Below the pieces are notes generated by a model. It was not told the origin of the DNA. It saw only the letters and a program-made list of their open reading frames with translations, and did no database searches. The translations under genes were made by a program, and so were the position numbers. DNA of 63,758 nt, the filler included, from Folioceros fuciformis (lineage: Eukaryota): the NCBI GenBank assembly GCA_049999805.1. It is 8 parts of 8 records of this genome, joined end to end, with 100 filler letters (N's around TTAATTAATTAA, not from the genome) between each part and the next. Parts side by side here need not be neighbours in the genome. Positions count along the whole stretch, not along the records: positions 59,322 to 62,057 come from JBNGIO010005898.1; 7 more parts are not named here. One strand, written 5' to 3'. Shown here one piece after another: positions 1-63,758 of this stretch (the first letter of the stretch is position 1; each line of letters opens with the position of its first letter).

Positions 1-488
1 GCCCATGGTTGCCCATTTGTAGGTTGTTCATCTGATGAAGATTCTGAATCTTCATCAATTATGAGCGGCCATGGTAGTTCACTTGCACCTGCCCAGGGTT
101 GTCCATCACTCCATGCTAGTTCACTTGCACCTGCCCAAGGTTGTCCATCACTCCATGGCTGTTCACTTGCACTAGTCCATGGTTGTTCCCTTGCACAGGC
201 TGTGCATGGCTGTTTACTTGCTTCAATCCATGGTTGATCATCTCTAATTTGTGCATAAAGTTCCATAGACCATGGTTGTCTACATGCTATTATAGCTTCT
301 TCATGACTTGCACTCCATTGTCGTTCGATAACTTCAATCCTATGTGGTTTGCCACGAATGGTTTGTTCACAGATTGTGTTGCATGGTTGTTGATGACTAG
401 CATCTGTGCAAGTCTTATCCCACATCGCTTCATTAGCTTGGTTAAGAATTTCGCTCACCAATTTGTCTTCCCCAAGGTTACGCTCCAT
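1..488 (-). CDS. Intronless ORF running off the left window edge, encoding a (Q/E)QPW-repeat protein of unknown function; possibly decayed or TE-derived
   Basis: Manual translation from ATG at 488 is stop-free to base 1: MERNLGEDKLVSEIL...RQPW...DQPW...EQPWTSASEQPWSDGQPWAGASELAWSDGQPWAGASELPW...GQPW. Contains a 42-nt tandem duplication (about 74-157). Absent from the ORF track because no stop lies inside the window. Confidence 0.4.
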   Translation of the reverse strand, partial: MERNLGEDKLVSEILNQANEAMWDKTCTDASHQQPCNTICEQTIRGKPHRIEVIERQWSASHEEAIIACRQPWSMELYAQIRDDQPWIEASKQPCTACAREQPWTSASEQPWSDGQPWAGASELAWSDGQPWAGASELPWPLIIDEDSESSSDEQPTNGQPW

Positions 489-1038
489 TTTGGATCAAGG
501 AAGCTCGATTTCAGACACTTAGTAGGGAAGCTAAGCAATATCCTCTCAAAAGGTGTTGCCCTTTGCCTTTCTTGAAGCGTAACAACACAAGTAGCTAGGT
601 TCACAATCTATATGCACTATGTAATCTCAAGAAGACATCAAGATGATAAACTTAATTGTGAGCTTGCAAAATAACCTAGAACGTCTACTTGTATTGATAA
701 AATAATATCATGTACAACACACATATATAGTATATGTAGCTCATTTACATATGATGGTATGTCATTTTGACATGATATCGAGCTTTAATAAAGTATGCCT
801 ATAAAGTTTGTGGACAAAAAGGTATTACATATCTTCAGTTTCCCACGGGGATGGGATATGCAATGGATGGCAGTGGGACAAAGTATCCACACGGTTTGAA
901 AGAACTTCATATGCAAAGCACATTCACAGTGTGTACATTACTGTGGAGCGATGCTGTACAAAAGGCATTTCGCTAAACTACGCGCTCTCTGTTCGGACAA
1001 TATGTGATTCCGAACGCGCTTGCTTCTATCGAGTTATC

Positions 1039-1138
1039 GGCCGTGTCGCAGCCGTAGTCGCCGGGGTATTCTCCCTTCAGATAGCTCGGGGGCTCGCCGG
1101 AGAACGGGCCCATGTATTTGGGCCTGTCTGGGCCGTAC
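1039..1138 (-). pseudogene. Isolated fragment of a major LHCII chlorophyll a/b-binding gene (Lhcb1/Lhcb2 type)
   Basis: Encodes [33 protein letters not shown], matching the conserved LHCII N-terminal WYGPDR.KYLGPFS...PSYL.GE.PGDYGWDTAG. Preceded by an acceptor-like ttgtAG. Similarity ends abruptly after DTA. Confidence 0.9.
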
Positions 1139-1531
1139 CTACAAGCAAGATCCGTGTTCCTTGATTTAGATCGCGTTGCATGTCTCATGGCTGGCTAGCT
1201 CGATGCATTCAAGAACGAACAGGTCTGGACGATTGCATCCCATGGTCTAGGTGAGAGGGTAACAAACGCAGCTCATTGAGGAGGAGCAAAGCACTTGGAC
1301 GCGAGTAATGGAGCAAAGGAAACTTGAGGTGTATGAGTGAACCGAGGAGAAAAGATTGCAAGCTAACTCTGAATTTGGGCGTGGAGTGGTCTAGGCAATG
1401 ATCGGCATATCTCTTGGGACCCGAAGTCTTAGTTTAGCTATCATAGAGGCAGCCCATATCAAGAAAGGGCGGGTAGAACTTACACAACATTCATTTCTCA
1501 ACAACAAAGGGTTGAACATATGGTTTCTAGT

Positions 1532-1745
1532 TCATGAGTTCATCTCATTCCTCCATAACATGTGCATCAAGATGTCTCTCAACCAGTGACCTTCGGCACT
1601 CTCGGGCCCAGTTGCCATGAAGTTTTGATGCATGCCATCTTCTTCGTCGTCCTCCTCGCCTGCCAATATTCTTGGATCTATCTCATCACCACGATCTATC
1701 CTAATGTTGTGCAGTAGCACACATGCATAAGTCAACGCATTGAAG
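1532..1745 (-). mobile_element. PIF/Harbinger DDE transposase C-terminal fragment
   Basis: YACVLLHNIRIDRGD, an acidic tract, then GHWLRDILMHMLW. This is the AC..LHN...R..L tail typical of Harbinger/HARBI1 transposases. Confidence 0.7.
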
Positions 1746-1812
1746 TAGTCGATGTTGCCTCGCCACACCCTCCTACCTAGTAAGGTCCAGAGATTCCACG
1801 AATTTCATTCCA

Positions 1813-1929
1813 CTTTGCCGTGGGAGCATCCGCAAAGCTAAGCTAGGCTTTGACGGCGGTGGCTAAGAAGCAAAAATCACCGCCCCTGGTCGAGGCACCG
1901 ACTAGGGAAGGTCCCGGGCTGGAATCACT
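1813..1929. repeat. 117-bp GC-rich multi-hairpin direct repeat, copy 1
   Basis: Matches 4219-4335 with 3 substitutions by eye. Confidence 0.9.
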
Positions 1930-2009
1930 TAGGTAAGGGTCAGTAGCGATAGAAGCTAGCGTTCCTTGGCACAAATCATTCCCTTGGGAGCGAATCATAC
2001 GACTACGAC

Positions 2010-2839
2010 GACCAAGGTAGATTTCATGTGAACTCTCTCCAAATATGAAATTTGGTTCCACTAAAACGGTTACCTTCCTTTAATTCAGGGGTAAAAATAG
2101 GTGTTGAAACAGGAGGAACTAGGACAGGAGTAATCTACGCAAAGGGTATGGAGGGAGGCATAGAAGACGATGCTATAACGAAGCATGTAACCAAGGTAGA
2201 CCAAAAGAAGGTATGTACGAAAAACTTTAGCGTTAAAAAGATAGTTTGGGTTGGGTCGGCGTAAAAGTGACAATACCGGCCAACCAACTAATTCACTAAG
2301 AAATGTCCCTTGAAGTCTTAGGTATGTCCAAGGAAGTTGATAGGGTGCACGAAGGCCTAATCGCTTCAGCCCCTCCAATCTTCGGCAGATAGCAATCAAG
2401 GAACAAGGCCACCAATAGGCCCTTGACGCGAAGAATATTCTGCAGCCTTAGAAGTAAGGTCCGGAGATTCCACGAATTTCATGAGACAACCAATGCCTTG
2501 GTCAATATTACATTGCGTAATGTTGTGCTACAACCTTTTCTCTAAATCGTGAAGGGCCCGATAGAAACAAATCTTGATGCACGCGAAAACTGTCTTCAAA
2601 AATCAGACTCTTGAAATCGTTGTGATGGCTTTTGATACTGCTTTGGCTCTTGCATATGTCTTTTACAAAATACACATCCAGGAGCATAAAACTCGCCAAA
2701 GTTTCTCTAATTCCTATAGCCGTTATGATGAGAGGGAGAGCGAAACACTCCACGACACCGCCGCGCATGTGTGTCGACCAATTCCTTCAAGCGAGGCATA
2801 TTACAAAGAGCATCAACGTACATTAGCTCTAATACCATG
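2010..2839 (-). mobile_element. Ty1/Copia 5' relic (LTR end, tRNA-iMet PBS, decayed gag start)
   Basis: Minus strand ...CA|TGGTATTAGAGC (PBS 2826-2837). Downstream frame reads TPELKEGNRFSGTKFHIWR, resembling TIEFKERDRFNGTKYPVW in the Copia gag at about 40.1 kb. Confidence 0.6.
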
Positions 2840-3138
2840 ATCATAAACGGCGGATGTGCATATCGCAGCTCATGAGGCTGCGCACGCGACAACTAGCCAT
2901 AGCGCAAGCAGGAAGAATGATCGTGATTAATTTTAAATGAAGTTATTTTTACACTAAGGTATTTACATGCTAATCCTAATAGCAGTAAGGTAAAACATAT
3001 TTAACCAGTGAAGGGTTACTTTCTTAACGTTTGGGCCCACGGCTGACAACAAAGAAAGGTTCTAGGTCGCTAGCAACTGAGTTTGGCAGGTGACGACTAA
3101 GACTCGGAGGACACGGTAGTCCTCAAACGTACCAGCTT

Positions 3139-3177
3139 CAGTTGATAGGGAACTTAGTTGATAGGGAACTTAGTTGA
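3139..3177. repeat. 16-bp tandem repeat (about 2.4 copies)
   Basis: agttgatagggaactt agttgatagggaactt agttga. Confidence 0.85.
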
Positions 3178-3289
3178 AAGCACATTCGATGAGACCCCGT
3201 TCTTGCCATCTTTGTTTTCATAATGAGTTTTTCCAATCATATTTATTATAAATTAATTTTGTCTTTACATCAACTTTGACACAAAAGCA

Positions 3290-3790
3290 TTAGTTGTGTT
3301 TGTGTTTGAAGGTGCAATCTTGAGGATTCTTGCACCACCCACTCAAAAAGTCTCTACAGATTGCTACATTATCGTCAGTTTTGATGTGCCTATACGCACA
3401 TTCTTCTCTACTGCAAAGTCCACCTTGAAGAAAGTATTTGCAATCAATCATCCTTTGTACTAGGAGGAGATGATTGTCATTTGTGGAGCTATTCATTTCT
3501 TCTTTGGTAGGAATGCTTGATTTTACACACGCTTTGCCACCTTCCTCTTCTAGTATTAGAAGACTTAATTTCTTTCTAGTCGGATGTCCACGTTTGAAGT
3601 ACTTTCTTCCACCAAGATGAACAATCTTGTAAGGAGAGGTGCTCAAATGACATTTACTGATCATAAGATTGTCAACCTTTTCGGGAGAAGTTCTCCCACC
3701 GTTTGCAGAAATCCTTACCCATGTGTGCGAGTTAAGACAACGTCTTGGCAATGCATATTTGTTCTTGGCTGTCCACTTCAAGCTCACCAT
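3290..3790 (-). CDS. Small intronless tandem CCCH zinc-finger protein (166 aa), copy A
   Basis: C-terminal C-x8-C-x4-C-x3-H and C-x7-C-x5-C-x3-H fingers. TATATATA about 50 nt upstream. Aligns end to end with 61051-61596. Confidence 0.75.
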   Translation of the reverse strand: MVSLKWTAKNKYALPRRCLNSHTWVRISANGGRTSPEKVDNLMISKCHLSTSPYKIVHLGGRKYFKRGHPTRKKLSLLILEEEGGKACVKSSIPTKEEMNSSTNDNHLLLVQRMIDCKYFLQGGLCSREECAYRHIKTDDNVAICRDFLSGWCKNPQDCTFKHKHN

Positions 3791-4218
3791 TTTCTAAGAT
3801 AATGTTTTGATACTTGAAGAGATAGTCGTGCACTCTATATATAGTGTAGGTATTGAGTCAAGAGTGACAAAGGCCAAGGAAACAAAAAGGCATCACACAA
3901 ACTTCCTTGGGTTATGAAATCACTTGTACATCATATCTATAAGTTTTCACCAACCGTACGTGCTCGATATCTTTTGTTGGATGCCTGCGCTGTTTTGAAA
4001 ACATGTGACCGTGATGGATGTGAGATTGGTGGCTGTTTTTAAGACCTGGTGGGTATGCGCGATGTCTGCAGGTCGCGGAGTTTGTACAAACAACTCTAAA
4101 CCGTAAATTGATAAGATCAGGACGTATGAGCTCCACGCCGAGCTCAAACATCCTCATGTCCTTCAAACGCACTCACCGGAGTCGATTTCGAATGTGCGAC
4201 TTTTCTTGGACGTTGTTG

Positions 4219-4335
4219 CTTTGCCGCGGGAGCATCCGCAAAGCTAAGCTAGGCTTTGACGGCGGTGGCTAAGAAGCAGAAATCACCGCCCCTGGTCGAG
4301 GCACCGACTAGGGAAGGTCCCAGGCTGGAATCACT
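4219..4335. repeat. 117-bp GC-rich multi-hairpin direct repeat, copy 2
   Basis: Matches 1813-1929, offset 2406 bp. Confidence 0.9.
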
Positions 4336-5110
4336 ACGCGCGGCTCAACGTACTTATGAGTTTTCTGCTCTTACTGTGTCACGAAGTCTCTTTCACCAGC
4401 GAGAACGGCGTGCGCACGCATATCATTTGATACCATCCTTACACATGGGGCCAAAATCTCGACGCAAGACGACATGTGGTGGAACGGCCCTTGCTCTTAT
4501 GCTGGAGTGGGAACGCAGCCTAATTCTTCTTACATAGGTTCGGGGATACCATGCAATTTCTCGGGCGTTTCTGTAGATAAGAGTTCACGATCCCGTCGCC
4601 TACCATGTCGTCCATAATCCGTGTCGGCTATCGTCACATCAGTCAGGACTGACAAGCCTTCATACGTTGACTCCGAGCAAGAATGAGGCCCCTCGAGGGC
4701 GAGGCGAGCTGGGCCAAGAAGGCCGAGCTCGGTTGCCCGACTGAAACGAGGCCACTTCATTCCTTGAAACCAAGTCCGAAGTTCTTTTCCTCGTCACATT
4801 CTGACTGCTTTTCGTTCGCCCCTTCACCCCGTGTCAGCTTCTTTATTTGTCCTATTTATCCAGCTATTTCTCTTTTTCAATCTAGATGTTTATTTGTTCT
4901 TGTTATTTATCGAGTTTCTTTTTCTAATATAGTTATGTAGGATATCTTTACATTTCCCTACTTTAGGTGTTCAAGCAAAGGAGAAATACATACAGTATAC
5001 CCCGCAGGGTACGGTTCCCGATGCCTGAATTGTTATCAGGACACTATGACAAGCAGGCCACAACCTCTGTGGATGGAGCAGAGGAGTTGACAGCCAGGGT
5101 CAGCCTTCAC

Positions 5111-6365
5111 CTAAAAATTATTTTGAGAGGTCGAGCTGAGGCTCGTAGGTGGGCCTGTTTGCAAAATTCTCTTTATCAGATCCATTCCAAACGAGGAGTC
5201 CGAGGAACTGCAACCAACACCCAACATTAAGCAACATGTGATAAAAACAATGCTAAGCAAAACGGGAAAAGAACGAGAGGCAAGACCTGGGAATTGTTAT
5301 CTCGTAAGGGAAGGGGATCGCTTCAGTGTTTAAGATGGGAGGTATGTGATCGTGCTTCTCATCAATGTAGCGTAAAATCTGCATCGTCACTTCCCGTAGA
5401 ACGTTTTCCAGAACTGCGTGCCGCTTGGATCTGTCTTCAACGACTGATTCTGAGCGGCATCAGTTACATAACAAAACTGTTTATTACTCTGGAAGTCCAA
5501 TATAAAGCTTTGTCATAGCTGAGAGGGGGAGACTCGCCGCCATCAACGAGCCCTACGGAATAGATACCTGAATATGGTTTCTTGTGTGATTGCGAGTACT
5601 GCACAACATTGAGCTGCACAGACCACTTCTCCCAGTCCAAACGTTCAACCTTGTTGCCAAACCAAGGTATCTTGGTGTCCTTGGTCTCATAGAAGGAGAG
5701 ACAAACCTGCGGAAAGCTCCGACTTTGAAGGCCTACTGCACGCAGCAGACTGCTATGAGGCATCACAAGTTTCCATGTCGAGATTAGTGTGTTACCTGGC
5801 TTTTCTTGTTTGGGTGTTTCTCAGCCCATGCGACGAACTGGTCAATCTTCTCCTCAATTCTTTTTTCAACATCAGGTTCTCCGCACTGCACCTGAACCAT
5901 GAAAATCAAGCAGATCAACTATCAAAATCATGAAGACCTACTTCTGAAGCTAAAAGCAAACACTGGATGGAAAGGTGCAGACCGACAACTCACATAGGTT
6001 ATTTCAAAAAGCTCTGAGTCGATATCTCGAGGTCGGACTAGCCCAAAAGCGCGGTTGAACATAATGGTGTGCAGGATGCCTGACATGCCACATCGGCACC
6101 ATGACAAGGTGAACCCCTTGCAGCTCTGTTGAATCAGATGCACAACAGGCAAAACAAAACAGCACAATCATTCACAAAAGAATCCGACAACGCACATCTT
6201 AGCACTTCCCGAATTTGGTACTGCTCCACCTCCTGCACGACATGTACAGCAAGCGTCTCATTGCGATTACTCCAGACACAAACCATGGATCCCGAACGGA
6301 ATGCCAAAATTCTGTTACACATTGCGACCTACCAGCTCTTTCAGATTGAACATCTCGCAATTCAT
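5111..6365 (-). CDS. ATG101: Autophagy-related protein 101 (HORMA), multi-exon
   Basis: Exons encode MNCEMFNLKEL / EVEQYQIREVLRC / ILHTIMFNRAFGLVRPRDIDSELFEITY / VCLSFYE...ERLDWEKW / SSDSSFGMDLIKRILQTGPP, all recognisable plant ATG101 segments, with GT-AG introns. Confidence 0.93.
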
Positions 6366-6722
6366 AGTGATAACCAATACGTCAATAACCGGCCGCAAAT
6401 TCCTGTCGCATGCAAGGAGAGGGTCCTCAACATAGCTGCAAACAAGCACCAGCCCCTGGGGCGACAGTAAAAAAAGTCAATCACAAATTCAGATCACGAC
6501 ATCGCCAGCTCCTAGAGTTCTTTGCAGGTGGCCACACCTCCTCTACCAACCAGAGCTCAACACCCTAAGGCTTCCTTGAGAAATTCGAACAACAAAGCAA
6601 TCCCGGCCCGCAGATATCTTGGCTGCTTCCGGACAACCGGTGACAGGCTCTGAGCTTTACGTATGCTAGGGCTGGTCTGCTTGAGTTTCCCCACTCTGAT
6701 CCCCTCTAGTCATCTGACGGGC

Positions 6723-6731
6723 TATATAAAT
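6723..6731 (+). promoter_or_regulatory. TATA box in the ATG101/TRAPPC13 divergent intergenic region
   Basis: CTATATAAA about 110 nt upstream of the TRAPPC13 ATG. Confidence 0.45.
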
Positions 6732-6833
6732 GTTCTCGGGAGATGCTTGTTTGATCGAGCCTTACAAGATTTTTGGGCAAGTTCATGTACTTGATTGTGC
6801 AGACAACAGGATCGCGTGATCCGCTCTGCTGCC

Positions 6834-9433
6834 ATGAGCTCCGTGAGTGGTGGGGGCCATTCTCTGGCATTCAGGGTTATGCGCCTGTGCAGACCTTCGT
6901 TGGCTGTGGATCAGTCCTTGCGACTAGACCCCTTAGATTTCAGCCTAGGTGAAGACGAATGTGCGGATGTCGAATCGGACCCGACAAGCGAGGAGGGCTG
7001 GTGGCGAAGAAATGCTGTGAAGGAACCTGTGGAGTTGTTGGGTCTCTCTGGGCTCATGGTTCTACCACAAACTTTTGGGTGGGTAATCCCATGGGTCCTT
7101 GAATCTGACAGCTCTCTTGAAGGATTTGGTAGAGGGTCATTAGACCTGATAACCCGTAGAAAAATGTGCTGATGATGGAAAAATACCATGTGTTTGACGG
7201 ATATGATGCATTCAGGGGATAGCAGGATGCTGGCCGGTTGTCGTTTCCGATTATATTGAAGCTGTGTGCTGTTCCCTCCGCAGTTCAATTTACCTTGGAG
7301 AAACATTTTGCAGCTACATCAGTGTTGGCAACGGGACAAATCATGATGTCAGAGATGTCGGAATCAAGGTGAGATTGCTCCTCGTTCTAGGAGAGGCAGG
7401 CTGAGGATATGGATGTTTGGTAGGTGTGCACGGCTTGGAAATCGCAATTTTGCTGGGCTGACTGCAGGTACACACTGGATGTCTATGGTGCAGGCTGAGT
7501 TACAGACAGATCGACAAAGGACTGTCCTTGTGGACAACACGAAGAGTCCCATGGATTTCATCAGGTCTGGAGGCCGTTACGACTTTATCATCGAGCATGA
7601 CATCAAGGAATTGGGAGCTCACACGTGAGTCTAGCCATATATCAGTGAAGTACATTCTACACTGTCTTTCACAGCATTGTAAAGGGGTAAATAAGTGAAA
7701 ACATTCTGCGTTGTTTGGTAGGCTTGTATGCATGGCCGTATATACAGACGCAGATGGAGAACGGAAGTATCTTCCTCAGTACTTCAAATTCATGGCCTCC
7801 AACCCTCTTGCAGTTCGAACTAAGGTGATCAGAAGTGTATGGAAGCTGTTAGCAAGATGCAAGCTGCCGTTTTCCTAGCCCAGGCAGTAGCAAAACCTTG
7901 TTCAGTTAGATCAGAGTTCTTTCACCACAGACCTCTTGCTACCATTGCTAACACAGATTGTTTGTCTTGCCAAGGTGCGAACAGTGAAGGTAAATCTCCT
8001 CCGTTGTGTGTTTGATAAATCCTGTGTTAAGGTGTGCAAGTGCCCAAATCTGGATCCATGCAAGAGTCTGAAGGCGTATGATTGTGGTTGCAGGACAGCA
8101 CCTTCTTGGAAGCTTGCATTGAAAACAGCACAAAGTCTCATTTGTTTCTGGACCAAGTTCGCTTTGAACCAGCACCTCCTCTAACTGTGACAGAGGTGGA
8201 GGTGGAACGGCAAGAAGAACCACCTACGGGCCCGCTGAGGTGAGTTACTGGCAGGGGGCCCATTTTCTCAGCGTTGTCAGTGTTAGCTAGATCAGTTTGC
8301 CTGATTGTAAACGACGTGAACTTGCAGGATCTTTCTTGTGCAGGCATTGAGAGTCTGACTGTGGCCATTTCAGTGGATTATTGAAGGATGTCAAGTTGGT
8401 GAAAGCAAATGGAGGCATTCGACACTTCCTATATGAGCTGAAGCGGCCCAAAGTAGACCCAGCGTCTGCAAAAACTGATGGTCGAAACACACTAGGAAAA
8501 CTGGAAATCCTCTGGCGCACAACGTTGGGTGAGCCGGGTCGTCTCCAAACTCAGCAGATATTAGGCAATGTGAGTTGCCCAACAATGATTGCTCATTGGC
8601 TGTGATTGGTTGCTGATTGGATGTGATTTGTGCATGCTCGTTGTTAGCATTGCTTTAATTGCTGTCGTTTGGCGGTCTGAACAGCCTATACCTCAGAGAG
8701 AAGTGGAGTTGCGGATTGCAGAACTGCCCTCTCGAATAATCTTAGAGCGACCTTTCCTGGTGCATTTCGAGACTGCATTTTAAATCTCTCTTTCAACTGG
8801 ATTCTGTGCAGTTATGGTGTTTAACAGCGTAGTCTACATCTTGTTTAAATCAGGTGCGAATTTGTGTGGGAAATCACACGGATCGACATGTTGGACCACT
8901 TAAAATTTCCATGTCCCAAGAAGATGACCAGGGAGTTACCAGGGCAGTTGTCGTGAACGGCCTTTGGAGCTTGGTGAGGTTTCTAGTTTTATACACATGA
9001 CCATCAGACATTCTTTCCAAATGCTTTCCGTCCTGTCGTCTTGCTGAAATCTGTCAGGAAGCTTGTGGCCTGAATGTCTGTGGTGAAGCAGATTGTACCC
9101 GTGCTTGAGCCTTATGCCTCCACAGATTTCAACTTGGTAATCTGCTTACAGCTCTTAGTGAAGCTCCTCCAGTTTTGCCCTATCGTGCAAGTCAAGCTCC
9201 CTTATCTTATATGCGCAAATGCTGATCACAGAGTTTGGTAGCAACAAGCATTGGGGTTCAATGGATAACAGGGATCAGCATTTCTGACACCCGTGATGGG
9301 AAGCCTTACGATACTCTTATGGCAACTGAGGCACGCCTTTGGACCATTCAACTATATTCTTACATGCAAATCCTGCAACTGCTCGTAAGCTCTGATGGCA
9401 CTCTGTTGGCAGGTATTCGTTGAACCAAGCTGA
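6834..9433 (+). CDS. TRAPPC13: Trafficking protein particle complex subunit 13 (DUF974), multi-exon
   Basis: HSLAFRVMRLCRPS; LMVLPQTFG; IYLGETFCSYISV; YDFIIEHDIKELGAHT; YLPQYFKF; LGKLEILWRTTLGEPGRLQTQQI; last exon VFVEPS*. Confidence 0.93.
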
Positions 9434-10485
9434 GGAAAGATTGGAGCAGGTCAATGTAACTCACCAACATTGCCGGCGTCTATCATAACAACGCACCAAC
9501 ATCGCCCCTTGATCCGGGTAAGCCTCCTTCAATTCAGTTCTCCTCTTTCCTCATGGTTCAGTTTCGTGTTGTAGTTTCTAATGATCCAGGAATTTGGCAA
9601 GCAACAGGGGAGGCATGGAGGCAATAGAACCGGAGAAACCGTGAAGACCTTCCAGAGTTGTGAACTTCTTTGTACCATAATAATACTTGATCAATCCTTT
9701 CATCTCTTCCGCTGGGGGGCCTGTGGCCCGTGGGTACAGTTGTGCTGTTTCGCCGGAAAGTATTGAAAATTTGCGAAATGAAGTGAAAGTTGAAATTGAA
9801 AAAGCTGCAAATTTCCTCACCGGAGTCCTTTCGCATCGAAGAACCTCGAATGTTCAACGGCAGATAGGCCTTTATTAGGTTAAAGGCAAGCCCTATCTCA
9901 AATGAATTCTGACACTGGCTTTCTGTTGAACCTTGGCATTGTTCTAGATACTTCGATCGCGTCTTTTTTTACGACGTGTGGTGCCGTTGTAGGGCCAGTT
10001 GCAACAGCTCGACGTAAGCTATTGGCGTCGCTGGGGCTACGAGGTCCTAGTTCTTTCTGGTGAGCCAAGACTTCAAAGTTTTTGCATTTCGTGTAGCAGG
10101 TGTTTGCAATTTGCTTGGTGTTGTAAGGGGTATGTGACAGGCAACCCTGCTGTCCTTCATCTTTCAGCTCGTGCAGCGCCGGCGGTGATTGTAGCATCCG
10201 TCTTATGTTGTGTGAACTATGTCTCGGGATGCCTTTCCTGCGTCCATGGCTCCGCAATTAGGTCCGTTGGCCAAAGTTGGGTGGATGGGCTTGCAAATAT
10301 GACGGATGAGTCTTTTCCGTGTGCCGGGTGTTGGATTTCCCAATGTTCACTGGTGTTAGGCTGTTTTTAATGTGTTCGGGAAGTGGACATCGGCGTAATG
10401 TGGCTGACGTGTGTAATGGGCAGCTTTGGGGCAGGTCTCGTCGTCATATCTGGATCAACTAGGGATCCCGAAATTGGAGCAGAGA

Positions 10486-11292
10486 ATGGCTGCTGGCGTC
10501 GGGGAGGATTTATTTGAATTGAGGCGGCTGCTGTCGGAAGCAAAGCGTCCTAGGGTCCGGCAACTCCTTTCCAGTGAGATAGAAAGTCTGTCCACCTCAC
10601 AGCTAGGTTCACCAGCGGTATCCTCCTCTGGAACAGAACCGAACACATCGGTCCAGCATCTGCCAGTTTTACAGCAGAAGTCTGTGCAACAGAACTCTGC
10701 CCCTACTCCCGTGCAGAGCTCGCCACAGCTGCAGGCGACCATTGTCCCAGTCCTGACTTCCACGGTCGCTTCCACCGGTGACGTCCGGTACAACACTCTC
10801 TCGACATTCAGCTGGGATCAAACTAGTGACAGGATGAAGATCTACTACCCGCTGGAAGGAGCCAGCGAGGACAGGGTATCTGCCTCATTCCAGGAGTCGT
10901 CCTTCGATATCACGATTCGTGATGTCAACGGCAAGAACTATCGGTGCGGAGTCCCGAAGTTGAACAAATTGATCTCTCCGGAGAAATCGAGGGTGGTGGT
11001 GAAGCCTAAGCGCATCATTGTTTCCTTGGCGAAGAAGGAGACCGGCAACTGGCTGGATCTTCACAAGAAAGAAGATAAGTTGAAGAGCTCACTGGATGGC
11101 AAGGACAGTAAGGACCCTATGTCAGGGATTATGGATATGATGAAGAACATGTATGAAGAAGGCGACGACAACATGAAGAGGACCATTGCTCAGGCATGGA
11201 CGGAAGCCAGGAAAGGAGACAAGTCCAAGTCCAGTCTCAATCCGCTGGGAAGGCAGACACCTGGTCTGGATAACTTCGGTAGCGGCCTCTGA
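10486..11292 (+). CDS. CACYBP: Calcyclin-binding/Siah-interacting protein (N-terminal helical, CS and SGS domains), intronless CDS
   Basis: EDLFELRRLLSEAKRPRVRQLL; FSWDQTSDRMKIY (CS); DPMSGIMDMMKNMYEEGDDNMKRTIAQAW (SGS). First ATG at 10486. Confidence 0.9.
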   Translation: MAAGVGEDLFELRRLLSEAKRPRVRQLLSSEIESLSTSQLGSPAVSSSGTEPNTSVQHLPVLQQKSVQQNSAPTPVQSSPQLQATIVPVLTSTVASTGDVRYNTLSTFSWDQTSDRMKIYYPLEGASEDRVSASFQESSFDITIRDVNGKNYRCGVPKLNKLISPEKSRVVVKPKRIIVSLAKKETGNWLDLHKKEDKLKSSLDGKDSKDPMSGIMDMMKNMYEEGDDNMKRTIAQAWTEARKGDKSKSSLNPLGRQTPGLDNFGSGL

Positions 11293-11998
11293 CCTGTTGC
11301 CAAGATCCTCCCTCAAAGAGAGACACAAAGGAGATACTGCGTGTTAGCGATTTAGGTCTCTGAATTAACGCGTAGCGGTGGTTTTGAATTTTGTAGTTCT
11401 TGTTGGTTCGACTGTACCTTATGTGAGCCGGCTTCAGTGAATGTTGTTGGATACGCCCTTTATAGGCTGGGTGATCACATTTGTGTGTGGAGAGCCTAGG
11501 CAAACAGAGGTAGAGGATAAGACAGCAGCTCAGCTCTGAAGCGGGCATCGTACATGGTTGCCAACCCGACGAACTATGCACCTCTGTGCTTGAAAGTTGT
11601 GGCCCTTCCTCTCCAACTTTCAGTGTTGTAGCCGGGCGAGATTCATAATGTCTTTGCAACTTCGGCAAGGAAACTGTCAGAACGATGCTGCTGCTGTCGC
11701 ACCGAATGTTAGGGTTCTCGTTGTCCGAATATCGTTACAGATACATATATATCTGTGCCTAGCTATATGTACCTAGCATCAAGAAACAATATGAAACACG
11801 AGTGTCTACATCTATGTGGAAGACTTCTGGCTGATCCGGTACCGGAGGCTGACCGGGTGAGGGTAGTCGGGCATAAATATCCAGTCCGACGTGAGGCCTG
11901 TAACGAAGATCTGCACGCTGCCGCCTCTCGAAAGTTCAATTTAATCTGGGAGGTTGGGTTGCTTGTGGAGGTTGGTGGGAGGCACGGCAAGCCGAGCC

Positions 11999-13966
<1,968 letters not shown>

Positions 13967-14302
13967 CATCCCAAGCCCACCTCATCAGCCAGGCCATCTC
14001 TAACAACAACTGCAGGCGGAGGTCTGTGACGCCACACCAGCACGGTGTCTTAACCTGCTGGAAAATTTTGACCACATCCATCGTCGGTCCGATTGCACAC
14101 CAGGAAAAGCGAGGGTGCTGTGGCTGAATTAGACATCGGTGTGTGAGCAGGGGAGCTCGCTACATCGAACTGGTGCTGGCAAGCAACTTGCAGTGCAGTG
14201 CATTGCCTTGTGGGCCAAAATGACCCGAGTCAGCATTAACAGGCCCGGACCCTACACCTAGTTATGTATTCCTGGTTCAAACAATTCATTCAAAGTAGTA
14301 TT

Positions 14303-14375
14303 TCTGGCGGTGGTGTAACCGGTCACGACGGCAGTCCCGCTCAGGCGAGGTGTTGGGATCGAATCTGGGTCTGGA
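14303..14375 (+). pseudogene. tRNA-like relic or tRNA-derived SINE head (Pol III A and B boxes)
   Basis: TGGTGTAACCGG (A box, 14311) and GGGATCGAATC (B-box-like, about 14355) at tRNA spacing. Stems are degraded and no anticodon is assignable. Confidence 0.45.
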
Positions 14376-15157
14376 TATTTCGTGTGGGAGGGTAAACTAT
14401 TCTTTTGTACGCTCTCTACGTACACATGTAAAGTTCCCGGAATAAACGCAGATGTTCGATCTTTGCAGGCCGTGGGCCCTCCAAATCGGGAGCACTAATA
14501 TTGGTCCGCATGTCCCGCATCCTCGGCCACAGCCTGGTCATGTCCAGGCCGGCGCGGACCCCCATGTGACGACGATATCCACGAGTCCTCCACTACGATA
14601 GTGGGGAGCGGGCTTGACGCATTCTCTTCCCCAAATTGCAAGTTGGGCAAGTCGGGCTAGTTACTATCCGGCGCAGGACACACAGTAGATATGAACATAT
14701 GTACACAGCAGGCGGGGGCGCGTGGCCTGGCCTGGCCTGGCCCAGGGGCCGGCAGGGCCAAGCCTTGGCTGCCGCATCAAGGGTAGGCCTGACGAGAGAC
14801 GTTTCTACAGAACCTCGGCGAGCTGGACCTCCACGGCCGCGCCGCCGGAAAGATCTCTAAGGTCTGCTGACAATGTCGGATGAGGAACGGGTAGGACCTG
14901 CGCTCTCTCCCCTCTCTCTATGACTACACATGCGACGGGCTGCATTAGCAGCCGTGGCTCCGCGTGATCTGAAACTGGATCGTGCTTATTAACGTTCCTC
15001 CGATTTCGTCTCCAGCATCCGAAACGAGCAGACTTGCAGTGGATGCTTTAGAGCGGTGGCCTCGCCTTATCACGGCACGCTCGTTATACTTAGCAGCGCT
15101 ACTGAATTGGAGACTTAGGCACACGCCTTGGACATTTCTCCTCTGCGCTGATCAGCT

Positions 15158-15920
15158 ATGGGCTCGCTTATGGCTGGTTGGGACTCCCCGAGATCACCGC
15201 GCGGAGGTGAGGATTTGGTTTGCCGATGTAGGAAGCAATCGTCGCGGGGTGTCACCTGTGCCTTGCGTTGCTTGCGTCAGATATGCGGCGGAACTCGTCC
15301 TTGACTAAAGAGGAGGTGGAGAAATTCTGGAGGAGCAAGAAACAGAACGTTGAAGAGCATTTGCGGGAAGCCATGGCCCAACAGCAACAGACATTCGGGG
15401 AAGGGACCTCGGTGAGCTAGGCCGGAAACTAATCTGGAGTCAAATCTTTTCGAGGTCTGAGGCAAGGCTGTCCGTTCCGTGGTTTTGGTTTTAAACCATG
15501 GTGAGTTTGGCATGTCCTGCGCAGGATTCCCCCTCTGTCGCCGTGGTGGCGCACGCTGCGCATCCCAGGGGCGTAGCCATCCCAGGGGCGCATGGTCAAG
15601 ACGTCAAGGCCCATGAGACGGCGTCAGCGGACGTCCTGCCCGGGAGCGGAGACTGGTGAACTCGCTCGCTTCCCGTCTGCTGAGCTAAGCTAGTTGTCTT
15701 TCAGGATAGTATGGTTGAAAGATTTATCAAGTTTGGTGTGGCTGACGGTCATCCTTGCCTTGATAGGTGGACGAGGAGCAGCTGGGCTTTTCTGAACGAG
15801 CCGCCCAAGGAGATCAGGCCTGGGCAGGGAGGCAGCTATGTCCCGCAATTTGATGTTGCAGCTCGAGCGCAGCTGAGCAGAGAAATGGGCTCTAGCTGCA
15901 GTGGTCTGTCAGCAACTTGA
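15158..15920 (+). CDS. Small conserved plant protein of the At1g19530-like family, 4 exons
   Basis: Splices in frame to MGSLMAGWDS...RRNSSLTKEEVEKFWRSKK...DWWTRSSWAFLNEPP...YVPQFDVA, the hallmark motifs of this family. Confidence 0.85.
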
Positions 15921-16445
15921 CTTGCTCTTTGTTCCTTGCTCCCACCGTGTGCTACAAGTTTGGCTAAATTCTTAGCTACTTTGTAGAACACGAAATTGGT
16001 ATGTTTGGTAGTTTGCTTTACGTGTACAGCGTGTACGGTGTCATCGAGATTATGAACAGTCCACAATTTGTAATGGCTTTTATGCCTCTGAGCCAGGATT
16101 TTGTAGTGCTAGCAAAGCATTTTTCAGACCTGTACATAGGGCCTTACACCGTCCTTTCTTCAGCACACTTTTCCACTGTGTTGCCGAGTCGATTGGTGTC
16201 TGCTGCTTGTCGGGCCCAAGCCTGCAGGAAAATCATATGAGATAAGTTGACAACGCTCACGATGGAAAAATACCCGTCTCCACACGCCCGGTACAGTGGA
16301 AAATGAAGCTCAGAAGTGCTACCCACCTTGACAGGCCTCTTCACCCCGCTCACGCTTTACACTCTCCACTTTATGTTCTACCCACTTGAAAATTACAGTT
16401 GACAGGCACCCATCTCCACGCAGTCAGTTGAGCTTATCTTGTGGG

Positions 16446-19400
16446 TCATAACCACCTTCTGCGCTTATCTGCGTTCTCCTTGATGTTCTTGCTGACCGTC
16501 TTCTGGTCTGCATCCTTGTCAAATGCAGCACCTCTTTTCTGAGAAGGTGTTGTCGGGGTAGCTTTCAGCTCCGGTATGCACCGCGGTGCTCTGGGTGTTC
16601 CCCCTCCTGTGATCAGTGAAAGGTAGTTCTCGTCTGTGAAGAGAAGATGCCCCTTCATCCTCGATTCGCCGTGGTTCGAGGTTTGCATCACCGTGCCTGT
16701 CTTTGATCTTCCCTCCTTCCCCTGGAGTATGTCTGGGAGTAAGTTTGATTTCCTTGTTCTGCCTCCACTGTGCTCCTTGGTGGGGACCTGAATCACGTTC
16801 CCTAAAATCTTGGATTCGGTTAGTGTTGCCTTCGGCGGCGAGGCATCACCACTGCTTGCCTCAAGCGAAGTTGTAGCCTTTGATCGACTGTCTTTCCCAT
16901 CACACGTCTCCCCCACTGCAGAAAACGAGCTTTCTAAACTGAAGCGAAGACTGCTCCTTCCTGTCCTTTCCGCGGGAAAGCTGGGCGATCTTCTTACTCG
17001 TTGAGGGGACGGCATTGTTAAAGCCAAGAGCTCGTTCACCTGCAATGGTATCCAAGCAACGTCACAAAGCTGTTCCAATACCTCAGTGCAACCTTGGCAG
17101 GCGAAGTGTTGCTGAACAGACGCACCTTCTTTTCCAGGGAAGAAATCTCTTGATTCAAACAGAATATGTTGGCGTCTTTTCTCCTGCAAATTTCTTCCAG
17201 TGCTGCAAATCTCTGTTCAAGTTGACGTACCATGTCAGCATTGCTCCCTTGCTCTGAACACTATCGAGCAGCAGGAAGAGCAAACACACAAGCTTACCTG
17301 ATCATTTGCCTCTCTTGCGACTTTACTTGCCATAGTCAAACTTTCCAATTCTTCCCTTAGATGCTGTATCTCGGTTGACTTTTCCGACAACAAAAGTTGC
17401 TCAGCCTGCATACAGATTTGCCATGAGGTTTCCTCTAGAACGACCTCTCGCGTTTCCTAGCAAAAGGTCGTGAAATGCAGACCGTCCCTGTAATACCTTT
17501 CTGCTGCGCGATACATCCTCATAGTCTTCTTCTTTCAGTCTTAATTGCTTTGTGAGCTCCACGAGTTCCAGATTAGCCTTGGCCTGTGCGGCAGCGAACA
17601 CATTAATAGCTCAGTGCGTTTGCTCTGCAGGGGAAGCTAGAGTCGCTCCTCAGAGAACGGACCTGGTTTTTCTTGTCAGCTTCAATAGCCTCTGCAAGCT
17701 TCACTTCAGCTTCTCTTCTCTTTTTCTCACTTGATCTGATATACGCCTTCATACTGCTCATTTGCGCTTCCATGCCCGCTACCTACAAATGATAAGCAGA
17801 ATCATGGGTGGGGTCAAAAGGAACAACCTAATGATAGAAGCAACAACTTAAGCAAATACCTTCGAAGCAGCGACCTCTAAATCTGCTAACAGTTGCTCTG
17901 CGACGAATTCTGGTGAGCTTGGGAGAAACCCCGGGGGCTGCTTCCCTCCATCGAGAGGTGCAATGATATTGTCAACAGCTTTGCTCACAGCTGCACGTAA
18001 GGCAGATGTTACATCAACCCCCCCGGCTTTCCAAGGAGACATATTCTGATCATAAACACCCAAAGGCTCTGACAGATCCGAGTGACTGGAAAGCCGCTGG
18101 TCATTCGGTTCGGCTGGCAGTCCTTGAAATCTCTGATTCTGGCCTCCACTTTCAGCTGGCTGTAAGTAGGAAACCCCGGCACCCTGTGACTCCCATCCAG
18201 GCGTAGTCAGCCACTCCTGCCAAGAGCTGGTGCTGCCCTGGCAGGCAGCGTTCTTGATTCCATCCTACACATATTGGAGTATTTCGCTAGTAAACCGTCT
18301 CGCCTGCATGCACAAGCATTCTTCGCAGTGGAAAGTTTAAGAGGGCAAGTTAAACCTTGAGACTGACAGAGGACTTTTCAATGTCTGAAGGAAAGATGTC
18401 CAGCGAAGCCAAAGCCTCGACCCCAAGTTTCTGACACATATCAATCACGGCAGTCTGCAGTGATGTTACCCTCCCTGTGGCGTGCTCCACACTTTCCTTC
18501 AAAGCGACCAAGACTGCGCACCGAAGGAACTCAGGAGATGAGAGGCTCGGTGATAACAAGGCAACAGCATGACCTGAATCATATAACTTGCTTCCTCACA
18601 TTTCCTGCTAGCGTTACCTTTGGCCCTGACCCCTCCTGAGGCTTGAGCCTCTGTCCCTGCTTGGGTTCCCCTCTCGTACTTCTGGAACTCTTTGGCCTGG
18701 GACATGGAGAGTGACATCCGCAACAGGTTGAAAATGGAGGACCTCCATAGACCGAGAATTCATAACCCTAGGACCCGCCAGTGGTACGAGCGAGCACTGG
18801 GAGGACTCAAACATGAAATCCGTTGTGACTGACCTTGTCAATCACTGCTGTAAACGCGCTCATAACGCCTGATGCTTCCTTCTCTAAAAGTGCCGTGATT
18901 TGCTTCTGCAACAACAAACATGTCCACGAGGAACGACTAAGGTGTCAAGGCCTCCAGCGATGACATAGCTTGCTCTCGTTCTTGCAGTTGCTGATGCTAA
19001 CGCTCTTGAAAGAATAGTTCACCCTCCGACAGACATATCCACGTAGGTTAAGCGCTTACCCGGATGCCAAGGATGACAGAAGCACACTTGGCTTGCGCGG
19101 CTTCTCTCCCAGCTTCCAATCCTTCTGAAGTTCTCGTTGGCACTTGCCACAATCTCGAAGTATCTTTTCCCACCTACAAGAATGTGCAAGTTTCCACAAA
19201 AGAAAAATCTGTGTCACCAAACTGCTGCAGCTTCCAGCTACAACCTGGTGACAAGAGTGAAGCTTACTGTGGGGTAACTGTTGCCACTCGTAATTCGAGG
19301 AAACCGCAGGGGGCTCCCATAGAAACTATCAAGAGACGTGACGGAGGAGTGGACTGATAACCACTCAGTAGGGTCCTCTACGTCCAGCATAATGTCACCA

Positions 19401-20471
19401 AACAAGGGGTTATCCCATCCTCGAGAACTCTGTCTTTTCAGTCTCCCGGTGGTCTTGGAGCTGTCGAACGTGGGGACACAGCTTTCCAGTACGAGGTCCG
19501 AGTTTACTCTTTGGTCTGCAGTTTCACACACCGTCTCCGTCGCCTGCTCCCCATCAGCAACTGCTGTAGTCTTATCAGACAGCACTTTGTCCCACAACTC
19601 CCTCAGTTCTTGCCTTAGGAGCGCCAAAGATTCTTCCTGGACATCATCAAGAAGCACGCACAAGAACGTTCGGAAATTTGTCCATGCTCAGAACTGAAAA
19701 GCTCAACGCGTGAATAGCATCACCTCTCACCTTGCACTCAATAGCTTGTTGCAAGCTATTCATCTCCTCTACACTCCTTTCTTTAGCTGCTGCCGCTGCA
19801 GCAGCTGCCACTGCTACCACAAGAACTCTTTGAAGAGGAGCAAATCCTTCCCACACCTCCGCCTCTCGGCCGCTAAGGTGACTGCCCAACCTTGCCAAGC
19901 CAGAAGCAACGTCTGGGTGGGCGGGCCCATGTTCCACAGAGAACCAAGCAATGCTCCCATTTCGAGGATTATCAAGTACCGAAAACCCGACTGCAGAATC
20001 TCTGCACTGCACTTGGGACCGCCCCACGATTCTTGGTCTCCTCATGTTCGATCGCCTCTCGTAAGGACGGGCTCTGCCCGATCCCCACAGGTAGAGGCGC
20101 TGCATGGGACCAACGGACGCACCGGCCGACGTTTCTTGCGGATCTTTTGCTACTGCCTGAGTCTCGGTGTCTCGCAACGACAGCTGTGAGAATACTTGAA
20201 GCTGCTGCGGAATGCCGACGCCGTCTTCGACTTTCTTCATCTCCCCTCTGCAGCGCTGTGAGCGAATCCGCTCGCAGAAAGCCATTCCGTGGAACGGACT
20301 ACCATCTCGACATAAAATCTCCGGCAACTCGGCAAGGAATCCTACAACAGGGATCGGTCCGGTACTGCCATGAGTGTCGAATCTCCCGTCCGAAGAATCT
20401 TTACACGCGCTACCTGAAGAGGCTCTCCTCCGAGCAGGAGCAAACCGGCGGTTGACCATGCAGTGCATCAT
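16446..20471 (-). CDS. Large multi-exon gene, coiled-coil plus Ser-rich protein of unknown function (start and exon limits approximate)
   Basis: Series of minus-strand coding-like segments bounded by GT/AG, including heptad-rich AKANLELVELTKQLRLKEEDYE and MVRQLEQRFAALEEICRRKDANIFCLNQEISSLEKK, and a long terminal exon ending KRRRWL*. Confidence 0.6.
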
Positions 20472-21482
20472 TTTCAGGTCTCCGCCCCTTCCTGGCCCTC
20501 GGCCCTCATACAGACATGCAGCTACCAATTCCACCTCCTAACGATCACCAGAAAGGCGCTGGACATCTAAGAAACGACACCTCCTCGGGTCTAGATCACA
20601 GAAAGCTAGCCCGAGAAAGAACTTCAAGACACTCCAGGCTCAGCAAGCAAAGAAGCAGCTGGCTTGCCTTCCCTGATGCCAGAAAGAAGGAGGAGCTGGC
20701 AAATGCCCTCAGTGTCTGCCTCCCTAATGCATCAAGAACGAGCATCCCTTGTGACAATTCTCCGAACACCCGTCCGGACTGGGCTATCAAAGCCCAGCCA
20801 GCTCATTCACGTGAGTGCAAATGTGCAGAGCAGGAGCAGCCAGAGGGAGTGATTGGGAGATTGTAAGCAGTCCACCTTCCGCAACAGGTGAACTCGGGAC
20901 AGAAAGACAACCCTTTGCAACTTCACAAGATCCAGAAATGGAGGCTGAGACCATGGCGAGCGGCCAAACGTTTGAAATGGAACCAGTTCAAATTCAAAAC
21001 GACAAAAAGGTCTGTTCACAACTCGGTCCTGCGAAGCCGGACAGGATCTGGCCGCGCACGTCGGGCATGTAGATAATACGACGTAGCGAACATTTCGTAC
21101 CCTCCGACGGTATCCTATGCATACATTAAAATTCATTTATCATAGCCGATATGTACAACGGAGCGGAACAGATGCCCGTTGTTCCCAACACACAAACAAT
21201 CCATTAAGACGAAGTTTAAGTCTTATATGTAATGATCTCCCAAATTTAGAAGAGACTCACTTTAAGGCTCCGGTTACATGGGTAGTCATTCCTTCGCTTG
21301 CTCCTAGTTTACTATAAGGGCATTTCCTACTGCAACGATACTAACTGGTCGAGTTACATATCCCCAAAGATGCAGCAATTTCTAGTTACATGATATATAT
21401 CTATGGGATAGGAACTTTGGCATGTACACGAGAAAGAGGTTTTCGAGTCTTCCCCATTGTCACGTGGGGTTTGTCATTGGAC

Positions 21483-23322
21483 TCATTCCAACTTGAAATC
21501 TTGCAGCTGGATGAGAACCTCATTTCTCTGCAATCCACGGTTACATTGTCAGCCTGCAGGACAGAGCCTTCAGCACATGAGACAAACATGCAAGAGACAG
21601 GCACCTGTATGAAGGCCGGTGTGCTGTCAGGATCATTGTAGCGAGCAAGCATGGCGCCTTCTTGTGGGACGAGGCCATCCCTGACTAATGCTGCACGCAA
21701 ATTTCTCTCCAATTGCCTCACTCGTTCTGGGGTTGGTTTGCCGCTGAACATGGAAGCTGCCAGAAATCCCTCACCAACAGGCTGGACCTCCACGTTGGTC
21801 GAGTTCGGTGCAGGTAACCTGATGCTTCAAATCCTGAGTCAACGTGGGGAGTGGTGAAGACGATCTCTCACTCCTGGAGGAACTAGTTACCTGGACAAAT
21901 CGGCAGACCGAGGCAGCACAATCTGGATGCGAGATGGCCCAGAGGTTTCCTCAGTTCTCGTCTTGGTGAACACCGGCGTGGTCATTTTGAACTTCTCGCC
22001 CCCGGCATTCTTGCCAAAGATGTAGCTGCAGATGGAAGGAGAGTGGTTAGGTCAGCTTCATGACTTGCACTGCCTGAAGGTAGTCATGGGAGATGAAGCA
22101 CTCACCCAGCTATGTCATTGAATCCCTTGTTGCCTGCTAGCCCTTCTGAATCAGCCGCCACCACCAGTATTGGATCATACTTTCTTACCTGCATCCAACC
22201 GAAGCATGTATGCCATGTCTGTCATATTTTATGCCAACGTATGCCATGCACAATTTCTGAACGTGATCCTAGCTTTCGGGGCTGGAAGTCACTAGCGGAG
22301 AGGGGAGCAACCTCATAATCTGCAGCTCGTCTCAGAACTTGGTACCTTGGAGTCTCCAAGTCAGGGGTTTTGTAGTACCGCATCTGCAGTGACACATGTC
22401 CCAGTTCAGTCTGGTGATCCCTACACAAACTACGAAAAGGAAGACAGGTCTGGCTGAACCTCACCTGTCTGACCACATCCATGACGGCCTCCAGAGACAG
22501 GAACTCGTTGTTGCGAACGGAGTCCCACAGGTCCTGCACCGGGCAACAAGGAATTGTATCGTGGTCTAGAATACGGTGGAGTCATGCCTTATCCGCTGGA
22601 CGCAACCTACCACATGACTGACGAATTTGCGAGACTCCGGATCAAAGGCCATGAGGGAGACACCAGTGAACACCAGCTTAGGTCTCCAAGGCAGCAGCAC
22701 GAAGTTGAGGGTCATGGTCCACCGAGTTGTGATCTCATTGGGGCCTGTCTGCCAGCACCGGTACCTCTGCAAAAGCTTAGCACCTGGGCGGAAGGAATGC
22801 AAGAGCGAGCCTGAGCCTCGCAATGAAGGCTTCCTGAACCCAAACCTGGCGGACTGTGTGAAGCTCGAACAGGGGACGGAAGAGAACACGGAGCATGGCG
22901 ATGTTGAACAGATACCACTCCAGCGTCTCGTACCGGGTGAGCGGGTCCTTGAACACCACTTTCTCAGCGTACATGCTCTTGTTTATCCCCTGCTCATCAA
23001 ACAAGTGCACCAGGTCCTTCTCCAGAAACGCCACCAGTTCCTGTGCCACATCCTGGGGAGCCTCCACATCCACATCCACCGTGTTCATCGGCCGAGGGGC
23101 TCCACTGAATGCAAGGCAAGTGAGTGATGCAGTGCGGCATTGCTTCAACACGGGAGACCTGTTGGACTTGGAGGAGACCGTAGCATTCTTGCATTTTCTG
23201 AAAGGACGACGCGAGGCAGCTACAGCTCTGCCGCACAAATTCTGCAGTGCAACCTGCTGAGGGAAGCCATTAGGATTGCGTGGCAGGAGAGACGGCACCC
23301 TGGAGCTCGCCGAGACAGCCAT
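21483..23322 (-). CDS. SOUL haem-binding protein with N-terminal SnoaL-like DUF2358 domain and transit-like peptide
   Basis: FLEKDLVHLFDEQGI...FKDPLTRY; TTRWTM...LPWRP; KTPDLETPRYQVLRRAADYEV; MFSGKPT...LARYNDP...RNEVLI. Confidence 0.9.
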
Positions 23323-24381
23323 GTTGCATCTCACTGAACCCATTGGCTTCTGGCCTTCCTCATTTTTCCATCCAAGTATGTTTCGTTTTCGTGCGGTGGA
23401 GAGAGGAAACTTGCTACAACTATCAGCTCCAAACGGCGAGCTAAAACAATTCCATCATGCGTGTTCCAGACCAGATGCACATCCAAGAGAAAACACAGCC
23501 AGTGACAAGTCGGCAATTCTACCATGGGGTTCTGCGAAACATTGCTGAAAGAACGGAGTTTCTCGACAACCAGGATTTGCACTGTTCGTGCTGGAAAGAC
23601 ACCTTTTTCTCCATGTATCTCAAATAGTCTCCGAAATTTGCCATTTGAAAACAGGAGAGCTGGTAGTTGTTTGTGTGGACCACGAAAAACGCCTTCATGG
23701 AATGAGCGGCGAGTGTGCCAAGATTCTTAACAGTAAAGGATGTTGCATTACGTGTGCCAAGACACATGCAAAGCAAACAACTCCTGGCAAGCTCTAAAGG
23801 AAAATCTAGATCCCAGGAGACCTTCCTGATAGTTTGGTGACCTGTAGACTTGTCTTCCCTAACAATCAGGTCCAGCTAGGCTTCAGAAAGATGTCGAAGA
23901 AAAGTGGAAAGGTCGAGGAGGAGATGCTGTAGGGCTCTCACACTCCTGGCAACTCGTCATGGGGACCAAAATCTGCGATGCTGAACTTTTTTCTCACCAT
24001 GCACCGATGTCGTGAAGCAAGTCCCTAGATTTGTCGCAGAAAGCTCTTTCATGCGCTGATACGAACAGCGACCTCCCCTCCAGCATGAAGATCCGAGAAG
24101 CACTAACATGGTATCGCCACATGACTCGGAGAACAGCTTGACATACAAGAGCTCCTATAAGCGGGGAGCAGAATCCAAACAGCCTTCCTGGAAGCCCGCT
24201 CGGAGGATTGCTAAACTCGTACATCCCCGTTCTGTGATATCTACTACTCTGCGTATCGTAAGCTGTATCTCTGAAACATTAACAAGGTCCACCTCCGATG
24301 CCAGGAGCTCCTCTAAAGAATTGCATCCCTAGATTACACAGTCCACCTCATTGGACCACCCTAGACAGCCAACAGACGCAG

Positions 24382-24909
24382 CTAGCTTCCCAGCTTGAAC
24401 GCGTCCACAAACAGGCCAAACGAGAAACCTGCTTTCCAGTAGTTGAGCATTTTGAACAAGCTCTGCAACCTCTTCCCCATGGGCATGGCTGGCTTCCGGT
24501 AAAGCACGTATCCAATTCCCTCTATCACGGCAACCATGACTCCTGCAGCCAGCACGTCCCAGTCCCCAGTCTGCCCTAACACCGTCGCCAACGCGTTCGC
24601 GGAATAGAAACCCAAGAGTACAAGAAAGATCTTCACGGGCAAGTCCTTGCGAAAATCGTTGAGCTTCCCGAACAGCTGGCGCTGTCCTTCTCCAATAATT
24701 CTGCCCAGGCGAGTGGTGCCACTCAAGCCCACATTCTGGTCCTGCCCGTCGTTACCCCCAGGGTTGTTGTTGAGCACGCAGGTGATTCTCCCGCCACCCG
24801 CGGGCCGCCTCTCGGCTGCCCGGCTCACCTTCCAGACTCCCTTTCTCAGGCTTCCGGCCCTGGGCGGACCCAGCCACCCTGTGTGCCACACGGCGAGCCC
24901 AGCTGCCAT
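24382..24909 (-). CDS. Ycf20-like (DUF565) plastid membrane protein, intronless
   Basis: TRLGRII...IFLVLLGFYSANALATVLGQTGDWDVLAAG...GLFVDAFKLGS, the diagnostic Ycf20 C-terminus. Confidence 0.92.
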   Translation of the reverse strand: MAAGLAVWHTGWLGPPRAGSLRKGVWKVSRAAERRPAGGGRITCVLNNNPGGNDGQDQNVGLSGTTRLGRIIGEGQRQLFGKLNDFRKDLPVKIFLVLLGFYSANALATVLGQTGDWDVLAAGVMVAVIEGIGYVLYRKPAMPMGKRLQSLFKMLNYWKAGFSFGLFVDAFKLGS

Positions 24910-25109
24910 TGAGCGCTGGATGAACGCACGTAGTAATGTCGCTGCGCACGGGTGTCAGGTGACGAACCGAGGCCGGATACGGTTCGGTGCCGAAGCTGGC
25001 GCACCTCCTGCCAGCGCAACTTCTCTGTTGCTCCCCTGTTCCGCTCTGGTGATCACGCGTCTCCGCCGGGAGGCTGCGAGCCAAGGGTAGCGAAGTTTAG
25101 TGCGGCAGG

Positions 25110-26211
25110 ATGGGCAGAGACGACGGGGACAAGGGCTGGCTGTGGCGCCTGCCCACAATCGAGACTCCGGAGTGGGGGAAGCTCGGCCCGGCCTTCGGTT
25201 ACGGCATCGGGTGCGGAATTGGAGTCGGAGCTGGTGTCGTCGGTGGTGCGTGTCTCACAGCTTTTTCCTGCTTCATTTTCGTTTCATGCATCTTTCAGAG
25301 CTGCAGAATCCGACATCCAGGCTTGATTCCGTGTTGTTCTTGGTGTGCCCGCTGGAATGGATTGATTCAAGTTTGGATTGTGAACTGGCAGTCCGTTTTT
25401 TCACTACTCTGGGATCATCTAGGTCTTTCTCTCTCCTTTCTTGTCCGAATTTCTGCTAGAATCCTCGTGGTTTTCTGTTCCGGTTGTAGAGGGTAGATTG
25501 CACCAGGAGCTAAGAGTCCAGCCAATGGCAGTTACTTCTTGGTGTGCTTGCTGTAATGGGTTGATGGAGGTTGGATTTTGAACTGGCAGTCCGATTTTTT
25601 TCTGCAGTGAGCATCATTTAGGTCCTCCATTCTCCTTTCTTGTTCGAATTCTTGCCACAATGCTTTGTGGTCTCTAGTTTCGGTACCAGAGGAGTGCGAT
25701 TAGGAGCTAAGACTCAGCCAGTGGCAGTTACTTGTCAAGCATGTCAATTGAAAGAGGTTGAGAGTGCAACAAAGTGGACCATGCTCCATCAAAACAGCCC
25801 TTGGTATCAATCCATGCTTGTCTGTGCCGCAGGAGCCGGATTGGGGTTCGGATTCCCTGGGCTGCAGTTTGGAGTTGGAGTTGGTGCGGGTTGCGGCCTC
25901 GGCGTGGGGTTTGGTTACGGTTTGGGTAGGGGGAGAGCTTATGATGAAACTTCTCGCTACAGCAATATCGGAAAGCTCGGCCCCAGGCGGCAGAATCAGT
26001 CCGGCGCAAGCGGGTGAGAGATTCGTTTCGTCAGTTGCTGCATTCAGATTTCTGAATCTTGATCAAGCCTTTCTTAGCTTCCGGCATCTCAAATTGATTC
26101 TCGCTCTTCTGCAGGGCGGAGCTGGGCGCAATGGTTGATGACTTGATAGCAGGAATCAGGTCGGCTTTCGAAGGTGTTGCAGACGATGGAGCTAAAAGGA
26201 AGAGACGGTAG
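25110..26211 (+). CDS. Conserved glycine-rich (GxGxG) membrane-type protein, 3 exons
   Basis: KGWLWRLP...GKLGPAFGYGIGCGIGVGAGVVG|GAGLGFGFPGLQFGVGVGAGCGLGVGFGYGLGRGRAYD...YSNIGK; last exon ends KRKRR*. Confidence 0.8.
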
Positions 26212-26321
26212 TGCTTAGTTTTGCGTTTCGTAAACGGATCCATGTGAAAGAAATCGCAGAGGAGTTGTTGAGGACCTATCGAACGGGATTCTTTGTGTAT
26301 ACTAATGATTGTGACATTTAC

Positions 26322-27648
26322 TCAAAGAGGAAGCACAGACTGGCACCGCCTCGATTCGGATTTCTGTGTCGGAGAGGCATGAGGGAGGAAGAGGAGAACG
26401 TTGTAGAAGAGCTCCATGGTGACATCCAGGGGACCCGGCAAGCAGTAATGCAAGCAGTCCTTTGGCGGGCTGACGTGAGCTTCCGGCCGCAGACTCACGG
26501 GGATGGCCACATCCAGGAAGATGAAGCCCATGGCGTCCGTCATCTCACGGGCTAGCTTGTTCTGCCGCTCGTACTCTCCCCAGTGGTGTGGAAGCTTCTC
26601 CGTGGACGCCGAGGTCGTCAAAGGAGCCCCGGTTTCCACGCTGCAATTCAGGTGGCCTGCCAAGCTGCAAAGTGAGTCCCAGTCTCAGGCAGCAGGGATT
26701 GCGTGCGTCGGCCAGGCGTACCTCGTGGTGTGCTGCGGTAAAAGACTTGCACGCTGGGATATCGAACCTGCAGAACATGGAACGTGTTGCGCAGAGTCTC
26801 AGTGTAGTTCCCGTCGCCCTCGAAATGCGCGCCTCTGTTGAGCAAGAGTAGCGAGACGTTCCATTGGTGCACCAGGTGGATCCACGGGAACTCCGTGAAT
26901 CCTGACTTGTCTCGCAGCCATTTGAGGTGCACTGTGTTGAGAGAAAGTCGGTCATTCCTCACAAAGCCCGCGTAGAAGCCTCCGTCTACGACATCAGCGC
27001 ACAAACGGTATCTGGTTTGCACCGTTCTGTCGTTCCGGAGAGGCACCTGGACGCCTGTGGTGTTAGGTTCGGTGTAATCCATGAGCATGTAGTACACTTC
27101 CTGGCTGATGGAGTCCCCCACAATCAACTCTGCTGCCAACTCTTCTGACCAGTTCTCCAGTGCAGAACAGCATCAACCAGTTCAATCTTTCCACACGGAA
27201 TTCTGGATTCCCTCGCGCGGGAAACCGATCGGTTGACAGCAGCAGCAGGACTTCAAGAGTTCAGGAAATGATACTAACCTGCAGAAATTATGCCTATTGA
27301 AAGGCAAGAGTGGACAGGTTTCATCCGTCTTCCACTGCCACTTCAGTTCCTTCCTCACCTGACAATTTAAAGCATGGCCTCGAGGGGCCAGATGAGATCG
27401 AGTTCTTCCAACTTCAAGGATACGTCATACAAAGTTGTAAGCTGCATAGCTGAAATGGGAGCTGGTTGTGAAAAACCTTCCAGTTGCCTCCGCCTGCAGC
27501 AATTTCATTTGCCTCAACTCCGGAAACAGCTCCTGGTGTAGAATTGTGCCATCTTTTATCGCACGATTCATAAATCTCTGCCCCCCACACCTTGGGAGGG
27601 ATGTACCTGGGTGTGTTGTTGTAAATCCATCTTCCTGTACGTCTGGAC
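26322..27648 (-). CDS. TBL/PC-esterase (trichome birefringence-like O-acyltransferase), 5' end lost in the gap
   Basis: GRWIYN; LKWQWKTDETCPLLPF; LIVGDS (GDS motif); VFYRST; DCLHYCLPG (DxxH motif). Confidence 0.88.
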
Positions 27649-27748
27649 NNNNNNNNNNNNNNNNNNNNNNNNNNNNNNNNNNNNNNNNNNNNTTAATTAA
27701 TTAANNNNNNNNNNNNNNNNNNNNNNNNNNNNNNNNNNNNNNNNNNNN
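27649..27748. other. Artificial contig linker/gap
   Basis: N run + TTAATTAATTAA (stops in all six frames) + N run, 100 nt. Confidence 0.97.
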
Positions 27749-30700
27749 TGGGGTGTTGTTTCTGGGACAGTCCCTAAACCTGCCCCCACAGCTCCTCAAG
27801 CTGATAGAGATGCTTGGGCCAAACTTGATCTTCGTGCACTAGCTGTCATACAGTGTGCACTTGATGGCACAATGATGCACCACACACGTGAGGCTGAGTC
27901 CACAAAGGCTGTCTGGGATGCACTTACACAAGTCTACCAAGTAGTAAATGGATCCTCGCTTGTGAGTGCAACTCGAGATTTCTACAATTGCAAAATGAGG
28001 GAGCATGACTCCGTTGAGCACCATATAATCAAGTTCAGGACCTTGAGATCTAATCTTACCTCAAGCGGAACGAAGACCACAGAGATGCAGGCAGCAGTTG
28101 CTTTGCTTCTCTCTCTTCCAGAAAGTTATCGCACTTTCGTGAGCAATCAAAGCTCGTCACTTCGGCAAGCAGCACAAGTTGCCCCACCTGGAACTCAACC
28201 AGCTGTTACACTCTCGAATGTTATTGGTGCTCTTCTCGAGGAAGAGTCAACCCGCAAAGCAAGCAGGGGTACCTCCCACAAGGGAGAGTCTTCAAATAGG
28301 GCGCTCTACATGAACAGAGGCCCAAAAAGACAGCCTCGTCAGCCTTGGCAGCAACAACACAATCCGGGAGTCAGCAACTCTTACAAAAAGCGTCCTCCAG
28401 CTGGTGGTGCGAAGAAGAAGGGGCCCTGTAATTGGTGCCTCATTCCAGGTCATTGGGAAGCAGAATGTCGTAAGAAGAAGGCTGGTGAACCAAGACGAAC
28501 TTCACCACCTGCTGAAGCAAACATTACACAGCGCAAGACAGCCACTCTTCTTGCTGTATGCATGGTCTCCACGACCACCAACAAGCGTGTCTGGTACATT
28601 GACAGTGGAGCATCAGCACATTGCTGTCATGACAAACATGCTTTTGCTGAGTACCGACATGTCCCACCTGGTCAGTTTGTCTTGCTTGGAGATGATAGTG
28701 GACTACAAATTGTTGGTATAGGCACTGTCCCTGTTCAGTTAGCGGATAGAACCACTTTGCATTTACTAGATGTCCTGCATGTACCCTCTATGGTCAAGAA
28801 TCTAGTATCTGTCCGCAAACTTACCTCTCAACATGTGCTTGATGTGTCCTTTTCTGGGCTGCATTGTGTCATCACAGACCCACAGTATAAAAATAAAATA
28901 TTGGCTAAGGGGACACCTCTTCATGACCTATATCAGCTTAACATCACTTCTAAGCTAGGTCTCAAGTCCATAGCAGCAGGTGTTCATTTTACTCACAACT
29001 CCAAGCAAAAGGATCTGTCCATGCTGTGGCATTGCCGTCTTGGTCATGTCAACTTTGACAAGTTGCAGACCATGGTGGCTAGCAATACTTTATACAGGGA
29101 GAAGTTTATGCTTCAATTTGCTGAAAAACAGTTTTGTGAGGCATGCGTTTTCGGCAAACATCACCAACTCCCATACAAGGATGAGAATCCTACCATAGCC
29201 GCAAAACTGTTGGAGTTGGTCCATAATGACCTATGTGGCCCTATGTCTGTTCCATCTCTTGGTGGTGCTCTCTACATGCTTTCCTTTGTGGACGACTGGA
29301 GCAGATACGCTGTCATCTATCTTATCAAGGAGAAAAGCCAAACTTTCGGCTGTTTCCAGGAATACCTGTCCTATGCTCAGCGTCAAACTGGTGAACTTCT
29401 CAAAGCCCTGCGCAGTGATGGTGGAGGTGAGTACACTTCGAACCAGTTTCAGGATTATTGTAAGGAGCTGGGGATTGCTCGGCAGGTTACTGTGCCGTAC
29501 ACATCCTCCCAAAATCCTATTGCTAAGCTCCACAACAAGCATGTTCAAGAAACCGCCAAATCTATGTTGAAGCTAGCAGGTTAGCCTAAAACTTACTGGG
29601 CTGAGGCTGTTGCTACTGCTGTCTATATTCAAAATCGGCTTCCCACTAAAGCTTTTGATGGAGCAACACCATTTCAGAGGTGGACAAATCACAGGCCTGG
29701 GATCAATCACCTAGGGTTTAGGGTTCCCCTGCTTATGCACATCTTGCAGAAAAGCAACGTGTTAAAATGGACTACAAAGCTAGGAAATACGTCTTCATAG
29801 GGTACACAGAGGGAGTCACGGGCTATAAACTGTATGACCCCACTACTAGGTTTACTACACATGCCCGCAGTGTAGTATTCCATGAACAACTCTTGTTGAA
29901 TCCATCACCTAGTCGTACCTTGTTAGACGATGCATCCTCTAGCCAGTTGGTTGATAATGAGGAAACTCGCCGTGACCATACATCCCTCTCATACCCACCT
30001 GTCCATGCTAGTATGCCACAACCAAGTAACTCAGTCCCTGACAGTGAATCAGATGAAGAACCAAGCGAGTTCCCGAACAATGACAGTGAGGATGAGGCAG
30101 AGGCAGACACTCAGGAGTCTGCAAACAACCATGATGAGGGTGAGTCTAACATACATGATGATACAGAGAACGAATTTTCAGCGGATGAAAACCATGCTGA
30201 CAGTGAGGAGGAGGAGATACCAGCACCAGTAGCTGTTCCGCCACCTGAACCAGTTAATCTGAGGAGAGGAACTGATTTGGGACCACGGCGTCATACATCA
30301 TCTCCGGCTGAATGGCTACAGCCACCCCTCACATATGAGTCATTCTTAGTTCAAGAGGACAGCACACCCATAGATGTTGGAGACCCACAGTCATATCAGG
30401 AGGCTATTACTTCCAAGGACGGACAGAAATGGACGGAGGCCATTGAATCTGAGTACCAGTCCTTGACTGATAACAAAACATGGGTGCTTGAGGACTTGCC
30501 ACCAGGAAGGAAACCCGTCACGTGCAAATGGGTATTTAAAACGAAGCTGGATGCAGATGGAAACATAACAAGATACAAGGCTCGTCTGGTAGCATGTGGC
30601 TACAGCCAGGTAGAGGGTCTTCATTACACTGAGACATTCTCACCTGTGGTATGTGCGACCTCCATCCGAGCTCTTCTTGCTATAGCAGCCCAGCATGATT

Positions 30701-32317
30701 ACTTGTTACAGCACATGGATGTCAAGACTGCTTTCCTAAATGGCAATTTGGAAGAAAAAATCTACATGCAACAGCCTAAGGGTTACGTAGACCCAAAGCA
30801 GCCTCATAAGGTATGTAGATTAGTCAAAACTATCTATGGTATAAAGCAGTCACCCAGAGAATGGTTTAAGCGGATAGACACATACCTTAAAAGCTGTGGT
30901 TTCATTCAAAGTGAAGCTGATTCAAATGTATACAAGTTACATGATAGCAAAGGGGTCGCTTACCTTGCACTATATGTAGACGATGCTGTCATAATAGCCA
31001 GCTGCCCAGAGTTGATGACCAAAGTCAAGTCAATCCTGATGTCAGAGTTTTCCATGACTGATTTAGGGCAGCTGACCTTCTTCCTAGGAATACGCATTCA
31101 CCAAAACCTTGCAAAGCATACTATTTTCATCCATCAGACACAATTTGTACATCAAGTTTTGGCTAGGTTTAGACTCTAAAATGCAAAGCCTGCACCTACA
31201 TCCATGGCAACAGGGGAAAAGCTGTTAGTAGATCAATGTCCCAAGACTGAGCAAGAGAGACAACAAATGGAGTTGGTGCCCTACAGACCTGTTGTAGGCG
31301 TACTAATATACTTTAGGAACTAGACCAGACCTGAGCTCTCTCATTCAGTGGGAGTTACCTCCCAGTTTCTGTCCAACTATGGAAGTGCACACTGGGGTGC
31401 AGTACAACGAATCCTGCGATATCTTGGAGGCACTCCAAATCTTGGGCTCCTGTACAGCAAACGTCCAACTAACTTGCTACTTACCTGCTTCACAGATGCT
31501 GACTGGGCTGCTGACTCCGACAGTCGCAGGTCAATCAGTGCACATTGCCTTATGTTGGGGCAGGATGAATTTCACTCTACAGTGATTGGATGGCATAGCA
31601 AAAAGCAACAGGTGGTAGCACTCTCATCCACCGAGGCAGAGTACATCTCTACCACCACAGCTGCTCAAGATATTGTTCATGCAAGAGAGTTGCTGAATTC
31701 ACTAGGAGAAAAATAGGAAGCTTCTACCCTACTTCTTAGTGATAACCAATAAGCAATTGCACTTGCACAAAATCCTATTATGCACGCTAGGACTAAGCAC
31801 ATTGAGATCAAGCACCATTTCCTTCGCCAAGTAATCTCAGAAGGGTATGCAAATCTGCAGTATGTACCTACAGACTTGAACACAGCAGATATCCTGACCA
31901 AAGCCCTACCTCGTGATAAGCACGAAAAATTCTGTAGAGCTTTGGGGTTGGTAGCAAACCCGGATACTTAGCCTAACATGCACGCATCTCGACATCGTCA
32001 CTCAGCTCGCGAAGACCCAAGACTGTGAAGTTACTCCAGCAGTAAAGAATGAATGCAAGGCTAAGTGGGAGTAAAGATAAAGTACATTCATTATTAAGTA
32101 GCCAAGCATTAATTAAATAGAGATAATCCCGATATGAAATGCTAGATATAGAAAGGCAAAGTATTAGGGTCGTGACTCTAAGTATCAACCGTCACACTTC
32201 ACGGGACACCACCAACGGTTGCCCTGCACACCTTTTAAGGCCACACGGCCTAAGCTATCTACTACTCACTTCTTGAATCTCTCTCTTGCCTCTCCCGCGA
32301 TCCTCCTTCGATCTTTA
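27749..32317 (+). mobile_element. Ty1/Copia LTR retrotransposon 1 (gag-PR-IN-RT-RH, several stops and a frameshift, 5' end in gap)
   Basis: CNWCLIPGHWEAEC knuckle; WYIDSGAS; LWHCRLGH; LRSDGGGEY; CKWVFKTK, MDVKTAFL, LYVDD; FTDADWA; ARTKHIEIKHHF; PPT-like GCTAAGTGGGAG at about 32060-32071. Confidence 0.95.
32072..32317 (+). repeat. Putative 3' LTR (246 bp) with non-canonical TAAAGAT...ATCTTTA termini
   Basis: Begins directly after the PPT. Perfect 7-bp terminal inverted repeat. Followed immediately by coding sequence of a different Copia. Confidence 0.7.
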
Positions 32318-32569
32318 TGTCAAGAGTGGAGCATCAAAGTGAGCTTCGATGAAAAGCAGTGTAGACTGGTTGATAGCAAAACTCATGCCGAGATGGCCAT
32401 CGGAGCGTTGGATTTAGACCTGTATAGGCTCAACTGTCGTACTTATGTTGGAATACATGTGAATAACTCACATCCTCGGACGCATCTGGCCAGGCACTTA
32501 GATGTAGATAGTAATCAGCTGTTGTGGCATTGTCGCTTGGGACACCCAAACTACAACAAAATGAAGAGC
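32318..32569 (+). mobile_element. Fragment of a host Copia (protease to GAG-pre-integrase) interrupted by element 1
   Basis: CQEWSIKVSFDEKQC...DLYRLN...LLWHCRLGHPNYNKMK. Confidence 0.8.
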
Positions 32570-32669
32570 NNNNNNNNNNNNNNNNNNNNNNNNNNNNNNN
32601 NNNNNNNNNNNNNTTAATTAATTAANNNNNNNNNNNNNNNNNNNNNNNNNNNNNNNNNNNNNNNNNNNN
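32570..32669. other. Artificial contig linker/gap
   Basis: Same 100-nt N/TTAATTAATTAA/N structure. Confidence 0.97.
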
Positions 32670-35600
32670 GGATAACTAACACCACATGAGTTTAGCTCAT
32701 ATAGAGCTCGATAACTCAACACTCCCCCTCGAGCTCAACAGAGCATTTGTACGCCTAACATAGCTCGGAATTTCTTCAGCTTCTCTGCTCCCATTGGCTT
32801 AGTAAATATATCGGCTATCTGCTCGTCTGTGTTGACATACACAAGATCAATAGCTCCAGATAAAATCCGTTCGCGAAGAAAATGATAATGTATTTCAATG
32901 TGTTTTGTCCTGGCATGAAACACTGGGTTTCGCGCCAACTGTATGCTGCTAAGATTGTCACAGTAGATAACAACCTTGTCGTTGACCTGCAATCCAAAAT
33001 CTCCGAGTAACTTACAAATCCAAGTCACTTCACACGCTGCCATTGCTGCGCCTCTGTATTCAGCTTCTGTACTAGACAAAGCCACTGTAGGCTGCTTCTT
33101 GCTACTCCATGTAATTGCTGCACTCCCAAGTGAAAAAATGAATCCACTTGTAGATCTACGATCAGTAACACTGCCTGCCCAATCTGCATCTGTGTACCCA
33201 CACAGGTTTATTTCTAAATCTGCAACATAAAAGAGAGCATGATCCATAGTTGCCTTCACATAGCGCAACGTTCGCCTTACTGCATCCAAATGTGGCTTTC
33301 TTGGCGCTTGCATAAACTGACTTTGCAATCCCACTGTATAGTTCAAATCTGGTCGGGATAGAGTGAGATATATCAAGCTACCCACAATCTTCCTGTACAT
33401 TGTTGGATCTTCAAGTGCTTCACCATCATGAGCACTGAGCTTTAGATTTTGATCCAAAGGAATCGAGATTGGCTTGCACTCAACCATACCATACTTAGTT
33501 AGTACATCCGACGCATACTTCCGCTGTGACAGCCAAATGCCTGTGTTGGTTCGTATAATTTCAATGCCCAAAAAGAACCTCAGTTCACCTAGGTCTGCCA
33601 TCTTGAACTCTTGTTGTAGAAGTTCTTTGATCTGCTCCACTTGATCCAACTGATTACCTCCAATGATTAGATCATCCACATAAATAGTCACAAAGACCAG
33701 TCGTTTTGTACTTTTGCACACATACAACGAATGATCCGCATCTGCCATGTTGAATCCGATGTGAATCAGATGCTGAGCAAGACGCTCATGCCAAGCCCTC
33801 GGGGCTTGCTTCAGTCCGTACAACGTTTTTTTCAGCTTGCACACATGATTTGGATGATCCAAATCCTCATAACCTGGTGGCTGGTCCATGTATACTTCTT
33901 CCAGCAATTCTCCATGTAAAAACGCATTCTTCACATCCATATGATGTAGGACCCAACCTTTCGATGCCGCTAGTGCGATCACGGTTCGAATTGTTGCCAT
34001 TTTGGCAACTGGACTGAACGTCTCCTCAAAATCTATTCCATATGTCTGGGCATGTTCCTTGGCCACAAGCCTTGCCTTGTACCTGTTGATACTACCATCT
34101 GCATTGTGTTTGACCTTGTACACCCATTTGCAACCTATTGGTTTCTTGCCTTCAGGTAGTTGTACTAGGTCCCATGTTGCATTCTGATTTAACGCATTCA
34201 TTTCTTCATCCATAGCATGTTCCCACTTTGTGTCTCCAATAGCTTCTTCAAAGCTTCTTGGTTCCACATCCTGTACAACCTTTGCCATATAGGCATGGTG
34301 CCTAGCTACATAGCTATCATAGGTCAACCGCTGTATTGGAACCTTCTGCCTTCCAGATCTCCGTGGGATTGAACCACTTCCAGGGGCTGATTGAACCTCT
34401 TTTGCACCAGGTGTTTCAATTTTCGGTACACCGAATTCCTCATCCAAGCTCTGCTCAGAGTCGCTTGAATCATCCGCACCTGCACTTAGGTCTGGTATCT
34501 TTGAATCCTGGACTGTTTCCTTCCCTTTGCGAGACACAGCTGTGGAGCTCGTAGGACTCACACTACCTCGCAACCTGCCACTCCATGGATTCTGAACATT
34601 TGTCGAGTTTGATGACGCTTGCGGTCCACTCAACACTTGTGATTGTTGACCTGCATTGCTTGTTACCTCAGTTTCAAGCAAATCAGCTACACTACTTCCT
34701 TGTACTTCAAAGTACCAGCTACCCATTTCATCAAAGACTACGTCTCTGCTTACTCTCATAGTCCGTGTACTGGGATTGTAGCACCTGTATCCTTTCTGTG
34801 TAACAGAATACCCAATGAAGACACACTTTTCTGCTTTTGGATCAAGCTTAGTCCGCAACTCATCCGGAATATGGACATAAGCAATGCAACCAAATACCTT
34901 TAAGTGTGACAAGTCAGGTTTCTTTCCTGTGAACTTCTCCTCCGGTGTTACACTGTGCACCGCTGCTGTGGAAGTTCTGTTCATGATGTACACTGCTGTG
35001 CTTACAGCTTCAGCCCAATAGTAGTGAGGCATCTTCTTCTCTGTCATCAATGCTCTCGCCACTTCTGCTATGTGCCTGTTCTTGCGCTCTGCAACTCCAT
35101 TTTGTTGTGGCGTATAACGACATGAGTACTGCCGTTGAATGCCCTGTTCTGATAAGAATTTGCTGAACTCTCTGGAGAAGTACTCTCCCCCTCCATCAGA
35201 TCTTAGGCATTTGATGTGCCTACCTGTCTGCTTCTCAACCATCGCCTTGAAAGTATGAAAATGAGTAATCACTTCACTTTTTTCTTTCATGAAATAGACC
35301 CACACCTTCCTTGTGTGGTCGTCAATGAAGGTCACATAGTACTTGCAGCCTCCGATTGATGCAGTCTGTGTAGGACCCCATACATCTGAATGCACAACAT
35401 CCAACACATATCTGCTGACATGTTTGTCATGGGGGAACGCATTCCTAGGCTGTTTCCCAAGTTGACATGCTTCACATATACCTTGCAGTCCATTTTCTGT
35501 AAGCTTGGGTATGCCTGTGACAACCTTCTGATGCTGCATGGACTTCAACTTCTGCACATTTACATGTCCAATGCGTTTGTGCCACATCTCTAGGTCTGTC

Positions 35601-37738
35601 ACTACCCTTGTACCCTTCGCAAACATGGCTGACTTCAGCTTAGGAACCTCCACGTTCAAGGTGAACATCCGTCCAACCTTCTGTCCTTGAGCAATCAGGC
35701 GACCGCCTTTCTTGCACTCTTCAACAAAGAGTCCTGCAGGTGTAAATCTAACCTGCAGTCCTTGCTCAACCATCTGCCCAACTGACACCAAGTTCTTTGT
35801 GATGTTGGGTACGTGAAGAACATCTACCAGGCACTTCACTTTGCCATCCTGCATCTTCAGAGGTACAGTTCCTGTATGCACAATTGCATGTGTTGTGTCA
35901 TCTCCAGTTTCTACATATCCAGGTTTGTCAAGCACTTGCATTTCTTTGAACCACTCCCCATGGCATGTCATGTGGTTCGAAGCTCCTGAGTCCACATACC
36001 ACACAATCTCACCATTGTTGGATCCATTAGCAGACACAGAGTTAAGCATATGCTGCATGACAAACAAGTTTTCTGAGTCATTCTGACTGCTGCTAGAGGC
36101 ATAATTGTTCTGCTGCCTCCTGTTGCCTTGATTTCTCCTTGGACAGTCTCTTTCGAAGTGGTCTAACCTACCACAAGTCCAGCAACCACTATTGTCTGCA
36201 TTTGCATCATTTTGTTGTTGATTTCCACGTCCTCTTTGACTCCCCCAGCCTCGAGAATTTTCTCCTCTTCCACGTGTACTCTTGTACTGGGACTCCTGAT
36301 TCTGTTGTTGATTTTGGTAGGGATTCCGACCTCTACCACCTCTTTGCCCTCTGCCACCTTGGGCTCTACCTCTGCCTCTGCCAGAGTAGAAGGCCTGCTC
36401 AGAGTTTTCCTTAGGCTTAGAGGATGATTCCTCGCCTAGGTTTTTCTCCTCTATGATCAACATAGAAATCAGGTCTGAGAAATTGGGAATGTTTTCCCGA
36501 GTCTGTATGGAAGTCTTGAACTGCTTGTAGGCAGGTGTTAACCCGCGAAAGCAAACTTCGACCTTGTCATCATCTTCCACACTGACATCAATGGACGCAA
36601 GGGATTCCACTATCCCTTTGATCTTTAACGCGTACTCATTGATTGATAAGTTCTTCTTCATAATTGTGTTGAAGTCATTCTTCAACTGCAGTTTTCTCGC
36701 CTTCGTGTTAGTCTCATAGAGTTTTACCAACTCATCCCATGCTTCTTTGAGCGACTCTGCATCCTGTATGTGCCCAATCATGGTGTCATGAATGCTGATT
36801 GATAGCCAATACATGACCTTCCGAGATCCTTGACTCCAATCCTTCAGCGCCTTAATCTGCTCCGCTGTTGCATTCCGTTCAAGTACTATAGGGGGTTTTT
36901 CATGCTCCCCCTCAATGTAGTCCCAATAACCCTTTCCCATAAGAAAGTTTGTAAAACGAAACTTCCAGGCATGGAAGTTGTTTTTGTCCAGCTTCTCCTG
37001 TACGATCTGGTTAATACTGTCACTGGCCATTCTTGCCACCACTCAAGGTTGACACTTAATCCTTTCTTGAGTACTCACACCTGATAAATGTCTGAAAGAA
37101 CCAGACTGCTTCTGACTGGAGTTTTACTCACAAGACCTTAAGTCTCTTCTTCCTAAGAGCAATCTGGTGCGGAATCACGCTGCCTTGCGTGAACCAGATT
37201 GTCTTATGCTCCGTGTCCTTACAGACTCTTGACTGTCTGCCCACAAAGCTCCCGTGAGATTTCCTGTCAATTCCTTCCCTGCTGCCAAGCTAGGGTTAGC
37301 ACACTTTCTTGCAGCTGCTGCCTCCACTTGTCAGCCCTTCCACAGAGCTCTGGGGATCAACAGCTAGTCCAGTAAGCTGACAGGGCCTTGTCGCCCTTCT
37401 CCTCACTTCCTGCACACACCGATATGAGAGCGATATGAGAGTTAGCTGCCGGGACGCTTGCTGCCGATTTCCCTCCAAGCTGCTCCAACTTCTCGTAGCT
37501 GCTCTAGCTTCTGGTGTGCACTCTTGCTGCCTCTTGCAGCACCTCCTACGCCGATCTTGCACCGCCTGCACCGGGCTCTGATACCATGTCAATAGGATCG
37601 ACTCCAATCTACGTGCAAGTGTAGGAGAGGAGAGGAGAGAAGAGAGGGTGGTATTGGTGATCACAACCATGAAAACAATACACATCACCACTGTCTTACT
37701 ATGGAGGTCCGAGGTCTCCATTTAAGTAGTACATTTAG
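32670..37738 (-). mobile_element. Ty1/Copia LTR retrotransposon 2, complete internal region, both LTRs cut by gaps
   Basis: LTR end ...GACA followed by a perfect iMet PBS TGGTATCAGAGC (37575-37586). PPT GAGGGGGAG then TGTTGA LTR start at 32721. Confidence 0.97.
32735..37042 (-). CDS. Uninterrupted Copia gag-pol polyprotein (1435 aa)
   Basis: CWTCGRLDHFERDC; WYVDSGAS; WHKRIGH; VHSDVWG/LRSDGGGEY/QQNGVAER (integrase DDE); IYVDD; YTDADWAG; ARTKHIEIHYHF. No stops. Confidence 0.96.
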   Translation of the reverse strand: MVARMASDSINQIVQEKLDKNNFHAWKFRFTNFLMGKGYWDYIEGEHEKPPIVLERNATAEQIKALKDWSQGSRKVMYWLSISIHDTMIGHIQDAESLKEAWDELVKLYETNTKARKLQLKNDFNTIMKKNLSINEYALKIKGIVESLASIDVSVEDDDKVEVCFRGLTPAYKQFKTSIQTRENIPNFSDLISMLIIEEKNLGEESSSKPKENSEQAFYSGRGRGRAQGGRGQRGGRGRNPYQNQQQNQESQYKSTRGRGENSRGWGSQRGRGNQQQNDANADNSGCWTCGRLDHFERDCPRRNQGNRRQQNNYASSSSQNDSENLFVMQHMLNSVSANGSNNGEIVWYVDSGASNHMTCHGEWFKEMQVLDKPGYVETGDDTTHAIVHTGTVPLKMQDGKVKCLVDVLHVPNITKNLVSVGQMVEQGLQVRFTPAGLFVEECKKGGRLIAQGQKVGRMFTLNVEVPKLKSAMFAKGTRVVTDLEMWHKRIGHVNVQKLKSMQHQKVVTGIPKLTENGLQGICEACQLGKQPRNAFPHDKHVSRYVLDVVHSDVWGPTQTASIGGCKYYVTFIDDHTRKVWVYFMKEKSEVITHFHTFKAMVEKQTGRHIKCLRSDGGGEYFSREFSKFLSEQGIQRQYSCRYTPQQNGVAERKNRHIAEVARALMTEKKMPHYYWAEAVSTAVYIMNRTSTAAVHSVTPEEKFTGKKPDLSHLKVFGCIAYVHIPDELRTKLDPKAEKCVFIGYSVTQKGYRCYNPSTRTMRVSRDVVFDEMGSWYFEVQGSSVADLLETEVTSNAGQQSQVLSGPQASSNSTNVQNPWSGRLRGSVSPTSSTAVSRKGKETVQDSKIPDLSAGADDSSDSEQSLDEEFGVPKIETPGAKEVQSAPGSGSIPRRSGRQKVPIQRLTYDSYVARHHAYMAKVVQDVEPRSFEEAIGDTKWEHAMDEEMNALNQNATWDLVQLPEGKKPIGCKWVYKVKHNADGSINRYKARLVAKEHAQTYGIDFEETFSPVAKMATIRTVIALAASKGWVLHHMDVKNAFLHGELLEEVYMDQPPGYEDLDHPNHVCKLKKTLYGLKQAPRAWHERLAQHLIHIGFNMADADHSLYVCKSTKRLVFVTIYVDDLIIGGNQLDQVEQIKELLQQEFKMADLGELRFFLGIEIIRTNTGIWLSQRKYASDVLTKYGMVECKPISIPLDQNLKLSAHDGEALEDPTMYRKIVGSLIYLTLSRPDLNYTVGLQSQFMQAPRKPHLDAVRRTLRYVKATMDHALFYVADLEINLCGYTDADWAGSVTDRRSTSGFIFSLGSAAITWSSKKQPTVALSSTEAEYRGAAMAACEVTWICKLLGDFGLQVNDKVVIYCDNLSSIQLARNPVFHARTKHIEIHYHFLRERILSGAIDLVYVNTDEQIADIFTKPMGAEKLKKFRAMLGVQMLC

Positions 37739-37838
37739 NNNNNNNNNNNNNNNNNNNNNNNNNNNNNNNNNNNNNNNNNNNNTTAATTAATTAANNNNNN
37801 NNNNNNNNNNNNNNNNNNNNNNNNNNNNNNNNNNNNNN
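37739..37838. other. Artificial contig linker/gap
   Basis: Same 100-nt structure. Confidence 0.97.
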
Positions 37839-40800
37839 TGGGTTACCTAGACTAGGGTTAGACATGTTACTTAGGGTTTAGTATTTAAGACCAACACTTT
37901 GTAATCATATATACATTATTCATTATTCAAGTTTGTTGTTCTCTCTAAGCAATATTGTCATGGTATCAAAGCGTGGTATCATCTATCTTCCGCTGCATTG
38001 CTAAGAGAGACATGCATACATTTCCTACGTTGGAAAATGCCTCGCCGCAATAGGAACCGTGTGCCCGCGAACAGGAGCTTCTTCAATTTTATCACTGATA
38101 GATATATCAGAGAGAGGGATCGCCAAAGGCACACAGGCCGACTATCACGATCACCTTCTTTGCATAGAACTCCTGCTCGGCCATAGGTTCCGCTGGGCAA
38201 TTGGCCTTCTACACCTCCAGATTACCCTGCCATAATTAACAGGTTACAGGTATCACAGGATAGAAGGAATTCACAAACAATAGAGGGCTGTGAGCAACCT
38301 TACAACCAAGTCAGTCAAGCAGAGGAGGCATCCCGGCGACTTTTGCTTAATGAGATTTATGACGAAACTGTTATTACTTTAGGAGATTTGCAAGTGTCGC
38401 TGTTTCGACACACAACTCGTAATTAGGCACTTACGGGACAAATCTTCTTGGAAATCAATGCCATTAAACAACAATTGGATGCCCTAGTGAAGCAGTTTAG
38501 TGAGAATTTGGAATTGTGCGATGGCCCCATACTTGATGGGCATCGCCACATGATCTTGTGAATTTTAGCGGGCATTACCCAGCCTCCTTGCCCAGCAATT
38601 TTCTGATAAATTTGCAAGAAGGGACGGGAGATTCCAAGAGTCGTGAGCTAGAAATTGAAAGGACACCAATCAAGTTGAAAAAGGCATTTTGAGCAGAAGG
38701 CGCCCTTTCACCTTCTTGCGAACATCAAGCGAACAGAACTAGAATTTTGCTTCAACTTCCTTGCGGCAGGGCTTGTTCTGCTTACCCTAGAGCACCAGCA
38801 CGCTAGACAGGAGAGGAAGAATTTGTGCACAAGGCCAAGCTTTGATCTTTGCCCAAGGATTATTTTATGCACACAAACGGGATTGCACGCAGGATCGGCC
38901 ACGATTTGTCAATCAGCATAAGGAGCCGGTTTATTTTCTAATTGAATCCCGGTAGACTCGCTCACAAATGTCAGGGGGTGTTGCACGGGCATCCAAGCCA
39001 GGATCTGCTGCACAGTGGGATCAGCCCTAGGTGCTTGGTGCGTACAGGATCTGGGGGTGCCGCCCAGTCAGATCAGCCGTATGGACACGGCAGAACGGCC
39101 ATGCAGTGTTGCACATCTGGATCAGGATCACGGTGCACGCCCCCCCCCCTAGCCTCCCATCTCAGGCCTCCCAGCACGCCAGGCTCCACAGCACGGACGC
39201 GCGGCCTTCGGGATCCGCGCGGCCAGATTTCCTGCCCCACGGCGCTTGCGTCATCACGGCGGGATCTGCTGCATTGGTGCGCGAGGCAAGGGGTGCTTGC
39301 AGGAACATCAACCCCAAGCCACAGCCTGCACTACCAATCCCGGCCCGGTCACGGGACCAGCCGCACAGCAGGCTCCGCTGTCTCACAGCGCGCCCAGCAA
39401 CATTTGTGCACGGAGGGTGGGCCATCCACCGATAGGATCTGCGGCCACACGGCGCGCACGGCAGGATCCCTGCCAGGAGGGAGGACCAGCCATCCTGGCC
39501 ATTTTCATTTCCCTTAATTGTTTACTTTTCCACGGTTGGGACTTCTGGTAGCCAGGCTTCCGATGGCGAGGACATTAGCGCTGACCCTGAATTTCAGGTA
39601 GGAGGCCAAGCCATGGACGCAGGTGCTGCCTCCGGAGTTGGTGGATCGGCAACCGGCTCTCCTTCCCAGCCCGTTTTTGGCCAGACAGCTTTTGGCTCTT
39701 TCCTGTCGCAAGGAAACCCAACAACAACATCAACACCAGGATGGACCTCCGCAGGCAATCTCTCTAATTTTGCACCTGGACCCTTCTCACTAGGGTCAGG
39801 AGGAGGCACAGGATCGAACTTTACCTTCACTGGAGCTAGAGCAGGATTTTCTTCAACACAAGCATCAGGAGTGTGTTGTATTACAACCCATTGCCAAGCT
39901 ATGGAGCTGGACTTGGGAATCCACTGCCTACCACAGGAGCTGGATTCGCCAACCCACTGCCGACGCTTGGAGCTGGATTTGGGAATCCCGTGAGTGGATA
40001 CGGAACTGGGCTTGGTCAAGGAACCGGTTTTATGCAAGGATCCTCGCAGTCACAGCAGCCCGGTTTAGGTACAGTGCTTACAAATCCTATACAAACACTG
40101 CCAATGGCCTATCAGCCTTCCTACACAATTGAGTTTAAGGAGCGGGATAGGTTTAACGGGACTAAATATCCTGTTTGGAGTGTTTGCATGCGCGCTGCAC
40201 TAGATGCACGACATGTGTGGGAAGTTGTTAGTGGACAGCTTCAGCAACTACTGCTCCACAACTTGATCAAGAGCGGTGGGAGAATGCCAATAAAGTAGCC
40301 CGAGCCCTCCTCATTAGTGGGCTTGATGAAGTGTTAGTGCCAGACGTAGCTTTCCTTTCCAAGGTTGAGGACATCTGGACATAGCTTGCACAAACTTACG
40401 ATGTGAAGAATGTCCTCACCTTATGTGCTGTCAGAAGTGAGCTGTTTACTCTTCGCATGCGTGAAGGAGACAAAGTTGCTGCTTTTGTTGGAAAGTTTCG
40501 GCAACTTAGAGCTACTTTGATTTCCCTTGGTTTTCCCATGCTTGAGCTTGATGCTGTAGTACAGCTTTTGACTAACCTTCCACCTAGCTACTAGTCTTTC
40601 GTAACTAGCTATGGTGCCACACTTCGTGATGCTGGTAAGGCTGCAACAGCAGGTCAGCCAGTGATGATTAGCTTTGCCGATGTGGTTGGAGCTCTCTTTC
40701 AGGAAGAGCAGTCTCGCAACACCTCGCATTCTAATTCTGGCAGGACCAAAACTGACAAGGTTCTCTCCACATCCAAGTTCTGCCCCAAAGGTCGTGGCCA

Positions 40801-42469
40801 GCCTAATGCAGCTGGACCTTCTAAAGATTCCAAGTCAGGACAGGTCAAGAGGTCAGGTGCCTGCAATTGGTGCGGAACCCCTGGTCATTGGGAAAGAGAC
40901 TGCAGAAAGAAAAAGGCCGGAGAATCTAAGAAAGCTGAGAAGACTCCACAGGCTAATTCGGTCTCCAAGCCTTCTAAGGCCAGCACATTTGGCAAGCCTC
41001 CCGTTGTTATGACAGTTTGCCTTTCCACTGCTTCCAGGGTAGATGACGCCTGGTACTTGGATTCTGGAGCAACGACACACGTCTGCCACAACAAGTCTTT
41101 GATGAGCAACTTTGTCCCGTTGCACATTGCTGAACAGGTACTTTTGGGAGATGAGCTTACTAGAACATGACTCAAGATTCTTAGATGTGGCTCCTGCTAT
41201 TTTCAGCCATCTCATGGAGAGCTCCTTCGAATCGACAACGTCCTTTATGTGCCTGATATGGCCAAACACCTTCTGTCAGTAAGCCAACTTATGCAGCTTA
41301 AACGTTTTCAGCTAACTTTTATTTCTGATGGATGCATGCTCACTACATCTGGTCCTTCACCTTCTCTGGTTGCTAAGGGCTTGCTAGAGCATGATTTATA
41401 TAGGCTAGATATGTCTTGTGTACCTGCTAAGACTGCCCGTGTGGCTGAGAGGTCTTAGGCAGCTTTAGCTCAGTTGTGGCATGCCCGTCTGGGCCATGCT
41501 CACAAAGATAAACTTATTACAATGTCCAATTTAGAATGCTATAGAGAACCACTACCTAAGTGTTTTAAGGCCCTTCCCCTTTGTGATGCTTGCATAGTAG
41601 CCAAGCAGAAAGAAATTTCGTTTCCAAAAACTGTAGCTACATGCACTACGTCCGTCTTAGACCTAGTTCATGTAGATATCTCTGGGAAAATACATGTTTC
41701 CTACGGTACCTTAAAGGCACCTCTACATTTGGGTTATGTTTCCAGGGCGATGACCGTGCATTCACCCTTGAGGGATACGCAAATGCTGATTGGGCTACAG
41801 ACCCAGATCAAAGGAAAAGCATTTCTGCATATTGCTTCCTGCTCTCTGGTGCGGCAGTCAACTGGAGCTCTAAGAAACAAACTTCCATAGCCCTCTCTTC
41901 AACTGAGGCCGAATACAAAGCTCTCACGGACTCAGCCAAGGAGGCTGAATGGGAGCGCACTTTTCTTGCAGGATTGGGCTTTCCTCAGTCGGTTCCCACC
42001 ACTATCTTCTGCGACGATATGTCTACTATTTCCTTGGTTGGGAATCCCCGCTTTCATGCGCGCACCAAGCACATCGAAGTTCACCACCACTATGTTCGAC
42101 ATTCCGTGGAGCGCAAGGTGATCAAGATCCAACACATATCCACAGAGCTCAATATAGCCGACTTAATGACAAAGAGCTTACCAACAAACAAGCATGTCTT
42201 CCACATGGAGGCACAGGGCCTCGTAGACTATTCTTCCTACTTGCCTTGAGTTGCAGGTGGAGGTGACGGGTGCTGGATGGATGAAGCTTATCATTTACCT
42301 AATCGTCCAACTCTCAGCTCGTTTTCTACATCGCCTATCTTTGTCTACGTCCCTAGTGTAACCAGCGTCGCGGTTAAGGGGGTGTGTTAAACCCCATAGT
42401 TTATTATAGTAACCACGGTCGTTGGGTTACCTAGACTAGGGTTAGACATGTTACTTAGGGTTTAGTATT
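37839..42469 (+). mobile_element. Ty1/Copia LTR retrotransposon 3, internally deleted (no integrase core or RT), non-autonomous
   Basis: LTR segment 37839-37884 equals 42424-42469. CA|TGGTATCAAAGC PBS at 37961. gag with CNWCGTPGHWERDC; WYLDSGAT; WHARLGH; VHVDISG joined at about 41700 to RNase H LRYLKGT...ARTKHIE. PPT AAGGGGG then TG at about 42385. Confidence 0.92.
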
Positions 42470-42569
42470 NNNNNNNNNNNNNNNNNNNNNNNNNNNNNNN
42501 NNNNNNNNNNNNNTTAATTAATTAANNNNNNNNNNNNNNNNNNNNNNNNNNNNNNNNNNNNNNNNNNNN
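42470..42569. other. Artificial contig linker/gap
   Basis: Same 100-nt structure. Confidence 0.97.
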
Positions 42570-44624
42570 AGGGTGAAGAACAAGACCCCAGCGCCTGTGC
42601 AGATTACAGCGGAGCAGATTTTGAGGGAGGCCCGGGAGCGGCAGGAAGCGGAAATACGGCCGCCTAAGCAGAAGATTGCCGACGCTGAGGAGCTCGGGGA
42701 GTATAGGTTGCGGCAGAGGAAGGAGTTTGAAGACCGAATTCGGCGGGTGCGGTGGAACGTCAGCGTGTGGGTCAAGTACGCGCAGTGGGAGGAGAAGCAG
42801 CACGATTTTGACCGGGCCAGGTCCATTTGGGAGAGAGCATTGCAGGTGGAATATCGGAACACCACGCTATGGCTCAAGTACGCGGAGATGGAGATGAAGA
42901 ACCGTTTCTTGAACCGGGCCAGGAATGTGTGGGATCGGGCTGTGACTCTGCTGCCCAGGATAGATCAGCTGTGGTACAAGTACATTCACATGGAGGAGAT
43001 GCTTGGGAACATCGCTGGTGCCAGACAGATTTTCGAGAGGTGGATGATGTGGGAGCCGGACCACCACGGGTGGGCGGCGTACATCAAGTTTGAGCTCCGG
43101 TACAATGAGGTTGACAGGGCCAGGGCTTTGTTCGATAGGTATGTGAATTGTCATCCCACTGTGAGGTCGTGGGTACGTTACGCAAAATTTGAAGTGAAGA
43201 ACGGGGAGATAGGGCGTGCCAGACAGTGCTATGAGAGGGCCATGGAGCAGCTGGGGGAGGACGGGCAGACGGAGGAGTTGTTTGTCGCTTTTGCCCAGTT
43301 TGAGGAGCGGTGCAAGGAGGTGGAACGGGCTCGTTGCATTTACAAGTATGCTCTGGATCACATCCCAAAGGCGCAGGCAGAGGAGCTTTACAAGAAGTTT
43401 GCTACGTTCGAGAGGCAGTTCGGGGACCGGGACGGCATAGAGGATGTTATTGTGGGGAAGCGTAGGTTTCAGTACGAGGAGCAGGTGAAGTTAAACCCGC
43501 TCAACTATGATGCATGGTTTGACTACGTTCGCCTTGAGGAGAGTGTTGGGGACAAGGAGAAGGTTAGGGAAGTGTACGAGAGAGCTGTGGCTAATGTTCC
43601 ACCTGCAGAGGAGAAGAGGTACTGGCAGAGATACATATACTTGTGGATAAACTATGCTCTGTATGAGGAGCTGGAGGCTCAAGACATGGAGCGGACGAAG
43701 GATGTGTACAAGGAGTGCCTTAAGTTGATACCACACAAGCAGTTTTCATTTGCGAAAATCTGGCTCATGGCTGCACAGTTTGCTATTCGACAGAAGAACC
43801 TGCAGTCAGCTAGGCAGATTTTGGGGTCTGCCATCGGGATGGCTCCCAAGGACAAGATATTCAAGACTTACATAGAGGTCGAACTGCAGCTGGGGAACAT
43901 TGACAGGTGCCGAACACTGTACGAGAAGTACTTGGATTGGGCTCCAGCAAATTGTTACGCATGGAGCAAGTTCGCTGAGTTAGAAAGGTCTCTGGGGGAA
44001 ACGGAAAGGGGACGAGCTATTTTTGAACTGGCCATCTCTCAGCCAGTTTTGGATATGCCGGAGTTGCTGTGGAAGGCGTACATTGAATTTGAAATATCCG
44101 AAGGGGAGCATGAGAGAACAAGGGAATTGTATGAGCGGTTGCTAAACCGTACCAAACACCTCAAGGTTTGGGTAAGTTTTGCAAAATTCGAAGCTGCTGT
44201 GTCTTCTCAAGAGGAATTAAGGGCCCAGGAAGAAGGCCGAGAGCCAGATGCAGGCCTTCTACAGGAGCATAACCAGAAAAGGGTGCTTCGGTGTAGAGAT
44301 GTATTTCAGAGGGCCTTTGAAAGCTTACGGTCTGGGGCACCCGAACAGAAAGAGGAGAGGGCAATGCTCCTTGAAGAATGGCTAGAGATGGAGCGAAGCT
44401 TTGGGGAGCTAGGTGACGTGCCTTTGGTGCAACGGAAGTTGCCAAGAAGAGTGAAGAGAAAGCGTGCCATTTCTGCCGAAGATGGAACTGTAGCTGGGTA
44501 TGAAGAGTATACGGACTACATTTTCCCCGAGGAAGCAGGCATTGTTCCCAACATTAAGATTCTGGAAGCCGCTTACAAGTGGAAGAGGCAAAAGGTTAAC
44601 GTGGACGAGGATGACTCAACATAG
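42570..44624 (+). CDS. CRNKL1: Crooked neck-like pre-mRNA splicing factor (CRN/Clf1/Syf3, HAT repeats); N-terminus lost in the gap, visible part intronless
   Basis: RVKNKTPAPVQITAEQILREA; RQRKEFED; repeated HAT motifs; NPLNYDAWFDY; EKRYWQRYIYLWINYA; YTDYIFPEE...KILEAAYKWK. Confidence 0.96.
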   Translation, partial: RVKNKTPAPVQITAEQILREARERQEAEIRPPKQKIADAEELGEYRLRQRKEFEDRIRRVRWNVSVWVKYAQWEEKQHDFDRARSIWERALQVEYRNTTLWLKYAEMEMKNRFLNRARNVWDRAVTLLPRIDQLWYKYIHMEEMLGNIAGARQIFERWMMWEPDHHGWAAYIKFELRYNEVDRARALFDRYVNCHPTVRSWVRYAKFEVKNGEIGRARQCYERAMEQLGEDGQTEELFVAFAQFEERCKEVERARCIYKYALDHIPKAQAEELYKKFATFERQFGDRDGIEDVIVGKRRFQYEEQVKLNPLNYDAWFDYVRLEESVGDKEKVREVYERAVANVPPAEEKRYWQRYIYLWINYALYEELEAQDMERTKDVYKECLKLIPHKQFSFAKIWLMAAQFAIRQKNLQSARQILGSAIGMAPKDKIFKTYIEVELQLGNIDRCRTLYEKYLDWAPANCYAWSKFAELERSLGETERGRAIFELAISQPVLDMPELLWKAYIEFEISEGEHERTRELYERLLNRTKHLKVWVSFAKFEAAVSSQEELRAQEEGREPDAGLLQEHNQKRVLRCRDVFQRAFESLRSGAPEQKEERAMLLEEWLEMERSFGELGDVPLVQRKLPRRVKRKRAISAEDGTVAGYEEYTDYIFPEEAGIVPNIKILEAAYKWKRQKVNVDEDDST

Positions 44625-45617
44625 AGCAGTGCATCCCAGCGGGTCTTTCCTCGCACTCTTCCGGGTTGCATAACTCGTCTTACTTTCATGTAGCTGGTAC
44701 AGCGAGGTAGGTATTGTTTGGTTCCGAAGTCTGGGCTCCTGGCGGAAATGATGTGATGTCGAGTTCGGCACCCACACTGTCTGTTGTTTTTACGAAGTTC
44801 ATGACAGTCTGGACGGAAACCACCTGTTCTAGAGCCCTACACTCAGGCTCTCTTGTTTCTGTGGTATCCTACTAAAGCGGATTCCAAGGTTGGGCAAGTA
44901 CAAATTCATTCTTTTCGTTTTTCCAAGCGGACTGGCACGTCATATCTTGATTTGTTTATCGCCACCAAAGCTCGACGTCCTGTACTTAGGACAAGAGTCT
45001 GCTCGGGCGACCTCGTTGGTAGGTTGGTACAGTCGTTCTGGTTGTTACGAGACTGCGTCCTGATGCATCATTCAGACTTTTGTTTAGGGCACGATGATGG
45101 AACGACAGACCTCTGTCAGCCCGCTGAATCGTGATCGGCAAGAAACCTGACTGTGTATACAGCCTTTAAGAGTCCTGTTTTTTTCTTTGTCGCACTCTGT
45201 CACTACATGGAACAGTCTATTCTCTGTTTCCTGGCCATGCTCTGAAGCAAGTCAACTTGATACTCTACAGCCTCGCTTGCGTCAAAACATAGACAGCCGT
45301 ACCTACAGAAGTGTTGTTGCTACAACAAGATGGAAACAGAGACGTGAAGATCATTCGGAACAGTCCATATTCGCAACCGTAAATATCATTCGGGACAGTC
45401 CATATTCACAACGTGAAAGAAGAGAAAGGAAGCTTCTAGGAGCGAGCACGTCAAAAATTGTAAGAGCAACAAGACATTCTTCCCGGAATTTCTCTATTCT
45501 CAAGGCAACATAAGCAGCCTAGGCCGCGTCGCTAGAGCAGCTCTAACTGGTGGAACAATCGTTAGGTACGATTCCATCTGTCCAAAGGCTTGCATCGGTA
45601 GCTAACTTCCAGTACCG

Positions 45618-45791
45618 CTACTCGTGTCCAAGAGCAGTGTGGTACTGCTTCTTGAGCCACTGCCAGCTCGTTTTGACCTGTAACTTCATCTTATGTTCAT
45701 AGTCGTAGAAAGTGTACTTCCACATTCGTCTGTTGCTTGATTTCGAGGCCTTTCCTGGCTTAATCGCATCCATTCTGCCGGTGGAGTCCAT
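45618..45791 (-). CDS. 57-aa DUF3511-like small protein
   Basis: Manual translation MDSTGRMDAIKPGKASKSSNRRMWKYTFYDYEHKMKLQVKTSWQWLKKQYHTALGHE* fits the DUF3511 pattern RR...Y..Y..E.K.K......WxK. A 5'-UTR intron lies at about 45896-46022. Below the ORF-track size cut-off. Confidence 0.7.
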   Translation of the reverse strand: MDSTGRMDAIKPGKASKSSNRRMWKYTFYDYEHKMKLQVKTSWQWLKKQYHTALGHE

Positions 45792-46702
45792 GATCACTGA
45801 ACCATCAGATACAGGCTATCGACGATAGTAGATATCCGGTCAAGGCCTGGGAGCAAGAAATCACAGGGAGTGTAAGGACGAGTCCATCTGAAAACCTGAC
45901 ACAGAACCAACCCGACCCCAATTGTCAAGCAACATGCAGCCTTCCTCAGTTGAGGGGCATGCAATTCACGAACCGCAAGAAGACGAGCACAATTGAGCAC
46001 AGAACATGAGTGCTCTTCTTACCTGAAAGCGAGGGACAGGTTACAGCGCCAGATCTGTGGCGCTGTAAGCGCAAAACAATCCCAAACCAGCTACAGAATG
46101 TGCAAAAAGAAAGACAGAATTACATTGCCGTGCTGAGACGCAACACACCCAATGGCCGCTCACCGGAAACTGCGCGGGAAAGGGGATCACCGAACGTCCG
46201 AGGCGGGGGCCCTAGGCGAGGCGCGGGCGAAGGCAGGGCCACAGCATCGGCGGCTGAGGCAGGCAGGCGGGCGGGCTGGCGCTCCTGAGTGTAACTTGCA
46301 GCAAGCTCCACCGCTGTGATGTGGTGAAGCAGCCCAGGGACTGTGCGAATGAAGGCGCCTTGGTAGCACCTGTGACGGGACTGCGCGCCAGGCCCTCGGG
46401 CACACGCGGGCCAAACCCAGGTGAACCGGGGGGTCAAAACGGGTTCACGACCCCGCGCATCTGCAGGCTCCCCGTTTGCGTGTGCACACCGCGGGTTAGG
46501 TACATCGGCACCCACTCTCAGTAGGGATGTCCTGTAATTAATGCGCCTGGACGGACAAAACATGTGGGAAGGAAGTCGAAGGGACAACAGGACATGAGAG
46601 ATGGCGACCCTTGCTCCCATGCATTTACTTTTGCATTCAAACAGCCTGCCACTCACACAAATGGATCCCGCACGGTGCTGCTGTGCTGAGAGCCTGACAA
46701 CG

Positions 46703-48435
46703 TCACGGAGGAAGGGAGTGGGACGCCATGGCACACAGGAATTGAGCCTTCGTCACCAACAAGAAGCAACTTCTTCCGGTTGCACCCTCGTGAAAAGGAG
46801 CAGCAACGAGGACAGCGCAAAAAACTTTGGTGAAGTCGGAAAATTGCACATCATTTGATGTTGTCGACAAATTTCTTTGGAGAGCCATTGACATACTGTG
46901 TTCATCCTGATGGAAAGCTGGCAACCCAACGTACAGCCTGCCCTCTGATCCCTTCCATTCGGCTAATATGTACCAGATTCTGCTAAGCAACAAGCTTTCA
47001 TGGGTTCCTCTCCCCCCCTGCCTGGCAACACCTGAGCGGGGGCAATACGAAATGATTGATAGACTGATGCAAAAAGGTTAACAGGAAAAAGGAAAGGGCA
47101 AATGGAGTTACTTCAGAGTTGTTTACCCACTTGCAGGCTCATCTGAGACAAGAGGGCTGTCTCAAGTTCCCCTTTCCAAGAGACCAATAGACCGCCTCAA
47201 ACCTCTGTGATACGGTTCCTGGTTGGATCATAAGTCACGATGGTCCTTGACGGAGGTTTCTTTCTTGCAGAAGAAGGGGGAGGACGTTTGTCCCTTGCTC
47301 GTGAGTTTGGTGCTCGTCCCTTTGCACCATCATCTCCAAGCGTTGTCACAATCCCAAGACCAGGATGAGGAGTTTGAAGCTCCTGCCGTTTTATCAGGAT
47401 GAGAGGGATAAGCATACGGGAGATCAACGAGGAGTGGGGTAGCAGCAAGACCATCGGCGTCGGTAGAGCAAGACAAGACAGTCGAGTCCCGTATGAATCT
47501 CTTGCAAAAGGAAACTCAGTCAAAAGACATACACATGACAGATGAACCAACCAACCGACCTGCTTCCACTGCCGCTGATAAGCGAGAACCTTCCGACTAA
47601 GCAATACGCATTCCTCCCGATACGAAGCAGCAATTGCTTTCAGAAGCTTTTTCCTCTTCAGAATAGCTGTTCAACAACCACTACCAACGTTGTCAGATAA
47701 AACATTGATGCCCATGCTCGCCCTCATCGTCATTTAGTCTGCAAGTACAACACACATCACAAGATCAATCTCCCGTCACAACACAGTTCCACATGTGCCC
47801 GAAATCATACCTTGTTCCCGAACCGAGTCATTCACAATTTCACGGTTGCCGGAAGGTGAAACAGTGTGAAGAGTGCTCTTCCCAGTAGCACCACTACAAC
47901 CCTGCTCCGGGAGCGATGATTTCGAAGCCTGCCGATCCATCTCTCCCTCAGACTCCGTGGCAGAGTCATCTCCAGCAGCTGGATCCGGACCAACCATGGA
48001 AGGACCTTTCCCTTGCACAGCCGTCGGCTGGGGCCTGATGAGCAGCACCCCCTTCGGCTGCCGCTGGGCCGCGGGAGGGGCCTCCGCCTGCGGCTTGCCT
48101 TGTTTCGCCGCTGGCCTTATCCTCTTAGGAGCTCCTTCTGCCTTAGAAGTTCCCTCCGACTTGGATCTCTTCCCGGTGGTGGCACCGGAGCGCTTGCTGG
48201 GCTCCGGCTTGGATTTCGGCTCCTGCACCTCAACCTCATGGTAGACAGGAATCTCGTCGCGCCCTGGCTGGAACTCCCGCTGCTCCAGCTGCGCCAGGAA
48301 ATTGATTTCTGTGGCAGGCTTCCGGCTCCGACTCCTGGGCTCCCGTCTACGCTGCCGCGTCGGAGATACTTCCTGTACAGCCCATCCCTGGACTTCCTCC
48401 AAATCCACTCCCGGCAGAAAGGGCGCAGCCATCAT
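46703..48435 (-). CDS. Multi-exon gene of unknown function (basic/low-complexity; 3' end uncertain)
   Basis: Long first exon from 48435 to a CAAG|GTATGA donor at about 47811. Next exon AILKRKKLLKAIAASYREECVLLSRK splices in phase. Further GT/AG-bounded segments at about 47200-47385 and 46850-46980. Confidence 0.5.
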
Positions 48436-48696
48436 CTCCGCCTCTCCGCTACCGCCTCGCTGCGCTCACTGCGGGCGCCCGCAGCACCGGGAGCGGTGAA
48501 TTCCAGATGCAGGACACATCCCTAAAGCCCGCCATCCCGGCACCTCCATACATAGCCGCCGGATGAAGCTGGTGTCGGCAACTACCCGCCATAGCTTCTC
48601 GAGTGAATACAAGGGAAGCCACAGAAAGGGAAAGCAATTTCCATTCTCGGCTGGAACAGCGTTTCATCCGATTCGTCGAATCCTAATTTGGAGGCC

Positions 48697-49565
48697 ATGG
48701 CGGCCTTCGAGGTGGCCCGTGCTCCTTCTCCTGCCTTTTGTTGCCCTTCCATCCGTTGTAGCGCAGCTGAACGCTTACCATTCCTGTTCCACCTGACTTT
48801 CCGGGAACCTTCAATCGCGGACCGCGGGCATCGCGCCAAACCCAGACTGCTCGGATGCGCGCATCTGCCTGGATCAGCATGCCGTAGCACCAGATTGCGT
48901 GCTAACAACGGGGGCAATGGCAGCAACAGAGATGACGAGGGAGTGATCCGGGATATGGAGAGCTACCTGGCAGATCTTTCTTTGGAGTACGAGAGCGTGT
49001 GGGACACCAAGCCCGTCTGGTGACTAGAATCCTGCCTTGTACTTTCTGCATTCTTCAGCTTCCCTTCTTGCTTTAGATAAGTGCACATTTTGCACCGTCT
49101 GCTCCCGAATGGCCTTGCAGCTGCTGCTCTGGTTGCTTTCTTAAACCCTAAACCCTTCGGAAGTGGAGCCTTTATCCTACGGTTATAGATAGTACTAATG
49201 TATTCTGCGTGTCATGCACTTGCAGGTGCCAACCTTGGACAATCCTTCTCACAGGAGCTATTGCCATCGCTGGATCATGGGGCCTGTTCGAAACTCCCAT
49301 AGTCACAGGCATCCTCTCGCTTGCCATCTCTGTGTGGTGGTGGATATTTCTCTACTCCTATCCTCTGGTCAGTTGCTTGAACAGCAAGAAGTCACTGTGT
49401 TGCTGCTGGATGCTTACGGTGATGATGATTTGACAGTGTGAAATGTGTGAATGATCGTAAATGCAGGCCTACAGCCAGATGATCAAAGAAAGGAGGAGGA
49501 AGATCAAGGACGGAGACGAAGATACCTTCGGCAAACAACGAGTGAATGGAGTGGGCAGGTCTTAG
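48697..49565 (+). CDS. DUF6737-like plastid membrane protein, 3 exons
   Basis: Transit-like N-terminus; LSLEYESVWDTKPVW|CQPWTILLTG...WWWIFLYSYPL|AYSQMIKERRRKI...EDTFG. Confidence 0.82.
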
Positions 49566-49665
49566 CCGTGGTTACGGCTTCCGTCTTTACGAAAATTAGC
49601 ACAAGAAACAGCCAAAGTCGCCATAAATTTTGTGCTTCAAATCTCATCTTGAATCCTCATCTCTA

Positions 49666-51502
49666 TTACGGCCTGAGAAAGCTTGCTTGCAAGCTTGGCA
49701 TTGTCTCGTGTTCAATGCTCAGAAACACGGTGATGTTCCCTGGGGCCGTGTTGCTAGGAATGATATTAAATGCGCCACGGAATTCAGCTGGAAGAATTCC
49801 GTTCCTTGCCCCGTAGTCTGGGGGTCCCCAGCCGAAATCGATGCCGTAAATCACGAACCCAGGACTCCACCACGAGGAAATGCACTCGGAAACCCAATCT
49901 CCTTCTCTCCCCAGATTAAAGCTGATGCCATCTTTGTTCCCAATCAAAACTCGGTCTCTTCCATGGGCTTCCGAGTAATCAATGGTTGCGCGGTATCTCT
50001 CAATACTGGTGACAGAGGACACGGCCTCGTGGATCAGAGCGGCCGAGAAAGCGAGTGGCTTGGAGAGCAGAGCTCCGGCCGTGGTGGTCGCGCCGGCGAA
50101 GCACACGAAGTTTCCGAAGTAGGCATTGTGTGGCAGCGACGAGGAGGCTTCCTCTGGCGATGGCAGAAACCGTTTCCTACCGTCCACGAAGGTCATGAAT
50201 CGCACCTTATGGTTCTCATCCAACCCGCGCGCGCGGATGATTCTCTGCCAGATGTAAGCGGACACAGAGTCAGCCGTAGTCAAATACGCGGGGAAAGGTT
50301 TGTTCAAGGCTGTTTCCCCGTTCCCGTTCTCAGCGACGACGGACATGGCTTCCTGCTTGATCTTCTCTGTTTGTTCCTTCGTGATTGGAAACAAGTGCAG
50401 AGCTTGGTTTCCGAGCTCGTGGAAGTTCTCGTCGGCTGAAGCAATGCGCACTCCGGTCAGGGAGTCATCAAACTTGAGAGGGTTTCGTGGGAGGAAGAGG
50501 CTCCTCCGGTGATCCGGAACCCGGGAGATGTGTCCCTTCCGCGTCATCTCGGCCCAGGACCCGAAGAAATGGAATCCGGAGAAGCCGTCAGCCGCCGTGT
50601 GGCTCCATGTCAGTTGCACGGCAACTCCCCCGCACTTCTGAAAATACGTCAACTGCACCGCACCACACAAGGCCAGAGACGGGAATGCGGAATGCGGGGG
50701 ATCAAATTGAATACCATGGGGATGCAGCCAGTGGCTGCTAGCAGCAAACCTTCAAACATTCAAGTCACCTGGATGGCAGCGGCAGGCGCACAGCGCGGAT
50801 TGTAGCCGTCCAAAATCGCCTTCATTCCCGACAGCTGCGGCTGAGGCTTGAAGTTTTGGTCCCCAAAGAAATCCTTCATCTCCGCATCGATCCACGCCTC
50901 CGTGAACGGCACTCCTTCGTCGTTACACAGAAAGTGCGGGCGTTCGGCGGTGGAGTCAGGGTACACAATTCGTCCGGCCATGGGATAGAAGACGACCAAC
51001 ACCTTGGCCAGCGAGTTCTTGAGCTCCTGCACCATCTCTTGGAACTTCCCAGCAGTTGGCGCTCTGTTCGCGAAGAAGAGGACAACGGGCACCCATAGCT
51101 CTGGCATCAGCAAGTCGAGATTGGTAAGTGGAACCTGCTCCACCTCAGACGGCTTCTCCGGCGCAACGTAGCACACCTCCCGGTGAGTGAAATGCAGCGC
51201 ATTGGCCTCCGACTCTGCTGGCTCCGCGAAGTAGTTGATGCGCGTCATGTCGTCCTCTGCCTTGATCCGCAGAGCTAAAGCACGCGCCTCTTCACCATTT
51301 ATCTCCTCCTTCCTTCCTTTCCTCCCTGGCCTTCCACAATACACTCACTACGAGGCGCCGTCCTGTTGCTCGGTTCCCCTTGCACGTCTCTGACCGGTTC
51401 TCTGCCATTCCTTTCCGTGATGATTAGGGTGGATTCACCTGATGACCGGTCTGCACTGACCGGTCCTTGCCGCATCACCTCGTTGCTCCGGCTGGTGACC
51501 AT
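49666..51502 (-). CDS. BAHD acyltransferase, 3 exons
   Basis: LKNSLAKVLVVFYPMAGR; CNDEGVPF; HTAAD (HxxxD); DFGWG. Intron after IQ (about 50654-50768) at the conserved BAHD Q-intron position. Upstream exon from ATG 51502 inferred via an intron at about 51259-51347. Confidence 0.92.
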
Positions 51503-51909
51503 CCTCACCGTGCAAGGGATTCACACATGACCGGTGATGGCGATTCAGGGCCGGCATAGAATGAGGGCGAGTTTACCACATGGAATGCCCGTTGCGATCT
51601 CTAACTTACCATTAAAAAGGTCTGTAAAACTGTTTTCACGGTTTACACTCGGATCGCGTTCACTTCGTTTTCCACTTTTCTTGTCGAGTCCGGGAGGCGC
51701 CACTATGTTCTGCGCTTTAGGGTTGCGGAGTGGAGCTGGTTGGAGAACAGCTGGTGTTGCGGGTTGGATTAGAGGTTGTGTGAATCATCATGGTGGACAA
51801 TGATGAGGTCTATTTTTTTTTGGCTTTTAAACCAATATGAAAATAAAGTTTGAAGTTACTAATATTCTATTAATTTGTTGGTCTTTGTAGCTACTCAATG
51901 ATATTATAC

Positions 51910-51931
51910 TTTAGGGTTAGGGTTTAGGGTT
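51910..51931 (+). repeat. Short interstitial telomere-like tract
   Basis: TTTAGGG TTAGGG TTTAGGG TT. Confidence 0.75.
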
Positions 51932-51975
51932 AATAATACTATGTGATATGGAAATCATGTCCTCTACCCATATGA

Positions 51976-53063
51976 GGAGATGCTGCAGCAATGATTCCAT
52001 TACAATAAAAACTTAAAAGAGACACTAGATTTAGGGTGAGATGGGATACACAAACTCAATGGGTTGTTGAACGAAGCCATACTTTTGGGGACCAATTACT
52101 AGCGACAACATGCAGCGATAAGATGTGCAAGCAGCATCTTCAAGTGAACAAGGCTACGTTTCACGGCATATGTTCAGTTGTGGCACCACTTCTTGCAAGA
52201 AAAGATACTTCATTTTTGAAAGCAGTGCTAGTGGACAAAAGAGTGAGAATGACACTCTTTAGGATATATGGGGGAAAGGTTGCGCACATCAAGTGATTTG
52301 ATTGGGTATGCAAATTCTAAGTCATGTAAAGCAACACTTTCATTTTGTGATGCTTTGGTGACTACGTTGCATGACACATTTCATGGGCTAGTAAGCAGTG
52401 AATGGAGCGATATGCACATGAATTTGCTAACATCAAAGGTATTCCTTTTGTGATAGGAGTTGTTGATGGGTCACATATTCCTATCATTGGCCTTAAGGTA
52501 AACAAAGGTGATTACTATAACTGCAAAGGTTTTTATTCACATTTGTTGCAATTGACAGTGTTTGCCAATGGCATCATATGGGACTATGACTTTGGTTGGG
52601 CAAGTAGTTTGAACAATTGGAATCTATTTAAACGAAGTCAACTTGACAAAAATGTAAGAAAGGAATGCTAGGTCATTATTGTCTTGTAGGGGATGCTGGC
52701 TATTGGCCAAGGCTTTTTATGGCTACACTGTATCAAGGCTTAAAGGACAGGTTAAGCCAAGAGCAACAACATTGGAACTATGTTCAAAGCAGCACTAGAA
52801 TGTGTGTTGAGCGTGATGTTGAAAGCACGTTGGCATTGCTTAGTGAATCAGTTGGATATGAAACTTAGGATACTCCAAAGATGGTTCAAGCTTGTCTTAT
52901 TTTGCATAACATGTGCATCGTGCACAAGGATGCATTTGATGAAGAACAGCTACAACAATCACTAGAAGAGTGTGAGGGACGAGTAACTGAACAAGATTAT
53001 GAAGCGTTACCCGCGACCCATGTGTTTAGATTTGTGGGAGCAACAAGGGCTCCTTCAACCTGA
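51976..53063 (+). mobile_element. PIF/Harbinger DDE transposase pseudogene (frameshifted)
   Basis: IGVVDGSHIPI; DYYNCKGFYS..LQ; LVGDAGY; SSTRMCVER; LKARW; ACLILHNMC, spread over several frames. Confidence 0.9.
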
Positions 53064-53437
53064 CATCTAATAACATAAGCATGCATATATGATGTAATCA
53101 TTTTGATATTTTCTCATTTTAATCAACAAAACATTGTATAACTGGAAAGTAATGCTTGATTGACAATTTGAGCCATCTAGAGTGATAGGGCTAAGTAAGA
53201 ACTCTCCATCACTTTGAGGGATAACTAGGGAAGCATTGCATTGACACATACAAGCAACTTGCTATGTACTGGACAATGCTTACACCATCTCAAGGATGCT
53301 TCTGTCAGTAGGATCAATTCAGCGAATTCATAGAGATTGATATGGACCATAATCTAGGGCTTTCAATATGATATGATGCTAGATGAGTGTCGTCATACAC
53401 TCCATCACCAAGTGCACCAAAATGCTTAACATTGAAG

Positions 53438-53521
53438 ATGGACGAGGATGACAAAATATCAAATTGTACATGCAGGACATGGACGAGGATGACAAATTAT
53501 CAAATTGTACACGCAGGACAT
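53438..53521. repeat. 41-bp tandem duplication
   Basis: atggacgaggatgacaaa(a/t)tatcaaattgtaca(t/c)gcaggac x2. Confidence 0.85.
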
Positions 53522-53915
53522 TAGTAGAACTATAAGTATTCCTTCGACAAAGCTCAATCATAAGTTGCGTGCAAGATGATTAGTGCACCTAAAAAGAGCA
53601 ATGTACTATGTAGCAATTCCTCAGCAAATCTCTGAAATAACATTATATATATTAATACTTTTGTTACCTAGCAAAGAGCTGGGAACTAACCTTAAGACTT
53701 GATCTGTTCAAATGGCTGAGACATATGAGGAGCCAATAAGGGTGCCTTGGACTTAGGTTGGGAATGTTAGTCACAAGCTCCTAAAGAAGGTAGGGGTACC
53801 TTCTCTGGACAGTATCCCCTTTGTATATATTCCTTGCAAAGCTTGAGAAGTTTTGACTGTAGAATTATGTGGGCGTTTGGAGACATCATTGGTCATGGCA
53901 CCTTCGAGTGCAACA

Positions 53916-54013
53916 TAGTGGATCTTGCAAGGCATTAGGTGTCTCTCCGTAGTGGATCTTATAAAGCATTAGGTGTCTCTTAGTAGTGGATCTTGCAAGG
54001 CATTAGGTGTCTC
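53916..54013. repeat. 34-bp tandem repeat x3
   Basis: tagtggatcttgcaaggcattaggtgtctc at 53916, 53950 and 53984. Confidence 0.88.
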
Positions 54014-54883
54014 ATCCTATCTTGTTTGGAGGCATAGGTTTCTTTGTGAAGAAGATTTTGGTAATGATAGTGTTTCTTAGGAACTAGACACTTTCAGCCC
54101 CCATCTTAATTTTCCATTTCCTTATCCCAGATTCCTCCATTTTGGAATCTTTCCTCCTCGGTGTTGAGAAGGTTGCTCGACCTTTGTAGGTGTCCCTAAG
54201 ATCAACTAGGGCTACAAGGCCTCAATTTTTTCTCTCTTCTTGTAGTTGGGATGTAAGGGCTCTAGGCTTCCCTTCTTCAAAAACAAAACCAGCAAGTCTA
54301 GCTTAAGCTTCCCGAGGAATCTTTTATTCCTCAGCCTATTTGGGCATGCTTTCCAAAGGTCTAATCAAGTCTAATTTGAGAGAGGGTGTAAGTTCTAAGC
54401 TCTTGGCTTGACATAGCATCCAGACCATTACCCAATGGGTTGCAACGCACAATGCCAAGTACGATGTCACTTTTCATTGGCCCAGGAGCTTGGTTTTTTG
54501 CCCTTCAAGGAGTGACCATACTCTTTGATCAATAACATTTTTCTTTGGGCTGACATTTTCTTCATCTAAGGAGAAAAGGTTTCTATTATAGTTGTGGTTA
54601 TAATGTACCTCGCAGGGGTGTTAATTGATGAGCATGTTGCTCTTAACTCCCAAGTTTGGCAACAAAGCGGAGTGCATTGGCCAAGATCGAAAAGTACATC
54701 TCTGTGCAAGCCAAAGACATCTTTATCCCCTTGCCATTGATACCCATTCAGCCAAGTATAAGGTGTTTTTTAAAGACTTGTGTCAAACTGATTCATAGTA
54801 GGAAAGATGTACTTGGTCTTTCTCTTTCGTGTAGCAAAGTGTTCTTTCATGGAAGGATTTCCATTGCACTATAAGAGAGTTAG

Positions 54884-55060
54884 AAAATATCATATACAAA
54901 ACGATGATAATAATAACAGTAAGAGAGGTGACATTAGCTATTCATTAGAAAATACCATATACAGGAATGATAATGACAAGAGGTGGGATTAGCGACTCAT
55001 TGGAAAATACCATATGCAAGAATGATAATAGCAAGAGAGGCGGCATGAGCGGCTCACTAA
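54884..55060. repeat. Diverged tandem repeat of about 56-64 bp, x3
   Basis: aaaataccatat...gaatgataat...agagg...tagc..ctca.t recurs three times. Confidence 0.7.
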
Positions 55061-55394
55061 CACCGCTTGATACAAGTGGACTCCAATCAAGGTTTAAAAG
55101 TGGGGACTATTAGTTTGCAGGCATTAGAGCTATTGGTAGGCATTAGCCTTTAAGGGGGTAGATGGTTTTTCCATCTTGGGTTTTTTTTAAAATAAATAAA
55201 TAAATAAATATTATAGAAATGATATACCATACTAATATCTCACCAATTATAATGATATAAAAAATAATTTTCCATACGTGCAGAAATAATCATAATGTTC
55301 TCCCAAACTAGGTGTCATTTTGATCTTAATGTATGCCCAAACCAAAGTGTCGAATCTCCATAGTAGGGTGTCAAATCTCCATAGTTGGTGTCAA

Positions 55395-55712
55395 GTCTCC
55401 ACAACAGCGTTCTAACAGGAAAGAGCAGTCCCCACAGCAGGGTTCTAACAGGAAAGAGTAGAAAGAGCAGTCTCCACAGCAGGGTTCTAATAGGAAAGAG
55501 CAGTCTCCACAGCAGGATTCTCACAGGAAAGAGCAATCTGCACAGCCGGGTTCTCACAGGAAAGAGCAAGTCTCCACACGTGGAAAGTGCAGTCTCCACA
55601 CGAGGAAAGTGCGGTCCACACCAGGAAAGTGAGGTCTCCACACCAGGAAAGTGCGATCTCCACACCAGGAAAGTGCGGTCTCCACACCAGGAAAGGGCAA
55701 GTCTCCACAGCA
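55395..55712. repeat. Compound minisatellite: about 5 x 33-bp units then about 6 x 22-bp units
   Basis: gtctccacagcagggttctaacaggaaagagca followed by gtctccacaccaggaaagtgcg, sharing GTCTCCACA and GGAAAG cores. Confidence 0.9.
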
Positions 55713-56142
55713 GAATATACCAGACATTTATATTTATATATTTATATTAATACTTTTGGATAAGTTGTTTAATATTTATCGTGTATAAGGATCGAGAGTG
55801 AAAAAAGAAAAAAAAGAAAAAGAGCGGTCCCCGCTCGGTCCGGAACCGAGAGTAGCAAAGCAAGCGGTTCCGAGGACTGAAACAAAGCTCGGTTAAAATG
55901 ACACCCTGGCCTCTCCCTTCAGTTCCCATGCACAGACAGCTTCCGCTTGCCACGCAAACAACTTCACACATCCCAAACAGAGACAATTGGATGGGGCCAC
56001 TTGTTGCCATATCATGTGCTGTTTTCTGCCACGTCTCATGTGCACTTCGCGTGCAGAAGCCAGGTAGCCTGCCCTCTTGGTATGGAGGGCCAGGGCAACC
56101 GACCTTGTTGTGAAGAGCAGCTCAAAGTTCAGATCGCAGTAG

Positions 56143-57416
56143 ATGAGCGTCTGCTCATATTGCTCCAGCTACTGTTGGGTGCAGCTGAGATCGAGCATGG
56201 GGTCCCTGCGTTTGTGCCCTTGTCGGCCCAACGGGAGTGCTCTGACACAGCTTCAGTCTCCTTCCATCGCAAAATGGCAGAGGATGATCTCATCCATGGC
56301 CCCTGCTCCTGTCCATGCCCGAGTCATGGTGTCTTCTTACAGGCGTAGGCGAGACAACAGGGTGGTGGTAGCTTCCAGCAGCAAGAGCAGGACCGGGAGC
56401 AGAAGCAGCGTTGAGGCAGAAGGTGGCAGCTACGTGAGTTGCTCGAGGGAGAGTGAGCAAGCTGACAGGACTAGCCCGTCTGCACTGCAGCCACGGTCAA
56501 TTACGTTGGAGCATACTTGCGCAGTTCTGGAGCCCGCAACTTGGCTCCAGTTCTGCTCTCAGCATCCGCAGCTCGGCTTCTGGTTCCCCACGGGGACAAC
56601 TACTTCCACTACTTCCTTGCCTTCCACGCGCCTGGGTACTTGCTTTCAGCTACAGACAGAGTTGGCTACTCGAAGACCCTTGCTGTCCCGCTGGAAAGAG
56701 GAGTTCCAAGTCCTCTCTGTCATCCGACCACAGTTCGACCCCACACCTGAAGTGAGGCCATCTGTCACCCCGGGTCCATCAGTTGCTGATCCCAGCCTTC
56801 CATCTGCACCACCCTCTCACCCACCATCTACGCTTCCAGAATACCCACCTAACGTTGCTCCGTCAGAAACTCCTGCTCCTGAAACAAACCCCGGCATCCC
56901 CAACCCGGTGCCCATTCCAGATCCGGTGCCTATCCCAGAAGTACCGTCGCCATCACCAGACATCCCTTCTCCGACAGAAATTCCAAGCGTTCCTCCCTCT
57001 CAGGTCCCCATCCCGCAGGTGCCCGTGGAGGTCCCCAGCCCCAGCCCAGTTCCGGAGTTCCCTGTGCCCAACGTCCCACCGGAAATACCAAATCCGTTTC
57101 CTTCCCCTGGACCAGGAATTACATTTAGTGCTCCTGGACAACCACAGGCGATGGTACCGGACCCAGTCTACCCCATCCTGATGCCGCTACTTCCCGGGAT
57201 TGACTTCACTCAAGATGTCGGAGGATCTCAGGAATCATCCTTCACCGGAGTTCCAAGAGGTCCACCTATATCCCCTCCCAACACTCCTCCGCTCACACCA
57301 CCTGGTGTGCCAATGCCCACTCCTCCACCGTCTACTCCTCCAATTCCTCCTCCTGGGACTCCTCCTCCTTTCCCCCCACCACAAACTCCTCCAATCCCAC
57401 CTGGTGAGCCTGGTCC
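56143..57416 (+). CDS. Proline-rich protein (PE/PP repeats) with Ser/Arg-rich transit-like N-terminus, 3' end lost in the gap
   Basis: Open for more than 420 codons, with PxP/PPE-rich C-terminal half. Start is 56143 or 56197. Confidence 0.6.
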
Positions 57417-57516
57417 NNNNNNNNNNNNNNNNNNNNNNNNNNNNNNNNNNNNNNNNNNNNTTAATTAATTAANNNNNNNNNNNNNNNNNNNNNNNNNNNN
57501 NNNNNNNNNNNNNNNN
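57417..57516. other. Artificial contig linker/gap
   Basis: Same 100-nt structure. Confidence 0.97.
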
Positions 57517-59221
57517 ATGGTGTGCTACGAAGGCAAGAGGAATTCTAATGGAGGTCGACTTCACTATTGGACTAAAAAGTCTGGTTTCCTCGTAGTCGAA
57601 GCTAGGGATCTGAGTGAAGCCTCTTGCAACAAGTCTGGCCTTATGTCGTGCTACTGTTTCGTCTGGATTGAGTTTGCACCTGAATGTCCACTTGCAAGAG
57701 ATAGGTTTTCTTCCTTTCGGTAAGTCCACCAACTTCCACGCTTTGTTGCTCATTAGGGAGTCATACTCTGATTGTACTGCAACTGTCCATTCTGGTGAAG
57801 CAAGTGCCTCGTCTATGGATAGGGGTACTCCCTACATTTCAATGGCCGATAGTGCCTGGTGTGCAACATCTTCCAACTAGTTAGTGTGAGGTTGAGAGAT
57901 GGAGGATGCTTGGCGCTTCATGAGACCTGTGAGGGTATCACCAGGAGTGTATGGTGGCTCTTTCCATTCACTTCGTGTAGGTTTGTTTCTGGTGGATCTT
58001 CTGATAGCTTCTGGAGGTGCAAGCAAAGTGGGTTCGGGATGGTACACTTGGGGTATTATCTCCGGGACAGTAACCTCTGGGATTTGGGAGTCTGGAGATG
58101 ATGTGGAGTGAGAGAGGTCTAGTAGCTACTGTACAGGCTACTGGGCTAGTGGTTGTTAGGTTGGTGGTGCAGGTTGCTGGAGTACTTCTTGTTGGATCAC
58201 CTTTTGAGTTTGCAGTGAGGTGATGTTATCGTAGTCTGTGGCCCCTTCAAACTCAAGGGGGGATTCAGTGGTAGAATGGCCAAAAATGCTAGGTGCAGAC
58301 AAGGGAGTGGAAGTGAGGGAGGACTGGAGGAGTGTGTTGAGGAGATGGGTTTTGTGGAAATGAACAATGCGGGAATGGATTACCTCTCAAGAGTGGGGAT
58401 CAAAGAGCCGGTAGGCTTTGACTTGGTCCAAGTATCCCATGAACAACATCTTTCGACCTGTATCATCCCACTTCCTTCGGGTTTTTGCAGCAATATGGGC
58501 AAAGGTAGGACTACCGAAAATATGGAGGTGGGATACCCTAGGTTTGTGGCCGCTCCACCTCTCGAATGGAGTAGTGCAGGGGAGTTCCTTAGTTGGAAGC
58601 CTGTTTTTTCAGGTAAGTGGAAGTGAACACAGCTTCTGCCTAGTATGCTTTTGTTAAGCCTGTGAGTTTGAGGAGGAACCTCAAGATTTCCAACAAGGAA
58701 CGATTCAGTCGTTCAGCGAAAGGGTTCTGTGAGGGAGTATAAGGTACCGTGTTCTGTTGTTGAATGCCCTTAGAGCGGCAGAATCTTTGGAAGGCATTGC
58801 TGATGTATTCACCCCTGTTGTCTGTTCGCAGGGTGGTTACTTGAAATCCTGTTTGCCACTCAGCAGTGAGAAGAAAGTCTTGGAAACATGAAAGGGCCTC
58901 GTCCTTTCGCTTCAAGAAGTAGACATGGCAGTATCTGCTCCATTCGTCTAGGAACGTAATGAAATAGCTATGGCCTCCAAAGGAGTCGGTGCTCATGGGT
59001 CCACATATATCGGAGTGGATTGTCTTAAGCAGTCGTCTGGCACGGGTAGGAGAAGGGTCTTTGAAAGGTGATTGGTTTAACTTGGTATACTGACATATCT
59101 TGCACAAGAAGTCCTTGTGAACTTTGAGCTTGACAAGATCCTTATACATGGTGGGGTTTGCAAGCATGTTGAGATATCTAGAGTTCATATGGCTTGCACG
59201 GCAGTGCCGTAACAAGGACTT
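57517..59221 (-). mobile_element. Decayed Copia pol fragment (GAG-pre-integrase, integrase core, RT start)
   Basis: IHSDICGP; ITFLDEWSR; LRTDNRGEY; QNPFAERLNR; WKLVDLPKGRKPISCKW...KARLVARGFTQ; interrupted by stops. Confidence 0.92.
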
Positions 59222-59321
59222 NNNNNNNNNNNNNNNNNNNNNNNNNNNNNNNNNNNNNNNNNNNNTTAATTAATTAANNNNNNNNNNNNNNNNNNNNNNN
59301 NNNNNNNNNNNNNNNNNNNNN
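59222..59321. other. Artificial contig linker/gap
   Basis: Same 100-nt structure. Confidence 0.97.
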
Positions 59322-59982
59322 AAGTAGAAAATACCTCCATGCATAGTGATCGTTACTTGCTTCGTCAAGATTGCAAATATTTTCTTCAAGGCGGACTTTG
59401 TGGCAGAGAAAAATGTATGTATAGGCATATTAAAACTAGTGATGATGCATTGATTTGTCAAGACTTTTTAAATGGAGTCTGCAAAAATCCTAACACTTGC
59501 AACTTCAAACATTATATTTAACATAACAATAGATGTAGGTTTTACTTGTGAAATAAAGTATAAGCTATTTCACTAATAACCCATGGGAGTAAAAGGATTC
59601 CCCAAGTTCACGTCGCTTTTAGAAAGTGGCACAAATTAGTGTTCATGAATTTTAAATGATTTTGTCTCAAAGCCTACCATTGTAATGTTGCCTTTTTATT
59701 TTACTATGGCCAAATGGGTCTCAAGAGCAATGGGGATGAAAATGTGCTCATCTTGTAGGGGAGAATACTTATGGACTTTGGAACTTGTATAACCCTCCGC
59801 TGCACATCGAGAAAGGTTGATGACAACATGCTCACAAATCAAATCCCTAGTGCAATCCATGACAACCACATTAGTGACACAAACTTGTTCCCCACTAGTG
59901 AGGAAAAAGTCAGCTTTAAGTAAAATCCTTTTGCACAAAGTATATAAACGCTCTCTATACAAAAGAAACTCACATTCTCTAG
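59322..59982. repeat. 661-bp segment apparently identical to 61397-62057 (period 2075 bp); includes the 3' part of a CCCH ORF (stop at 59521)
   Basis: The contig begins and ends with the same sequence. The ORF track gives identical peptides at 59339/61414 and 59696/61771. Confidence 0.93.
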
Positions 59983-60245
59983 CCGTTGAGAACATGAAAT
60001 CCTAAAGTACATCATGGGTGGCAATGTAGTGCCTCCCGATAGGACAAACGTACCACATAGGACCCTATGTCGACAATAGCAATCCCACAACTATATGTAG
60101 AGAGACGAAAAGCTAAGGGTGGGCCAAACCTATGCAAAATCTCATTATCGTGGCAAAAGTTGCTAGTGTGATTCAAAACGCCTAGATGCAAGGTCAAACC
60201 GAAAGCCAACAGCTTACTCCTTGACCTAAAGAACAGCAAATACAA
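59696..60245 (-). mobile_element. Decayed C-terminus of a CRE-type non-LTR retrotransposon (zinc knuckle + restriction-like endonuclease)
   Basis: SCG...D.GS...CPIGRHYIATHDVL*DFMFSTARE...KADFF...TNVVVMD...SKVHKY...FIPIALETH: knuckle followed by RxD...DV...K..KY...F.P.A.ET motifs. Confidence 0.65.
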
Positions 60246-60578
60246 GCCCTATGAATGGATGAGTCCAAAAGAAGAGCTCTCTTCACACAATTTTTACAAC
60301 AAGGGTTTGTTAACATGGCATAAATGATGTTTTTTATTGTGCATATAAATTTTATTAGTTTTTATTTAAATCATTTTAAATTTTATTTAAATATTTTCCC
60401 CTAATGTATTAAATAAATAAATCTATACTTAGTTTTATTTTAGTAAGAATAAGATGATACAGATACTAAGTTTAAGTTAAATAATAGCCATATGTATACG
60501 AACCTTTATCGAAATACGGTAACCCTAAACACTTGAGGTCTACCTCTTTATTTTATTTTAATATATTCTTCAATAGTC

Positions 60579-60586
60579 TATATAAA
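60579..60586 (+). promoter_or_regulatory. TATA box upstream of the 48-bp array and CCCH copy B
   Basis: CTATATAAAGGG, preceded by a telo-box-like AACCCTAAA at about 60520. Confidence 0.5.
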
Positions 60587-60652
60587 GGGCCTACTCTACA
60601 CTTTGGTCCATTGTGTATCATTAGTGAGCCTCTCATAGTTTCCTACCCAGCA

Positions 60653-60980
60653 CTCTCTTCGTTATTGTAACTCATGTGCTATTGGCAGTTCTTGCCTATT
60701 TGCTCTTTGTTGGCGTAACTTATATGCTATCGGTAGTTCTCTCTTGTTTGCTCTTTGTTGTTGTATCTTATTTGCTATTGGTAGCTTTCCTTTGTTTACT
60801 CTTTGTTGTTATAACTTATGTGCTAGTGGTAAATCTCTCTTGTTTGCTCTTTGTTGTTCTAGTTTATGTGCTATTGGTAGCTCTCTCTTGTTTGTTCTTT
60901 GTTGTTTTAGCTTACGTGGTGTTGCTAACCCTCTCTTCTTTGCTCTTTGTTGTTGTAGTTTGTGTGCTTTTGGTAGCCTT
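60653..60980 (+). repeat. 48-bp minisatellite (about 7 diverged units), stop-free in one frame
   Basis: ORF 60676-60990 reads as 16-aa units of the form VLLVALSCLLFVVxxY. Confidence 0.88.
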
Positions 60981-61050
60981 GTATGAATAACACCTTACTA
61001 ATAGCTCTTCACACTCAAAGGATTAAGTATCAAAAGTACTATCCTACAAA

Positions 61051-61596
61051 ATGGTGAGCTCTAAATGGTTTGCACCGACACTCAAGAAAAAAGATGTAAA
61101 AAGCCCTCTTAGCTCACACTCATGGTTAAGACCCTCCGTACACATTCAAAGCAGTTTTCAACAGCATAAGGTTTCCAATCCTAGTATTCGTAAATTTTGC
61201 TTGATATTTACTCATAATAAGATTGTCAATCTTACTCAAAGAAAAGACTACTCGCAAAACCAGGCAGCACTTAAAAAATTAGGGTTTTTGAAGGTAAGAA
61301 AAGAAGGTCGTCACAATGTTTGGCTAAAATCAGGCATTTATTCTAAAGAAGAAAATGGTACCCATAGCCCAGTAAAAGTTCCTTTATATCATAAGCAAGT
61401 AGAAAATACCTCCATGCATAGTGATCGTTACTTGCTTCGTCAAGATTGCAAATATTTTCTTCAAGGCGGACTTTGTGGCAGAGAAAAATGTATGTATAGG
61501 CATATTAAAACTAGTGATGATGCATTGATTTGTCAAGACTTTTTAAATGGAGTCTGCAAAAATCCTAACACTTGCAACTTCAAACATTATATTTAA
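61051..61596 (+). CDS. Small intronless tandem CCCH zinc-finger protein (181 aa), copy B
   Basis: DCKYFLQGGLCGREKCMYRH and ICQDFLNGVCKNPNTCNFKH; aaaATGG context; homologous to 3290-3790. Confidence 0.78.
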   Translation: MVSSKWFAPTLKKKDVKSPLSSHSWLRPSVHIQSSFQQHKVSNPSIRKFCLIFTHNKIVNLTQRKDYSQNQAALKKLGFLKVRKEGRHNVWLKSGIYSKEENGTHSPVKVPLYHKQVENTSMHSDRYLLRQDCKYFLQGGLCGREKCMYRHIKTSDDALICQDFLNGVCKNPNTCNFKHYI

Positions 61597-62057
61597 CATA
61601 ACAATAGATGTAGGTTTTACTTGTGAAATAAAGTATAAGCTATTTCACTAATAACCCATGGGAGTAAAAGGATTCCCCAAGTTCACGTCGCTTTTAGAAA
61701 GTGGCACAAATTAGTGTTCATGAATTTTAAATGATTTTGTCTCAAAGCCTACCATTGTAATGTTGCCTTTTTATTTTACTATGGCCAAATGGGTCTCAAG
61801 AGCAATGGGGATGAAAATGTGCTCATCTTGTAGGGGAGAATACTTATGGACTTTGGAACTTGTATAACCCTCCGCTGCACATCGAGAAAGGTTGATGACA
61901 ACATGCTCACAAATCAAATCCCTAGTGCAATCCATGACAACCACATTAGTGACACAAACTTGTTCCCCACTAGTGAGGAAAAAGTCAGCTTTAAGTAAAA
62001 TCCTTTTGCACAAAGTATATAAACGCTCTCTATACAAAAGAAACTCACATTCTCTAG
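61397..62057. repeat. Second copy of the 661-bp segment (CCCH 3' end + convergent CRE relic)
   Basis: Matches 59322-59982. Confidence 0.93.
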
Positions 62058-62157
62058 NNNNNNNNNNNNNNNNNNNNNNNNNNNNNNNNNNNNNNNNNNN
62101 NTTAATTAATTAANNNNNNNNNNNNNNNNNNNNNNNNNNNNNNNNNNNNNNNNNNNN
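62058..62157. other. Artificial contig linker/gap
   Basis: Same 100-nt structure. Confidence 0.97.
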
Positions 62158-62740
62158 GTTTCACTTAGAGCTGACCTTTTTTTCACTAAGGGGGAACAGG
62201 TTTGTGTCACTGATGTGGTTGTTACGGATCCCACTAAGGATTCGATCTACAAGCACATCATCATCAACCCCCCTGGTTGGGCAGTGGAGGGTTGTGCAAG
62301 CGCCAAAGTCCATAAGTATTCTCCCCTGCAAGATGGGCATACTTTTATCCCCCTTGCTCTTAATACTCATGGGGCTATGGGCAAGGACGTTTCAAGGTTT
62401 ATCAAGGAGTGTGCCAAGGTTTATCAGAGTCATAGGAATCATGTTCTCCCTCTTTCCTCTGTAGTGGCCTTCTTTTGACAACGCGTATCCATTGCTTTGC
62501 AAAGAGTATTGGCCAACGTGGTTTTTAGGACAACAACAAGCACAAGTCAAGCGACTTCTTATGCACCGATGGTAGGTAGGCCTTTTGTTACTCCACATCT
62601 TGACGTTTTGGGAGCAATACGTAGTTTTTGAGAATGATATTCGAAGGGGCTAGTACCTTTTGGCCTTTAACCCTGCTTGGGTTGTTCTTCCAATCTTTGG
62701 AGTAGATGGGACTTTTCGTCTCTTTCTCAATAATAGAAAA
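62158..62740 (+). mobile_element. 3' end of a CRE-type non-LTR retrotransposon (RLE domain, 3' UTR, A-rich end)
   Basis: RADL...TDVVVTDP...AKVHKY...FIPLALNTHGAMG...*QRVSIALQR, ending in CTCAATAATAGAAAA. Diverged paralog of 59696-59995. Confidence 0.7.
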
Positions 62741-63086
62741 TACACTTTGCATAAAAACTAAAAGAACAGTTAACTACATTACTTTATTCTTTTACTGAAA
62801 AAAAAGCTATGAAAAATTCTTAGAGATTTGTAAACTTGGACAAACCCATAATACAAGAGAACTAGCTGAAGTTTTTTCTTTGTAAACTCTACCATTCAAA
62901 TATTTGAATTTGAATTTTTTTATTTAAAAATAAAAATATTATATAATTTAAATAAAAGTTATAGGATTTTTTTTATTTAAATAGAGAAAGCTAATCAGCA
63001 CACCTCTCTTACAAAGACGACATGTACTAAGGTTGTCTTAAATGCATCATACACTATTGTCATGTTGTCTTTAATGGATAATGAAC

Positions 63087-63297
63087 CTCAAGCTATCTCT
63101 TGCACATCAAGAACCTCATGCTAAGTTGTTTCCTAAGCTCAAGAACCTCATGACTAAGTTGTTTTCTATGCTCAAGCTATCTCTTGCACATCAAGAACCT
63201 CATGCTAAGTTGTTTCCTAAGCTCAAGAACCTCATGACTAAGTTGTTTTCTATGCTCAAGAACCTCATGAATAAGTTGTTTTCTATGCTCAAGAACC
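63087..63297. repeat. Nested minisatellite: perfect 84-bp duplication built on about 33-bp subunits
   Basis: 63087-63170 equals 63171-63254. The subunit ctcaagaacctcatgactaagttgttttctatg recurs. Confidence 0.9.
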
Positions 63298-63758
63298 ATA
63301 TGGATATCTTGGATGCATCAAGAAGGTTAGGTCCATTTATTTTAGAAAGACAATATGAAAAATCCATCCACCCGCAATGAGGGAGATAAATCTTGATTAG
63401 ACACTTAGGGCTACCCTTGACCCTAATGGCTACCAATAGTAGCTAAAATATCATGGTCCAAGCGACTAAGGAGAAAGAATCTTCACTACCACTCGAGTCC
63501 TAGGTCCTGGCACCACTAGCCGGCCAATCTTAGCTTAGCACCCACTAGCGTCCTAGCACTAGCCGGCCAATCTCAGCAATGGAGTTGCTAACACCACCTC
63601 TCCGCCAATTGTATTCATTGCTTCGAAAACTTGTGTTGTCTTCTGAACCTCTGGCTGGGTTATCTTCAATGCTACTTACGTGGTGAACTTGTTAAGCACC
63701 ATGATGCATCTGTAGAATACGTCCAACCAAGGGGGCCAGCCTGCACTTAGAATGTGTG

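What the first reader, a model, noticed from the sequence alone, without database searches (positions are those of the whole stretch)
61051..61596. TE-associated family of intronless mini tandem-CCCH proteins with ZC3H3/SOP1-like fingers (partner copy at 3290-3790)
Seen: two AT-rich intronless ORFs 57 kb apart, both in transposon debris, align end to end (MVSxKW..., L.SH.W.R.S, KIV.L, KKL, KS.I..KEE, then two CCCH fingers). They share the leader aagtatcaaaa...tatc...aaaATGGTGAGC and each has an upstream TATA. The N-terminal parts are strongly diverged with in-frame indels, yet neither has a stop, whereas nearby TE relics are broken. Known: the pattern RM.DC.YFLQG.C....C.YRH......IC..FL.G.C.....C...H resembles, from memory, adjacent fingers of the large ZC3H3/SOP1-type nuclear RNA-surveillance proteins. 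Inference: a captured, miniaturised RNA-binding module under selection that spreads with mobile DNA, possibly a decoy or anti-surveillance factor, or else a lineage-specific host family.
Basis: partly seen in the sequence, partly recalled or inferred. Interest (0 to 1): 0.8.

Follow-up and report, generated by a model that had tools for sequence, protein, structure and literature searches.

The report
Miniature SOP1-finger genes in a hornwort
A small, young gene family in a likely hornwort genome keeps only two zinc fingers of the RNA-surveillance protein SOP1/ZC3H3, spread by local duplication rather than on transposons, looks methylated in the sampled tissue, and would likely act, if expressed, as a loose competitor for the polyadenylation factor FIP1.

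Summary
Both ORFs are real and homologous end to end (42% identity). Their fingers score best against fingers 3-4 of SOP1/ZC3H3; the basic N-terminal part matches nothing outside this genome. The fingers are under purifying selection (omega 0.29, p 0.001-0.004), the N-terminus evolves at a neutral rate, and the frames were kept open. The transposon-cargo idea fails. A sits in a near-identical 2075-bp tandem unit (about 5 copies by depth). B and a paralog lie beside duplicated ATG101-like genes. The LINE fragment next to A carries no such ORF on 17 other contigs. Two of four distinct loci are broken, and A and B look CG/CHG-methylated in one converted-DNA run. The 57-kb spacing crosses six scaffold gaps. 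Best reading: a birth-and-death host family, probably stage-restricted. It keeps the finger that reads the poly(A) signal and the finger that binds FIP1 in human ZC3H3, but lacks fingers 1, 2 and 5, so it would compete rather than recruit. A FIP1 complex prediction gave weak support only (0.49, best control 0.00, possibly from memory). Expression is not shown. New variant of a known kind; modest interest.

The parts
61051..61596 (+). ORF A, 181 aa: basic fast-evolving N-terminal 130 aa plus two CCCH fingers
61447..61587 (+). Fingers of A: C-x8-C-x4-C-x3-H, 9-aa linker, C-x7-C-x5-C-x3-H (match SOP1 fingers 3-4); Val168 at the inferred FIP1-pocket position
61025..61050 (+). Leader shared with B, B2 and B3
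60579..60586 (+). TATA-like motif about 470 bases before the ATG of A; an orphan 71%-identical copy of this upstream region lies on contig C3227
60655..60977 (+). 48-bp tandem array, 6.7 copies, between the TATA-like motif and the ATG
59983..62057 (+). 2075-bp head-to-tail unit holding gene A; collapsed array of roughly 5 near-identical copies (depth ratio, approximate)
59322..59982 (+). End of the preceding tandem unit, 661 bases identical to 61397-62057, including the last 65 codons of A
61789..62057 (-). Part of the 3' end of a dispersed non-LTR retrotransposon (continues at 59983-60280), antisense to A, about 80% identical to dozens of copies; the endonuclease-type LINE label is from recalled motifs
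3290..3790 (-). ORF B, 166 aa, intact paralog
3302..3442 (-). Fingers of B; Trp152 at the inferred FIP1-pocket position
3791..3843 (-). TATA-like motif (3836-3843) and shared leader of B
5111..6365 (-). ATG101-like host gene (label recalled), spliced in RNA contigs; duplicated together with B on contig C3311

Best explanation
These are young host genes, likely cut down from the SOP1/ZC3H3 RNA-surveillance gene to fingers 3 and 4, that multiplied by tandem and segmental duplication, appear methylated in the sampled tissue, and would likely work in some other life stage as a free finger pair that binds FIP1 and A-rich RNA without joining the decay machinery. Shown here: homology, copy layout, selection on the fingers and on the open frame, and two broken copies. 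Inferred from sequence scores: origin from SOP1 fingers 3-4. Inferred from one converted-DNA run: CG/CHG methylation. Inferred from human ZC3H3 and CPSF30 work: finger 3 reads the AA of the poly(A) signal, finger 4 binds FIP1, and finger 1 of CPSF30 anchors to CPSF160. A protein with only fingers 3-4 and a basic tail would therefore compete with SOP1 or CPSF30 for FIP1 and shift poly(A)-linked decay. Untested: expression, localisation, binding.
For: Fingers: all 150 best hits of a profile search over 1.84 billion proteins match only the finger end (profile 100-164); 131 of the 150 are SOP1/ZC3H3-type by motif, 4 CPSF30-type, 15 other. Pair scores: 122-157 against finger 3-4 of five plant SOP1-type proteins, at most 111 against two CPSF30-type proteins. 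The genome has one five-finger SOP1-like gene whose fingers lie in one open frame, so no intron loss is needed. Selection: finger omega 0.294, omega=1 rejected at p 0.001-0.004 in three models; all eight Zn ligands are kept in A and B; indels 15 in 911 flank bases against 1 in 922 ORF bases among B-type copies, pairs not independent. Duplication: tandem joint and fivefold depth for A; B and B3 share an ATG101-like neighbour at 81%. Methylation: over ORF A, 82 differences against 82 CHH sites, with 17 CG/CHG sites left; two ATG101 pieces are fully converted, 19/19 and 12/12. In Anthoceros, short CG/CHG-methylated genes are silent in thallus and 9.3% of them are expressed in sporophytes (PMC10952607). 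Finger roles: PMC12873606, PMC7706699. Complex of B fingers with the genome's FIP1 motif: weak support, 0.49 against best control 0.00, runs agree in 100% of contacts, partner pLDDT at least 83.
Against: Two of four distinct loci are broken: B2 has a 1-base frameshift and has lost a His ligand; B3 has a stop in finger 1 and is cut by a LINE-like insertion. N-terminal omega is about 1 (p 0.6-0.7). B's own branch has 4 replacement and 3 silent finger changes, and neutral stop-free survival over that short span is 14-22%, so current selection on B is not shown. The inferred FIP1-pocket residue is Tyr or Phe in 135 of 145 related finger pairs but Val in A, Leu in B2 and Trp in B, so A, the amplified copy, may have weakened it. 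The complex score lies in a range reached by only 5 of 78 solved complexes and by all 4 false passes, and a like complex (CPSF30-FIP1) is solved, so it may be memory. Trees on 50 columns do not place the family; a CPSF30 origin is not rejected (p-AU 0.08 and 0.54). The x8 spacing of the first finger is the CPSF30 finger-3 spacing, though 3 SOP1/ZC3H3-type proteins have it too. About 60% of methylated short genes in Anthoceros overlap TEs.
Confidence: 0.45

Rival explanations
1. Once-functional SOP1-derived genes that are now silenced and decaying. The finger constraint is historical, and the tandem array of A is a passive recent amplification.
For: 2 of 4 loci broken; an orphan upstream region without ORF on C3227; methylated like TEs with CpG observed/expected 0.44-0.48, as in the copia ORF (0.46) and below three host genes (0.64-0.69); no excess of silent changes on B's own branch; Val at the pocket position in A.
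Against: Both deep lineages, A and B, still have an intact copy with all eight Zn ligands after dS 0.6-0.86; neutral survival at that depth is under 1% per lineage; indels are purged from B-type ORFs.
Confidence: 0.33
2. Expressed, stage-specific RNA-binding proteins with a new job unrelated to FIP1, for example binding A/U-rich transcripts through both fingers and the basic tail.
For: The RNA-face aromatics of the first finger are kept; the second finger has an aromatic before K-H where most SOP1 relatives have a basic or polar residue; pI 9.5-9.8; the pocket residue varies (V, W, L).
Against: No direct evidence of a target; the weak FIP1 prediction leans the other way.
Confidence: 0.14
3. 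Transposon-borne anti-surveillance factor carried as cargo by a mobile element.
For: A's unit contains a LINE 3' fragment; TE remnants abut B2 and B3; TE-like methylation; TE-like GC and CpG depletion.
Against: Only four distinct loci. The flanking repeat differs at each locus. 0 of 17 other contigs with A's repeat encode the protein (best tblastn E 0.33). No shared terminal inverted repeat. B moved with a host gene. No relative in viral or metagenome contigs.
Confidence: 0.05
4. The ORFs are last exons of larger ordinary genes.
For: B has a possible splice acceptor four bases before its ATG.
Against: A lacks that acceptor; in-frame stops lie 1 and 8 codons before the ATGs (open frames 167 and 189 aa); the ATG context is shared by all four copies; the full SOP1-like gene is elsewhere; A is flanked by copies of itself.
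Confidence: 0.03

Closest known systems
SOP1 (Arabidopsis At1g21580) / human ZC3H3 / fission yeast Red5
   Same: Finger pair with the finger 3-4 pattern, 9-residue linker, 45-48% identity over the fingers to the genome's own SOP1-like gene. SOP1 has five C-terminal fingers and serves HEN2/PAXT-type decay (PMC4735120, PMC8894942, passages).
   Different: Two of five fingers only; one extra Gly in finger 3; no significant match of the N-terminus to SOP1 regions; 166-181 aa against about 2000 aa for many top hits; multi-copy, fast-evolving, methylated.
CPSF30 / Yth1 (poly(A) signal reader; ZF4-ZF5 bind FIP1)
   Same: Best PDB sequence match (E 2e-12); same C-x8-C-x4 and C-x7-C-x5 spacing as ZF3-ZF4.
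   Different: Lower pair scores than SOP1 (at most 111 against 122-157); the genome has its own separate CPSF30-like gene with an intron in the finger region; no YTH domain or finger 1.
Anthoceros cluster P2 genes (short, CG/CHG-methylated, silent in thallus)
   Same: Short ORFs with CG and CHG protection near TE remnants (PMC10952607 section read).
   Different: A chromatin class, not a family; histone marks and sporophyte expression were not testable here.
Plant TZF / tristetraprolin-type tandem CCCH proteins
   Same: Two adjacent CCCH fingers in a small protein.
   Different: Spacing and linker differ (TZF/TTP pattern recalled, not from a call); the TTP-family PDB entry matches only weakly (E 0.27).

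Membership tests
SOP1/ZC3H3/Red5 | Cluster of five CCCH fingers | tested here: not met
   Two fingers only
SOP1/ZC3H3/Red5 | Fingers closest in sequence to SOP1/ZC3H3 fingers | tested here: met
   131 of 150 best hits; finger 3-4 scores 122-157 in plants against at most 111 for CPSF30-type
SOP1/ZC3H3/Red5 | Groups with SOP1/ZC3H3 in a finger tree | tested here: inconclusive
   50 columns; none of five groupings rejected, p-AU 0.07-0.61
SOP1/ZC3H3/Red5 | Conserved region upstream of finger 1 | tested here: inconclusive
   One motif aligns by eye but is not significant: 127 of 1000 shuffles score as well, HHalign probability 0.1%
SOP1/ZC3H3/Red5 | Aromatic FIP1-pocket residue in finger 4 (Y150 of ZC3H3 isoform 2; mapping to this column inferred) | tested here: inconclusive
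   Trp in B, Val in A, Leu in B2; Tyr/Phe in 135 of 145; weak complex prediction for B
SOP1/ZC3H3/Red5 | Association with HEN2/MTR4-PAXT and decay of its targets | not testable with these tools
   Needs pull-down and mutant RNA-seq
CPSF30/Yth1 | Finger array with the CPSF30 finger-2 motif and CPSF160-binding finger 1 | tested here: not met
   Absent; a separate CPSF30-like gene exists
Transposon cargo gene (Pack-type, Helitron or retroelement accessory ORF) | Copies sit inside one element family with shared ends | tested here: not met
   Different flanks at each locus; no shared inverted repeat; 0 of 17 repeat-bearing contigs carry the ORF
Retrocopy of SOP1 | Loss of parental introns and a poly(A) remnant | tested here: inconclusive
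   The parental finger region has no intron to lose; no poly(A) run after either stop

The most novel reading that the evidence does not exclude
Hornworts have built a fast-evolving, copy-number-variable microprotein from SOP1 fingers 3-4 that is demethylated in a reproductive stage and titrates FIP1 away from SOP1 and CPSF30, switching off poly(A)-coupled nuclear RNA decay for a time: an endogenous inhibitor of PAXT-type surveillance.
Probability: 0.12. Interest if true: 0.75.

Novelty: new variant of a known kind. Interest (0 to 1): 0.33.

Why it matters
Human ZC3H3 can pull down the CPSF160-WDR33 core and bind FIP1 through finger 4 (PMC12873606). A natural protein made of just fingers 3-4 is a ready probe of whether plant SOP1 works the same way, and of whether poly(A)-linked RNA decay can be tuned by a competitor. 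If the genes are merely decaying, they are an ordinary birth-and-death paralog family of local interest.

Tried and rejected
Expression: no RNA holder listed for A's unit. One RNA-type run (X4, guessed type, contigs only, another sample) covers the spliced neighbouring genes but has no cover over B and only a repeat-like piece on A's unit; this is recorded here only and not used as evidence. Homolog search with B (91-291 aa): 15 candidates, none at E 0.01. A and B are not in the 15-billion collection as exact sequences. Viral and metagenome contigs: 91 and 539 pattern hits, none confirmed. N-terminal origin: HMM, HHalign and shuffle tests not significant; 1 of 24 pairwise tests reached 23/1000 shuffles, as expected by chance. 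ESM Atlas: residues 1-110 inside the whole protein gave a ZC3H3 cluster at 0.81, but the N-terminus alone gave no usable hit, so the first result was rejected as context bleed. Whole-protein fold failed (pLDDT 34.5); the finger model (pLDDT 72) had no Foldseek hit at E 0.001, top rows CPSF30 ZF4-5. Trees unresolved. Pfam gave no TE domain for the debris near B or the LINE fragment, so those labels rest on copy number and recalled motifs. The 117-bp direct repeat around B (1813-1929, 4219-4335) was considered as an LTR pair and rejected: no TG...CA ends and no other copy. Weak HicA and AVR-Pik profile hits (E 0.03-0.04) were taken as chance. Earlier-findings look-ups returned nothing. No relative genomes are held, so orthologs could not be checked.

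Full report
Observation. ORF A (61051-61596, +, 181 aa) and ORF B (3290-3790, -, 166 aa) are intact and intronless. BLASTP aligns them from the first residue to the last finger, 77 of 182 identical, E 5e-37. Pfam zf-CCCH passes its cut-off in both. The shared leader is real. The window is a scaffold of eight pieces joined by N linkers, six of them between B and A, so the 57-kb spacing is not a measured distance. The host is a land plant with an 87-Mb assembly; the closest named relative of a neighbouring gene (65%) is from the hornwort Nothoceros, so I treat it as a likely hornwort.

Copies. A protein search of the genome scored 8 candidates and returned 7 matches: A, a partial second A, B, two more copies on contig C3311 (B2, B3), and two stretches of one five-finger SOP1-like gene on C6396. 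Searches with the SOP1-like fingers (6 matches of 7 candidates) and with the N-terminus alone (4 of 5) added no further copy; these searches give lower bounds. B2 has a 1-base frameshift in finger 2 and Tyr for the last His of finger 1. B3 has a stop in finger 1 and is cut off by a LINE-like ORF. An orphan 71% copy of A's upstream region without an ORF lies on C3227.

How they spread. A's contig has 661 identical bases at both ends. In two DNA runs of one sample, possibly the source of the assembly, a single contig joins 62057 back to 59983 at depth 45.7 and 55.9, against 7.6-9.5 for long single-copy contigs near B in the first run. This points to a collapsed array of about five near-identical 2075-bp units; depth is only a rough guide. 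The unit contains about 570 bases of a dispersed repeat (80 matches from 40 scored of 302 candidates) that is the 3' end of a non-LTR retrotransposon by its translated motifs (label recalled). None of 21 loci on 17 other contigs with this repeat encodes the protein (best E 0.33). B and B3 both lie downstream of ATG101-like genes that are 81% identical over 1285 bases, a segmental duplication with a host gene. No terminal inverted repeat is shared. TE remnants are neighbours and disruptors, not carriers.

Selection. Counting methods give A-B dS 0.59-0.86, finger dN/dS 0.23-0.39 and N-terminal 0.71-1.09. Codon models on all four copies give finger omega 0.294 and reject omega=1 (p 0.001-0.004, kappa on a grid), while the N-terminus fits omega=1 (p 0.63-0.72). 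A neutral simulation without indels keeps 14, 7 and 0 of 2000 frames open at 0.25, 0.30 and 0.43 substitutions per site. B-type flanks hold 15 indels in 911 bases, their ORFs 1 in 922 (pairs share branches). Against current selection: over the short B-family span 14-22% of neutral frames survive, and B's private finger changes are 4 replacement and 3 silent.

Chromatin. Run X3 shows almost only C>T and G>A changes, so I read it as a converted methylation library; its type is not on record. Over ORF A one contig has 82 differences where the minus strand has 82 CHH, 8 CG and 9 CHG sites; its upstream contig has 85 differences for 87 CHH sites. In B, among listed sites 0 of 5 CG, 1 of 4 CHG and 18 of 24 CHH were converted (the table was cut). 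Two short ATG101 pieces are fully converted (19 of 19, 12 of 12). Caveats: contigs not reads, one sample, an identity filter that favours protected pieces, and a small control. In Anthoceros agrestis, expressed genes lack non-CG methylation, while short CG/CHG-methylated genes are silent in thallus, about 60% overlap TEs and 9.3% are expressed in sporophytes (PMC10952607; passages and one section read).

What the fingers are. A profile search of 1.84 billion representatives found 799 hits at E 0.001, none at 1e-30; all 150 listed match only the finger end, and 131 are SOP1/ZC3H3-type by motif. The pair scores 122-157 against fingers 3-4 of five plant SOP1-type proteins, at most 89 against their other finger pairs, and at most 111 against two CPSF30-type proteins. 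Trees join A and B (95/99) on a long branch but cannot place them; no tested grouping was rejected, and the best likelihood was with the own SOP1-like gene and its two closest relatives, not significantly (the second tree used 35 of the rows). The N-terminus has no significant relative.

Mechanism. SOP1 has five C-terminal fingers and is needed for a subset of HEN2-exosome targets (PMC4735120, PMC8894942; passages). ZC3H3 is a PAXT component (PMC7049725; passages). In human ZC3H3, finger 3 is predicted to read the AA of the poly(A) signal and finger 4 binds FIP1 through Y150, shown by pull-down; finger 1 of CPSF30 binds CPSF160 (PMC12873606; passages and one section, figures and supplement not seen). 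CPSF30 ZF4 uses Y127, F131, H142 and R144 (PMC7706699; passages). The mini proteins keep exactly fingers 3-4. At the column I map to F131/Y150, 135 of 145 related pairs have Tyr or Phe; B has Trp, A Val, B2 Leu. A prediction of B's fingers with the genome's single FIP1 motif gave weak support: 0.49 against best control 0.00, contacts agreeing 100%, partner pLDDT at least 83. Only 5 of 78 solved complexes passed this low, all 4 false passes did, and the solved CPSF30-FIP1 complex may have been recalled. A was not tested. The inferred action is a competitor for FIP1 or poly(A)-signal RNA that lacks the anchoring fingers. It needs expression, which is not shown.

Literature. Ten searches, seen as listings unless named above, showed no paper on a two-finger SOP1/ZC3H3 derivative or on hornwort CCCH genes. 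The library is limited to open papers, and supplements of hornwort genome papers were not seen.

Verdict. A real, small, lineage-restricted derivative of a known family, turning over by birth and death. The transposon-cargo reading is not supported. A living stage-restricted FIP1 competitor (0.45) narrowly leads decay (0.33). Interest 0.33.

Noticed in passing
L008 (G000:C3311) about 3960-5200, minus strand: A second, diverged ATG101-like gene between B2 and B3, 81% identical to the window copy; an RNA contig's loose end matches it by eye, so both paralogs may be transcribed.
   Followed up: partly
L009 6960-8334 (G000:C6396 about 166960-168330): The genome's SOP1-like gene looks compact (roughly 400-450 aa, two short upstream introns by eye) with all five fingers in one open frame; similar compact proteins P0001, P0003 and P0135 occur in other assemblies.
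   Followed up: partly
window 32735-37030 (-): Open 1431-aa copia-type polyprotein with gag, protease, integrase and RT domains.
   Followed up: no
window 1300-1782: Young repeat, 87-100% identical to at least ten other places, two of them small contigs with the repeat at both ends; probably an LTR.
   Followed up: partly
window 973-1194 (-): Fragment resembling a chlorophyll a/b-binding protein N-terminus (recalled; no Pfam hit) among repeat debris.
   Followed up: no
window 42888-44624 and 10486-11292: Single-ORF crooked-neck-like (HAT repeats) and calcyclin-binding/SIP-like genes, both without introns in the coding stretch.
   Followed up: no
window 1813-1929 and 4219-4335: 117-bp direct repeat, 97% identical, bracketing B at 2406 bases; no LTR-like ends.
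   Followed up: partly
window 61381: One C/T difference between two runs of the same sample inside ORF A (Pro111/Ser), probably a variant among the tandem copies.
   Followed up: no
L059 (G000:C3227:3601-3893, -): Orphan copy of A's TATA region and 48-bp repeats without a downstream ORF.
   Followed up: yes
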